Assembly: GCA_036785375.1 (NCBI GenBank)
Contig: JAWMAR010000200.1
Coordinates: forward strand, 1,612,001 to 1,676,000
Reading direction: 5' to 3'
From: Leucoraja ocellata
Taxonomy: Eukaryota
Length of the DNA: 64,000 bases
Shown here: positions 1 to 64,000 of the stretch, piece after piece
Layout: every line of letters starts with the position of its first letter
How positions within the stretch are numbered: position 1 is the stretch's first letter
Made by a program: the position numbers and the translations under genes
Notes under the pieces: generated by a model
What the model was told of the DNA's origin: nothing
What the model saw: the letters and a program-made list of their open reading frames with translations, nothing else
The model's database searches: none

Positions 1-884
1 TCATAGAAGGTAATTGACCTGATTCCATGTCCTTATGCAATGAAGTGCTATGCTTTAATATTGCACCATTAATGGAATAATACCTATATCCACGATGATG
101 TTGGCCGTTGACACTGTTCTGTTCCATAGTGGGATTATGTTTGGTCTGTATCCCCTTCACTCTGCTTGGATCCATATTCCTTAACATAATACCCTGAACT
201 AACAAATATTAAAACAAAACCACACAGCTCTTGAATAACTAAGCTTTATGCATTTGTACAGTTTTCTGTTCTGGAAAATTGTGCTTACTATGTTGCTTAG
301 AGTAGTCTGGTCTGACTTATTTGATTATTAACTCCAGGTATCATGTTGGAAGCACCATGGTCATCGTTAGTTTTAGTAGTCTATATGATTACTTCTAAGG
401 CATTCTATTATTAGCCATTTGACGTACAAAGGAATACGAGTTTGATCTTCCCTTTTCAATAAGAAGTATGAAATTAATTATAGTAGAAACTTTATAGCAT
501 AGTATTAAAGAGAATTAATGACTCATTAATGCACTCACAAGGAAGCTTCTTTTAGAACTTGCTCTTTTGATCAACTTGGTAATATAAGACGGTAACAAGA
601 CAGTTTGTTTCAAACCTGACAGAAACTGTGAAACTGAATAAATTCACATTAGTGTTTCATCATCCCAAAGTAATGAACTGACGAATATCCTTACAGATTT
701 ACAAGCTGTCTTGATGGCGAATAAGTCAATTTACACAGATTGGGTTACTTAAACCAAATATGTTCTTGAGATAATAATTTATTGAAAATAAACCATTGTC
801 TGGAAATATAGACATACATGCAGAAAGACTCTTAGGATGAGAAGATATTTTTGAAACTGATTTGCACAATACTTTGCAGTACTA

Positions 885-1058
885 CCTTTCCTTGTTCTCC
901 AGAGATACTGCCTGACCCCTGAGTTACTCCGTCACTTAAGGACAGAAAGTGCTGGAGTAACTCAACAGGTCAGGCAGCATCTCTGGAGAACATGGAGAGG
1001 TGATATTTCGGGTTGAGGCCCGTCTTCAGGCATGCTGAGTTATTCAACACATTGTGTC
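885..1058. mobile_element. Penelope-derived short repeat units in inverted arrangement, with a minus-strand hammerhead-like core at ~999-1029
   Basis: ctccagagatactgcctgacccctgagttactcc followed by its inverse gctggagtaactcaacaggtcaggcagcatctctggag; minus strand reads CTGAAGA-cgggcctcaaccc-GAAA-tATC. Confidence 0.7.
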
Positions 1059-1244
1059 AATTTTTAATATATATTTGAGAATTATTGCAGAGACTAGATA
1101 CAGGATGGTGGCAGAGAAACTATTGGAATTTCTTTTTGAGGGATAGGATTAAACTACACTAGGAGATGTAAGGGTTAAGCGTAGTCTAGGATTAGATAAG
1201 AGGAAAGCAGTCTGAGTATTCTGACACAATTACCACTTAAAAAA

Positions 1245-1375
1245 TTAAAAGAGGATAGTGTTATTGAAATAGCCATTATGGACTTTAGCAAGGCCTTTGA
1301 CAGGGACACGGGATCATATTGTAAGAATTTATGGAAACCAGGACAATTTGCAAAATTGCATCTGTAATTGGCTTT
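1245..1375 (+). pseudogene. Degenerate CR1-type LINE RT fragment
   Basis: atggactttagcaaggcctttgac at 1278 = MDFSKAFD, a CR1 RT motif. Confidence 0.5.
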
Positions 1376-1384
1376 AAAATCCCT

Positions 1385-1905
1385 TCCCCTGCTCTTTTCC
1401 CTCCCCTCTCTTCCCAGTACCCAATCTGGACTTGCTTCCAAACTGGACTGGACTCTTTGATCCCTCCCCTTCCATCCACATTCCTTGCTCTGGCATCAGC
1501 ATTCACAAATCTTCTATCCTTATCTCACACCATTAGTCGTTTTATCTATGGCCTTTGTCCAACTGTTAGTCTATCCAAAACCCCCTCACCTGTCCCCACC
1601 TATCACTTGCCATGCTTAATATTCTGCCCCACACCTCTTCCAGCTTTCCTCCCCCTCCCCCCCCCCCTCCCCCCCCACCCCCCACACACACACACATACA
1701 CACACAATCAGTCTGAAGAAGGGTCTTGACCCACAACGTCACCTATCCATGTTCACCAAAGATGCTTCCTGGCTTGCTGAGTTACTCCAGCACTTTGTAG
1801 CCTATTGTGTATTAATCAGCATCTGCAGTTTTTTGTTTCTACATTCTTATTCCAGCACTGTGTCTTTTTTTAATAAACCAGCATCTGCAGTGCCTAATGT
1901 CTTCA
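1385..1905 (+). mobile_element. Penelope-like element 3' region (pLTR-like) with degenerate hammerhead motif at 1713-1740
   Basis: Pyrimidine-rich tract, then agtCTGAAGAagggtcttgacccacaacGTCacc and gctgagttactccagcac; same order as the 3' end of the GIY-YIG-bearing copy at 34393-34995. Confidence 0.65.
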
Positions 1906-2717
1906 TATGTTTCTGTCTCATTGAACATTTCTTTCATTCCCTTTATCCAGTCGGGATTTTATCATCTTTTGAATGTGGGCTTGTTTAATAAATATTTGGT
2001 TAACCAACAAAAGAATATCGCATGCTTCCAATTTGAGCAATGTAACCTATCTATGCCCCAGGAAAACATGTGAAGCACTGAATGAATCTGTTGCTGCTTT
2101 TGCAGGATTGATGTGGTGCACCTGCCCCATACCTTTCATTTCATTTCAAAGATGCTTTATCAACTGGCATAAGTATAAAGAACAAAATTGAAACGAAGGA
2201 CGTGATGATAACATGACTGCAATTGAGAATCCTTTCACTTCAATCTACAGAATCACTTTTTGCTTCCACGGTGCTTCATGTTTTCACTTCAGCTGTATTA
2301 ATCCATTGCTTTTGTTCAAAAATCCTTCACCATATTTTTATAATTTCATTTTAAAATCTGTTTTGTGACAAGGGCCTGAGATGATCTAGAATGGTGCGTT
2401 TGTCAAACATAAATTATAATCCCTTTTATCATTTTTATTTGCAATCATCTTTTTTATATTCAAAGATTATTTATTGGAATTAAAAAAAATTAACTATGGA
2501 TTAATGTGACTTCAGGAAAATTTAATGGAGTACACTGAAGAGAAATTTAACTGAACAATTGAAGACACAATAGATCTGAAGACAATTATGTTACATTAGC
2601 AATTTTAAACTTCATCAGAACAAACAATGCACTATGCATAGATCACAGAAAATACTCCTAAAGTCTACAGGTAAATATTCCTGAAATCTACAAGGTGTAG
2701 GTCAATTCTGTTTCGAC

Positions 2718-2930
2718 TTTACTCGAGATACAGCACGGAAACAGGCCCTTCGGCCCACCAAGTCCGCGCAGACCAGTGACCACCCGGTAGACTAACACTA
2801 TCCGACATTCGAGGGACAATTTTTATAAATTTACCAAAGGCAATTAACCTATAAACCTGAATGCCTTTGGAGTGTGGGAGGAACCCCACGTGGTCACAGG
2901 GAGAACGTACAAACTCCACATAAAGAGCAC
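2718..2930 (-). mobile_element. tRNA-derived V-SINE (HE1-like), 5' truncated
   Basis: Matches the body (gagtttgtacgttctccc, cactccaaag) and CR1-like tail (gggccgaagggcctgtttccgtgctgtatctc) of full copies at 40318 and 42097. Confidence 0.8.
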
Positions 2931-2947
2931 GTTCAAGTATGGAACAT

Positions 2948-3285
2948 AGGCACAGCTGGTAGTTGGCTCACACGTCCAGGAACCAGGATTCAAACTTGAC
3001 CTCTGGTGGTGTTTGTGTCGAGTTTGTACATTCTGCTTGTGACAGTATGAGTTTCCATTGCATGTACCGATTACTTCCCATATACCAGAGATATATGGGT
3101 TGGTAGGTTAATTGGGTACTATACATTTCAGTGCTATGTAGGTGAGTGGTATAATTTTGGGGGAGTTGATGGGAATGTAGGGAGATTAAAACTAGATTAG
3201 TATTGGATTGGTATGGAATTGGGTACTTCATGCCCAGTCTGAATCTGGTGGACTGAAGGGCCTGCTATAACTGTGATTTCTATAT
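2948..3285 (+). mobile_element. Old, degenerate V-SINE copy
   Basis: tRNA-like head (ggcacagctggtag...ggattcaaac), gagtttgtacattct core, tail ggactgaagggcctg. Confidence 0.6.
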
Positions 3286-3817
3286 CATTGAGATTGTGAT
3301 CTGCAGTTGTCATTTCAGTTAGAAAAAATGATATCAATAATAGTGACTCGATTTGACACCAATTTAGATTCTGTGCCGATATCTTGAGACTGAGAAATGA
3401 TATGTTCCTTCTTTTAAAAATTCTGATCATGTAATAATACAAGGTGAATCAAGTTATATTTAACTTTACTGTGTACAATTGCATGAATGTTCAATAAGTT
3501 TATGTTTTTTTAAAATATTTTTTTACATTGATAACTGATCCTGACTTCAAAACTGGATCTAAAGAAAATAAAACTTAGAAGCAAGATAGTATTGTGAATT
3601 AAAACATGTATGAGACCTGGGTGCATCCGTAACCGGCATTATTTGGAGAGGTGGGGAGTGGGGTGCATTCCCAGAAAATGATCTATATCACAATTTTCCG
3701 TGACTCAAAGCCACATCATTTGCGCAAAAGCGCCAGTTGAAAAAAAACTTTTTTTTTCTATTTTCTCGTCACATGAATTCCGGGAAAGGAAATTTTATTC
3801 CATAAAGAAGATCGAAT

Positions 3818-4098
3818 AGTATAGCACAGGAACAGGCCCTTCAGCTCACAATGTCCGTGATGGACACGAGGTCAAGTTGAACTAATGTAATCCCATCTGC
3901 CTGCCCGTGATCCATATCCTTCCATTCCCTGCATATCCATGAGCCTATCTAAAAGCCTCTTAAATGGCACTATTGTATCTGCCTGCACCTGAATCATGTT
4001 CAAGGCACTACCCTGCTCATTTTCTTTAAACTTTGCCCCTCTCATCTTAAACCTATGCTCTCTAGTCTTGACATTTCCACCCGAGGGAAAAAGGTTCT
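3818..4098 (-). mobile_element. CR1/HER1-type LINE 3' end
   Basis: Translates to NLFP..KTREHRFKMRGAKFK...FKRLLDRLMDMQGMEGYG (CR1 ORF2 C-terminus), plus 3' tail. Confidence 0.85.
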
Positions 4099-4488
4099 CA
4101 AATTTTTGGGTCATGATTTGTGATTTCTGTAAGGGTGGATTTCCTTTACCCGAATGGCTGTGACATGGAGGTTGCCTGAAGACTTTAATTAAATGGATAT
4201 GAAAAGCATGGCTCGATGCCGGGAGCAGTGAGAGAAAGAATGACACCATCTCTATTTTCAATGCTCTCCTTTTCCATCTGTCAGCCACTAATTTCTGGTT
4301 CGTGTTTCGGCTGCCTGTAAGACGCCACATTTTGTTGGAGGGATTCTTGTCCATCCCAAATGGTAACATGCACGTTCTAGCCTCTTGTACCCTGGAGGAA
4401 TGAGAAATGTCAAAATATTTGGAGCTAGAATTGCATTAATGCAAGCAGCTTGACAGATAGTGTTGTATGATAGCCGCCTCCCCAACAG

Positions 4489-5052
4489 TGTGTCTCGTCC
4501 TTTTCTTCTTTTGTTGTTTATAGTATGTTGTTAAATGTATGTTTTGGTGTATCTTAGTTTTGCATTATGTGGGGGGGAAACTTTTTTCATCTCTTTCCTC
4601 GACGGAGATGCAACTTTTCCATATCGTATCCCCGTCCTTGCAGCCTAACATCGAGGAGCTGGCTTTGGGAGCTTCAACCACGGGAGCCTGCGGACTTAAT
4701 ATCGTGGTGCTCGCGGTCCCTTGGTTAGGGATCGACTTCGGGAGCTCCAACCGCAGGAGCTTCGATCGCCCCAACGTGGGAACTTCGATCGCCCTGTCGC
4801 GGGAGCTTTGATCGCCCGACTGCGGATGGTTCAACTGCCCCGACTGCGGATGGTTCAACTGCCCCGACCGCGGGAGAAAAGGAGGGAAGAAGAGAATATG
4901 TTATTGCCTTCCATCACAGTGGATGTTTCAATTAATTTTTATGGAGATGTGTGCCCTGTTGCTTTTTTGGTATGACTGTATGGCAAATCAAATTCCTTGT
5001 ATGTTTTTACATGCTTGGCTAATAAATTAATTACAATACAATACAGTACAAT
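4489..5052 (+). mobile_element. Non-autonomous GC-rich element with Rex1-type 3' tail
   Basis: T-rich leader, G-run+GAAACTT, hairpin 4601-4636, 24-bp tandem repeats at ~4815-4870; tail aaattccttgtatg...cttggctaataaa(tacaa)n resembles the Rex1 tail at ~21105-21145. Confidence 0.65.
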
Positions 5053-5174
5053 ATGATATTTTTCTGTTGCTATATTAGATATTATTATTTTCTTGGAAAC
5101 ATGATGAAATGATTTCAATCATTGACATGTGTTTCCAGAAACAATATAAATGGTTTGGCAGCAAGCAATTAGAA

Positions 5175-5490
5175 GGCAAATTGTATGTTGACCTATATTG
5201 CAGGAGGATTTCAATGAAGGGTCGAGAAGACTGGCTCCAGCTATGTATGGCCCTGGTAAGGCTATTATGTACAGGTCTGGCCTCTTTCGCTAAAGGAGGA
5301 TATACTTGTGATAGAGGCAGTACAATGAAAGTTCACCCGATCGATTTCTGTGATGTCAGGTTTGTCTGATGAATGGAGATTAATCAGACACGGGATTTTT
5401 TTTTTTTGATTTTGGAAGAATAAAAGTGATCGGATTGAAATGTGCAAAATTGCTGGGATGTCCAGAACCAGGCATTACAGTCTGAAGATA
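5175..5490 (+). pseudogene. Degenerate CR1-type ORF2 fragment
   Basis: LQLCMALVR / tattgtacaggtctgg (YCVQ.W-like) / tccagaaccaggcattacagtctg (SRTRGHSL-like). Confidence 0.65.
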
Positions 5491-6007
5491 CTTTAGATGG
5501 TAATGGGAGCACTGAAATTGCCAAGATAGAGCCTCAGGAAGGTTTTTAGGATCTGTACTTGAAATGTGATTACGTGAAAAAACTGGTTACTGAAATTGAA
5601 ACCAAGTTATCAGACCAAATTTGACTGCTTGAATAGCTGAATTTTGTCTGTGAATGGGGAAAGTAGAGAGAGTAGTTTTTCTTCAAGGCGTTCATTCTGA
5701 ATCAACACTTATGCTCTTAAAGACAATTATCCAAGCCAAGCACACTCTTGCCTGAGAACTGGTATGATCAAATAACTTGCAAATGGAAAATAAAACCATT
5801 AAGATCATAAAAAGATAATGTCATAAAACTAGAATTGTTTCCAAACAAACAATATGTGAGGAATGTAGAATAAAAAAACTAATAGAGTGGCAAAAACACT
5901 TTGAATTGAATATCAGAAGAGGTTACATTTAGGTAAAAAAAAAATCAGTGCAAAATATAGAAGAAATAAAGTGCTGAATTTATAGAACTTGCAAAATTTA
6001 AATTATT

Positions 6008-6225
6008 CAAAGAAGGAACTGCAGATGCTGGATTACAACAATAGACACAAAGTGTTGGAGTAACTCAGCTTCTCTGGAGAGAGTGTCATTTTGGCTCGGG
6101 ATCCTTCTGCAGACTTCACTTGTGGTGGGTTGGGGGAGAAAGCTGAAAGAGAGGTGGGGTCAGAACAAAGTCTGGCAAGTGATAGGTCGACACAGGCACA
6201 GTGAAGAAGGGGAAGTGGGGGGAAG
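6008..6225 (-). mobile_element. Penelope-derived repeat
   Basis: aaggaactgcagatgctgg...gacacaaagtgttggagtaactcag, with a degenerate hammerhead core. Confidence 0.65.
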
Positions 6226-6621
6226 TAGTGATTGTTACATTTTTCGTAAATAACACACAAACAATCTCCCTTCACCCCCCCACCCCCCAATTTTTCCCCC
6301 TCTTTTCCCAGTGGGATGGAAAATTTGGCCACTGTTTAGGAACATCTTTTATATAGTGTACTAATTCGTGAACAGGAGCCAGAAGTCAAATGTGCAGATG
6401 ATACAGGGCTAAAGAACATGCTGAACCATAAATTCAAATGGATATCACATGAGCTCACAAGGAAATATGAGTAGTCTAATGGCAGATACAATTCAGCTGA
6501 GAGGAAATGCAAAAAAGCTACATCTGCCGACTAGGGGACAGTTTGATAATTCCATATATTACAATTGAAAGATTGGGGATATTCTGATTTGCATTAAATT
6601 GAAGCTTTCTTGGTGATCCTT

Positions 6622-8790
6622 ATAATAATAATATATTTTATTGTCATTGCACATCAGTGCAACGAGATTTAGTATGTAGCTTCCAACCGATGTAAAAGAA
6701 AAGTAAAATAAATAAATAAGCTGTGTGACGTGACCATCCGAGGGAGACAGTCCATGGGGGTGGGGGGCACTCAGCAGGGCCGGTTCAGAGCCGCTATAGC
6801 TCTGGGAATAAAGCTGAGTCTGGAGGTTCGGGCGTAGAAGGTCTTGTAACGTCTGCCGGAGGGAAGTAGTTCAAACAGTCCGTTACAGGGGTGTGAGGAG
6901 TCTTTATGGATGCTGACGGCCTTCCTGAGGCACCGTGTGTGGTAGATGCCCTCCAAGGCTGGTAGCTGTGTCCCAATGATCCTCTGTGCTCTGTGGACGA
7001 CGCGCTGAAGAGCTCTCCTCTCCGCCTCAGTGCAGCTGAGATACCACACAGAGATGCCATACGTTAATATGCTCTCTGTGGTGCAGCGGTAGAAGGTTGT
7101 CAGCAGCTGTTGGGGCAGATCAGTCTTTTTTAATGTCCTCAGGAAGAACAGTCGTTGCTGTGCCTTCTTGACCAGCGCAGCGGTGTTGGTGGACCATGTG
7201 AGGTCCTCTGAAATGTGAGTGCCCAGAAACGTAAAGCTGGACACTCTCTCCACACTTTCCCCGTAAATGGAGATTGGGGCATATTCTCCATTATGGGACC
7301 TCCTGAAGTCAATAATCAGCTCCTTGGTCTTGGAGGTGTTTAGTGACAAGTTGTTACATGTGCACCAGTCCGCCAGGTTCTGCACCTCCGCTCTGTATTT
7401 TGTTTCATCACCGTTGGTGATCAGCCCAATCACTGTTGTGTTGTCTGCAAACTTCACGATGGTGTTGGTGTTGAATGCAGGAACACAGTCGTGAGTGAAG
7501 AGGGAGTAGAGCATGGGGCTTAGTACACAGCCCTGTGGTGTGCCGGTGCTCAGGTTGATAGTGGAGGACAGGTGCGGGCCCAGTCTCACTGCCTGCGGTC
7601 GCTCCGTCAGAAAGTTCAGGATCCAATCGCATATCGGCGAGCTGAGGCCTAGCTGGTGGAGTCTGGTGGTGAGCTTGGTGGGGATGACCGTATTGAATGC
7701 AGAACTATTGTATATGTAGAGATCTTCACATATGTGCCCAGTCTGTCCAGGTGAGTCAGGACAGTGTGAAGAGCCAGAGAGATGGCATCCTCTGTTGATC
7801 TATTTGCCCTGTATGCAAATTGATGAGAGTCCAGTGAGGCAGGGATGCTGGATTTGATATGGGAGAGGACCAGCCTTTCGAAGCACTTCATTGGGATTGG
7901 AGTTAGGGAACTGGGCGGTTGGTGACTTTAGACTTTTTCGGCACCGGCACTATGGTGGCTGTTTTCAGGCACTTGGGGACCGTTGCCAGAGATAGGGATT
8001 GATTGAAGATTCTCGTGAATACCTCCGCCAGCTGTACAGCACAGTCCTTTAGTACCCTTCCCTGGACTCCATCCGGGCCTGCAGCCCTGCGTAGATTAAT
8101 CCTACGCAGAGCGCACTGTACCTCCTGAGTGCTCAGTGTTAAGGCCTGTCCCTCCGCCATGGCCCGGGTTATTCTACTCCTGGTGGTGTTGCCAGTTTCG
8201 AAGCGGGCAAAGAAGGTGTTTAGTTCGTTGGCCAGTGTGATATCACCGTGGGGGCAGGCGGGGCTGCTCTTGTAGTCAGTGATGTCCCTGACACCCTGCC
8301 ACATGCTACTGGTGTCCACGGTATTGAAGTGGTCTTCCACCCTTTGCCTGTGGATGTCTTTGGCCTTTTTTATGCCTTTGTTCAGGTTCGACCTGGCCGC
8401 ACTGTAGGCAGAAGTGTCCCTGGATTTAAAGGCATTGTTGCGTGCCCTTAGCAGATTCTGAACCTCCTTGTTCATCCAGGGTTTCTGGTTTGGGAACATC
8501 TTTATTTGCTTGTCCACTGTGACAGTCTCCACACAGCAGTTGATGTAGGAGAGCACAGTGGATGTGTACTCCTCCAAGTCTACCTCTGTACCACTGGTTG
8601 CCTGTTGTGCAAACAGGTCCCAGTCGGTGCGATCAAAGCAGTCCTGGAGTTGTAGGGTGGCGTCCTCGGGCCAAATTTTGACCGTCCTTATTACAGGTTT
8701 GGTCTTGCGGATGAGGGGTTTGTATGCAGGCAGTAGAAACAGTGAGAGGTGATCAGATTGTCCCAAGGATGGGCAGGGGAGAGCTCTTAG
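6622..8790 (-). pseudogene. Rex1/Babar-clade non-LTR retrotransposon, 5' truncated, frameshifted ORF2 (EN C-terminus, RT, C-terminal domain)
   Basis: ORFs 7903-8808, 7649-7891 and 6771-7589 give [76 protein letters not shown]; 3' stem-loop + AATAAA + (TTA)n tail at ~6622-6665. Confidence 0.93.
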
Positions 8791-9387
8791 TGGCAATGGG
8801 TAAAGCAAATTAGATACGGGGCCACATTAAAGATTAAGTAATCATCCAAAATGGTGAAATAGTCTTGTTACTGTTACTTTATAAATCTTGAAAGGATAGA
8901 GAAGAGAACATGTGTGATGGAGGAAATGGAGAGGTTTGAATATGAGAACAGTTGTAAAAATTGATGAAGAGATGATGTAGTTGTCTTTAAATACTCAAGG
9001 ATGAGTTATTGCAGGCAATTACAGGTTTTTTCATCTTGCGCAAAATATTGGATTGAAGATACTGATTGCACGCGAAAGGGAAATAAATTAGGGTAAATCA
9101 TTTTTAAATCAGTGAACCCAGGTCACCGGAAAGTTTGTGGCATTAATCTCTTTTGATTCATTGAAATTAAACAGGTCTTTTAGAAACAAATTTTCAGGAT
9201 ATTGTAACAATGAGGTATGATTGGTGTACACTGCATGGCTGGAACTAGCAAGTGACCTAGGACATAACATTCCCTAAGTCGGGGTGAGGTGCTGGGATTG
9301 TTTCATGTTATACCCATGTCAAATGTAGTTCAGTTCAGTTTAATTTATTGACACGTGTACCGAGGCACAGTGAAAAGTATTTGTTCT

Positions 9388-9535
9388 ATATCTCTCTACA
9401 GCATCGTCTCCATCTCTCGTTTCTCTTTCCCGGGAGTTTCAGTCTGAAGAAGGGTCTTGATCCGAAACGTCACCCATTCCTTCTCCCCAGAGATGCTGCA
9501 TGTCCCACTGAGTTACTCCAGCTTTTTGTGTCTAT
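9388..9535 (+). mobile_element. Penelope-derived short element
   Basis: Same sequence as the 3' region of the Penelope copy at 34393-34600, on the opposite strand. Confidence 0.75.
9441..9475 (+). ncRNA. Minimal type I hammerhead ribozyme-like motif (intact core)
   Basis: agt-CTGAAGA-a-gggtc-tt-gatcc-GAAAC-GTC-accc: CUGANGA, stem II, GAAA, NUH triplet. Confidence 0.6.
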
Positions 9536-10304
9536 TTGCAGAAAGCCAATACATGATTACAATCGTGCCATTTACAGTGATACACGATAAGGGAATAGTG
9601 TTTAGTGCAAGGTAAAGCCAGCTAATGTAGACTAGTTGATCAATTCACTGTTATGATTAGTTACAATTCTAGCTTTGTATCAAACGATTATCAGAATGGC
9701 AAAATGCTCCAGTTCAAATTTTCCAGTGAGTCAGCAGTTTGTGAGAATGTATTTGTGGAAGCCAAATTAAAACAGTTTTCATTAAAATTCATTGACATAT
9801 AAATTAAGGATTTTAAACTCCAGCTTTTTGTATGGATTGGTTTATGTCAAAACAATACATTGCTGAAGTTGACAACCAGGTTCGAGCTATAATGTAAAAT
9901 CTCATTAAAACAGTAATTGGTGTGTATGTAGCATAGAAATTAAGTACATACAATTTTCAGTTTATTAAACTAGTTAGCAAAATTAATATAAAATTGAATA
10001 AAATTTAACGTGTGTGGCATTACAGTCTATGGTCATTAGTAAGTCGGCACAGGCATGTTCGGCTCATGTTGTGGGCTGAAGGGCCTATTGTACTGTACTG
10101 TTCTATGTTCTGCATTCTATTAACCATCTCTGCATTTCCCATCAGAAATATTTCTGCTGAACCTGTTTGTGCCCATTCATTTTCAAATGCTGTTTTTCTT
10201 GGTTTTATTCGCCTCTTGTTTGGGTTCTTCTGTCCTCTACATAAACTGTTCTTTTGGCACGCCAGGCATTCGAAGTCAAGCTGAAATATTTTGCTGCATT
10301 TGTT

Positions 10305-10497
10305 TTTTTTTTACATTCAAGGGATGTGGGCTTTGCAAGGTGAGCCAGCATTTAATTGCCCATCCCTTGATCAGGTGGTGGTGAGCTGCCTTCCATGAGG
10401 GGTACATAAGCCGACAATGCTCTCAAGGAGGGAGTTCCAGGATTTTGACCCAGTGGCAGTGAAAGACCGATGATATATTTCCAAGCCAGGATGGTGC
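10305..10497 (-). mobile_element. L2/CR1-group LINE 3' end (chondrichthyan family)
   Basis: Minus strand aaaatcctggaactccctcc (KSWNSL) and tail gggatgggcaattaaatgctggc; a plus-strand relative lies at 60068-60200. Confidence 0.6.
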
Positions 10498-11384
10498 GTT
10501 ATTATTTTTATTGCCCCATTTGGCAGTAACTCTGCTGTAAAATCTGCAGTGACTGAAGAGAATTTATGCTCCCAGAGATCTCAATCTACCTTAAGAGCAG
10601 TTCTCTCCTTTCCCTTGCACGATAATCATCAAAGTTATAATCCCACTGGAAGCAAGAAAAGACACCAGCACTTCAAATTGACCCCTGACAGAATCCATGC
10701 CCCATTTGTACAGCTGTGCATCTGTTTTGGGATCTTTTTGATATGAAGTAAAAACTGAAACAAGAAAGCTGCATTTGTAAATGCAAGGGAAATATTTTTC
10801 ACAATATATTTATTGTGCAAAAGGTGATTAAATCTCTATGTACAAATGCATTATCTCTGTGGAGATCCAAATACAATGATAATTTCTCATGGATAGCAAT
10901 TTATTGTTGGTTGCTAATGTTAACAGACCCAGGTATCAGCTGCAAGTTGAATCTCCCTGCTGATACTCATATCATGAGTGAAAGCAAACACTGGGAAATA
11001 TTCTGATGATTATGCTAGATTAAATGGTCGTCTGCTTGGTGCTTTTCTTGATAGGGTTTTATGTCCTCTCTTTAGTAGTGTGATCAATGGAAGTTCCTTT
11101 CCTCGGGAATTCTCTGTTTGAGTATTTATGAATGCAAATAATGATTGAACAGTGCTAATAAGTGTGCTGTTTACAGTAAGCGCCATGTTCTTCCAATTTT
11201 GACCATTCCTGCAGTCCTGGTTTCAACATCTATTAGCGTTGGCACATGTTTCTGCTGCCTTTGCTTTATATTGCCTCACAAAATTGCTCTGTCTTTCTAT
11301 ATATCTTTTAAATCATTCCAAATCCTGCCATTTCGATCAAGCTTTTGATTACCAGAGATATAATTCTCTCACCTCTACGTCGTA

Positions 11385-11815
11385 GAGGTTGCGTTCTCAA
11401 GCCTCACATTTGAGAATTGGACACATAATTTATCCCCACATGTCAGGACTGCCCCGAGGCAGTGCTCTACAATTCCAGGCGCCTTCCTTTGGATGTGTTC
11501 TTAAACCAAGACTCATTTTTGCCTTGCTGGTGAGCTTAAAAGATTTGGTCTTTTAACAAGATATCCTTGGTGCTTTGCCAATATTTATCGCCAGGCAGAT
11601 TATCCAGATGCTGAAGAAGGGTCTTGACCCAAAACGTCACCTATTCGTTTTCTCCAGAGGTGCTGTCTGACCCGCTGAGTTACTCCAGCTTTTTGTGTCT
11701 ATCTTTGGTTTAAACCAACATCTGCAGTTCCTTCCTACGCATCTAGATACTATCACACTTTAGCCCAATGTAGGGTGTTGTGGATATATTGTCTCTATGC
11801 ATTTCTGATGTACAA
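11385..11815 (+). mobile_element. Degenerate Deu-domain SINE (SacSINE1/AmnSINE1-like), interrupted at 11610-11740
   Basis: gccttcctttggatgtgttcttaaaccaag, gccaatatttatc and cagattatccagat resemble the Deu-domain consensus and the copy at 47720. Confidence 0.5.
11610..11740 (+). mobile_element. Penelope-derived short element starting at the hammerhead core
   Basis: gCTGAAGAagggtcttgaccc-aaaacGTC...; flanked by atccagat (11602-11609) and atctagat (11741-11748), a probable TSD. Confidence 0.75.
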
Positions 11816-11969
11816 TGGTAAATGATATTAGGGTAGGTTACAAGATTGGTATCCAGAGATTTGGACTGTTGATCTTGAAAAGTGAATTTTAATTGCACCA
11901 AGACATCAGATAAATCTGGAAAGCAAAGCTTGTATCATTAATGGCCTCCATAAAACTTCTCGGACAAAA

Positions 11970-12183
11970 CAATGCATGGAACGAGCTGCCAGAAGAGGTA
12001 GTGGAGGCAGGTACTATCACAACATTTAAGAAACATTTAGACAGGTGCATGGATCGGACTGGTTTAAACAGATATGGACGAAACGCAGAGAAGCAGGACT
12101 TGTGTAGATGCGACATGTTGGCTGGTGTGGGCAAGGTGGGCTGAAGTGTCTGTTTCCATGCTATAGATCTCTATGACTCTCTG
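11970..12183 (+). mobile_element. CR1-type LINE 3' end
   Basis: NAWNELPEEVVEAGTITTFKKHLDRCMD plus tail ctctatgactct. Confidence 0.85.
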
Positions 12184-14056
12184 ACTAATGGGGTTCATTA
12201 ATGACATTTCAGGAAGGAAATCTTCCAAATTTACAAGCTGTTCAATATGTGACTTTAGACTGGCGGCAATATTCTGCTTTTGTGGCTGTAAGATGAGTTT
12301 GACTTACTTAGCAAATCAGTCAATCGAGACCGATTTAGGATTCAGAAAAAAACTGTGCTGACCTTGCCAGTAACATCCCATGAAGGAATAACTTAATAGG
12401 ACACTCAGAAGTATGACTTTGACTTTCATTGTAAAACGCAAATGCAACTTTAATTCACCAACCATATTTGTTATAACATTATGTATAAAACTTGAAGACG
12501 ATCCACTTTGTCATAAATTGCATCAAAGAAAGGACACTGTGGGATTACAGTGCCTGAAATTCAGTTAGATAGATGACAGTTGTCATTCCAAATCTCCGAA
12601 TTTCTTCATCAAAGTATATATGCCTTCAGTGTGGCATAAACATCCCTATCAATCATTCCACATTATCCTAGCCACTTGGAATACAAAAACTCAATCCTTT
12701 CGTTCTGTTTTGCTCATCACAACCACACGGTTTTCATTGAGGCTTTGACAAAAAAAACAGGTTCATTGTGTGACAGCTCCTCTTCATTCTTCCTCAATGT
12801 AATATCTGTTTAATCAGAGCATCCTTCCCTCTCGCCATCTTATTTTTATTTGCTGCAGATGTAAACCTTGCTGTTTAAACATTGGGAAAATAATTTAGGA
12901 AGATCAGTTATTTGGAATTGTTCCTTAATACCCAATGTGTCTGGTCATCTTGGATGCGCCAATGATGAGTTTTGCTGTGCAGTTGTCCGTAGAAGGACCA
13001 AAGAGATCTTTTTCTTTAGATTTGAAAGTTATTACAATTGATCAACAACTCAGCGATTACTACGTGACCATTAACTATTCATGATTCTAATCAAAAAGCA
13101 GAGTGTAATAAAGAAGACAAGAGAGACTGCAGAGAGAGTCATAGTCATTGTGCCTTGTAGATGCTGGAAAGGTTTCGTATGTCAGAAATGATCATTTGTT
13201 GCATGTTACCCAGCCTCTGACCTGCTCTTGGTGGTACGTATGTGCCATTGATTAATTCATTTGTTGTGGAGATTCAAATAGAATTGAATACCATAGAATT
13301 TTCAGTGAACATCTATAATGAAATTATGGTCATTAATAAAGCAGTTCAAGATGACAGGATGTGGAGCAATCGCTGGGTTTTCTACCAAAAATACGCAAGG
13401 TTGATCAGCATTGAGCAACTCAATTGTAAATTGTTGAAAATATTATTCAATTTTGTTAGCCTTTCCATTAATTCAAGCACTAAAGGCCCTGGAATTGGGA
13501 TAAAGGACTTAGCTTCATAATAATTTATTTTTCAAAAGGTTTATTTTGGTATGCATAAGAAAATATACTCATTTGAAGCTTGCAAATGGGCACATGACGG
13601 ATCTTGCTGCAGCAATTAAGGTGGTTCAGCTAATTTTCTGAATGGATCCAGAGTCCATGGTTTGAATCAATGGAAAAGCTAACAGAAAGCTGATTTCAAC
13701 AGCTCAATATTTTCCCAGCAAACTTCAGAGTAAACTGTTGGCCTGCAAGGTTATCGGATGAGTTCATGAAAATGTTTGAAGTAGTGTTTGTTTTAAGTAG
13801 TGGCTTGAAATGAGCTGGAAAATGTTCTGCAGATATTTGCAATCTCAATGTTTCCAATGGAAATAGCTTCCTTGCTGTGTCTGTCATTGTTTTTTTCACA
13901 TATTACCCATGGATGCATCATCAATAACCACCACAATAATATTTTACTTTGGTTACACATCTCTTTACATTAAAAAGTGAATCTTAAAGTGGTCTAAATC
14001 AAATAAATTATGTGTAAGATGCCTGGGGGCTGGAGGTGGGGGGTAAAGAGGTAAAC

Positions 14057-14124
<68 letters not shown>
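14057..14124 (+). repeat. (ATCT)17 microsatellite at the 5' end of the Helitron-like array
   Basis: Perfect tetranucleotide run. Confidence 0.95.
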
Positions 14125-14126
<2 letters not shown>

Positions 14127-15461
14127 AAAACTCAAATCAGTCCGCCTGCAGTACGGATCCCTTCCTGCCTTTTGATTCGTTGATGGCTGCTCCTTCCTAT
14201 CAGCTTCAAACACACTTCGAAACAAAGTTGCAAGACAGGAACACTGAACTTTTCACTGCTGCAGCAGGCAGGGGAGGTGCCATTGGATTTTTTTTTAAAG
14301 AGGCAGGGCAGTGCTGGAATCTTACTTTTGAGAACGGCTTCAGTTCCATTGGAGGAGACGGGTGCATGGTGGAATATTGGGTTGGGGGATCACACCATTG
14401 GGGGAGCAGACCCAACGGGTCTGCACTTGGTCTAGTATATATATAAAAGTCTGTGGCTGCCGCCTGCCGTCCGGCTGCCAGCTGCCTTTCTTCCTTTTGA
14501 TTCACTGCTCCTTCCTGTCAGCTTCCAACACACTTCGAAACAAAGTTGCAAGACAGGAACACTGAACTTTTCACTGCTGCAGCAGGCAGGGAAGGTGCAA
14601 TTGAGGGAGGCAGGGAAGTGCTGGAAACTTACATTTGGCAACGGCTTCAGTTCCATTGGAGGAGACGGGTGCATGGTGGAATATTGGGTTGGAGGAATCA
14701 CACCATTGGGGGAGCAGACCCAACGGGTCTGCACTTGGTCTAGTTAATATATAAAACTCAAATCCATCCGACGTCCGCCTGCAGTACGGATCCCTTCCTG
14801 CCTTTTGATTCGTTGACGGCTGCTCCTTCCTATCAGCTTCCAACACACTTCGAAACAAAGTTGCAAGACAGGAACACTGAACTTTTCACTGCTGCAGCAG
14901 GCAGGGATTTTTTTTTAAAGAGGCAGGGCAGTGCTGGAATCTTACTTTTGAGAACGGTTTCAGTTCCATTGGAGGAGACGGGTGCATGGTGGAATATTGG
15001 GTTGAGGGATCACACCATTGGGTGAGCAGACCCAACGGGTCTGCACTTGGTCTAGTTATTATATAAAAGTCTGTGGCTGCCGCCTGCCGTCCATCCGTCC
15101 GGCTGCCAGCTGCCTTTCTTCCTTTTGATTCGCTGCTCCTTCCTATCAGCTTCCAACACACTTCAAAACAAAGTTGCAAGACAGGAACACTGAACTTTTC
15201 ACCTCAATGGGATATCACAGCAAGTGCTTCAACAGGAGGGGGAGGGCCAATTGGTATTGCAATTGGAACTGCTGCAGCAGGCAGGGGAGGTGCAATTGGA
15301 ATTTTTTTTCAATCCACTGCTGAGGGAGGCAGGGGAGTGCTGGAATCTTACATTTGGGAACGGCTTCAGTTCCGTTGGAGGAGACGGGTGCATGGTGGAA
15401 TATTGGGTTGGGGGATCACACCATTGGGGGAGCAGACCCAACGGGTCTGCACTTGGTCTAG
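14058..15461 (+). mobile_element. Tandem array of four non-autonomous Helitron-like units
   Basis: Starts A|TC; each unit ends with hairpin GCAGACCC-aac-GGGTCTGC, 7 nt, then CTAG|T (CTAG at 14432, 14740, 15052, 15458); no TIR or TSD. Confidence 0.82.
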
Positions 15462-16207
15462 TTTTAATATAAAGAGGGCTCTCTGCTATTTGATATGTTT
15501 GCGATGAAGCATCTCCTTTGTACTGAGGGTCGGAAGATTGCAGCGACCCTTGATCCTGTACATTGGGAATTATACTGTTTGGTTGTGCTATGTCAGGTTT
15601 TTTTTTTGTTGTAAGTGATTAAATGAATCGCAAACAAAAACCCTCAAATAATCTTGCAGTGTCACAAATGCAGTTTGTGATCCATCAGCCACTGGCTTTT
15701 CTTTATATTGCAATACATGTGATTTCTTGGAAAATGTACAAAAGCTATTTGTGTGGTCAGAAAGAAACACTAGAAAACATGAGATGTGAATTTATGGTTT
15801 TCTGCTCCGTTATATGGTTATATTTCTGTTGGATCATTTTCTCCTTGTTCTTGGCCTTTTATATTTTCTGTCAAGTGCAATTTTACATCTCGTTTCCCTT
15901 GTGGTGTGTCATTGTTTTCTTTCAACCCTCTGGTTCTTGAATAATGCAGTATTGTCAGTGATGGGTAAGTGCAGCAATTTGGCACCTACCCACCATTGTA
16001 AGAGTTGTATAATTTTCAACAATGGTGGTGGGAGTGAGTGAATTGTAGCGGATCAGCTGTCCATTATCTTGTTGCAGGTAAGAAAATCAGCAGGGGAGCA
16101 TTTTGGGCAAGCTATTCTCTGCTAATTTCCCACCCCCATCAAAATTGAAAGCTGCTCCTCCAGATTGACAATAAGTTCCATGCAAGAGTAATTTTGATTC
16201 ATTTCAA

Positions 16208-16524
16208 CAATGTTGGGGGAGTCCAGAACCAGGGGCCACAGTTTAAGAGTAAGGAGTAAGCCATTTAGAACAGAGACGAGGAAACACTTTTTCTCACAGA
16301 GAGTGGTGAGTCTGTGGAATTCTCTGCCTCAGAGGGCGGTGGAGGCAGGTTCTCTGGATGCTTTCAAGTGAGAGCTAGATAGGGCTCTTAAAAATAGCAG
16401 AGTCAGGGGATATGGGGCGAAGGCAGGAACGGGGTACTGATTGGGGATGATCAGCCATGATCACATTGAATGGCGGTGCTGGCTCGAGGGGCCAAATGAC
16501 CTACTCCTGCACCTATTGTCTATT
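16208..16524 (+). mobile_element. CR1/HER1-type LINE 3' end
   Basis: MLGESRTRGHSLRV..FFSQRVVSLWNSLPQRAVEAGSL plus ctattgtctatt tail. Confidence 0.9.
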
Positions 16525-16957
16525 CCTACTGATGTGCATGCAACTGGATTTCTGCTGAGGATATCCCACATACACACTTATCAACATTTCCCCCCCACTC
16601 CACTCTTCTGTTTAAGGTGACCTTGTGTCTCTGTTCCTGTAGTTAATCAACCGCTAATGATTCATGGCCACATACCCAAAGTCACAGATTATAATTGTGG
16701 CCTCATTTAATAAAGGACAACTTGTCCTACTTCTTTTTCCATAAAGTTTGTCACTCTTGGTATTGTTCTCCTTGACAATGAAGTATCACAATTTAAGATT
16801 CTTGCACGTTTTCCCAAAAGGAGTTGATAAAATATTAATTTAATTGGTCTGTTTTTATATCAGAGCACATATATTGAGTCTAATAGATGTTTCAAATACA
16901 AAACATAACTAAGCTTTAGTGTCAAGGAAAGGGAACAAGCAACATTTATTTACCTAA

Positions 16958-17068
16958 GGTACACAAAAAAGCTGGAGAACCTCAGCGGGTGCAACAGCAT
17001 CTATGGAACGCAGGAAATAGGCAACGTTTCGGGCCGAAACCCTTCTTCAGACTTTTTTCTTCCTTCTT
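16958..17068 (-). mobile_element. 111-bp Penelope-derived hammerhead element with 15-bp TSD
   Basis: CATTTATTTACCTAA at 16943-16957 and 17069-17083. Confidence 0.85.
17020..17053 (-). ncRNA. Minimal hammerhead ribozyme-like motif
   Basis: Minus strand agt-CTGAAGA-a-gggtt-tc-ggccc-GAAAC-GTT-gcc. Confidence 0.55.
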
Positions 17069-17584
17069 CATTTATTTACCTAATCTCAGCCATTCAAAAC
17101 TATCTCACACCCTTTGTGTGGGGAGATTTGGCCTTGGTTCTTTTCATCGGATGTCTAACTTGGCTCTTCCTCCTTGCTTGCGATCTCCTGTGGTTAAAGG
17201 AAAATGAGAATGGAAGCACAGAAAGGTTAAACAGAAGGTTGCTGTTGAAGGCTCCAGAATGATGCATAACGTGATGCATGTGTGTTTCTGGGCTTATTGT
17301 CTTGAGGATGTTCTGTTATTGCAAAAGTAATTTGTAGTGATTGAATTAAATGGGTCAGATGTTGTTTGTGCATTTATGTTCTACTTGCTGAATTAGAATG
17401 AACATCTTTGTGATTCCTAAACCATTTTCCCTTCACAAATATTTCCTGAACAATCTTTCAAAAAGATAGAGATTTGAGAAAGATGAGAATAATTAGTATA
17501 TTATTCTCCAGCTATATTTTTAAGCTATGCTGTGATATAACTGGACAGTCACAGGTTTAAAAGTATGACATTCAGAGAAACATA

Positions 17585-17680
17585 AGAACTGCAGATGCTG
17601 GAATCTTGAACAAAGTACTGGAAAAACTCAGCAGGCCCGGCAGCATCTGTGGAGTGAATGGACAGGCGACGTTTCGGATT
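17585..17680 (-). mobile_element. Penelope-derived short repeat
   Basis: gaactgcagatgctgg...ctggaaaaactcagcagg...gacgtttcgg. Confidence 0.65.
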
Positions 17681-17822
17681 CACACTGAAGAAATGGGCGG
17701 GTGGGGGGGGGAGGGGGGTGAAGGCTGGAACTGGTTATCACAAAAACATGACAGAAATAGAAAACTATGGTACAGTCCGATTTTCCTCCATATCATTGCG
17801 GACATTGTAGTGCAGTAGTTAT

Positions 17823-17962
17823 GGGCCTGTCCCACTTACGTGACTTTTTTGGCTACTACCGGCACCCGGCATAGGTCATTGCAGGTCTCCGAAAATTTTC
17901 AACATGCTGAAAATCCAGCCGTGACCAAAAAGATGCTACGACTCTTTGGGCGACTGAGGAGA
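17823..17962. mobile_element. Probable PIF/Harbinger-type MITE fragment (one terminus only)
   Basis: Starts GGGCCTGTCCCACTTA, a Harbinger-like terminus; no partner TIR found. Confidence 0.45.
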
Positions 17963-17969
17963 CACCCTT

Positions 17970-18100
17970 CTGCTCTACCTATTGTAGTTGAGTTTGGCTT
18001 TGGTTTATGTATGTATAGCATTAACTGATTTGATTAGATAGCATACAAAACAAAGCTTTAGACTGTACCTCGGCACATGTGATAATAATAACCCTAAACA
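17970..18100 (+). mobile_element. Rex1-type 3' UTR/tail fragment
   Basis: aaagctttagactgtacctcggcacatgtgataataa is the same tail as 9326-9380. Confidence 0.55.
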
Positions 18101-18779
18101 TAAAGAATATGAAAAATAATGCATTAAACTTACTTGATGTCTCGAAATCCACTGATACAATTTCTTGTTCCGTCATACCTGCCGAAACTTGTCAAATATT
18201 CTCACAATATTAAATTAAATGATCTATAAAATGAATGGTGTCTTTCAAAATACTGTTTAAAGGAGATTTTGATCTTGAAATTAAATATCTCAAAAAGTCT
18301 GTCTTCAATATTAAGCTTTGAGGCCACGCGTATCCTAATGAAATGTACGGGTAGGTGAATATTCTAGGCCCATTGAAAATTGCATATTAAAACAATGTAT
18401 TCCATTTAAATAAGTCATGCGTAAAAATGCACGAATTATTGCAGCTATATCTGAAAACCTTGCAAAGAGACTCCTGTGTACAGTTATGCTTTGGAGTTTT
18501 CCCAGTAACTTGTCAGCCGTTTATCTGGTGTCTTGTTTACATATTTGTATACAGCTGCTTGGCATTTTCTAAACATAGCCAACAATAGTAATATTAACTA
18601 GACCAACAACCAATTAATGTTTACTGGACCTGGCTATAGTCATTATAAACTGGCCTGGAGTGTTACTGAAAAATAGAACTGGGTGAAATTGTATTGCATA
18701 ATATCCATTCATGCTTCCAAAATAAATGGAATGTACCTATCAGATTAATGATGCCAAAAAGAGTATATTTCTGGAGTTT

Positions 18780-19690
18780 GAAACATATAAAAATAGTAAC
18801 TAGGTGCAGTAGTAGGCCATTCGGCCCTTCGATCATGGCTGATTATCCAAAATCAGTAACCTGTTCTGCCTTTTTCCCCATATCCCTTAATTCCCTTAGC
18901 CCTAAGAGCTAAATCTAACTCTCTCTTGAAAAGAATACAGTAGTATCTCCAACTGGAGATGTTCAGGCCAACTTGTCGTCACACAGCATGGAAACAGGCC
19001 CTTCGGCCCATGCTGACAAAGATGCCTCATCTACACTAGTCCCACCTGCCCACAATTGGTCTGTATCTCGCTAAACCTTTCCTATCCATGTACCAGTCCA
19101 AAATTGGCCAAAGTACCAAAATCCTTCTTGACCACTCCATCTACCTGTGACACAACTTTCAGCGAACTGAATACCTGTATGCTTACATTCCCCAGGGCTC
19201 TGCCATTCACTGTGAAGGTCCTGCCCTGGTTTGACTTCCCAAATTGCAACACCTCACACTTATCTGCATTGAACTCTATTAATCATTCCTCAGCTCACTT
19301 GCCCAGCTGATCAAGATCCTAATGTTATTTTTGAAAACTATCTTCTCCATATATATCACTACCCACATTAGTGTCATCTGCATACTTACTAAACATGCCT
19401 GTACATTCTCATCCCAACCATTGATATAAACCCCAAACAGTGATAGGCCAAGCAACGATCCCTGAGGCACACCACAAGTTATAGGCCTCTAGTTTGAAAG
19501 ACAACCTTCCATTGTCACTGTTTTCTTCCAAGGACCAATTCTCTACCCAATTAGCTTGCTCTCACTGGATCCCATGCAATCTATCTTTCTGGAGCAGCCT
19601 GCCACGTGGACCTTATCAAATGTATTACTGAAGTCCATCGAGACGTTTTGGTTATTTCTTCAAAAAACTCAATCATAAGCTCGATCTCAC
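18780..19690 (-). mobile_element. Cluster of CR1-type fragments (two 3' ends and an RT region)
   Basis: Minus strand VPQGSLLGLSLFGVYIN, FADD-like segment, C.VLQFG, and 3' tails. Confidence 0.75.
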
Positions 19691-20012
19691 AGATCTGTCC
19701 AATTTTGCCGTGGACGTTAGAGAAGCACGTGAGGGACTGAGGGACAAAGCAACTGGGCTTGAAGTTGCTGCCTTGAGCACAGTTGGCAGTCTGGTGCAAA
19801 TTATTCATCACTCCCAGAATTGTATATATTTTGTGAAGCGTGTTTTGTTTCTCAAATGTCTGCTCAAAAAAAAAAGCATATTGACAGGAATATTTGTTAG
19901 TGTCTGCAAAGGCCTCCAATGGGGGCTGTTCATGGAAATTCTCAATGATGCATTATATTGTTACCAGCAGCAGCAGCAGCAAACCTGTGGACAGCAGTCA
20001 TGCATTGCAAAT

Positions 20013-20275
20013 TTTAGTTTAAGGATAAAACGCAGAAACAGGCCCTTCGGCCCACCGAGTCCACACCGACCAGCGATCCCCGCACATTAACAATACCGTA
20101 CACACATTAGGGGCAATATACAATTGTACATGCTTGGAGTTTGGGAGGAAACCAAAGACATCAGAGGAAATCCACGCAGCTCACAGGAGAATGTACGAAC
20201 TCTGTATAAACAGCACCCGTAGTCAGGATCGAACTCGGGTCTCTGGCGTTGTAAGTACTGTAAAACAGCAACTCT
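20013..20275 (-). mobile_element. V-SINE (HE1-like)
   Basis: B box gagttcgatcc, gagttcgtacattctcc core, CR1-like tail. Confidence 0.8.
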
Positions 20276-20417
20276 GTTGCTTTAATGGCAGAGCCCTAAA
20301 TGTTTGAATTTCCTCCCTAACACTTTTTTTGCATTACTTTCTCTTTTTGACAGTTTAAAATTCCCCTTAAGAATATCTTTATGACTAAACCTACTATAAT
20401 TTACCTTATTACATATC

Positions 20418-21178
20418 AATTGATAGTAGACTTTTGGAGAACTCCCCCTCCCCTCCCCCCACTCACTATCAACAACACCACAGTCACATCTTTGGCGTAT
20501 TTTAAGTTCCTTGGAACCATCATCTCCAAGGACCTGAAATGGGGTGCCACCATCGACTCCACAGTCAAATGGCCCAACAGAGGATGTACTTCCTGCGGCA
20601 GCTGAGGAAACACAATCTGCCGCAGGCAATAATGGTCCAATTCTATACTGCCATCGTAGAGTCTGGCCTCACCTTCTCCATCATGGTCTGGTTTGGCTCA
20701 GCCACCAAGCACGACATCCGGAGGCTGCAGCGAATCGTCCCATCAGCTGAGATGGTTGTTGGCTGCAACCTTCCCCTCATTGACGAACTGTACACTGCAA
20801 GGGCCAGGAAACGAGCGGGTAAGATCATCTCTGACCCCTCTCACCCTGGCCACAAAATCTTTGAAGCACTTCCCTCTGGAAGGCGACTTCGTACTGTCAG
20901 AGGCGCCAGAGCCAGACATAAAAACAGCTTTTGTTTTCCACGGGTAGTAGCTCTACTCAATAACCAAAAGTCTGTAGCCTCCTTTTGCTCTGGGATTTTA
21001 TTTCATTCACATGTCTAAACTGTAATGTTTTATTATTAATGTTTAATGTGTCATTCTTAATTGTTACTGTATGTTGTGTTGCTACTCATGAGCGGTGCAC
21101 CAAGGCAAATTCCTTGTGTATATATATATATACTTGGCCAATAAACTTATTCATTCATTAATTAATTAATTCATTCAG
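20418..21178 (+). pseudogene. Rex1/Babar LINE 3' fragment (second family)
   Basis: LIVDF..FKFLGTIISKDLKW, frameshift, AQQRMYFLRQL..DPSHPGH..LPSGRRLR; tail ttggccaataaa(cttatt/catt)n. Confidence 0.9.
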
Positions 21179-21449
21179 TATTAAATAGTGTTTGATCACT
21201 TTCCCAAGAAATATTTTTGGTATATTTTGCTGCATCAAGACACTATATAAATATTTGTTCATGTTGAATATGAGTATTTTTTCAGAAAATCTAATATGTT
21301 TACATTATTTTATGTTGGTCCGGAATAACGACATCTGGAAATATATTGGAAAGTTGCTGGCTGGTTCTTTTTGATAATAAAACATTGGGTTTGTCCTGGA
21401 ATAACTATTGCACATTCTATCAAACCAGTGCTTGAAAGGCCATTGTGCA

Positions 21450-21618
21450 GGAAGGAACTGCAGATGCTGGTTTACACTGAAGATCGACACAAAATGCTGG
21501 AGTAACAGAGTTCTTCAGATTCTGATGAAGGGCCTCGACCCAAAACATCATCCATTCCTTCTATCTAGAGATGCTGCCTGTCCCGCTGAATTACTCCAGC
21601 ATTTTGCGTTTATCTTGA
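21450..21618. mobile_element. Head-to-head inverted Penelope-derived pair
   Basis: Minus-strand unit followed by a plus-strand unit CTGATGAagggcctcgaccc-aaaa at 21522. Confidence 0.7.
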
Positions 21619-21779
21619 TAGGCCATTGTTCTAATTCAAATGAATGAACCACATTTAAAACTTCCATGCTTACACTTATTTCTCAGGTACAGGTGCACAA
21701 CCTTTTATCCGAAGATCCAAATAACGAAAACCTCCGAATAGCGACATTTTTTCAGTCCTTGAAAAAAGGTCCTTGAAAA

Positions 21780-23633
21780 CGTTCACGGAGGGCGGCCCGC
21801 AGAGGTGACAGAGGAACCTCCGGTCGGTCCTGGAAGAAAGGGGAACTAAATCCCCATCCATAAAAGAGAAGGTGAGGGTATATTGTGCGGGAGGGTTAAT
21901 AATTGACAATATGCTGCTGTCTGGGAGCTGCGGGCAGGGAGCTGCAGATTGTCGCTCCCTTCAGTTTCACCCCACCTACACCCCTCTGCTTCCCGGCCAT
22001 GTGTGTGACCCCTTCCCTCCCCTCTCCAGCTCCCCGCCCATTGCACCGACGTGGGGGCTTTGCACTGTCTTCACGTCGGCAATGCCAGTCACCGGAGACG
22101 TCAGGACCAACGGGACACCGACCCCCAGGCCCACTGCAAGCACGGAGATCCCAGATCAGCAACTCCAGCCGAGCCCCGCTCCAACTCCAGAGGGGCAGAA
22201 ACTGATGGTGCGCAAGGTGCGTCTTGTTCTTGAGGTCGCGCAACTCGGGCTGTGGGCGAACTGCCACTTGTCGCCGTAGCGGCCCATCGGGGAGCGGATT
22301 CCTCTGGAGTTGGGGGTGGGGGGGAGGGGGAGGGGGGGTATTGTGCTGTTTGATCGCCCCCTGCTATCCCAGGAACAGGGAAACAGGACGTTCACTGAGG
22401 GCGGCCCGCAGAGGTGACAGCGGAACCTCCGGTCGGTCCTCGACGAAAGGGGAACTAAATCCCCATCCATAAAAGAGAAGGTGAGGGTACATTGACCGGG
22501 AGAGTACGAATCCCAAGACAAAGTTGAGTGAGCGTTCACCGAGGGTGGCCCGCAGAGGTAACAGCGGAACCTCAGGTCGGTCCTGGAAGAAAGGGGAACT
22601 AAATCCCCATCCATAAAAGAGAAGGTGAGGGTATATTGCGCGGGAGGGTTAATAATTGACAATATGCTGCTGTCTGCCCGCTGAGTTAAAAAAATTCCCA
22701 CGGTAGACTCACGATACACAGTGTATCGTGAGTCTTGCGTGGGAACTTTTTTCTCAGCGGGCAGGGAGCTGCAGATTGTCGCTCCCTTCAGTTTCACCCC
22801 ACCTACACCCCTCTGCTTCCCGGCCATGTGTGTGACCCCTTCCCTCCCCTCTCCAGCTCCCCGCCCATTGCACCGGCGTGGGGGCTTTGCACTGTCTTCA
22901 CGTCGGCAATGCCAGTCACCGGAGACGTCAGGACCAACGGGACACCGGCCCCCAGGCCCACTGCAAGCACGGAGATCCCAGAGACCCACAGCCAGCAGCA
23001 GCCCAGCCCCGTTCCAACTCCAGAGGAAAACTGCAAACTAGCGGGAGACATCGGGACCACCAGAAGCCGTTCCTCGATGGGCCGCTACGGCGACAAGTGG
23101 CAGTTCGCCCACAGCCCGAGCTGTGCCCCCTCATCGGGACACCGACCCCCAGGCCCACTGCAAGCACGGAGATCCCAGATCAGCAACTCCAGCCCAGCCC
23201 CACTCCAACTCCAGAGGGGCAGAAACTGATGGTGCGCAAGGTGCGTCTTGTTCTCGGGCTGTGAGCGAACTGCCACTTGTCGCCGTAGCGGCCCATCGGG
23301 GAGCGGATTCCTCTGGAGTTGGGGGTGGGGGGGAGGGGGAGGGGGGTATTGTGCTGTTTGATCGCCCCCTGCTATCCTAGGGACAGGGAGACAGGACGTT
23401 CACCGAGGGCGGCCCGCAGAGGTGACAGCGGAACCTCCGGTCGGTCCTCGACGAAAGGGGAACTAAATCCCCATTCATAAAAGAGAAGGTGAGGGTACAT
23501 TGACCGGGAGAGTAGGAATCCCAAGACAAAGTTGAGTGAGCGTTCACCGAGGGTGGCCCGCAGAGGTGACAGCGGAACCTCGGATCGGTCCTGGAAGAAA
23601 GGGGAACTAAAAAGAGAAGTGGAGGGTATATTG
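21780..23633 (+). repeat. Internal repeats of the TIR element: ~105-bp unit x5 within a larger duplicated block
   Basis: cgttcac.gaggg.ggcccgcagaggt...ggggaactaaa starts at 21780, 22389, 22533, 23397 and 23541. Confidence 0.9.
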
Positions 23634-23931
23634 CGCGGGAGGGTATATCGCCTACCTGGAAGAAACCAGACATTTTTTCCAGGATGTCGTCTGCGCACCA
23701 AAGCTCACGTTTGGCGTCTCTGCTGCACACGGATATAAGAGTGTGAAAATGTCGCCTTAGGCCGCCTTAGGGCATGAAGCCCCGCTAGGGTGACATGAGT
23801 GCGGGAGGTGATTCAATGCTGCGGTCACATTTACAAATTCAGGAATTCATTCAACACACTGCATTTTATACAGACATTTATTCTGCAAGAAAAAAACTAC
23901 ACTGAAGACTCAAACTCGCGACCGAGGAATT

Positions 23932-23999
23932 GCCGGGATCAAGGCGCAAACTCGCGACCTTGCGGATATGAGCCGGGCACTCTACCACTGAGCCAGCCA
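23932..23999 (-). pseudogene. tRNA-like (CAT anticodon) remnant inside the TIR element
   Basis: Minus strand TGGCTCAGTGGTAGAG (A box), CGG-CTCATAT-CCG anticodon arm, GGTCGCGAGTTTG (degenerate B box/T arm); acceptor stem not intact. Confidence 0.5.
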
Positions 24000-24244
24000 T
24001 TAAAATCTACGCTAAAAAATTTCCATTCCGAAGACCGACAAATTCCAAATTACGAAAAGTGTCTGGTCCCAAGGCTGTCGGATAAAAGGTTGTGCACCTG
24101 TATATTTAGAATATTTTTTAAATAGTGTTTTTTAATCGTTGTATGCCTGTTTGCACACCATTTATTCTTGTTGGTGTTGATGACAATTAAACAGACTTTC
24201 AGAGCTCTCTTAATGTTGACACAAGGTTGTCATATGAAAGTAAG

Positions 24245-24462
24245 TACGTGGTGAATGTGGGGAATACTTTGTCACAGAAGGCTGTGGAGGCAAAGTCAGT
24301 GGATATATTTAAGGCAGAGATTGATAGATTCTTGATTAATATGGATGTTAGAGGTTATGGGAAGAGGGCAGAAGAAAGGGGTCAGGAGGGAGGGATAGAT
24401 CAGCCATGATTGAATGGTGGCGTAGACGATGGGCTGAATGGCCTAATACTACTCCTATCACA
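24245..24462 (+). mobile_element. CR1-type LINE 3' end
   Basis: QKAVEAKSVDIFKAEIDRFL..VRGYG plus tail. Confidence 0.85.
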
Positions 24463-24576
24463 TGATCAAACAACTGGAAGTATAACTGAAATAAAGTGAG
24501 GCAGACAGTACTGCTTTTACACATTATGGCTTCCATCAGAACTCTGAAGGCTGTTTTGGTAACAGGGCTGACTCTC

Positions 24577-24610
24577 AGTCTGAAGAAGGGTCTCGACTTG
24601 AAACGTCACC
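24577..24610 (+). ncRNA. Minimal hammerhead ribozyme-like motif; the host repeat resumes at ~24882-24990
   Basis: agt-CTGAAGA-a-gggtc-tc-gactt-GAAAC-GTC-acc. Confidence 0.5.
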
Positions 24611-24880
24611 TCAATATCAATATCAGTTGTATTAGTCACTTACACATAAAGTGCAAGTGAAATGAATTTGTCAGCAATGGTACAATGAAAAAAGAACACA
24701 CAAAAACACAATAAAAATGTAACACAAACATCCACCACAGCATTCATCACAGTGGTGGAAGGCGCACAATTTGGCCAGTCCTCCTGCATTTTCCCCCGTG
24801 GTCTGGACCTCAACCCTCCGCAGCCGCTGCTGCGGGCGTCCAGATGTGTAGACATGGTAAAGTCCAGATAAAGAGACCCA
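24611..24880 (-). mobile_element. Truncated Rex1-tailed non-autonomous element inserted into the hammerhead repeat
   Basis: Minus strand gccttccaccactgtgatg...gtggtggatg, then atttcacttgcactttatgtgtaagtgactaata(gatatt)n. Confidence 0.6.
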
Positions 24881-26507
24881 CCCCTTTTCTCCAGAAATGC
24901 TGCTTGACCCGCTGAGTAATCCAGTTTTTTGTATCTGCCCACCACAGATGCTGCCTGACTGTTGTGTTCCACCAGCACTTTGTGTTTTGCTCACTATGCA
25001 CAGCACATTTGACTGTAGCATGTAGGTTTCAATGACGTGTGTATTTCACATGGCGTCCAGCACTGGTCCACTCACCTGCTGCAGTTGTCTCCTTAAAACA
25101 AATACGATTTTATTGTATAAAATAATGTTTGTTGTTCCCACAGCCGCACAATACGGTTGACTGGAGTTCACTATTTCTGCCTCTTTTGTGTTGTACCCCC
25201 TATCATTAAGTCACACTTAACGTTAATGTTTCATCAGCTTTCCACAGAGAATTTGTGTTCAGCTCCATTTATTTCCAAGCATGTGGCTGTTTCTTGCATC
25301 TTTAACTTCTCATTTCTAATGGCATTTTTAAAATACTATTTTAATGAATATATGCATCATATCGTAAAATTCTACATTTCATTTGCTTGTGATGTGAGCG
25401 ATAATATCAAACCATTAAGTAAATGTGTTTCAAAATATCAGAATCAATGGAATAAAGAAAAGCTGTCAGTCTGAATACCATGTCTACGTTATATCCAAAA
25501 CATATGCCATATTTTATGATGGATGAACTTAAAACTTCTAGACTTCTTGTGGGAAGGGCGTGAATTGTGATCCTTAGTACACTTTAATTAAACTAATTCG
25601 CTAAAAAAGTTAACTTCCGTTGGCAGTTACTCATGGCTATTTTGGCCTGATGCACAGTTAGCTCAAGTTAAGGTAACATTCAACTATCATGACGTCTTGC
25701 GTTTTGTGTATATATCCGAGCAAGTGATTGTGGAACTCAACCTCTTATCCCTTGGAACCACAGTTAAATATTTTGTTCGGTGAGGTTGATGCGCTGGTTG
25801 AAGACGGGCATGGCCAATTCATCTTGTGTGAAAAGCACCAACTCCACGGAACATGGTCAAGGAGCAGAGGGGCTGAATTCCATTTCTTGCCATTCAGAGA
25901 ATGCTCATTTTGTTATATCTGAGCAGTTTTTATTCATTCTTGCCTCGTTATTTTCACGGTCATCAAAAAATATTATTCACATTGATCAACATCGCATTGT
26001 TGAATTAATTCTGCAAACCCTAGTTTTGGAGCAGCAAATTATTCTATTCTTAGGGAAGAATGTTTTGATCTTCAAAATGTTTACATTTGACACATTTGTC
26101 AGAATTTAAAAAAAAATACACTTTGTTCATCCTGAGTTGCAGGACAGAGAGTACATAATGTCCTGGATGAGTAAAAGTCTTATGGAGTCAGGTGTTTAGA
26201 AAGGAGAAATTGAGTACCAGCAAAAATTTAATCCACTGCAAAAATTAAAAATTAAATTAAAACTGTGGATAGCATTTGGCGACATCGCTCAAATATAAAA
26301 AAACCTTAAATCTGTGATATTTTATCACTGCAACCGGTAATATTTGCACAGTTTATGAAATATAATGAAAAATGTCGACTTAGTCTAACTAGTATAGTCC
26401 TGTCCATGCAAAATATATGTAGCAAATCCTTCATCCGCACATTGAAGAACAGCATTGCAGAACATCATGGAGCTAGAGGAGCTTCTTTTTGTATTGGTGT
26501 TGATGTG

Positions 26508-26795
26508 TTATTGTCACGTGTACAGAGATACAATGTATTGTTTGATTGCAATCCAATTAAATCAGATCATACTATACATGTGTACAATCAAACTGTACAC
26601 AAGTACAACAGGTAATGCAAACAAAAGCATATATCAGGGTGCAGAATGATCCAGCATTGTAGTGTTACAGTTACAGTGAAAAAATCAAATGACCACAACA
26701 GACATTGTACCTTATGGATGGACCATTCGGTAACCTGTTAACAGAGAGGAAGAAAGTGTTTCCGAGTTTGGTGGTAAGTACTTTCAAGCTTTTGT
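26508..26795 (-). mobile_element. Degenerate Rex1-type 3' end
   Basis: Minus strand SLKVLTTKLGNTFFLSVNRL and tail gtacacgtgacaataa. Confidence 0.55.
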
Positions 26796-27184
26796 TAGGA
26801 ATGGTGCGTGGAAAGAGAACAATCAATTAGCTTTTTCAGTCCAAGTGATGTTTTTAAACTTACCATACTTCTCATATTGAATGATTCCTGAGTTTTACCT
26901 TGACGAGATGGAAGAACTCAGTAACAAATGGGATGGCAAACAAACATAAGGAAGGGGAGCTCTGCCATTCACTTCCCTCGCCTCAACTCCACGGTTCTCC
27001 CCAGCCTCCACATCTCTTGATTCGACAAGTCTCGGCCTGGAATATACTTAATGGTTCAAGTATATTGGAACAAGTCTGGATTCTTAAGAGGCTTTTGAAA
27101 GAAGGAAGGCAAAAAGATTTATGCACAGGTTTATGGAGCAGACCTTTGCTGTTTAAGACTCGATCTCCAGCGTATTGTTGTGCG

Positions 27185-27405
27185 TCAGAGAGTTGTGAGT
27201 CTGTGGAATTCTCTGCCTCAGAGGGTGGTGGAGGCCTGTTCTCTGGATGCTTTCAAGAGAGAGCTTGATAGCGCTCTTAAGGATATGGGGATATGGGGAA
27301 AAGGCAGGAACAGGGTACTGATTGGGGATGATCAGCCATGATCACATTGAATGGCAGTGCTGGCTCGAAGGGCCGAATTGCCTACTCCAGCACCTATTGT
27401 CTATT
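27185..27405 (+). mobile_element. CR1-type LINE 3' end
   Basis: QRVVSLWNSLPQRVVE plus ctattgtctatt tail. Confidence 0.88.
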
Positions 27406-28514
27406 GCCACACTAAGCTATCTGCTATTATGTTACCCATTGGGATTTTACACTTGATTGTATTCACCAATAACGTTTAGCTCAGTGGCAATTGTCGATTA
27501 TAATAAGCACCTACTGAGTTCCATTTTCGGATGCCTGTTTGTATTCCTACTGAGAGTTTAATAATCATTTGTTCCAAATTCACAAATGACAGTACACAAA
27601 TGTGGAGGGTAAAATAGGGAATGCTAATAGTAGAAATAAAAGTTAGAAGCAGAATTAAATGTACGTAATTCTGTTCTGGTGGTCAACGTAATGATGCTTA
27701 TTCTTTGGCTTTTCCCGAAATTACATGGTGAGTTTGGATTCCCTAATTACCACAACAATAAAGCTATGCATGTTTCCACAGGTGAGGTCCCCGATGAATA
27801 GAGGGTAACCAGTGTTATTCCTTTGTTTAAGAATGGAAGTAGGGAATAATCCAGGAAATTATATGTCTGTGAGCATCACATCAGTGCCAGAGAAACTTTT
27901 GGAGAAGATTCTTAGTGATAGGATTTACTTGCAAATGGACAAACAGGTGCTTATTTGTGATGGGTATTATGGCTTTGTGGAGAGAGATTTTGTCTAAAAC
28001 ACTTGATTATGGTTTTTGAGGAAGTGACGGGGATAATTGACGAGTGTAGGACAGTGGATGTTATCTCTATGGGTTTAGGTAAGGCATTTGACAAGGTCCC
28101 ATACAGTAGGCTGATCTGGAAGATTAAGATTCATGGGAGAGGATTGTATTCAGGCAGATTTGGTTCATGATTGGGGAAGGAATGGAGGGCTAATGGGCCC
28201 GTATCTGTGCAGTACTTTTCTACGGTCCAAGAGTATATCATAATTTCATGGTGACTTGGTTATTGAGATTCCAAATTGGCTTGGCCTTAGAAGAAAGAGG
28301 GGATATATATTATATATATATATATAACCTATCAAAGCAGGCTTTTGATCAGTTGCAATTATAGGTGGTGAAATACGAGACGGTGTTTAATGTAGAGAAA
28401 GGTGAGTTGTTGCACTTTGGGATATCAGATGTCAGTAGAAGATATACATCGACTGGCAGGACTTAGGATCATTAATAAACAAAGGGATCTTGGTGTCCCA
28501 GTCCATAGCTCTTT

Positions 28515-29265
28515 GATTAGATTAGATTAGATTAGATTAGATTAGATTCGTTTATTGTCATTCAGACCTTTCAGTCTGAACGAAATTTTGTTTCCCTGCA
28601 GTCATACATATAATTTAAAAAATGACAAAAACACACAATCAACACAAATTTAACAGAGGGAGAACAAAGAGGGAAGAGACAGAGAACTTAAGATTTTGCC
28701 TTCCACCACAGTGAGGAGGTGTTTGGTGAACTCACTGTGGTGGAAGGCAAAATCTTAAGTTCTCTGTCTCTTCCCTCTTTGTTCTCCCTCTGCGCCGAGG
28801 CGACGGCTCAAACTCCGCGGGTGGTCGCTGCCTCCGCCACAGCTCCAGGACCGAGTCGGGTCTCCGCTGCTGCTGCTGCTGCCGCCGCCGCCGCCACAGC
28901 TCCATGGCCGAGCCGGGTCCCCGATGCTGCTGCCGCCGCTACAGCTTCGGGGCCGAGTCGGGTCTCCGCCGCTGCTGCTGCCGCCGCCACAGCTCCAGGA
29001 CCGAGTCGGGCCTCCGCCGCTGCTGCCACAGCTCCGATGCCGCCAGCTCCGCCATTAGGCCTCGGCGCAGACGGAGACGGGGATGGGGAATACAACCGAA
29101 GAAAAAGTCGCATCCCCCGAAGGAAGAGACCAAAGCAAGTTTCTCCCACCCCACCCACACACATATACAACTTAATAAAACAAAATTAACTAAAACATGA
29201 CAAGGAACAAAAGAAAAAAAACAGACGGACTGCAGGTGGGCCACAGCTGTTAAGCCAGCGCCACC
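28515..29265 (-). mobile_element. Non-autonomous GC-rich Rex1-tailed element with internal GCC/GCT minisatellite and a 62-bp perfect inverted repeat
   Basis: (TCTAA)n tail, atttcgttcagactgaaaggtctgaatgacaataaa, 5' hairpin at 29085-29118. Confidence 0.7.
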
Positions 29266-29815
29266 AACATATGTGGAAAAGAACGTGAAAAAGGCATATG
29301 ACATATTGGTAGGGACAATTAACATGAGGGTCAGGAAGTCATGTTGCAGCTGTATAAAACTTTGATAAGCCCACATTTAAGATATTGTGCAGTACTTGTC
29401 GATCCACTCCAAGAAACATGTGGAGGCTTTGCAGAAAACCAGGATGCTGCCTGGATTAGAGTATTAGCTATCGGGAGAGGTTAAACTAACTTGAATTGTT
29501 TTCTCTGGAGTGTCAGAGAAAAGACCTGATAGAAATATATAAAATTGTGAGGGACTTAGATAGGGTAGAAAATCAGAGTTTTATTCCAGACTCAATATGT
29601 CAATCACTAGTTTGCATAGCTTTAAGATGTAAGGAGAGAAGTTTAAATTGGTGTGTGGGGCAATTATATTACAAAGAGCTCGGGTAAGTGCCTAGAATGC
29701 TTTGCCAGTGGTGGGAGTAGAGGAGCGGTTGGTAGTAATGGCAATTAACAGGCATTTAGACAATCAAATGAACATGGAGAGGACCGTGTTCAGACAGATG
29801 TGGTTGATTTGGCTC

Positions 29816-30129
29816 AGTTTAGAGATACAGCACGGAAACATGCCCTTCGGCCCACCAAGTCTGTGCTGACCAGCCATCCTCGTACATTAAAACCATCCTA
29901 CACACACAAGAGACAATGTACACAATGTACACCAAGCCAATGAACCGACATACCTGCACGTCTTTGGAGTGTGGGAGGAAGCTGAAGATCTCGGAGAAAA
30001 TCCACGCGGTCACATGGAGAATGTTGTGTACAAACTCCGTACAGACAGCACCCATAGTCGGGATTCAACCCCGGTCTCCAGCCCTGCTAGCGCTGTAAGG
30101 CAGCAACTCTACAGCTGCATCACCATGCC
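29816..30129 (-). mobile_element. V-SINE (HE1-like), near full length
   Basis: Head ggcatggtgatgcagctgtagagttgctgccttacagc, B box gggttgaatcc, tail. Confidence 0.85.
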
Positions 30130-30909
30130 AGTTGCATGAGGGACTTCATGGAAGTCCTTCATGGCTGGGACAGGAACGGAGGGCTAAATGCCCGTATCTG
30201 TACGGTACTGTGCTACGTTCCAAGAGTATATGATAATTTTATTTACAGAGGCCAGGTCGTGATTTTCATAATTTGGCCTCGATAAATGACATCATCAAAT
30301 ATTCTTGGAACAGGGAAGGATTTATGTGCTACTGTCTGCTGAAGCTGCTTCTGTTTCCTTTGGGAGATGAAAGGATAATATCCAAACTTATTTTTCCTAT
30401 TTTGCTCACCAGATATTTCACTTTTCTTGAATTAACATCAAGTAATGCTCGAAATACGGTAACTTGGGAAACACCTGTGGACGCAGAAACGGAGATAATG
30501 TTCCAGGTTTATAATATTTCATAAGAATCAGGAAAACCTCTGAACAACTAAGTTTTGGGGGGGTTTTGGGTCTCTAAAAAAGTAAAGTATTTTTGGAGAC
30601 TTGATTATAAAAGTCTCTTGGATCAAGACTTGAGTGGTGATCTCTTTGAGACATCAGATCCTGAGAGGGATTAATGGTGAAGAAGCTACAAGACAAACCT
30701 TGAACTGTAGGTTAAGAGTTAGAGGTCAGGCATTGAAAGTGAGATGAGGATGAATTGTTTCCCTGAGGTACATGAATCTTTGGTATTCAGATGCCCAAAC
30801 AGCTGTGTATGCTGAGCGACCGAGAGCTGAGAAGATATCTCACTTCTGGCCAATGTGGATGGATATAAGATGAGCCAACATCTTCATTGAGACGTGCAGG
30901 TTTAAGCTA

Positions 30910-31205
30910 TGTAGTAAAACTGGGTGGTGATGCCATAAGGAAAGAAAAGGCTGGTGAGTCTAGTGGAGGCACAATGGGTTCAGCAGAACGATGGTCCAAT
31001 AATGAATTCATTGTTGAGACTGGAGAGGCATAATGTCCCAAGTTGAAAGATGAGATGATGGAGTGCAGGAGGCTAAGAACTGTGATGTCCATGTATGAGG
31101 CAGTTAAGGAGCTAAAGTGACACATGGCCAGGGGCATGGAGCCATGCCTTTGAACTAAATGAAGACATTCTGCAAAGTGGTCACCCACTATATCTTTAAT
31201 CTCCC
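30910..31205 (-). pseudogene. Old Penelope GIY-YIG C-terminal fragment
   Basis: IGEIKD.VGDHFAECL...HF, similar to IGETKHRLGDCFAEHL at ~34800. Confidence 0.55.
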
Positions 31206-31696
31206 CAATTCAGGATTTGTGTTTTCTTTGCTGCCCTTGCAGGCTGTGTGATAAAGGATAAAGTATGCTGACTATGGATGCTGATGCAAAGAATGTAATC
31301 TTGCGTGCCAGAATTCAAAAGCCGTCATAAACAAATCTTTGGCTGCGACAGATTGCAGTAGCACTTTGAATTTCACTGCGTGAAATAAGAATTCAACATT
31401 GGAATTTATTATAAATGAAGGCTCTAGTTATTTAGGCATCACAATTTCATCCCACTCACCATGACAGATTTTCATTTAGTCACTTAACTTTGCTTTACAG
31501 AACAATGGGCAATAAAAGTTCACTCTTAATTTAGCACAGAAGAGTTATTTCATTGCATCTCAGAGTATTCTAATCAATCTGGGGTCAGGTTTTAGTAACA
31601 CAGAAAGCTGAACATCACTGGAATAGTTAGGCATCATTTCCCGTTCTTGTTTATCGTTTGTTCAATATTTGTCATTGAATTGTAAAAATTAAGTGG

Positions 31697-31972
31697 TTTA
31701 TAGATGCAGCATGGAACAGCCCCTTCGGCCCACCAAGTCCAGGCCGACCCATTAACACGAGTTCTATCTTATCCCATTCTTGCCCTACACACTTGGTGTA
31801 ATTTATAGAGGCCAATTAACCTACAAACCCACAAGTCTTTGGGATGTGGGAGGAATCCAGAGCACCCAGAGGAAACTCACGCAGTCACATGAAGAACATG
31901 CAAACTCCGCGCAGACAGCACCCAAGGTCAGGATCGAACCTGGGTCTGGTGCTGTGAGGTAGCAGTTGTACC
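31697..31972 (-). mobile_element. V-SINE (HE1-like)
   Basis: B box ggttcgatcc, ggagtttgcatgttctt core, tail. Confidence 0.8.
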
Positions 31973-32911
31973 ATCATTTAAGCATGTAGCCCCATTCACC
32001 TCTTCAGGATCTCACATTAGAGCAGGCACAGTTAACCTAATTATGGACAAATAATGCATCTGTTTTCAATGGTGGTTGGTTAAATACTTTTAGTATCCTA
32101 ATCTTTTTATTTAAGTAGCTCTTTTTTAAAAATTCCTTCTTGCTTTTAAACAGTTTTTAAGTGTCTTTGAATATCAGACATATTTGGAAACTTTCAAAGT
32201 CCTTTGCCAGATTCTAGAATTGACCAAGCCATTGCTGCGACTCATCTGCCTACCAAGGCTTATGTTCTCCTCCTCTCTGTTGTTCTGCAAACATGGCTTG
32301 CTCCATCCTCTCCACATGCTGGGCTCATGTTGCACAAGGCCCTGCTGCTGCGCAGGCCCTCACTGTTTTTGACAAGTTATCAGACAACTTGTGACAGCAA
32401 GCCAATGTTAGGAGGACCAAAAGAGATGTTCCTACTTGCCTTCCCTGTCAGCAGCGAGCACAGGTCATTCATTGATGGAAATGTGCTTTGACCACTATTG
32501 CTGCAGAGTTTGTAATCATTGAGGGAAAGTCAAACTGCCATCTCTTATTACAATTCGGAAAGGACAATAAAACTAGACGGAGGCATCACAATCTCCCCAG
32601 CATCGTTTTATTTAAGTGCAATACCCTGTTATACATCAGAAAATGCTGGAAATACACAGCAGGCCAGGTAGCATACATGGGGGGATACTCAGAGTAAACA
32701 TTTAGACTCTTGTTGCGTGGATTTGGAAGAGTGTGGTTAGATGAAAGAAGATTAGACCTTGCAATACCTAACACATTTTAAAACTGTTAAAAAAAACTTG
32801 ATTGCTTAAATTTTTTTTTTTTTTTAATAGTTCCTATTAAAGCAAATATTAAGCTCTGTGTAGTCCCACCTTGATAATACTGCCCACATCCAAGCATTAT
32901 CAGTTTTCAAA

Positions 32912-33150
32912 AATAGACGCAAAGTGCTGGAGTAACTTAGGGGTGAGCCAAGATCTCTGGAGGACATGGATAGGCAACATTTCGGGTCTTCTTCAGAATT
33001 ATAGTTGTGCAAGACTGCAACTTCTTTCTGAAGAAGGGTCCCGGCCCGAAATGTTGCCTATCCATTTCCACCAGCGATGCTGCCTGAACTGCGGAGTTAC
33101 TGCAGCACTTTGTGTCTATTTTTGTCAACCAGCATCTGCAGTTCCTTTTG
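32912..33150. mobile_element. Inverted pair of Penelope-derived hammerhead units
   Basis: Minus unit ending ttcttcag (~32996); plus unit CTGAAGAagggtcccggcccGAAAtgtt from 33028. Confidence 0.75.
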
Positions 33151-34392
33151 TTTATCATCAGCTATAATCAAATTAGGTGTTTTGTAAGGCATAAAATTAG
33201 CTTAATTATCCACAGGCCTTGAATATATACAGCTTTTAAAATCTCAACAACTAGAATTGCTAGAATCAGTAAATTATAATTATAGTTGGACAAGAGTGAA
33301 ATTTACTTCCATCTTTGAGAATGGAAAATTTGCTTGACTGAAACACAGATCGTGATTTTGGGGCTCAAATTCTCACATTTGACAAGATTTTTAATCGAAA
33401 GGGAAAAGCATTTTGTTTTAAATCCACCTCGGCCTCATTTAGATATTTGGAGAGCAAGTCATGTATCCACATTCAAGCCTTCCTTTATCAAAGCACAAGC
33501 AGAGCTGACTCTGAAAGAGGACAAATAACATATCAAAATGCCACAAGTGCTTTCACAACCACATAAATCATTTCAGGAGGGTCACAATAAATGCATACTT
33601 TGCAAATATATTGCACTTTGTAATAGCACGGTAATGTTTGTCCCATAAAATTAAAACACTTTTTTTTAGAGGATTATGTTATCTGTTTTATATGACAACA
33701 TGACATATCGTGGCCCAGTCCAAAAGAAATGTTGAAGTGGATTTCATCTTGCAGGCAGGCATAACATTTGTTCCGTCTACTAGCACATTGCAATATTTTT
33801 TGCAGTCAGTTTTTTTTAATGCTGTTTTTCTTCAAATGATATATTTGCACATTACGGAATTTTCTTGTGAATGGAAGTATTCAGTTCATTAACGCACATC
33901 TGTTCTATACTGTTTGTCTGTTAATTTTGTTTTTTTGTGCTTTTGTGCACAGCTTTTGGGAAATACAAATGGCCATGTTTTCATGTTTTCCCCAGCTTTG
34001 TTTTATGTTGCCAAACAGCTTTTACTGTAATCCCAAAGTGCATGTAAACAAGTTCAAATCAGGGAATTCATCAAAATAAATGAACAAAGTTGAATGGAAA
34101 TGAAAATTGTTAGATATTGTTCTCTTTAAGGTCTATTGGTTTAAATGAAAAGTAAATGGAGTGAAAAGTTTGTCATTTTGTGCTGTGTAAATTTATACTC
34201 GTGGGGGGTGGAGGGGGGAGGGGGGGGGGGAATGACAAAGATGAGGAAAGCGATTTGAAGTCTTCACTGTATTAAGCTATGAAAATGATATATTTTTTGC
34301 AATGGTCCAGCAGAACAAACCGTTACATTTTATTTTAAACTCAACTTGCATTTCCATATACTAATTTTCAAGGAACAAGCTGCCAGAGGAGG

Positions 34393-34995
34393 TAGGTAGA
34401 CACAAAATGCTTGAGTAACTCAGCAGGACAGGCAGCATCTCTGGAGCGAAGGAATGGGTGATGTTTTGGTTTGAAACCCTTCTTCAGCCTGATGTCAGGG
34501 GAGTGTGCAGTACAGAGATAGAATGTAGTCGGAGACAGTAAGACTGGTGGGAGAACTGGGAAGGGGGAGGGGATGGAGAGAGAGGGAAAGCAAGGGCTAT
34601 TTGAAGTTAGAGAAGTCAATGTTTATACCGCTGGGGTGTAAGCTACCCAAGTGAAATATGAGGTGCTGTTCCTCCAATTTGCACTGGGCCACACTCTGAC
34701 AATGGAGGAGGCCCAGGTCAGATTGGGAATGGGAGGGGAAGTTAAAGTGCTGAGCAGTAGGTTAAGGCGGACTGAGCAGAGGTGTTCAGCGAAACAATCG
34801 CCGAGCCTGTGCTTGGTCTCGCCGATGTACAGGAGTTGACACCTGGAACAGCGGATACAGTAGATGAGGTTGGAAGAGTTGCAAGTGAATCTCTGCCTCA
34901 CCTGAAAAGACTGTTGGGGTCCTTAGATGGAGTCGAGTAGGGAGGTAAAGGGACAGGTGTTGTGTTCACTTGCACCTCCTCCAACCTCATCTACT
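34393..34995 (-). pseudogene. Penelope-like element 3' part: GIY-YIG endonuclease end, 3' UTR and hammerhead repeat
   Basis: FTCNSSNLIYCIRCSRCQLLYIGETKHRLGDCFAEHL (GIY-YIG with CxxC); hammerhead-like core at ~34457-34488; short inverted copy of FTCTSSNLIY at ~34964-34995. Confidence 0.88.
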
Positions 34996-35009
34996 TTAAC
35001 ACCCCCTCC

Positions 35010-35195
35010 CCCTGTGACTGCGTAGGCAGGTTTGTGGATTCATTGGCCTCTGTAAATTTCCCCCTAATGTGTTGGGATTGGATGAGAAAGTGGGATAACA
35101 TAGAACTAGTGCGGATGGGTGATCGATCGATCGTTGTGTGCACTCGTTGGGCCGAAGGTTCTGTTTCCATGCTGTATCTCAAACTAAAACTAAAG
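35010..35195 (+). mobile_element. V-SINE 3' part
   Basis: tail gggccgaaggttctgtttccatgctgtatctc(aaact)n. Confidence 0.7.
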
Positions 35196-36100
35196 ACTTA
35201 ACAGCTCTGGAGTACTCAAGGACATGAGCATTTCCATTTTGCCCTTAGAGAAATGCTGATGTTACTGATGCCAGCACCTTCCAAAGGCAAACACTTTGTA
35301 GGACAGAATGCTTTATTGCAATTGCCTTCTCCCTTCTTATGCTTACCATATGGTTAATTTAGCTATGAGAAAAAAAAACATGACATTGTTCACATATTTT
35401 CAAAGGCTGAATGAGTGTGTATGTCTCTTGCTAGATTTTAATTTTTTAATCCAGGTTGATGGTTAATTTCTTGTGTTGTTCAATGCAACCATTGTCCGTG
35501 CTTGAGTGCAACAGAAACACAAATAGCTGATAATATAATGAAACTCTTTAAAAAAAAAAGCTGTTTCGATCAGATGAGTACAGTGTGTTTTAGTTTGAGA
35601 TTTTATCCAGAATATATATTTTTAGTGCAAAGAATACAAGTGTTTCAGGTGTAAGCCACAGGGGATTATTCAAAGGACACATTTTGTTTGGTGACTGAAT
35701 ACTTGCTCTTGGCATTGTTATAGTGAAGCACTTAGTTGGCTTAATGGAGAACAGCTGGTGTTCTATGGATATAATCACTCTGAAAACAAGCAAAAAGTTT
35801 TAGTATACTTTGTCAAATCTATCTGAATAACTTCCAGTATAAAGATCCAAACGCATTTAGTTTTGTTCGTTGCACAAATGAAACTATAAAATAACTTTCT
35901 GAGCATGTTTTATAATGTTTTTACCGGAATGTTCATTGTAAAGACATTGAAACATGTTGTGCTTCATAAAACAGTGATTTGAAGGTATTCATGCTCGAGA
36001 AAGTCTTGTTCTTGTCATGGATTCCAACATTTTTATAACGGTATTATTTAAGAGGATGATTGTGAGCTCACTGGGTTACAGAATAGTTGCAGCATGGAAG

Positions 36101-36465
36101 TTCTTGGTTCCTTGGTTTCTTGGTCCTCCAAAATATTCCAAATGGAATTTAAACTGGAGGTGGTGGAGGGAGGACTTAAGCCAGAAAGGGTTTTTGGGAA
36201 GAAAGAGCTACCTTAAATTTAGTTGCATCTGGTTGGGTAACTATGGTAGGGTGAAGATTATTCCATGCTATAATTGTGCGGGGGAAGAACGAATTGCTGT
36301 ACACATCTGTCTTGGTAGCTGGAATCTCAAATTGGATCAAATGCCCTCGTCTGCTCCTGATTGGTTTGGGTTTGGTGTAGGTTTTATAATTTATGTCGAG
36401 CTGACCATTTAAAAATTTGTAAAAACAGGTCAAACGGTGAGCTTCACGTCCGTCTTGGAGTAAAC
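36101..36465 (-). pseudogene. CR1/L2-group LINE 3' fragment of an atypical, invertebrate-like type
   Basis: RLTCFYKFLNG..RSRRGH..YSNSFFPRTIIAWNNL; 3' hairpin cctcca..tggagg and (accaagaa)n tail. Confidence 0.75.
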
Positions 36466-36748
36466 CATTTGGCTGCTCAACTATGTACAGCCTGCACATG
36501 GGATCAATCCATTTAGTTCCATAACACTGCACTCACCCCAATGCTCTGCGACTTCTTTCCTTTCATATCATTGTCCAGTTCCTCTTTGAATCTCCCTCCC
36601 GCAGTATAATTGGCAGTGGGATCAAAATCCCATGTAACAATGTAAAAATGTTTTTTTAGCACCAATTCAGCTTAGAGTTATGGAATCATACAGCGTGGAA
36701 ACAGACCCTTCGGCCCAACTTGCCCATACCGACCATCGACACTAGTTC

Positions 36749-37631
36749 GGTAGGCGGCGCGGCTCTGGCCAGCAGCGGCCTCTGCAGCCTGTCCGCGTTT
36801 TTATTATTTTTTGTCTGTGTTTCTGTGTAGTTTTTGTTATTTTATGTTGGGGTGTGTGTGTGGGGGGGTGGGGGTAGGGTGGGAGGGGGGGGGAAACTTT
36901 TTGAATCTCTCCCTGCACTGAGACCCGACCTTTTCTCGTCGGGTCTCAGTCGTCGCTGAGGCCGTAACGAGGAGCGGCCTCCAACAGGAAGAGACCGGGG
37001 ACTCAGGTGTCGACTCACCTCACCGTCGTGGAGCTGGCCAAGTCCGGAGCGGTGGAGGAGCGCTGCTGCTGCTGATGCTGTTGCTGCTGCTGATGCTGTT
37101 GCTGCTGCTGCTGCTGCTGCTGTCGGAGAGTCGGAGGCTCTCTACAGGTCTGTGGACGACGGCGCCGAGCCCACGGCTCCCTAGAGAGAGACCGCTTTTC
37201 GGGGCTTCTGCGGCGGCGACTTCTCCCGCCCGAGTTGCGGGGTCGAAGAGCTCCTGGAGCGGGGCCTAGCACCGCTGCCCCGCGCGGCTGGAATGGCCGC
37301 GGACTCTGCGAGCGCACACTGGGGGCACCAACACCAAGACCCGGTGTGCGACCTCGCACCACCTGGCGTGGCTTTAATGGCCGCGGGACAATCGCCATCG
37401 CCAGCCGGGGGCTATGACTTTGACTCTGACATCGGGGGGGGGGGAGAGTGCAGTGGAGAGATACGTTTATTTGGCCTCCATCACAGTTATGTGATGGATG
37501 TTTAAGTTAAATGTAATTATGTTGTGTCTGGGGTCTATTTGTGTGTTATGTATGGCTGCAGAAACGGCATTTCGTTTGGACCTCCAGGGGTCCAAATGAC
37601 AAATAAATTGATTCTGATTCTGATTCTGATT
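36749..37631 (+). mobile_element. Full-length-looking non-autonomous Rex1-tailed element (~880 bp) with CTG tract
   Basis: Head ggcggcgc, T-rich tract, G-run+GAAACTT, perfect 13-bp hairpin 36917-36950, tail atttcgtttggacc..ggtccaaatgacaaataaa(tgattc)n. Confidence 0.72.
37062..37122 (+). repeat. Interrupted (CTG)~20 trinucleotide tract
   Basis: gctgctgctgctgatgctgttgctg... Confidence 0.9.
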
Positions 37632-37969
37632 CCCACCTGCCCGCATTTGGCTCATATGCTTCTAAACCTTTCCTTTCCATCTACTTGTCCAAATGTCTTT
37701 TAAATGTTGGTTTACTTCCTGCCTCAACTACTTTATCTGGCAGCTCGTTCCTCCATATACTCACCACCATCTGTGTGAAAAAGTTGCCCCTCGGTTTCCT
37801 ATAACATTTTTCCCTTGCACCTTAAACCTCTGTCCTCTGGTTCTTGGCAAGAAACCATTCACTTTCATTTGATTAGTACATCAAAAAAAGAATAATATGT
37901 TGTTCAATAATTAGTATTGAAATTGATCGCATTGTTCAATATTCAGTATTCAAGAGAGAGATATATAAC

Positions 37970-38315
37970 TCGCAGGGCTAATGGAATCAAGAGATATGGT
38001 GAGAAAGCAGGAAACGGGGTACTGATTTTGGATGTACACAAAAAAGCTGGAGAAACTCAGCGGGTGCAGCAGCATCTATGGAGCGAAGAAAATAGGCAAC
38101 GTTTCGGCCCGAAACGTTGCCTATTTCCTTCGCTCCATAGATGCTGCTGCACCCGCTGAGTTTCTCCAGCTTTTTTGTGTACCTTCGATTCTCCAGCATC
38201 TGCAATTCCTTCTTAAATACTGATTTTGGATGATTAGTCACCATCATATTGAATGGGGGTGCTGGCTTGAAGGGCCGAATGTCCTACTCCTGCACCTATT
38301 TTCTATGTTTCTATT
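37970..38315 (+). mobile_element. CR1-type 3' tail split by a palindromic insertion
   Basis: GIKRYGEKAG..tactgattttggatg|..atcatattgaatgg..ttctatgtttctat. Confidence 0.8.
38035..38217. mobile_element. Palindromic Penelope-derived element with 15-bp TSD
   Basis: ~74-bp arms (38034-38182, one mismatch); TACTGATTTTGGATG at 38020-38034 and 38218-38232. Confidence 0.88.
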
Positions 38316-38764
38316 TCAATGGTATTCTTTGGGATGCCTGGGGGACATTTGCAAGTGCAAGTGTATGGTTTTTGCTACGTTGTTTCCCGTTACTCCAAAC
38401 CCATCGCAAACTCGGGCTTAATATTTTCCAAATAAAAACAGCTTCAGCATAATATACATTCAAATTTAAATGTTATTATTGACTGTCATTAAATTAATGA
38501 ACTCTGTAATAACTAAATATTGTAATCCCATTAAGTGTTGATGTCTTTAGATCACAGTTGACTTGTAATGGTCCCCTATAATGCTTCTGTTTTATGTGTT
38601 TGCACGTTCCTTCAATATAACAGCGGGAAAATAGATTACAAAAACAAAATCTAAAATACAGGTCTTTGTGATGCAGCTTTTATTTGTTCATAAATGTTTT
38701 TATGAAGTTTTCTATTATAAGAGATTATCCTGTACTAATATTCCAAGGGAGTTTGAGATCAAGA

Positions 38765-39255
38765 TGGAAGTGATGTTAGGTCTATTGAAGTGTTAAAGTA
38801 AATAAATCCTCGAATCCTCTTGTGATCTAATTCAGGTTATTGAGAGAGGCAAGGGAGGAGATTGCTGAGGCTTGCAGGAGGATCCTATCAAGCTCCAGGT
38901 GAGATCGCAAAGAATTGTAGAGTAGCCAATTTTGTTCCTTTGTTTAAGAAAGGAAAGGGGTATAAACTAGGAAATTATGGACTTTAAATTATAGGGCCTT
39001 GCATCAATGCTGGGAATATATTGGAGAGGATTCTGAGGATAGGATTTACTTACACTTTGGGAGGTCAAATGTAACACCTCACAATTGATTGGATTAAATG
39101 TGATTTTTCATTTCTCCACCCATATCTATAACAAACCTAATTCTGCTGTATCTTTTGGTAGCCTTCCTCATTGTCCGCAACGCACCAGTTTTGGCATTGT
39201 CTGCAAAAGTACTAACCAACCCACCTACAATTACAACAAACGTATATATATATTT

Positions 39256-39293
<38 letters not shown>

Positions 39294-39550
39294 CAAAAAC
39301 AACAGAGGTCCCAGCACAGATCTTTGTGGAATGCCACTGGTCACAGACCTCCAGGCAGAATAGCACCTTTTCACTAGTACGCTCTGTCTTCTATGGGTAA
39401 GGCAGTTCTGAATCCAAACTATCAAATCACCATGGATCCAATCCCATGTTACTGATGTTTAAGGGGCGTGTGAATTTGAAGGATTAACCATCATATTCGG
39501 CAGAGCCATCATAGGCTGAAGGGCCTGTTCCTGTGCTACACTGTTCTATG
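38765..39550. pseudogene. CR1-type LINE with an inverted internal RT segment and a (TA)n expansion
   Basis: Plus strand REAREEIAE..VPLFKKG..GNY (to ~39057); minus strand WIQNCL..GIPQRSVLGPLLF..FADN (39060-39437); plus-strand 3' tail ~39490-39550. Confidence 0.78.
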
Positions 39551-40317
39551 TTTAAGACCACTGTGGATTTTATTTTAAATTTGAGGTTTATTTTTGGTCT
39601 TTTCATGCCATTGTATCTGGTCACAAATTTATTTTTACAGGATATTTCAAAATTGTTGTTATTACACTTGAACCAAAGAATGGTACCAATAGCATCAGCG
39701 AATAAAATTCTATTGTGTATGAAATGAATGATAAAATAACTTTTACATTGATTGTTGTTTTGAAGACATGAAGAATATTTGATTGGGAAATGCTGACTCT
39801 TTACATTTATGTCATTTAATTTAAGAAGTCATAGAAGAAGCAACAAAATAGCATTCATGAGTGAATGTTCAAAAATATAAGTTGCATACTTTAATGTGGT
39901 AATATAAGTTTACATTAGAGAAAGCAACAGTAATTTAGCTGCGGATGTGATATTTGTCTTCGGGCATTTAGTTCGTTTGAAAAGCATGTATGTGGTGTGC
40001 TATTGTCATCATCATCTGATATATTGTCACAATGAAGATGGATGAAGAATAATTTAATGAAAATGGTTTGTCTACTTTGAAACTCATTTCTATGAATAGG
40101 ACGTTAATGGTCAAACTATGGAATGCATTTCTGATAACCCTTCTGAGCAAACTGCATAAATATAACATTTAAATGTGAAAGCAGGCCCAGGTTTTTTAAG
40201 GTTTGAGATTTCTCTCCATGTCATTTGCAAATTCACTGCAAACAATTACATTTTCCAAAAGTAACCTTCCCAGAAATGACAGAATGGACGCAGACTTGCA
40301 AATTTCCATCATTGAGC

Positions 40318-40619
40318 TTAGTTTAGGGATACAGTGCGGAAAACAGGCCCTTTCGGCCCACCGAGTCTGCGCCGACCAGCGATCCCCGCACATTAATACT
40401 ATCCTACACCCACTAGGGGTAATTTTTACATTTAACAAGCCAATTAACCTACATACCTGTACGCATTTGGAGTGTGGGAGGAAACCAAAGGTCTCGGAAA
40501 AAACCCATGCAGGTCACGTACAAACTCAGTACAGACAGCACCCGTAGTCGGGATCGAACCCGGGTCTCCAGTGCTGCATTCGCTGTAAGGCAGCAACTCT
40601 ATCGCTGCACCACTGTGCC
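40318..40619 (-). mobile_element. V-SINE (HE1-like), near full length
   Basis: Head cggcacagtggtgcagcgatagagttgctgccttacagc, B box gggttcgatcc, tail (ctaaa)n. Confidence 0.88.
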
Positions 40620-41189
40620 GAGCTCTATGAATATTTTAGCTTGATAAAGCACTGCATCGTGCTGCCAGTCCCTGGGACTTTCCGCTGTTGCAGACATTTC
40701 ATCAGTTTCACCACTTTGATCATTACATTATCATTGCCTCAAACTCTGCTTCTCAAACTTCTGAAGGAAGTTACTTGTACATCTAAGTGCATGAAAGCAA
40801 ATCTTTAGCACATTCCAAAAATGCCTCGTCTATTTTGAGGTATATTGTCAATTTGGTTCAACCTAATATCAGATTGTATAATCATTCCAATGCTAAAAGC
40901 TATCCTTGAATTTTCCTCGCCGGCTTGTTTGAAGACTCTTGATCTCATAAAAGCATTTTGAAAGGTATATATTGTTACATAACTTGACTTTAACTTACTG
41001 GGTATAATTAGACAGGTGCAGTCAAGTAAGTGACTACCATTAAGCAAACAATGCAAGTTCAGAAATGTCTTATTTTATACGTGAAATAAATTAATAGAAA
41101 ATGCAAAATTATTTTAATATGAATTGTTTGCATAGTCACATACATGAATATGCTGCCCTCCTCCCCCTCCCACTCACCGTGGGACATCT

Positions 41190-41352
41190 TCTGCTGCCAT
41201 GATATTCTCCTTGATCAATAGTGCAACTCCCCCTCTTACCCCCTCCTCTGTCATGCCAGTAACATTGGAACGCCTGAAACTTGAGCTGCCAGTCCTGCCC
41301 ATCCCTTAACCATGTTTCTGTAATAGCTATAAAATTACAATCCCATTTGCCC
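41190..41352 (-). pseudogene. CR1-type APE endonuclease N-terminal fragment
   Basis: WDCNFIAITETWLRDGQDWQL..DRGGGKRG. Confidence 0.75.
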
Positions 41353-41975
41353 ATGTTTTCAGTTATTCTTGACATGGATTTTAAATTTTACATAAAATGA
41401 AAGTGCCAAGCCCTAACCTTTTCTAATGATTTCAGTGGTTAATTATCGCATAAATACACTGCTGAGCACCACTGGCATGTCAATGTAAAGGTGCGAATGG
41501 AAGACAGCCAAAATAATTTGGGTTGTCGTCCTAATTTGTGCTTTTAAGTGTATCTCTGCAGCTACCAAAAATCATAGGTCATTTTATTCTTTCATGATGA
41601 CTGCTTATGACATCATGATTCTCTGCTTTGTAAAACCTGGACTCGTAGAATCACACTTAAAATAATCATTCACTGTATAACCATGCAGGCAGCTCAATTT
41701 TAATAGTCTCCCTATTATTTAGATATTGTTACATGCATTTTCCCCCGAAAATTGCCTGATAGCTTCAGCTGAAATCGGTTCAATTGAAAGGTATTTTATG
41801 TTTCTGCAGACTCCAAACTAAAATAACATGCCATTATGGGTCATTTCATTGAGGTCTGAGACAGTTCCAGAACTTGAATCACATGAGAAAATAGACATTA
41901 TGATTATTACACAAATAGCAGATAACTAAAATGAATTTCTGGGTGGAAATTGAAAGCAGGGTGTGGTGAAGATTA

Positions 41976-42565
41976 GAGACACAAGGAACGACAGATGCTT
42001 GAATCTTGAGCAAAACACGAAGGGCTTGAGGTACTCAGTGGATCGGGCGAGGGAAATGAGCAGATGACATTTTGGGTCCCGACCGGAAACATTGGATGGC
42101 ACAGTGGCGCAGCGATAGAGTTGCTGCCTTACAGTGCTTGCAGCACCGGAGACCCGGGTTCGATCCCAACCACGGGTGCTGTCTGTACGGAGTTTGTACG
42201 TTCTCCCCGTGACCTGCGTGGGTTTTCTCCGAGATCTTTGGTTTCCAACCACACTCCAAAGACGTACAGGCATGTAGGTACAATTGGCTTGGTGCAAGTG
42301 CAAAGTGTCCCTAGTATGATCATATTAAATGGCGGTGCAGGCTCGAAGGGCCGAATGGCCTACTCCTGCACCTAATTTCTATGTTTCTATGTTTCTATGT
42401 ATGTGTAGAATAGTGTTAAAGTGTGGGGATCGCTGGGCGTTGCCGACCTGGTGGGCCGCAGGGCCTGTTTCCGCGCTGTATCTCTAAAACTAAAACTAAA
42501 ATTGTTAATATTTTCACTTCAGATGCTACCTGACCTGCTGAGATCCTCTCGTACTTTGTTTTTTT
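41976..42565. mobile_element. Penelope-derived inverted pair hosting a V-SINE
   Basis: Minus unit 41976-42085; plus-unit remnant 42515-42565. Confidence 0.6.
42097..42500 (+). mobile_element. V-SINE (HE1-like) containing a CR1 3'-tail insertion at ~42318-42400
   Basis: tggcacagtggcgcagcgatagag (A box), gggttcgatcc (B box), core; (ctatgttt)n CR1 tail inside. Confidence 0.88.
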
Positions 42566-44559
42566 GATGGTATTATTGTTGTTTGATATCTCACCTCTCT
42601 TCTCCCAGAGTTATGAATTTGCTCATTATCTAGATGAAGCATCGGCCTCTTTTCACTAAGACGACTTAAGTTCAGTCTAAAATATCTGCCACAAAATTAC
42701 TTGTTGCAGTAAAGTGGGTATAAATGGATGTTATTTGACTGTGGTTTGCACTGTCTCATCAGTACTGGGGGGGTGGGGTGTTTGTCTGACCCAGATAGCT
42801 TTGCTTATTTCAAACCTTCCCTTTGAAAGCTGATAACTGCATTGTATTTAAAGAGATTGTTTTGATCTTGACTGCTCCACCAACGTAGCTGAACAATATT
42901 ATCACAACATTGGTTTTAGTTTGAAATGAGCAAAAAATATATATTTTTAAGGGTTTGCCTTTTTGTTTTTTCTTCTGTCAAGGTATTTAAACTTTCCTTT
43001 TTGTAGCCGGGACAGTTGAATTTTTCCCTGGTCTTCAGGTTTCAGCTATTGCGGGATTCACTGTCCATGAGCAGAATAGACATCATGTTTTCTTTATTTC
43101 CAGTTGAAAAGTTGTTTTTCTGCAAAGAACCCTAGGCAGCACTTCAAATGATACCCATCAAAAGTCTTCATTTAATAGTGTTAGTGTTCAGGGATTTCAA
43201 CCAAAGACCATTGTAATATGAAGCAATTATTGACCTCATTTTTACCAGAACATCCACTTGTCTGCATTTCGCATTATTATAATTAAAATATTATATGTTG
43301 ATCATAAGAGGGACGAGATTGGGAAGAGGATTAGCACAGAGCCAGTTGATTCTGATCAAACAAATTAATGGCAGAGTTCACAGCATTATATCTAACTATG
43401 CTCTTCAAAGTGACTGCTTTAAATTGGCTCACAGACCCATCAAATATTCCACTTTTCTTCCCTCTTCATGTATACACTCTTCGGATTGGGATCCCTCTGG
43501 CTAATGCCAGATGTCCTTAATGGAGCCACTGGCATGTAAGCAGCAGCAAACCTGTCAACCACAAAAGTCCTGACCTACTTACTGACTGAACCAGAATCCA
43601 AACCTGTCCCTTGCTCCATCACTGGACTCTATTAAGTATTTAAGGGACATGAGGAAAGTGCTGGGAAATGGCACTGAGGTAGTACAGGCCTCCAGGGTAG
43701 AGAATTCAATATCTTCACTGTGATCTCAACTTTGATCTTGATAGATTGTGTACCAATCTCAATGGACTGGAAGCCTACACGTTCCTATTTCACATTTTCT
43801 TCTGAATCAGGCGCTGCTTTGCCTAAATCACAAGAGCCATTATAACCATTGTTTGTACAATGCTCAAACAACCTGAAGGAAACGTGAAAAGTACATTTTT
43901 TTCCAATCTATTACTTCTATTATCCAATCTCTGGCCCTTCTAATAAAATAATTAATGTTTAGTATCCATTTTTGTCAATGGAGGTATATAACAGGATCAT
44001 TAAAAAGCAGTGAAGGATTAACCTGATCCTTCTGCAGCTTGTCCAGAATTCCTTTTGTCTCTGGTGTTTGAACTAGAGTTTAGATTTGACTAAAAATATT
44101 CTTTTTGGAATGACAGATGCAGAGCTGTGGATGAAAATGGGATGCTACAGGGAAATGTAACTGACATTACAGCAGGATGCATGAAGAAATTCTGACCTAT
44201 TTGAACCTTGATGGTGTATTACCAGTTTTATTCATACAAAGACAATTGCATAAAAGAATTGAGTCATCCATCTTGCAACTCATTTATACCAGTATGAGTT
44301 TTTTTCTATAATAGCTTGCTCCATAACAAAAATGTTTATTTTATTGTATGCAGTGGCAGAAAATAAACAAAATGATAAGAAACTAAGCACTAAAATTTAA
44401 TGCGCACCACTATAAAATGTGTCGTATGATAATGGTGTTTGTCATTGGTGACTACGTGATCTCTGCCTGAATACACACCTGAATCTGAGAGCTGAACCTG
44501 CAATCATAAATTTAGAGTCATAGGGTCATACAGCGCGGAAGCTGGCCCTTCGGCCCAAT

Positions 44560-45362
44560 TTGTTTGTTTTTCAATCTTTTTTAAATTTTTTGTCAGTTTT
44601 AAAGTTTGTGTTGGAGGTTTCTTTCGTTTTTCTATGTGGGGAGGGGGGTAGGGTAAGGGGGAAACCTTTTCCCAGTAACTTCCTGGCGAGGACGCGGCTA
44701 TTCTCCGAGTCGTGTCCTCGCCCCCCCCTCGCGGCCTACCACCTGGATTGGTGCGGCCTTTCCTGCCGAGGACAGGACCAGAGCTTCAGCAGCTGCGGCG
44801 CAGTGCAGGATACATCGCGGAGCTGGCTATGCCTCACCTGGGGTCACCGTTTTGGAGCTCTGGAGTGCTGGGCCGCTGCTCCAACATTGCAGAGCTGTGG
44901 TTTACAAAGCTTTCAGCGCGGCTGATGCTGACTTCAGCATCGCGGAGTCCTGGGGCCCTTTGCCGAGGGCCGCCAGCGTTCAATCTCCGTCCAGCGCGGC
45001 CTGTGGACTTTGGGAGCCGCGGATTTCAGTAGGAGGTGGCCGACTCGGATGTCCAGGCTGCTGAAGACGTCCTCCAGTCCCGACGTCGGACTTTCCATCA
45101 CCCCAACGAGCGGGCCTGAACATCGGGCCGCCCGTAGTGGCCACATCGGGGGTTCGGGAACCCTCCAACCACGGGAGGACAGCAGAGGATGACTGAATGT
45201 TGGAGCCTTCCTTCACAGTGCGAAAACTTTGATCCCGCTGTGTGGGGATGTTTGTGTTAAGACTTTGTGTTATGTGCTCTTTATTATACGTATGGCTGTA
45301 GGGCGACCACACATTTCACTGTACCAATTGGTACATGCGACAAATAAATGTATCTTGTATCT
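44560..45362 (+). mobile_element. Non-autonomous GC-rich Rex1-tailed element inside a CR1 3' tail
   Basis: T-rich tract, G-run+GAAACCTT, 15-bp hairpin 44685-44722, tail atttcactgtaccaattggtacatgcgacaaataaa(tgtatc)n. Confidence 0.7.
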
Positions 45363-45767
45363 TATACTGTCCAAATGTCTTTTAAATGGTGTTACAATAT
45401 CAACTAAGCCCGTCTATCTGCTGGCAGAGGTTTCTTTCTCTCTCTCCCTCTCTCCTTTCAGTTTTAAGGGCAGTGAGCTTCTACTTGAAGTGGACGACTG
45501 GCTGATGGAGAAAATGGCATCGCTGAGGCCAGCTGATCACTGGCTCCCCCTAGATCACAGTATGTGATAATTAGATTAAACTGTGGAGATGTGCCAAAAT
45601 GTCTTTGTGATATATTTGTTTTTAACAAATAACTGGGCATTAATGCCAGAGCAAACCAATAGCTCACCTATCTATAGATACGTCTGTGACAAAAGTAAGT
45701 GCCATTTGTACTTACAAACAAGTATCCATTGTTGAACCTTAGAGTGTCTACTATACATCTAGATTGT

Positions 45768-45852
45768 GGATGATCAGCCATAATCACATTGAATGGCGGG
45801 TGATGGCTCAAAGGGCCGAATGGCCTACTCCTGCACCTATTGTCTATTGTCT
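45768..45852 (+). mobile_element. CR1-type 3' tail
   Basis: gatgatcagccat...ctcctgcacctattgtctattgtct. Confidence 0.8.
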
Positions 45853-46930
45853 AGATCAGCTAAATGAAGAGCTACATTTGGCTTCCTGCACATACGTGAA
45901 TGTTCATTTTCAGCTTAGCAAATAGCAAGATGAGACGTAAACAACCGCAGGAGATGCAAAGTAGTTGACTTTGATTATTTGAGGAGACTGGTAAAAGATG
46001 GTAAATGTATTGAATTTTATCTGGTTAAATGTTGTTGAATTTGCCTGGCGATTTGAGCTTAAACAATGATCTGAAAGTATTTTTTTCCTCTATTGAAGTT
46101 GAAGCCGATATGTTCTGAATGAAGAAACGGAGTACAGGAATAAAGAATAATCTTGACTTCACCTTGCCAAACTGGGATCAATTCCATCTGCCCAATGGTA
46201 TTTTTTCTCATTGTCAGTCAAAGTTAATATTGGGTGGTTATGAGCCCCATTGTCATTGATTACAATCATCTCTGTGCAATCCCAGGTCCTTGATTTTGTT
46301 TCTTATGGTTTTGGAATTTGTTTTTAAATGATTGCAACTTCTGCACATGCAACTGATCGATGATTCTGAAGATATGGAAAATATTTGGCTGTCAGAACTC
46401 ACAAAATGATTGCATAATCATGTTAGATGCATATCATCAATCTATGGGCCACAAAACACACTTTTGCAGCGAACATATTAGTAGATTCAATCCAAACCAT
46501 ATAATTACATTTCCTCCTATGTGGCAGGAGTGAAGATATTTTAATTTCATGTCCTCCCAATGGGTAGAAAAAAGCATACTGGAAAAAGTGAATTTGGCAA
46601 ATCAAAAGGTAGCACATTTATTACATTTTGTTAAAGAAACGATCTCATAATATTCTAGAATTGGCACAAGCTGAATGAATGATTTCTTCTAACTTGAGAA
46701 TACTGTGCTTCAGTACAGCATTTTTAAGCAGTGGCCAGAAACTGTGACCTAGCTTTCATTACAATGGGCTTGCTGCCTAAACAAATCTGGAAGGGCAAAT
46801 CTTTTACTGAGGTAAGTGGTCTTGGAATCAAGTGACAGGGCCCTAACAATTGGCAGGGTCTCAAACGAAGAAGTGGAATCACAGGAGACACAAGGAATTG
46901 CAGATGTTTGTATCTCGTGTAGAATACAAA

Positions 46931-47157
46931 ATCTGTGGAATTCTCTGCTACAGAAGGTAGTTGAGGCCAGTTCATTGGCTATATTTAAGAGGGAGTTAGA
47001 TGTGGCCCTTGTGGCTAAAGGGATCAGGGGGTATGGAGAGAAGGCAGGTATAGGATACTGAGTTAGATGATCAGCCATGATCATATTGAATGGCAGTGCA
47101 GGCTCGAAGGGCCGAATGGCCTACTCCTGCACCTATTTTCTATGCTTCTATGTTTCT
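46931..47157 (+). mobile_element. CR1-type 3' end inserted in a Penelope-derived repeat (46884-47210)
   Basis: NLWNSLLQKVVEASSLAIFKRELDVAL..GIRGYGEKAG; host acaaaa|atgttggtgtaactcaac. Confidence 0.85.
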
Positions 47158-47719
47158 AAAATGTTGGTGTAACTCAACGGATCAGGCAGCATCTCTGGAG
47201 GACATGGATTCATCAACAAGACCCAGCACCATTTAGGTCTCCAAGACCAGTCCAAGGCGAGGTGCATCAATGAAATAGTCAAACAATTTGGCCAAGGGAA
47301 TTGGGTTTACACATCCATGAATTAATCCTGAAATTTAGCATAGGAATTGCCATCTGTCCTGGGCTAAATTATTGGCATAAACCAGTAAAAACCAATAAAA
47401 CTCTAATGAACTACCAGGGCATAATGAACAATTATAATGCACTTATCAGATGTTAACGAGCAACAGTAAAAATGTTGACACAAGGAACTGCAGATGCTGG
47501 AATCTTCAGCAAAACACACAGATCTGGGGGTCAGGCAGCATCTGTGAAGAGAATGAACGGGCAACGATTCAGCCCAGGACCCAACTCAACTCATTGTGGC
47601 CCTAGCAATTTATCTGTTTTCTATGACCCTTCTTCAGATAGTATATATTGGGTTTTTTTGCTACATAGTTTTTTTTAACTCCAATGGCAGTGTGTCGTAA
47701 TGCCAGCTGCCATTCAACA

Positions 47720-48135
47720 GGTTAGAGCTCCTTCCTTCGGAGGCTGATGGTTGATATACGTTCCATTCCAGTTAGCAGCTTTCTAGTGCAATTCTGAGAA
47801 GATATTAGTGCTGCAGGTGCTGTCTGAGGTGAAATATTAAACCAAGACAACATATGCTCGCTCAGGTGTACATATCCGATTCCACAACACTGTTTGAACG
47901 AAGAGTAGGGAAGTTATTGTATGTGAATTGGTAAATATTGATCTTGCAATTATCTTTAGTAAAGCATATCATCTTGTCATTATAATCTTGCTGTTTGTGA
48001 GAACTAGCTGTGCCACAAATTGACTGCCATATTTCCTGCATTACAGCTGTGACTGCATCTCGGAAAATAATTCACTGGCAATGCCAGCAAAGTGCTGTGA
48101 GATACACTCAAATAACATAAATGCGTCTTCCTTTC
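47720..48135 (+). mobile_element. Deu-domain SINE (SacSINE1/AmnSINE1-like)
   Basis: ttaaaccaag..ctcaggtg..gaagagtagggaagtt..ttgctgtttgtg..aaattgactgcc..tttcctgcattaca..ataaatgc follow the Deu-domain consensus order. Confidence 0.7.
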
Positions 48136-49809
48136 CATTGCCTGCAAAATTTGCAAGATTGTTTCACATTAAATGAAAACAATAGACAGACAGAAAACCA
48201 GAGTTTGAGATAATAATTAGAGCTTGTTAAAAATCCAAAAACAAAATTACTTGTTAGACAAGTTGAAGGATTGATTAACTTGCGTTGTAATGCGTTTTGG
48301 ATGCCTGTGGTAATTCATGAGTTTATTCTTGAACGTGTGACATTTCTCTTAAATTGACATTTATTTAATTGAATGCATATGTGAAATTAATGAATGCAAC
48401 AAAAGACAGTCATTTAACGGCTGATTTTAATGTGTGGAATTTGCCGTACGTAGCACATCAACTAAATAATGGATGCACTCTGTTCTTTTAAAGATAAGAG
48501 CTTGAATTGACTAATCATCTTGCAGTTATTAATCAGTGTGCTGTTTTTGCCATATTAAGTTAAAGGCCTCATTCACATTTGTAAAGCTAGATATCGCTAC
48601 CTTTGAATTATAATGAACAGAGCCCTTGATTAGCATGACCTATTCTGAATGATGCATTAAATGGCAATGTAAATTGAGACAATGTCAAATATGTAAGTGG
48701 AAAAATGATAATAACACTTAAAATAATACTTGAAAATTGTTCGCTGAGTTTAGTCTAATGTGACATCTTGATGCATAATGTGTGAGGAACTTTGTCTGAG
48801 CTGCTGCAATTTTCATTGAATCTGATTTAGTTTGAGCTGCCCTCATTGAAACTATTCATTGTTTTTTTTTGCATTTATAACAAAGAATTCAAACTGGCAT
48901 GACATTTTTTTTACAGCAATGCCACTTTAGAGCAATGCGGAGCCAATATGCATGAGCTACTTTGCCAATTTCCCATTGTTCTTTGGCTCTTGACATTTAG
49001 TTAAATTTTGATATGAACCGAGTCAATGGAGCAATTGGCTCTTTTGATGTAATTTAAAAGACTAAAAGTCAAGTCTAATGCAGTGTTTGAGAATTGTGTA
49101 GGTGTTACTTTGAACTAGATTTGGTTATGCTGCAGTATGCATGAAGCCAAAATGGTGCAGAACAAGACTCTGGGAAACCTAATAGCTACATTTTGCAAAA
49201 TCCTTCTTTGTCAGTTGCAGACAAATTTTGCAACAGCACAAACACCTCTGGATTTCCGATTTCCAATTTGCAAATAATTTTCTTAAGAATGATATTTAGA
49301 TTTTCTGCTTCTGAAAAGTGAAAGGTCAAAGGAAGCCTGTAACATTTGTAAAGGATCCATTGGCAAACTCACATGATCTAATTAAAGTGGGCAAATGGTT
49401 TAAAATCTTAAAAACCTGAATCATCAATCAGGTTTTGGTCTGTATTTATTAACAAAATAATTTTCACCCTGTCATATTAAATCAGTAAGTTGTTCCCTTT
49501 GGACAAATTGTTTCATATGGTTCCTGTGTGACTCATCATATAATTTATTCCAATTCAATTGGCCTTGAAATGAAGCAACCACAGAGCGGGGTTGGATGTT
49601 TTCTTGTTATTCCATATGTTAATTATCACATTCTAAATCTTAAAACGTTAAGATTAAAATCTATCAAATTTTAAGACATTTTTTGAACAGATTTTTGGGA
49701 ACTACAATTTGTCTGGCTCTAAATGAAACATTGGGGATGCTGGACGGAACATATATTTTCTAAGCTAAAGGTAATATTTTTGGGACATTTCACCCATTGT
49801 AGTATATAC

Positions 49810-50035
49810 CTTTTTGGTTTTGCTGCGTTGTTCGTACTCGTGTTTTATGTTTTTTCATTTATTGTTTGGATTTTTGTATGTAATTTATGCGCCTCGTGTT
49901 AGTTGTATGTTCTGTTGTTCTGCCTGTTTTATAATGTCTTGCTTGTTTTCTTTTTTCTGTACAGCACTTTGGTCAGCTTTGGTTGTTTTTAAGGTGCTTA
50001 ACAATTAAAGTTATTATTATTATTATTATTATTAT
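49810..50035 (+). mobile_element. LINE/SINE 3' tail (L2-like) with (ATT)n
   Basis: tgtacagcactttggtcagc..tttaaggtgct..(tta)n. Confidence 0.45.
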
Positions 50036-50342
50036 ACCTGTTCATAGTAGGTCTGTTTTGGAAGAATTATTGTCAATGAAATGATTGTCCAAAAAGTCGT
50101 ATTGGAAAGTTGACTTGTATTGTTGCTCCCCAAGAGAGAGGTTTGTAAAACTGGTGACATTCGTCAGATTTTGAATTTGACCATCCCAGGTTTGCATTTC
50201 TGAGCTGAAAGGTTCTTTATTACTCCTCTCATAGTTTTCTGATACTTTCTCCCATATGTAAAGGATCGGAGTCTACATCACTACTGACATAGTTCATCGA
50301 GCAGCTTCAAAAAATCTGCTTCACTGGCAGATGCCTGCCTTA

Positions 50343-50475
50343 CGGGTGTCAGAGGTTATGGGGAGAAGGTAGGAGAATGGTGTTAGGAGGGAGAGATAGA
50401 TCAGCCATGATTGAATGGTGGAGTAGACATGATGGGCCAAATGGCCTAATTCTGCTCCTATCACTTATGATCTTA
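50343..50475 (+). mobile_element. CR1-type 3' tail
   Basis: GVRGYGEK plus gatcagccatgattgaatgg. Confidence 0.8.
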
Positions 50476-51321
50476 TGATGATCTCATGGCATCTTTTTTC
50501 TCTTTCCTAATTCATTCAAATGTTTTGATTCCTTCTTTATTCCCTGTTCTGGTAGAAATGCTCTTTAAAACTGTAATCTTATTTGGAAAACAGCCACTAA
50601 CTTTATTCACTATTTCAAGGGTCAACCTGTCATTTCATCATCTTATTACAAAATATTTAATATTATTTGATATAAAGATTGTAGGTCCTCAGCAACATTT
50701 GTTAAGGAGCACTTTTATTCAGAATTAGGCTTTTGGACCGTCTTGAATGGTTGAAATTTGTGCGAATAATAGGATGCAAAGCATTTTCTGTGTTATCCCT
50801 ATGAATTATGCACTTTCTACAATTGTGCAAAATGAATAAATTAAGTTGCTGATCAGAGTTGCAAATGATGTGATTCTGTAACCATTTGATTTAGTCTGGG
50901 TCCGTGAAATAATCAGGGCCAGATTGTGTGCTATTGTTGAAGCAGCTGCTGTGTTTAATTAACTCCCTTTCCAGATCATACATACTGGAGTCCGTGATAT
51001 CGTTATTCAAGTGGATAATAGCTGGTTGCTTATCCAATTGTATGGGATGAGCTCCAGTTTTTTGGAATGCTTTGAGTTAAGATTTGTGGTTAGAAACACA
51101 TTTTTATTGTTCCTCAAAATTAATGAATAAAACTTGCATGGGTTTCTAAAATGCGTGCAAACTCACAGGCAGTTGAAAATGTCAAAAGTGCCAATGATTG
51201 CAGTTGATGGTTTGCAGTCTTCAGTATATAATGCCTGTTGATCATCGGACATGGAGGACCAGACGCAGGCTCCAGTAGCAACAAAGCTTGATGTGTGGGA
51301 TCAAGTACCTTTTGGACGTTT

Positions 51322-51735
51322 CAAAACTAAACTTTTATTCACAATACTATGCAAAACAAAAACAGTGTAAACCTCTTCATACATTCTTAATGTTCATACA
51401 TTAAATGGTATCATTTTACGCATTACCATTCGACATTCATGTGGCACCAGGATGATAACCCTTTGTTTTAGGAGTGTCCCCATTGGATGCAGCATCTCAA
51501 TGCCTAGCAGGGGAAGGATCATAGACTGTGGTTCTTCCCCACAGAGGCTTCGCGTTCCTGTAGTCTGGAATGGCAACATTCTCTTACAGACATTTCGCTG
51601 TGCTGGAGATCCAGCAAGTTTTCACACATACCAAAGAGCGTCTTTCACCACATTGATGGCCTTCCAGCAGCACTTGATGTCCATTTCAAAGTGTGTCCCT
51701 GGGAATAGCCCATAAATCAGAGAATCCTCTGTGCA
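51322..51735 (-). pseudogene. Tx1/L1-clade retrotransposon ORF2 C-terminus and 3' UTR
   Basis: Minus strand TEDSLIYGLFPGTH..IKCCWKAINVVKDALW..(frameshifts)..HSRLQ..WGRTTV; AATAAA at 51334-51339. Confidence 0.65.
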
Positions 51736-52361
51736 GCATCCAGTGTGTTGCTGGAGACATTAAGAAACGCAAGATTCAATGGATGGTCAGAGGAATGGCT
51801 GGATAGAGAGTCAGAGGAAGGAACTTTAAGTAGTGTTAGCACCTATCTTTATATAGAACATTACTGTTTGTATTCTACAAAGGAACTTTAAGGTTGGCAT
51901 AACAGCAGAAAATGCTGGAAAACTCGACATCTGTGGAAAGAGAAACTTTTCAGATTTGGATCCTTTTATAAGAGGTCTCTTATACTTTATAACAAATGTT
52001 TCCTTCGATGTAATACGACATTTAATTCCCCCACAGGCCCTGTCTAAACAACTTTTTTCTGTTGGATTTTTGTGCCAAAGGGTTATATATTTGTTGTAAA
52101 CTATGTATTAATTTATTAAATGTATGCCGTTGCTGTGTACTTTTACTGCAGCATTCGGGTCTGCCACCGCTGACCTTCTTAATGTGTTTTGTTTGGATTG
52201 AACTGAATCACCTTCAATCTTTATATAAAACTGTCACATTATTATCACTTCCCTAAAAGCCCCATAAATATAAGATTTATTAATCATCTCTAATTCATTG
52301 CATAGTGCTAGATCTAAAAAAGCATAGCCTGTTTCCTCCACATTCTGATCCAGAAAACCTT

Positions 52362-52975
52362 TTAGACAATAGACAATAGATGCAGGAATAGGCCATTAGG
52401 CCCTTTGAGCCAGCACCACCATTCAATGTGATCATGACTGATCTTCCCCAATCAGTACCCCGTTCCTGCCTTCTCCCCATATCCCCCTGACTCCGCTATT
52501 TTTAAGAGCCTCTTGAAAGTATCCAGAGAACCTGCCTCCACCGCCCTCTGAGGTAGAGAATTCCAGACTCACAACTCTCTGTGAGAAAAAGTGTTTCCTC
52601 GTCTCCGTTCTAAATGGCTTACCCCTTAATTTTAAACTGTGGTCCCTGGTTCTGGACTACCCCGACATCGGGAACATGTTTCCTGCCTCTAGCATGTCCA
52701 AACCCTTAATAATCTTCTATGTGTCGATAAGGTACCCTCTCATCCTTCTAAACTCCAGAGTGTACAAGCCCAGCCGATCCATTCTCTCAGCATATGACAG
52801 TCCCACCATCCCGGGAATTAACCTTGTAAACCGACGCTGCACTCCCTCAATAGCAAGAATGTCCTTCCTCAAATTAGGGGACCAAAACTGCACACAATAC
52901 TCCAGGTGTGGTCTCACTAGGGCCCTATACAACTGCAGAAGGACCTCTTTGCTCCTATACTCAACTCTTCTCTTG
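52362..52975 (-). pseudogene. CR1/HER1-type LINE 3' ~600 bp, well preserved
   Basis: VEYRSKEVLLQLYRALVRPHLEYCVQFWSP..VQRRFTRLIPGM..RRMRG. Confidence 0.93.
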
Positions 52976-53035
52976 CAAACTGATTGACTCACCCTGGTTT
53001 CTATTACAGTTCAGTTAGTTGCCTAGATCACATGT

Positions 53036-53127
53036 CTGAAGAAGGGTTTTGGCCCGAAACATTGCTTATTTCCTTTGCTCCTTAGATGCTGCTGCACCCG
53101 CTGAGTTTCTCCAGCACCTTTGTCTAC
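53036..53127 (+). mobile_element. 92-bp Penelope-derived hammerhead element with 7-bp TSD
   Basis: CACATGT at 53029-53035 and 53128-53134; insert starts CTGAAGAagggttttggcccGAAACATT. Confidence 0.8.
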
Positions 53128-53151
53128 CACATGTAGATTAAACTCCTCCAT

Positions 53152-53645
53152 GATCAGAATCAGAATCGTTTATTGTCATTTGAACATAAGTTCTAACGAA
53201 ATTGCGCTTCTGCAGTCATCATCAAACAAAAAAAAAACACAGAATGAACACAATTCGACACAAAACATCCATCGCAGTGAATCCCCAAACACCACCTCAC
53301 TGTGATGAAGGCAAGAGTCTTATCTCTTCCCTGTTCTCTGTGCCCATTCCTTTCCCGCCGCATTCAAGCAGCCAAACTGCTGGATGGAGCCGATTGAGGC
53401 TCCTGATGTTAGATGTTAGAGCCCCCCCGGCAGGCAATGGTAAGTCCCGCTGCCTTTTAAGCCTCGCTGGTCAATGTTAGGCTCCGCTCCGCATCAAATT
53501 AAACCCCCTGATTCGGGAGGGTGAAGTTTGCCGTTGCAGGAGTTCCGAAAAGTGGTCTCCCACCAGGGACCCGCGAGCTCCCGATGTTACCATCCACAGG
53601 GCCTGCGGCCGAAGCCTCCGAGCTGCCGACAGGCGCCGCCATCTT
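53152..53645 (-). mobile_element. Internally deleted Rex1-tailed non-autonomous element
   Basis: Head aagatggcggcgc, GC-rich body, catcacagtgag..tcactgcgatgg hairpin, tail atttcg..tgacaataaa(gattct)n. Confidence 0.65.
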
Positions 53646-54597
53646 GTCCTTACCTTTGTATTACCCTTAATACACGCACCTTTAATTTTCTGATTAAGGT
53701 CTATATTATAAATACTTGGGGACCTGTGGACAGTACCCGTGAGGTTTTCTGCCCCATGTTATCTTTAGCCGTATCAAAATTAAACTCCTTGAATTTTTGA
53801 CCAATGACTCTTTATGATGCCTTTATTCCCTTTATAATCGTAACTCTTGCCCTTCCTTTTCAATTTTGACCATCTCTTCTAATCTTTAGACAGTGTGTCT
53901 ATTAAAGAAAATCTACCCACCATTTCCTGGTTAAACCACTATAAAAAGTTATGATCCACCCTCCATATTAATGAGGAAATACTTGTACTGACAAGATGCA
54001 CAACAAGGGGGTGTTATGGCTCAATGGGGAGCACTTATCTTGCATTTGGAAGCTGATGGGTTTTGTTCCACAGCATTGCATTGACATTTTGAGGCAGTAC
54101 TTAGTGTTACCTGCTGTGTTTCCTCCTTCTCCAAAATAACCATTCATTGAAACATGTCTCATCATGAGTGACCTACAATCATGAAAGATCCTATGGTATG
54201 GTAGTCTTTTTATTTTATTTTTGGAAATATTTGTGTTATAGACTTGTACGGGGTAAGAAAAATATAAGGACAAATGGGAATGAACAATGAACATGAACTT
54301 ACATTTATTGTCCCAGATTCAAATCTCCACTTAATATATCAAGATGATCTAAAATCACAATGCCCAGGTTTATGTTCCTCACATACTCCGTTTAGGCTTG
54401 GAGAAACTAACTGCTGTGTATATTTCACCTAATTTAGCACCACTTTGCCGCTTAGCTGTTTTGCCTTTGAGCTGTTTTGTCGCACACAGGTTTACAGTTA
54501 GCCTCTTAAAGGTACAATCCATCTGCTTGTTTCCTCTCTGTCGCTATTTCCTTCAGATGTTTGTATTTGAACATGATCTTTGATTCACCAGCCTGTT

Positions 54598-54826
54598 TGA
54601 GACACAAAGTGCTGGAGTAACTCACCGGGTCAGACAACATCTCTGGAGAATATAAATAGGTGATGTTTTGGGTCAGGACTTCAGACCCAGTTCTCACCCT
54701 GATGAAAGGTCCAGACCTGAAACGTCATCTTTCATGTTCTCCAGAGATGCTGCCTAATCCGCAGAGTTATTCCAGCACTTTTTGCATTTTTAAGAAAATG
54801 TAAACCAGCATCTGCAATTCCCTGTG
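54598..54826. mobile_element. Inverted pair of Penelope-derived hammerhead units
   Basis: Minus unit 54598-54685; plus unit from 54699. Confidence 0.75.
54699..54729 (+). ncRNA. Minimal hammerhead ribozyme-like motif with a compensatory stem II
   Basis: CTGATGA-a-AGGTC-ca-GACCT-GAAAC-GTC. Confidence 0.6.
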
Positions 54827-54849
54827 TGTTTAACCTGTTTCAGAATTAG

Positions 54850-55060
54850 CAAAGAAGTTTTGAAATATGACCAATATGCAGGGCAGCCAACTTATGCACA
54901 TCGACTTCTCCCCTTTAACAGTAAGATAAATGATGAGGTAATGTGTTGTTGTAATGTTGGTTCAAATATTGTGGTGCAATCTTATGCAGTCACATCACCC
55001 ACATCAAGTCATCCTCTCTGTAACCACTGGTTGGTTGGTGGGAGCACCATCAGGGCCAAG
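54850..55060 (-). mobile_element. Degenerate Deu-domain SINE
   Basis: Minus strand aatatttgaaccaacattac..tgtgcataagttggctgcc..tttcaaaa. Confidence 0.4.
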
Positions 55061-55482
55061 ATGAGGTTGCAAACTATGTTTACGTTTGATAAATGTGTAG
55101 TCATTGCATCTACAGAAATAAATGTGCAATTCAAGAATTTGAAGGAAGGTTCTAAACCAGCACAGGGAACGATTAGATGGAAAAGCAAAATCCTACAAAT
55201 GCTGTTACACTTGAGGTCAATGATTGACCTAAAACATGAACTCTGTTCCCTTCTCCACAGCTGAGAGGAGAACAGATCTTTTCTGAGTATTTCCATCAAT
55301 CGTTTTTTTGTAGGGCTCCGAGTGTTGGCGTAAATCTGTCACTTTCAATTTTCGGACAGGATTGAAACACCGTGGACGAAATCTTGTTGCCTTTTGGTGA
55401 CAGATTCCACTGCGAAGCAATGGCATTCAGCCATTAAAATGGAAGTCATAGAATTGAATGTGTGAATAGCTGGGTGCAGCCA

Positions 55483-55535
55483 GCAAGCCTTGGCAGACGG
55501 AGTGAAAGTGTTTCCGCAAAACGGTCGCCTAGTGT
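55483..55535 (-). pseudogene. Tiny Penelope GIY-YIG remnant
   Basis: Minus strand ctaggcgaccgttttgcggaa = LGDRFAE. Confidence 0.5.
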
Positions 55536-56644
55536 ACCAGAACTGCAGCAGCTCGTTAAATTTGCTGCTGTGTCAAATATTCTGCCCTTTCAGATTGCAT
55601 TGGATTTGGAATTATGAATAGAGTAAATAAAAACATATTTTAGATTTACATTATGTGCAATTATATTGAATTTATCTTGAAAGAACTTTTGGAAGTTTTG
55701 GTGATCATCTCTACCCTGATTCATCCTTTCTATTAATTTTGTTTTTAAAAAATGATAACCCAGTTCCTGATTTTTTAAATAGATTGATTGTCCTTTAATT
55801 GCTTCTCCTGCTTTTTCATCTCAAAATAGATGAAAACCAAATTAAACTTCTCTCTTTGCAGCACAGTTTCTCATGTGGTGGAGGGAGCTCAGGAAATTAT
55901 CACTTCTGCACAGCCATATCTTGAAAGCTAAGCTAGAAAGTTAGAGCACCAGCGGGGGTAAGCTGCCTAATGAAGGCGGGTGACTTCCTCGCTCGACATC
56001 AATTAATTCACTTCCACATTGCTGTACCTAATCACCTGTGACCTGAACAGCCCGCGCAACTTTGTATGAAGACATTTCCGTAAAGAATTCCTGCACCAAG
56101 ATCGGCTTTCAGGATTTCGACTTTAATTGCCAATAGAGTTGACCAAAATAATATCTACTCCCTCAGTAAGTCATCCTGTGTTGCCTATCACATGATCCTG
56201 GGAAGCTTGGAAACTTGTATATCTGGCAACAGTGGGAAGGAACTAAGCTCACAGTAGAGGGAAATCTTAATTCCTGAAAGCAGGATTTTTTTGCAAAGCC
56301 GGAGAGTGTTAATGTTTCAGGTCAGTGACCTTTTCTTGATTCATGTTATCATTCACTTGAATTATTAACTCTTTCTCATTTAGATGCTGCTTGACCTGCT
56401 GAGTGTTTCCTTACATTTCTGCTTATATTTCAAATTTCCAGCAGGCACAGTTTTTGTCCAGCAAGTCAGTGCAGGAGCATTTGACCTTTTCACTCAAAAT
56501 GCTGCTGACTAAGCCACAGGAATGTTAAAATGCATTGGTGTGAGGGAAATTACAAGTTCTTCAAATTATGAGCCGGTGGTGGAAGATGCTGAATTAGCCA
56601 TATATAGCCTTTATTACATCGGCCACAAAATAATTCTCTCTCCC

Positions 56645-56850
56645 ACAATCGGACTGAAGAAGGGTCCTGACCCTGAACCTGAACCTATGCCCTCCAGAGA
56701 GGGTTTCGGCCCGAAACGTTGCCTATTTCCTTCGCTGCCTCACCCGCTGAGTTTCTCCAGCACTTTTGTCTACCCACTCCAGAGACACTGCCTAACTCAC
56801 TGAGTCACTCCAGAACTTTCTGTCCTTTTTTCCAAACCAGCATGTGCATT
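56645..56850 (+). mobile_element. Older hammerhead repeat with a younger subfamily copy nested at 56701-56776
   Basis: CTCCAGAGA duplicated at 56692-56700 and 56777-56785. Confidence 0.75.
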
Positions 56851-57984
56851 TTTACAGATATTTTTGCAGTCCTGCTGGTCTACAGAAGTTGAAAATCTGA
56901 TGCCTCTCCATTTGGTCATTTCCCACTCCATTCCATCAATAAAAAGCACTCCCTCAAAGTTCCATAACTGCCTTCCAATCCATAGTGTTTACAGTCGATT
57001 CTCAGCCTCCCTCATTCACAAAAGCTAAAGCCATTTGCCACTCAGAAAACATAATTGCAACAGGCCAGAGATTGTTGTCCAAAATTGTTCTGAACACCCT
57101 TTAATCTTGACACTCAAAAACGGGTTAGCAAGGACTCGGTGGGCCGTGATGCCTGTTTCCATGCTGTATCCTACACTAAACTAAACTAAAAGTCTTGGGT
57201 ATCTCATCTTGTATATAGTATTAATAATGTGCAAGCCCTAGTGAGGGGATGCATACACTTATTTAATTGCTGCATTGGATGCTCTGTGGATGAAGACATC
57301 ATCACAGATGCCTTTGACATCTTGCTCTCAGTCTGGGCCCCCTCACTCTCTCTGCAAGAGTGCACAGTTTGGCTGGGAAGTTTGCCAGCATTTAATACGT
57401 TCTTCCTACTGCTCTATTAGTGTCCTGTTGATGAATGCCCCATGAGCATCTGCATCCAGCTAAGCAGAGCTTGGGTGGTGTGCACTCTGACGTGGGCATT
57501 TCAATACCATTTCTGCCATTATCGTTTGCCCTTGCTCACCTGTGAAGTGCTAATCTCTGCACTCAAACACCAGTACCTGTATCTGTTTAATCGGCTACAA
57601 CACAGTGGGAGTAATCCGTGCTGTCTGTGGAAGATCTGAAGCCTCTGACTTTATAGCATGAGAATGTGACCTTTTCCGATAATCTACCTGAGACTGGGTA
57701 AAGGCCCTATGGAAACATGACACGAATTAGAACGTAAAAATGCTTAGGATTTTTATCATATACATCAATGCCATTTAAATTCAGTTCAGACGAAAAACCT
57801 TGTAAACCTTGTAAACAAGATGTCCAAAGGAGAGAAAATTCTGGTCTGTTATCTCACTGCCTCTTATGAACATGTAATCTAATGCTCTGGCTATCTCAAG
57901 GGTGGCCACCTCAGCAGAGGTTAGGTTGCTGAAGGCTGGTGGATCATCCCCTGTTCACTGCTCTCTGATGTTCTGTTAAGAAGC

Positions 57985-58312
57985 AAAAGTGCAGCACACT
58001 AGAGCCGCTGCCTCACAGCGCCAAAGGCCTGGGTTCGATCCTGACCTCGGCTGCTGTGAGCATGGAATTTGAATGTTCTCCCTGTGACCTTGTGGGTTTC
58101 CTCCAGATGCTCCAGTTTCCTCTCATGTCCCAAACACGTGCGGGCTTGTAGGTTAATTTATCCTCTGTAAATTGCCTATATTGTGTCGAGGAGAGTGGAT
58201 GAGAAAGTGGGATGGCATAGAACTAATGTGAAGGGGTGATTGATGGTCGGTGTAGACTCAAGGAACCAAATAACTTGTTTCCATGCCGTATCTTCCAATC
58301 AATTTCAATCAA
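57985..58312 (+). mobile_element. V-SINE (HE1-like)
   Basis: gctgcctcacagcgcc..gggttcgatcc, gttctccctgtgacc core, tail. Confidence 0.82.
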
Positions 58313-58461
58313 TGGACAAATGAATGGGTAGAATCCTGTAAGCCCCTTGGACTGTTGTGGATGGGTACAACGATAGCGCTGGGCAATTGTGCTCTTCTTT
58401 CCTGGTTTGATAAGTCATTGTACAGGGTTGAGTATTAAGCTCAGTCCTAGTTGTGCCATTA

Positions 58462-58958
58462 CAGCAAGGATGTGGAGGCTTTGGAGTGGGGGCAGAAGAG
58501 GCTTACCAGAATGTTGCCTAGATTAGAGGGTGATAGCTATAAGGAGAGGTTGGAGAAACTGGTTGGTGGCTGAAGGGTGACTTGATAGAAGTATGTAAAA
58601 TTCTGAGATGCAGAGACAGCATAGACGATCAAAACCTTTTACCTTGGGTGGATATGTCAGAGACTGGAAGATATAACTTTAAGGTGAGAGGGGCAAGATT
58701 CGAAGGAGATGTGCATGGCACTTTTTTTTACACTGAGAGTGGTGGGAGCTTGGAACAAATTGCCTGTGGTAGTGGTAGATGCAGATACAATAATGTTATT
58801 TAGGAGGCTTTGAGATAAGCACATGGATAGGCAGGGAATGGAGGGATATGATTCGCATGCAGGCAGAGGAGATTAGTTTAACCTGACATCATGTACTGCA
58901 CGGACATTGTGAACCACAAGGGCATGTTCCAGTTCCAGTGCTGAACTATTCTGTGTTC
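58462..58958 (+). pseudogene. CR1-type LINE 3' region
   Basis: KDVEALE..QKRLTRMLP..DLIEVCKIL..FKVRGARF. Confidence 0.82.
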
Positions 58959-59276
58959 AATTCTCGAACTTCTGCTCCCGACACTTGATGCAACTTCCAA
59001 CCTCGTATTCTTACTCATCAGCTGCAGGCATCTTCCTCTTGTACTGAGGGAAGATGGTGTCACCACAGCCCTCATTGACGTCAGCATGATGTTTGCGAAC
59101 TTATCTGATGGCAGCTTTGACACTCACTCTAATGATTTACCTTGGTTGCACTCGCAACTTTCTGAGTCTTTGTGTATTGGTATAATTGCTTCACGTGTAT
59201 TCTCATCCCACTCTCGCTCAGAAAGAAGAAGCTGGCATGTTAATGAGAGCCATTTAGACCACTCAGAGAATAATGG

Positions 59277-59522
59277 AAGATAGACGCAAAATGCTGGAGT
59301 AACTCAACATCTCTGGAGGGAAGGAATGGGTGATGTTTCTGGACGAGACCCTTCTTCAGACAAGTATATGGCCCTTTGTGAAGCCTCACTCTCCTCACAT
59401 CCCTTAATTCTAAAAAAGACTCAATGAGCACGCAGGACAAAGCAGCTCGGCAAGATAGACAACAAAAAGCTGGAGTAACTCAGGCATCTCTGGTGAAATG
59501 GAATAGGTGATATTTTGGGTTC
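59277..59522 (-). mobile_element. Two Penelope-derived short repeats
   Basis: gacgcaaaatgctggagtaactc..cccttcttcagac (59277-59360) and 59452-59522. Confidence 0.7.
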
Positions 59523-59796
59523 TTTAAACATCCTATCCAGCTCCCTAATGTTTCCCTCATTCCATCACTGACTCACCATTTCCTGGAAACAATATGTTAC
59601 TCGTGGCGTCCTTAACCTGCCTGCAATGTCCACCATAAAATGGACTGCAGGTGCACGAGACTGCTACATTAAACCCTTAAGTTCTTCTTCAATTTGTCCA
59701 CTATACTGATGTGGAAACAAATCAGCAATTCTTCATTCTTAGAATGATCCCAACCCGAGCATCACCTTTCCAAGTTCTCCAGAGATGCTGCCTGAC

Positions 59797-60040
59797 ATAG
59801 AACCATAGAAAAATAGATGCAGGAGTAGTCCATTCGGCCATTCCAGCCAGCTCCGCCATTCAATATGATCATAGCTGATCATTTGAAATCAGTACCCCGT
59901 TCCTGCCTTTTACCCATATCCCTTGATTCCTTTAACCCAAAGAGCTAAATCTATCTCTCTCTTGAAAACATCCGGTGAATTGACCTCCACTGTCTTCTGT
60001 GGCAGAGAATTCCACAGATTCACAACTCTCTGGGTGAAAA
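59797..60040 (-). mobile_element. CR1-type 3' end
   Basis: FTQRVVNLWNSLPQKTVE plus tail. Confidence 0.85.
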
Positions 60041-60067
60041 ACAAAAGTGTTATCCCAGCACTTGGCA

Positions 60068-60200
60068 TCCTTCATCATTGCTGGGGCTAAATGCTTGAAC
60101 TCTCTCTCCATCAATAGTGGCATGTTGCCTTCATCAAAGGACTGAGCAATTTAAGGCAACTCAGGATAGATAACAACTCCGGCCTTGCCAGAAACACCTA
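60068..60200 (+). mobile_element. L2/CR1-group LINE 3' remnant
   Basis: ccttcatcattgctggggctaaatgcttgaactc..ggcaactcaggat..ggccttgccag, related to 10305-10497. Confidence 0.5.
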
Positions 60201-61434
60201 TAAACAGAAAATAAAGTTAAGATATGTCTAACTGTTAAAAATGCAACAATTGGTTTCTTCAAACATCAGTAAAAAGAATATTCAATGTTCATTGAAAATA
60301 GGTTAATCCTTCAGAGCAAAAGGACAATCTTTCACTGTCGTTTAATCATTTCGATCCAACATATTTCAGAATATTTTGTTCAGAGAGCTTTTCATCTTAA
60401 AAACAGACATTTTAAACCCTCAGTACTTAATTCACTTTTGTTGAACTTCTGAACCTCCCAAGACTGAGTCTATTATTTCTACTTGATTGCAGAAATTCTG
60501 ATTGGCAAGATTAGAATTTTGGGGGGAATTAATACAATAATATTATACTCCATGTAATTGTTCTCATGAATATTCATGAGGCGATTTTAACTAAGATAAT
60601 GAAATTACTTTAGGTGAAACCTATGTTTTATAAATCCCAATGTGAAATCCCAGGCTGAGTACGTAATTTATTCGCGTTTTACACCCTTCTCTAGAATATT
60701 CATGATTTTACATTTACAAAGATTAATTAATAACTTCAAGTAGGAAGAGCCAGCCCGTTGCTATGTTACAAAAAGAGAATCAACTGTTCAAAAGCTGGAA
60801 AAGCAGTCCCAGTGGACGTTTCTGACATTGCTGTTGTTCTTTTATTTATGAATTCCATTTAGTCTAATTAAAGGTCATTACAGGTAATTAGTTAGGTATT
60901 TTACCATTCACTCGGCAATAGTGTTCTAATGCAGAACAACCCTGGTTATAGATTCTTGGTCATCAACTTACTGCAGCTTTGCACTTTGGTATTATTCCCG
61001 AAAAACATCCTCCCAAGTTTTGTTTTGCTGCACTACCTTTCACACAGGTGAGCCAGAATGTGGAGATGCGATTGTCTCCCTTGGGCTGTTCGATTCATTT
61101 TGCAGAGACTGAGATAAGTCACCAGTAATGGTGAAGAGATCACTTTCCATTTTTTTCATAATTGGAAGCCAGAGTTGATTTTGAGGCAATTGGGAAAAAT
61201 CTCACACAGGATAATTTATGTCATTTGCACAGGCTAAAATTCTGAAGTCCCTGGTGAACCCAGACTAGTTGAAGCCCGACATTTTTTTTTCTGAATGCTG
61301 GATAATATTTTAGCCTTATAAATTGGATTAGAAGTGATATCACAATGAAGAATCTAAATTATGTCATGCTGGATCTCAATCTTGGATGAGAAGTTGATAT
61401 CATTAGCTCCAAAGTTTAGGTACAGCTAGTCCCA

Positions 61435-61545
61435 GGAAGGATCTTGACCCGAAACGTTATGTATCCATGTTCTTCAGATATGCTGCCTGACCTGCTGAGT
61501 TTGTGTCACTTTTTTGTTGTAAACCTGCACCTGCAGTTCCTAATT
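61435..61545 (+). mobile_element. Penelope-derived short repeat
   Basis: gaaggatcttgacccgaaacgtt..tgctgcctgacctgctgagt. Confidence 0.65.
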
Positions 61546-63344
61546 CCTGTAAATCCCTTAGAAAACCCTCCAACAGTATTTAAAAGGATCAACGCACTTA
61601 CAGGCCACATTTATTATGGCCCTTGCGACAACGTTTGATGCTGTTCACAGTTGCATTAAGTTATTCACATCCACCTGGAGGACTGCGGTAGGTGCTGAAG
61701 GGTTATTTCCCCAGACTACACTGCACATGCTCACTGCACAAACCACTTACTCCCAAGTGTGGGCTATTTTAGTTATTCCCCTTGGATTGCAGAATGACTG
61801 GGACCTTATGCAGGGGCAGCAGAACATATACAAGGATGGGAGGAAAGGTCCCACTAGAAAGCTCTATCTCCTCTGAGTGATGAAAGAACAATTCTCAGAC
61901 GTGCACATCAGTGCAGATGAACGTCTAAGATGTCTGAATGTCACCCTCATTTAAAGTTGCCAGCTGGTGCAACCACAGCTACAGGCACAGAACAGGACAA
62001 AGGCGACATGTCTCGTGGATGTCAAGGTTACTGTGACAATGAACATTTATGCATTTGGCTCTGTTCCAGATTGATCTTGGAGCTGCAAGAATTTGCACTA
62101 TTTGCCCTTCGCTCCTTTCAGTGCAGTGGCTGCAAACCACATTTGATTTCCACTTACGTGCACAAAGTATCCAATCAAGCTGAGCAGTGTGATTGTAGGA
62201 TCGTCCTGACACAAGATGCATTGTAAGCATACACACACACACACTCACTGCTGACCACTGTAAGCACACAGAACAGACTCAAGGGCAGCAATCAGGATGC
62301 CTGTGCTCTGAGGCAGTCCCTGTGCCAACTACATTGAAACCACAAAGACAACAGTTGGGGTATGTGATTGTGATGTGGTTAATGATTCTGGTGCACAAAC
62401 CACACACTTGCACAAAGTATCCACACAAAGTAAGCCATACAACGGCACAGAATGTGATCGGGTAGATCATGGGTTTGCCCATTGCCTGAGTCAATGTGGA
62501 TGAGGCCAGGGCAGAGTCATGAGTAATTGTGGGCTGCTTCACACTACACCTGGTGAGCACAACCTCACCTTGCTCTTAGTAGTTGGAGCATGAAGAGAGG
62601 AAAACAAAAGAGAAGGAAGGAAGCAGACGCAATGGCTGCTCTCTGTCCAGACTTTCCACAGAGAAGAAAATCTTCTCAATTCAATTTTGGCAAAGGCTAT
62701 CCAGCTGGCTCTTTTAGAAGTCCCAAATCTTATCTTCCTTCAGATACTAACATGCAGTTAGCAAGTGAGCAATACATAGAAACCTTCATTAATTAATTAT
62801 CCCAAGTGCTGTGGGGAGACCTGACGGAAGTATATACAATTATGAGTGGCATAAATAGGGTAGGCAGTCAGATAGATTGTATGTATACTGTGTGACCATT
62901 TCCTTCTCCAGGGATGTGTAGAGTGGCTGAAAGCCCTGGAGTCTGCGTTCTCCTGTGTTCTTTTACTTTTCACTGGCATCAAATAAACCTCAGTTCAATG
63001 TCCAATACCTGCTTCAGCAACAAAGCAATTATCCTTGAAGATCTGAACGATATCTGGAATTACAGAGAGCTGAGGTGTTGTGGGCTATTCTCGATTTAGC
63101 ACTCATCCCCACCTTCCCCTCGTGTCCCAAAGTCAAACGCACAATTTACAGAAACAAGTAGGATAGCAATAGAAATAACAAACAGACAATTTGACCCTTG
63201 TGCGTGCTTCACCATTCATTCAGACCATGGTTTATCTCTTGCATCAGCTGCACTGACCTGCATTAGTCCCGTGTTGCTCGCTTTCCTTCATTTCCAGTAA
63301 TCCGTTTGAGCAATGATGCATTATCACCATCCTCCAATCCTTCA

Positions 63345-63720
63345 GTGAACAAGAGCAGAGAAGATTGTATCAAGATGGACTACACTTAATTTGGGTTTGG
63401 TGCCTTAATCTAGTCCTCTCTTGAATATCCTCGGTGAATGAGCCTCCATCTGCCCTTTGGGGTTGAAGATTATGGCTATTCACAGCCCTCTTGAGTGAAA
63501 TAATTTTTTTCTCATTGAATTTCTGAAAGGCCAGGTTATTTTGAAACTATGACCCTGGATCTAGATATCCCAGCCAAGGGAAATATTTATCCTAAGCAGC
63601 CATATATGAACGTTGTATGGTATCATGTAATCACCCTGCATTCTTCCAATCTCCAGAAAACATAGACACGATCCTTTTAATTTCTCCTCATTGGACACTC
63701 ACTTCTCACCAGGAATCACA
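63345..63720 (-). mobile_element. Highly degenerate CR1-type fragments
   Basis: Minus strand tctctggagattggaagaatgcagggtga, tctagatccagggtcatagtttcaaaata. Confidence 0.45.
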
Positions 63721-64000
63721 CCACCCTCTCTGAAATTAAATGGCATATTTTAATTAGGCCTAACAACTAATTGGGGGTCATTTGAGTATAACTGCATATT
63801 CCCAATAACTGCAGTCCCCACAAAACATCTGCTTTTATTTTGGTAAATATGCTCCCAGTCACATTTATCTATCACTTCTGAAAATGCTATCTTTGTGTGA
63901 AAATCACATAATTATGTTTTCCATACTGCTGTTTCAACAGAATGGAAGATAATTATATTCGACCCCAATATAACTGTCACTGCATGAAACAGAGACAATT

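Follow-up and report, generated by a model that had tools for sequence, protein, structure and literature searches.

Rex1-ended non-coding elements with an internal hairpin, likely folded as RNA, in Leucoraja ocellata

A repeat-rich window with six related elements

The locus is a window of 64 kb from Leucoraja ocellata (contig JAWMAR010000200.1), a stretch of vertebrate DNA rich in repeats. We analyzed it together with 14 Rex1 loci, taken from metagenome contigs of sources other than this genome, and with four public runs, two of DNA (X1 and X4) and two of RNA (X21 and X23). The window holds six members of one element family (E1 to E6), where an earlier note, made from the sequence alone, had counted four; two of the six, E5 and E6, do not carry the hairpin (H1) that was the subject of that note. 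Its description of a non-coding mobile family with Rex1-type tails and without a tRNA, 5S or 7SL head was borne out. The members, their parts and the Rex1-type LINEs of the window are listed below, in window positions.

4472–5047, plus strand: E1, decayed, 5′ end approximate, with T-tract, G-run, GAAAC, H1, a 23/24-bp tandem body, a collapsed 3′ hairpin and a Rex1-type tail
4601–4636, plus strand: H1 of E1, with the better fold on the antisense strand
36749–37632, plus strand: E2, full length, inside another repeat, with about 3 nt of microhomology but otherwise no target duplication
36749–36850, plus strand: Rex1-like 5′ end of E2 (GGCGGCGC..GCAGC, no ATG) and T-rich tract
36862–36916, plus strand: G-run of E2 (G-quadruplex pattern), GAAAC and pyrimidine spacer
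36917–36950, plus strand: H1 of E2, perfect here, with a bulged G in most family copies
36958–36981, plus strand: second hairpin (H2) of E2, which includes GCC(G)TA; fold z −3.4, variants keep pairing
37447–37462, plus strand: purine tract of E2, complementary to spacer positions 36905–36919, a candidate long-range helix
37478–37497, plus strand: shortened 3′ hairpin (H3) of E2
37550–37632, plus strand: Rex1-type tail of E2, with terminal stem-loop, AATAAA and (TGATTC)4
44563–45366, plus strand: E3, 5′-truncated in the T-tract, with a tail of a different Rex1 type
44685–44722, 44733–44758 and about 45207–45249, plus strand: H1, H2 and H3 of E3
28515–29266, minus strand: E4, full length, with H1 at 29085–29118 and a 48-bp tandem body
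28654–28792, no strand assigned: H3 region of E4, turned into a perfect inverted repeat (62 bp) around an inverted loop of 15 nt
53153–53650, minus strand: E5, to all appearance complete, starting at an exact TISU/YY1 motif (53635–53646), without T-tract, G-run or H1
24615–24870, minus strand: E6, 5′-truncated, H3 and tail only
6625–8826, minus strand: Rex1-type LINE, 5′-truncated and frameshifted, with RVT_1 and PF09004 and the tail design of the elements
20506–21175, plus strand: a second Rex1-type LINE, present as a short 3′ fragment whose tail, by eye, is similar to that of E1

The elements have no conserved ORF: reading frames differ between copies, and a tblastn comparison with 120 Rex1 proteins gave no match below E 0.07. 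Their bodies are CpG-rich. The 3′ 510 nt of E2 match E5 (E2 positions 365–876 to E5 positions 12–498; 62% identity, E 5e-25), so that E2 reads as a head module placed before an E5-like element. Named relatives of the window's Rex1-type protein occur in bony fish (42–54% identity).

Across 36690–37060, depth in the two DNA runs (at 80% likeness) falls at 36742–54 and rises from 36755, and hundreds of DNA-run records join the left flank of E2 directly to its right flank without the insert. Because of this trough and of the flank-joining records, we read E2 as an insert in another repeat. E3 sits in a copy of the same repeat, and its junction seems to lack about 90 bp of the host sequence; the flanks of E4 and E5 look like a decayed LINE, presumably CR1. 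Single variants in the element head are carried by 47–93 contigs per run (summed depth over E2 does not equal copy number), and the Rex1-ended family is dispersed and of high copy number. Pattern scans found no further element copies in viral contigs or in metagenome contigs, and Rex1 protein scans gave no confirmed locus in viral contigs or genome contigs.

Several other repeats lie in the window. Positions 14057–15473 contain (ATCT)17 and, after it, some four degenerate tandem units of 313 bp. A GC-rich modular repeat at 21688–24102, with internal direct and inverted blocks, is bounded by a 25-bp perfect inverted repeat and looks like a non-autonomous DNA transposon; it contains two 13-bp hairpins with G-U pairs (at 22046 and 22873). 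A SINE-like high-copy repeat of 220–320 bp, which we take to be of the HE1 type of sharks and rays, occurs at 16210–16524, 27186–27406, 46930–47153, 52366–52668 and 59792–60041. Repeats with a hammerhead-like CTGA-n-GA...GAAAC core, presumably of Penelope type, are found at 24580–24610, at 9435–9474, at about 15 similar sites and in a palindrome at 38034–38185; an Rfam search reports no hammerhead in them.

Rex1-like starts and Rex1-type tails

The family had been described as having no recognizable head, and this does not hold: the head is the 5′ end of Rex1. The pattern GGCGGCGC-N5-14-GCAGC has two matches in the window, one where E2 begins and one where E5 begins (0.01 expected), and, as a short match, it lies at the ORF start in 4 of the 14 Rex1 loci; it was composed after both sets had been viewed, it misses E1 and E4, and the Rex1 loci come from outside this genome. 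The E4 head aligns to the E2 head (E 4e-9), and E5 has the same letter as the start of Rex1 locus L009 at 23 of 27 positions. The Rex1 loci checked (n = 3) each hold a single long ORF of 963–1009 aa, and Rex1 proteins mostly start MAAR..AAA, followed by a hydrophobic stretch encoded by T-rich DNA. The 12-letter TISU/YY1 motif, for which we used the mammalian consensus given in the consulted part of PMC3177215, is exact at the starts of E5 and L009 and has one mismatch in L004 and L006. Its ATG is lost in E2 and E4. A leader peptide encoded by the head was rejected because the reading frames of these two elements differ. A predicted hairpin in the Rex1-like head shows no significant fold (z −1.9 to +0.7). 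The changes 36762 G>A and 36769 C>T, which fall in a 3-bp stem of the head, occur at matching frequencies in the public runs.

Full-length Rex1 proteins (P0002, P0026, P0047, P0048 and others; L009:38–130) have a hydrophobic, signal-peptide-like start encoded by a T-rich tract, and the non-coding elements retain this same tract. The signal-peptide-like start of Rex1 may be the by-product of a DNA or RNA signal and not a targeting peptide.

The tails follow one design, a terminal stem-loop, AATAAA and a microsatellite, seen likewise in the Rex1 copies of the window and in loci L002 and L013. By alignment and motif, the elements have tail motifs and layout in common with the window Rex1 copies, L002, L011 and L013; BLAST gave no significant tail match between elements and Rex1. 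The terminal stem-loop is predicted in E1–E4, the fold of E5 is ambiguous, and AATAAA is unmatched in E6. Tails fall into at least three types, and all six members carry H3, or a remnant of it, before the Rex1-type tail. The 14 Rex1 loci, which stem from other sources, yielded neither H3 nor the module of G-run, GAAAC and H1.

As judged from their sequence, the elements are likely bipartite, non-autonomous Rex1 derivatives and not headless SINEs, and we hold their identity as short non-coding mobile elements with a Rex1-like start and a Rex1-type tail with high confidence. A true polymerase III SINE, with a head taken from an unrecognized small RNA, would have parallels in SINEs with GC-rich heads of unknown origin (noted in the sections drawn on here of PMC5786205 and PMC7245038) and in one tRNA SINE of Nematostella tabulated with a Rex1 tail (PMC3747384). 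Here this origin is highly improbable: a B box is present in 0 of 6 elements, many runs of at least four T fall within the first 150 nt of E1–E4, and no tRNA or Rfam head is detected where the head matches the 5′ end of Rex1.

The internal hairpin and its pairing

The letters and coordinates reported for the four H1 stems are correct (4601–4636, 36917–36950, 44685–44722 and, on the minus strand, 29085–29118), as is the layout around them: T-tract, G-run, GAAAC(T/C)T, C/T spacer and GCC(G)TA are all present in the four elements. E4 reads GAAACTTG, a small departure from the earlier wording. The stems of E1, E2, E3 and E4 measure 13, 13, 15 and 13 bp, with pyrimidine-rich loops of 10, 8, 8 and 8 nt. 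Two parts of the first description need correction. The hairpin is internal, 130–170 nt downstream of the element start, and not a 5′ hairpin; and its primary sequences, said to differ widely, are homologous across the four copies, with a mean column identity of 72% and 9 invariant columns. GAAAC is invariant as well and lies outside any stem. A single degenerate pattern, composed after the sites had been seen, matches exactly the four H1 sites (0.00 expected). A covariance model built from the four stems detected neither an extra copy within the window (next best E 0.1) nor a match among the 14 Rex1 loci (best E 0.45).

On the sense strand, H1 of each copy beats 300 of 300 dinucleotide shuffles (z −3.9 to −6.7). 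Sense and antisense energies are −11.6 and −15.3 kcal/mol in E1, −24.2 and −25.5 in E2, −28.9 and −20.4 in E3, and −18.9 and −6.6 in E4; sense folding is better in two of the four (E3 and E4), equal in E2 and worse in E1, the copy at 4601, which our hairpin scan of the window detects on the antisense strand only. The proposed restriction of working G-U wobbles to the sense strand survives only in part. The H1 alignment does contain six G-U cells, three of them a single wobble common to three of the four copies, and E4 carries four G-U pairs. E1, however, has one G-U pair and three internal A/C mismatches, which become pairs on the antisense strand, and a general sense-strand wobble bias fails there.

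The central claim, that pairing is kept while sequence changes, is supported by two-sided changes at 6 of the 14 H1 pairs and by T-A and G-C alleles in the public runs. Over the 14-pair structure 91% of cells pair, and the two-sided count was reached by 11 of 500 shuffles (slid controls gave 0–1), in a set of only four sequences sharing descent, where relatedness alone can beat shuffles; covariation among so few relatives only suggests selection on RNA. Among the 40 variant rows listed of 119, 7 of 8 predicted-pair variants keep sense pairing if the partner changes are linked. In H1, 36919 T>G and the partner change 36948 A>C would convert a T-A to a G-C pair; their frequencies match only roughly (21/13, 31/29, 49/83 and 58/74% in X1, X4, X23 and X21). 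An extra G behind 36919, carried in 51–86% across the public runs, would create a bulge where the H1 of E2 itself is perfect, and 36950 T>G (8–40%) breaks the end pair.

Could the same pairing have arisen at the DNA level? H1 would then be a quasi-palindrome whose arms were kept paired by template switching in replication or reverse transcription, RNA structure being under no selection, and the family offers a hairpin of just this kind. The H3 arms of E4 form a 62-bp perfect inverted repeat around a 15-nt loop that reads as the E5 loop backwards; taken from the assembly as it stands, with an assembly artefact as the alternative source, it looks like the clear trace of a template switch or a fold-back. 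The portion of PMC8794818 cited here describes inversion of the loop and multiple compensatory changes as signatures of template switching. H3 is also shortened in E1 and E2, and the H1 of these two elements folds as well or better on the antisense strand. Template switching should nevertheless leave perfect Watson-Crick arms, whereas H1 keeps a G-U pair in three of four copies and a bulge in most family copies. Its stem (13–15 bp) and loop (8–10 nt) lengths are constant, all four of its loops are rich in pyrimidines on the sense strand and none of the four is inverted, and on the antisense strand the H1 of E4 barely folds (z −0.8). DNA palindrome turnover, which the earlier note had named as the alternative that would overturn an RNA function, is thus weakened for H1, where we consider it unlikely, and seen at H3 of E4. 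In our judgment, RNA-level selection on H1 is reasonably probable.

The H3 arms of E3, E4 and E5 contain CACAGTG and its complement, a motif that we take to be the immune recombination heptamer. As no nonamer is visible by eye and E6 differs, its presence is probably due to chance.

H1 is not the only candidate RNA structure. GCC(G)TA forms the 5′ arm of H2 (z −3.4 in E2 and −2.0 in E3), in which variants of the public runs favor the sense strand: A>G and C>T (the latter a CpG change) produce wobbles and T>C produces a C-G pair. The pyrimidine spacer can also pair with the purine tract before H3. This helix, first spotted in E2 (15 bp, matched by 2 of 1000 shuffles), passes independently in E4 alone (9 of 1000); it is weak in E1 (152 of 1000) and absent from E3 (365 of 1000).

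The sequence upstream of H1 invites a reading as DNA, in which T-tract, G-run and GAAAC would form an internal polymerase II promoter that replaced a lost YY1 site, the hairpin being a part of it or a passenger. The module is present in E1–E4, which lack an intact TISU/YY1 motif (E3 being 5′-truncated), and absent from E5, which has one; a G-quadruplex pattern fits the G-runs in two of four; and the invariance of GAAAC outside any stem, like the CpG-rich bodies, would suit such a promoter. A promoter gives no reason, however, for two-sided changes in a stem of 13–15 bp, and we find this reading quite improbable as stated. It is compatible with H1 as a folded RNA, and may hold for the G-run and GAAAC, not for H1.

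A self-cleaving ribozyme in the H1 region, of the sort that R2, RTE and Ingi elements have at their 5′ ends, deserves even less weight, although clades that make bipartite derivatives often bear 5′ ribozymes according to the part of the 2018 survey used here (PMC5786205). A loose HDV descriptor matched 3 of 5 elements, a higher rate than among shuffles (3–10 of 60 for each). GAAAC resembles what we take to be half of a hammerhead core, which also speaks for this reading. Yet Rfam returned no ribozyme at E values up to 5–10, its only hits being sub-threshold matches of miRNA type to palindromes; the CUGANGA..GAAA hammerhead core occurs in 0 of 5 elements; and the HDV-like matches lie at non-homologous places, one of them requiring H1 to be unfolded and none cutting at the element start. 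Inserted copies, moreover, retain the 130–170 nt upstream of H1 that a cut there would remove. The ribozyme suggested at first is accordingly very hard to sustain: there is no Rfam match, no hammerhead core with GAAA and no homologous HDV-like fold.

Two further candidates were rejected. A −1 frameshift signal (GGGAAAC plus stem) would have a spacer of about 19–24 nt, E4 is without the heptamer that −1 frameshifting calls for, and an ORF is lacking. A pseudoknot of the G-run with the H1 loop leaves, by inspection, linkers of 0–1 nt.

Probable transcription and mobilization, and known relatives

Reads of the family are present in both RNA runs, amounting in X23 to 1–4% of the depth of the flanking repeat. 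Neither run showed a discrete sense transcript or a noteworthy sharp RNA start (a single site, with 5 molecules). X21 shows a 20:1 minus-strand excess with poly-T loose ends at the T-tract, and X23 looks unstranded. Because of these poly-T ends, we take the excess in X21 to reflect oligo-dT priming at the A-tracts of antisense copies carried by host transcripts; it counts neither for nor against transcription of the element.

On balance, we favor the reading that these Rex1-ended elements likely owe their copying to the Rex1 reverse transcriptase acting in trans and that H1 is a conserved internal stem, likely a folded RNA and not a ribozyme. The elements begin like Rex1, end in a Rex1-type tail, insert into repeats without clear target duplication, are present at high copy number and include 5′-truncated copies. 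Transcription would be by RNA polymerase II and would start at the Rex1-like 5′ end, since the T runs after the head would stop polymerase III and since the TISU/YY1 motif is exact in E5 and in one Rex1 locus. The transcript would fold into H1, H2, H3 and the tail stem-loop; if known LINE biology applies, the Rex1 protein would bind the tail stem-loop and copy the RNA at a DNA nick. H1, H2 and perhaps the helix of spacer and purine tract would be kept by selection among source copies. H1 looks accessory, because E5, seen as one copy in the window, appears to have moved without it. We tentatively suggest that H1 might serve as a protein-bound or stabilizing stem-loop through which a larger share of the untranslated RNA lasts long enough to encounter the Rex1 enzyme. 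More speculatively still, the family could belong to an old and undescribed class of polymerase II retroposons that parasitizes several Rex1 lineages, swapping Rex1 heads and tails around a folded RNA scaffold of its own made of H1, H2, H3 and a long-range helix from which the variable body would loop out.

The closest known counterparts are the bipartite ORF-less LINEs, represented in the sections used here of the 2018 survey by RIME/Ingi, NARTc/L1Tc, Bov-A, RTESINE1/2, WALLSI3 and Vingi-1_EE derivatives (PMC5786205). They resemble our elements in joining LINE 5′ and 3′ ends without an ORF, and a further likeness may lie in probable polymerase II transcription and mobilization in trans. In those sections, RTE, Ingi, Vingi and R2 are the only clades listed with such derivatives, and whether this restriction reflects sampling or a transcription requirement is left open (PMC5786205). 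The partner here is Rex1, outside the four listed clades, and no 5′ ribozyme was found. The structured middle, moreover, was not found in the Rex1 loci checked, which come from outside this genome, so the elements do not look like a simple internal deletion.

With the Rex1/Babar non-LTR retrotransposons, as introduced in the cited part of PMC6274825, the elements share a 5′ start motif followed by a T-rich tract and a tail of stem-loop, AATAAA and microsatellite. They differ in lacking an endonuclease/RT ORF and in carrying the G-run, GAAAC, H1 and H3, none of which was found in the 14 Rex1 loci. SINEs with central domains (CORE, V, Deu and Ceph) and SINE2-5_NV with its Rex1-24_NV tail, as described in PMC5786205 and PMC3747384, likewise combine a common body with differing LINE tails and a 3′ stem-loop of stringent type; the likeness is one of description only, and our elements have no tRNA, 5S or 7SL head and no B box. 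The TISU/YY1 element matches E5 and L009 over 12 letters exactly, but it is described for mammalian host genes in the parts cited of PMC2518114 and PMC3177215; a role in Rex1 is putative, and the ATG core is lost in E2 and E4.

A search of the literature, mostly at the level of titles and abstract openings, returned no description of the Rex1-ended element family; uncurated repeat libraries probably hold these sequences under the Rex-Babar label.

If the elements do form such a retroposon class, they would correspond, at the level of structure, to the conserved SINE domains, and Rex1 would become a fifth LINE clade to spawn bipartite elements. A high-copy Rex1 case without a ribozyme would also test whether the known restriction stems from sampling or from a transcription requirement. 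A hairpin that looks selected, beside one that template switching appears to have reshaped, would make a natural test of how compensatory changes arise. The family marks the cis parts that Rex1 would need, a start motif and a tail stem-loop, and its significance lies in transposon biology, not in a new host function.

Follow-up and report, generated by a model that had tools for sequence, protein, structure and literature searches.

Hammerhead-bearing micro-insertions in Leucoraja ocellata are very probably 3' stubs of a Penelope-like element, and the ends of their sister copies likely record how it is copied

The window analysed here is a stretch of 64,000 nucleotides of the Leucoraja ocellata genome (assembly GCA_036785375.1, contig JAWMAR010000200.1, positions 1,612,001 to 1,676,000 of the forward strand). 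It contains a 111-bp insert on the minus strand which, in line with the original prediction, is bounded by an exact 15-bp direct repeat (16943-16957 and 17069-17083). In the numbering used below, C3 of the hammerhead core is position 0 of the element and the predicted cut lies 5' of +28. The insert and its borders comprise the following features:

16943 to 16957, plus strand: target-site duplication of 15 bp on the side of the element's 3' end, an exact repeat of 17069-17083.
16958 to 17022, minus strand: post-hammerhead part of the pseudo-LTR of a Penelope-like element (PLE), ending at the 'short' reverse transcriptase (RT) start about +93 from C3; the identical sequence terminates long ORF-bearing copies, and 3' ends are bimodal.
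17021 to 17052, minus strand: predicted minimal type I hammerhead motif, read from the sequence against the minimal hammerhead description in PMC4209133.
17052 to 17068, minus strand: 5' filler of two tail scraps (reverse-complement match to the tail), likely a collapsed second arm.
17069 to 17083, plus strand: target-site duplication on the side of the element's 5' end, an exact repeat of 16943-16957.

On the minus strand, the insert reads CTGAAGA-A-GGGT[TTCG]GCCC-GAAAC-GTT, with C3 at 17050, followed by a tail of ~65 nt. The motif consists of a 2-bp helix I, CUGAAGA, an extra A, a 4-bp stem II with a UUCG loop, GAAAC-GUU and a palindromic ACGU, and its predicted cut falls between 17023 and 17022. 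The insert is a monomer with a single hammerhead and no tandem unit. It had been described as little more than a hammerhead core and a tail, which holds for the core and the ~65 nt behind it, but not for the first 17 nt of the insert, which are not hammerhead sequence. This leader of 17-18 nt ahead of the core is made up of two scraps (9 and 7 nt) that match the reverse complement of the element's own tail, and similar joins occur at four other loci (L007, L013, L015 and L022); by its sequence, the leader likely represents the collapsed second arm of a two-armed insertion.

An Rfam scan of the window returned no hammerhead family match at E≤10, and its miRNA-type matches were the inverted repeats. 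The call of a predicted ribozyme is therefore a reading of the motif against the published minimal descriptor. Like the motifs described in PMC4209133, the focal motif has an extra base between positions 9 and 10.1, a G10.1-C11.1 pair, a palindromic 15.2/16.2 and no real helix III, and its 2-bp helix I is as in D. virilis; unlike the stems of 6-8 bp given in that account, its stem II spans 4 bp. Reading the window's ORF list by eye revealed no host exon.

A second copy of the focal locus (L002) showed 98% identity over 3.1 kb. A search for an empty site lacking the insert gave none, and contigs of two other data sets enter the insert from both flanks, so the focal insert is shared. The focal insert and its L002 counterpart differ at five positions within 111 bp, compared with ~1.8% over the 3.1 kb, and L002 is nearer to the subfamily majority; the excess could be due to gene conversion or CpG decay.

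About 15 relatives had been proposed for the window, and the motif was indeed present within 30 nt of all 12 listed positions. The number itself was an undercount, as profile searches gave 34 matches at E<0.01. Among the 12 positions, only the one at 9444 had an intact core by the descriptor. Three window copies illustrate the range of forms:

9439 to 9539, plus strand: subfamily B stub, the sole other window copy with a core intact by the descriptor (profile and descriptor).
34395 to 34995, minus strand: PLE copy from a related subfamily, longer but 5'-truncated, with a broken GIY-YIG end, pyrimidine-rich 3'UTR, decayed hammerhead and tail.
38020 to 38232, both strands: head-to-head two-arm insertion of the focal subfamily, with a 15-bp duplication (38020-38034 and 38218-38232).

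The second of these carries its decayed hammerhead at C3 34487, with the GIY-YIG remnant upstream, and thus agrees with the original statement that the motif lies directly 3' of a GIY-YIG remnant at 34393-34995. In the third, the two arms are joined in stem II, and one ends short and the other long.

Genomic copies tie the insert to its parent element. Four of 30 close relatives (L008, L025, L029 and L030) extend upstream into a pyrimidine-rich UTR and the end of a GIY-YIG ORF, and in a 1.46-Mb sample the motif lies within ~310 nt after 38 of 54 ORF-end matches. Core and tail of the focal subfamily terminate all 20 long ORF-bearing copies fetched, which bears out the suggested link to Penelope. 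Two of these 20 copies have uninterrupted frames (1077 and 1078 aa); the 1077-aa frame matched RVT_1 (E 5e-6) and GIY-YIG (E 0.0085), both below the curated Pfam cut-offs, with the motifs visible in the translation, and a 185-aa piece of the ORF gave no Pfam match. In long copies, a single ORF with RT and C-terminal GIY-YIG, as in EN+ PLEs, lies upstream of the focal sequence, and the optional 30-40-bp tail, mostly at one end, and inverted 5' copies are found as well. One full-length copy (L172) is arranged as UTR-hammerhead-tail-ATG-RT/GIY-YIG ORF-UTR-hammerhead, with the ATG ~165 nt after C3, so that the same repeat stands before and after the ORF, as in a pseudo-LTR.

Going by the linker motif alone (CNRKRCNTC in L171, CNHKRCNTC in L172), the element would be of the Neptune/Nematis type, whose mark according to PMC8557442 is a CX2-5CxxC linker between RT and EN. 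It shares with the EN+ PLEs of that account (Craig et al. 2021) the order RT then GIY-YIG, a CX4CxxC linker and pLTRs, as well as frequent 5' truncation, inverted 5' copies and a one-ended 30-40-bp tail. In the L171 and L172 ORFs, unlike the PLEs as described there, a long stretch that is rich in Pro, contains repeats and varies in length separates the conserved N-terminus from the RT; it is reminiscent of low-complexity inserts in rotifer PLE ORFs.

Because the focal core and tail are found at the ends of long PLE copies, the insert represents the terminal part of a PLE pseudo-LTR. On these comparisons, we consider it very probable that the insert is a 3' stub of an EN+ PLE carrying a predicted minimal hammerhead, a class described in 2014, when solo and opposite-strand minimal hammerheads from truncated PLEs were reported (Cervera and de la Pena, PMC4209133). 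As there, most copies here are single motifs from truncated PLEs, and close opposite-strand pairs occur.

Copy number was assessed in 1.46 Mb that had not been picked for the element, namely 1.4 Mb inside 15 dynein heavy-chain genes plus the window. The genome comprises 3.44 Gb and most dynein genes are listed twice, so that counts include haplotype duplicates. From 653 matches, 457 arms remained after removal of 113 tandem matches and of those too short or near gaps; a first genome search was excluded from the counts, as its query was biased toward A-rich 5' joins. The sample held ~270 events per Mb, with duplications of 13-15 bp, in agreement with the prediction of very abundant, independently inserted elements; if extrapolated, this amounts to several hundred thousand PLE stubs genome-wide. 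The 31-nt focal core had 25,986 exact genome matches, for one subfamily and with genes often present twice in the assembly, compared with 4,000-9,000 given for coelacanth and Xenopus in PMC4209133. The first 25 nt of the core had 38,840 exact matches, at least 14,531 of which also carried the upstream UTR 10-mer. The duplicated dynein genes are sometimes inverted on the same contig (C123 and C410; for the focal locus, C200), and their twofold presence suggests retained haplotypes.

The 3' ends of the 457 arms are bimodal, at ~+93 and ~+130, about 35 nt apart. A direct repeat of at least 9 bp surrounded 116 of them, compared with 18-35 in five foreign-upstream controls (inverted insertions count twice), confirming that relatives have their own target-site duplications. 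Among the longer repeats, duplications have a mode of 13-15 bp for inserts from ~90 to >500 bp alike, and neither the two 3' ends nor the 13-15-bp duplications distinguish stubs from long or inverted copies. Of 68 head-to-head pairs, 52 combined a short with a long end, 11 two short ends and five involved an intermediate end, whereas long-plus-long pairs were absent (7.7 expected); among young pairs, 23 of 25 were short plus long. This asymmetry is the known PLE tail, which is usually present at one end only (PMC8557442, PMC3846280); in vitro, the RT starts internally on either side of this tail, and the two strands are each cut and extended (PMC11167929). The Poseidon element of Anolis studied there (PAc; Frangieh et al. 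2024) likewise has its hammerhead at the pLTR/ORF junction, two internal RT starts bounding the tail, extension of both strands and use of uncut RNA. It differs in that its ATG lies at stem II rather than ~165 nt downstream of C3, and the genomic pairs, unlike the in vitro data, allow one start site to be assigned to each arm of the same insertion.

The 5' ends are also non-random and show subfamily structure, as had been suggested, with a pile-up at the hammerhead edge that the available part of PMC4209133 does not describe. For the 264 arms reaching C3, the adjoining upstream sequence is unique flank in 116 cases, an inverted arm in 52 and UTR or shared sequence in 96; UTR-like pyrimidine content was seen in just one of the 116 unique-flank arms. 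Among 271 solo arms, the stop rate per nucleotide was 0.069 at -8 to +3, compared with 0.008 within the element and 0.0055 across the UTR, making a stop at the hammerhead 5' edge about ten times more frequent than elsewhere, and ~60% of core-reaching copies end within ~8 nt upstream of the core. Loose ends at 0 to -2 also occur in the contigs of the two other data sets. At the predicted cut, no spike of 5' ends was found in the 1.46-Mb sample, nor when the first 100 of 2,564 genome matches were inspected by eye, leaving out ~15 variant or ambiguous rows (~6 events at +28 compared with 3-6 each at +25 to +30). The stub templates were therefore mostly uncut, in agreement with PMC11167929, which found no RNA ends at the hammerhead cut.

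A rarer class of copies is circularly permuted. The join of tail to ORF start had 159 exact genome matches, and most of the 52 examined are short permuted units rather than full elements. Their sequence continues to ~+185 to +300 and there connects back to a point X further upstream; the templates overrun the tail by 60-170 nt of ORF-start sequence. A targeted pattern for such copies gave 107 matches, including arrays of 3-5 units; units are ~170-315 bp long and occur in up to five copies. The same junction is repeated within one insertion at L202 (inside a 14-bp duplication), L215, L226 and L241, and is found in both arms at L197, L213, L214 and L242. As the junction recurs within one insertion, the RT must have passed from the RNA 5' end to the 3' end more than once, either on an RNA circle or by repeated end-to-end jumps. 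Since each permuted array has its own junction, such arrays arise repeatedly and have not spread as a family; later unequal exchange could have lengthened them. Permuted pLTR/ORF-start units with locus-specific junctions were also noted at L248-L254 and L269-L272.

Mapping of X by script gave 37 rows, from which one duplicate and one indirect join were removed, with three near-edge rows discounted as mis-extended; 13 of the ~35 distinct junctions have X within -5 to +5. Among ten junctions between +6 and +41 (four mapped by script and six by eye, among the matches listed, with 7 not listed and about a dozen lying beyond the letters shown), six fall at +27 to +31, beside the predicted cut at +28 (P ~0.001, for a window picked post hoc). 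This excess hints at cleavage in vivo; a pause at the hairpin foot would yield a similar pattern. In PMC4209133, cut-and-ligate circles were proposed as the origin of PLE tandems. The more-than-unit copies found here compare with that model, yet most junctions lie away from the cut.

The original prediction had interpreted the inserts as a retrozyme-like system dependent on Penelope. A retrozyme in this sense would be non-autonomous, cleave itself, form a circle at the hammerhead cut and rely on PLE enzymes for reinsertion. Long duplications, a huge copy number and a core conserved across subfamilies B, C and D would fit, as would the rare tandem permuted class and its junctions near the cut. 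Non-LTR retrozymes (Cervera and de la Pena 2020, PMC7229834; Li, Clavereau and Pollet 2026, preprint) are described as sharing the type I hammerhead, the relation to PLEs and the long duplications, and where the core is included the permuted arrays would have the tandem arrangement that the preprint requires. In contrast to such elements, the focal insert is a monomer with a minimal instead of a canonical motif and with ends off the cut; at least two tandem hammerhead units were found only in rare arrays elsewhere. Most copies, too, are monomers whose start lies ahead of the core and whose end is a PLE priming site, rather than running from cut to cut, so their templates were not bounded by hammerhead cuts; the 5' ends of the dispersed copies covered pile up before the core, with no spike at +28. 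Stub sequence is the same as that of the ends of autonomous copies. Each of the four scored subfamilies is also present on copies continuing into the PLE 3'UTR, leaving no lineage separate from the autonomous copies, and the one-junction-per-array pattern speaks against a spreading family. No circular-RNA joint was seen among the matches listed in short-read RNA libraries. Although non-random 5' ends are also expected from a discrete non-autonomous element, the retrozyme reading is largely refuted for the stubs, and we consider it very improbable for the insert. In the preprint (bioRxiv 10.64898/2026.07.22.740005), retrozymes are reported for one chondrichthyan, and repeats related to the present ones might be listed in its tables.

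The edge sequence is TCAGTCT, and a C-rich tract, a competing hairpin and a TCAG-T-CTGA palindrome coincide there; its TCAGT we take to be initiator-like. The sharp pile-up together with this TCAGT would also fit short SINE-like master genes with an internal promoter at the hammerhead edge that are copied in trans. Precedents for parts of this scheme exist in Drosophila, where PLE promoters are internal to the pLTR (PMC2377424), and in a rotifer, where pLTR sequence reportedly sufficed for trans mobilisation (PMC3846280). Against such masters, short, long and inverted copies occur side by side in each of the four scored subfamilies, stubs share no private 5' sequence (116 of the 264 arms have unique upstream flanks), and the permuted templates run past the tail into ORF-start sequence that is absent from stubs; we regard this scheme, too, as highly unlikely. 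Least credible is a splicing origin of the pile-up, with the pyrimidine-rich, CAG-terminated UTR as intron and the exon starting at the hammerhead, as in Drosophila Penelope, because in spite of the polypyrimidine-like UTR with its CAG, GT-type donors that closely follow the ORF of some subfamilies and a D. virilis intron ending at the helix I 5' end (PMC4209133), the predicted spliced junction had no genomic copy (one donor, exact match), stubs have no common upstream exon, and many retain AGT, CAGT or TCAGT.

With the insert read as a PLE stub, the pile-up at the edge calls for a stop in copying. Most likely among the candidates, though short of an even chance, the stop would reflect a common RNA 5' end with transcription starting at the initiator-like TCAGT; a structural or C-rich stall would be a less probable cause, and other causes are rather unlikely. 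Many copies and junctions reach upstream through the UTR, so that not all templates begin at the edge, which counts against the start-site reading. RNA-seq showed no pile-up of molecule starts or ends at the 5' pLTR/ORF start, in libraries poorly suited to show one, and none of the data sets listed as holding this sequence is recorded as RNA. Since 86-97% of raw RNA reads continue into unrelated sequence, passive stubs swamp the RNA signal. Some stubs may have been transcribed from host promoters and then recopied.

Taken as a mechanism, the element's endonuclease and RT would likely have written the last ~95 bases of a PLE from uncut element RNA into the focal site, with the cDNA halting prematurely upon reaching the 5' border of the predicted hammerhead. 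We infer a staggered cut after which both DNA ends would prime inside the RNA, one per site, as for the anole PLE in vitro, for which the RT was described to prime internally at two sites, both strands to be cleaved and extended, and uncut RNA to serve as substrate (PMC11167929). Each cDNA would grow toward the RNA 5' end and terminate there or where the enzyme stalls, and microhomology would then join the arms, the second arm of the focal insert having presumably collapsed to 16 nt. The hammerhead would be a passenger, kept in master elements, decaying in stubs and nearly silent as a monomer.

The ends of sister copies thus likely record how a Penelope element copies itself. A fuller version, which we put forward tentatively and as possible rather than probable, takes them as a fossil record of the Penelope cycle: strong-stop cDNAs would run from two priming sites to the RNA 5' end at the hammerhead edge, pLTR-ORF RNA fragments would be circularised or jumped and recopied, repeatedly seeding arrays, and a minority of templates would start at the cut. 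If so, the templates starting at the cut would be genomic evidence of in vivo cleavage by a PLE minimal hammerhead. The permuted copies also suggest that retrozyme-like arrays can form directly from PLE RNA.

The majority sequences of subfamilies B, C and D retain every core base (CUGANGA, GAAA, NUH) and stem II. Differences are confined to loop II, H17 (U/C) and one pair each in stem II and helix I (U-G/U-A in both), with no two-sided covariation among the three; this retention would fit selection on masters. Within subfamilies, mismatch in core and tail was 0.015 vs 0.055, 0.050 vs 0.062 and 0.059 vs 0.113, which is not a clean test, as only copies that reach the core had been selected and several sub-subfamilies are pooled in the tails. 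In a folding prediction for a copy with one stem II change, the hammerhead (-2.6 kcal/mol) is less stable than the minimum-energy structure (-8.4 kcal/mol). Small PLE hammerheads reportedly cleave as dimers, according to a 2017 paper. Comparable motifs are described as having no activity as monomers and low activity as dimers (PMC4209133), and one as needing the element's protein (PMC11167929).

The original prediction that stubs scatter harmful cleavage sites through introns found no support. Intragenic status was defined by same-strand dynein Pfam matches on both sides, not by gene models. Within the dynein genes (1.4 Mb), most cores are decayed and 48 of 435 arms retain an intact one. At modest power, there was no sense depletion of solo arms (141 sense vs 115 antisense) or of intact cores (28 vs 20), and short stubs showed the opposite of depletion (61 vs 40, p=0.046). 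Two control repeats, whose strand labels are nominal, behaved differently: the first showed a strand bias (98 vs 140), the second did not (84 vs 71). Intronic stubs show no sign of harm to host RNA.

The focal insert itself is ordinary, and its value lies in the natural experiment on PLE copying to which it belongs. The copy ends bear on the regeneration of pseudo-LTRs and tandems and on the in vivo role of the PLE hammerhead, questions raised in PMC2377424, and they supply testable numbers: one start site per arm, a roughly tenfold edge stop, more-than-unit copies inside one duplication and a possible junction excess at the cut. In the openly accessible literature searched, we found no account of the focal family, the 5' pile-up or the permuted junctions, nor of one short and one long start in inverted insertions, the one-sided tail itself being known.

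Several further repeats were noted. Dispersed short arrays of a 66-bp unit that spans from GAAAC to the tail and lacks CUGANGA occur in both orientations in the dynein stretches, 12 in C249 and two in C281 (L071-L079 and L147-L152); they are a ribozyme-less, pLTR-derived minisatellite that appears to be moving or expanding locally. In the window, non-LTR retrotransposon RT fragments with long open frames lie at 6771-8826 (minus strand) and 20506-21018 (plus strand), and GC-rich tandem repeats with units of ~144-197 bp at 22156-23620. A long near-perfect inverted repeat at 28652-28794, unrelated to the PLE and with weak miRNA-model scores, adjoins GC-rich repeats at 28834-29000.
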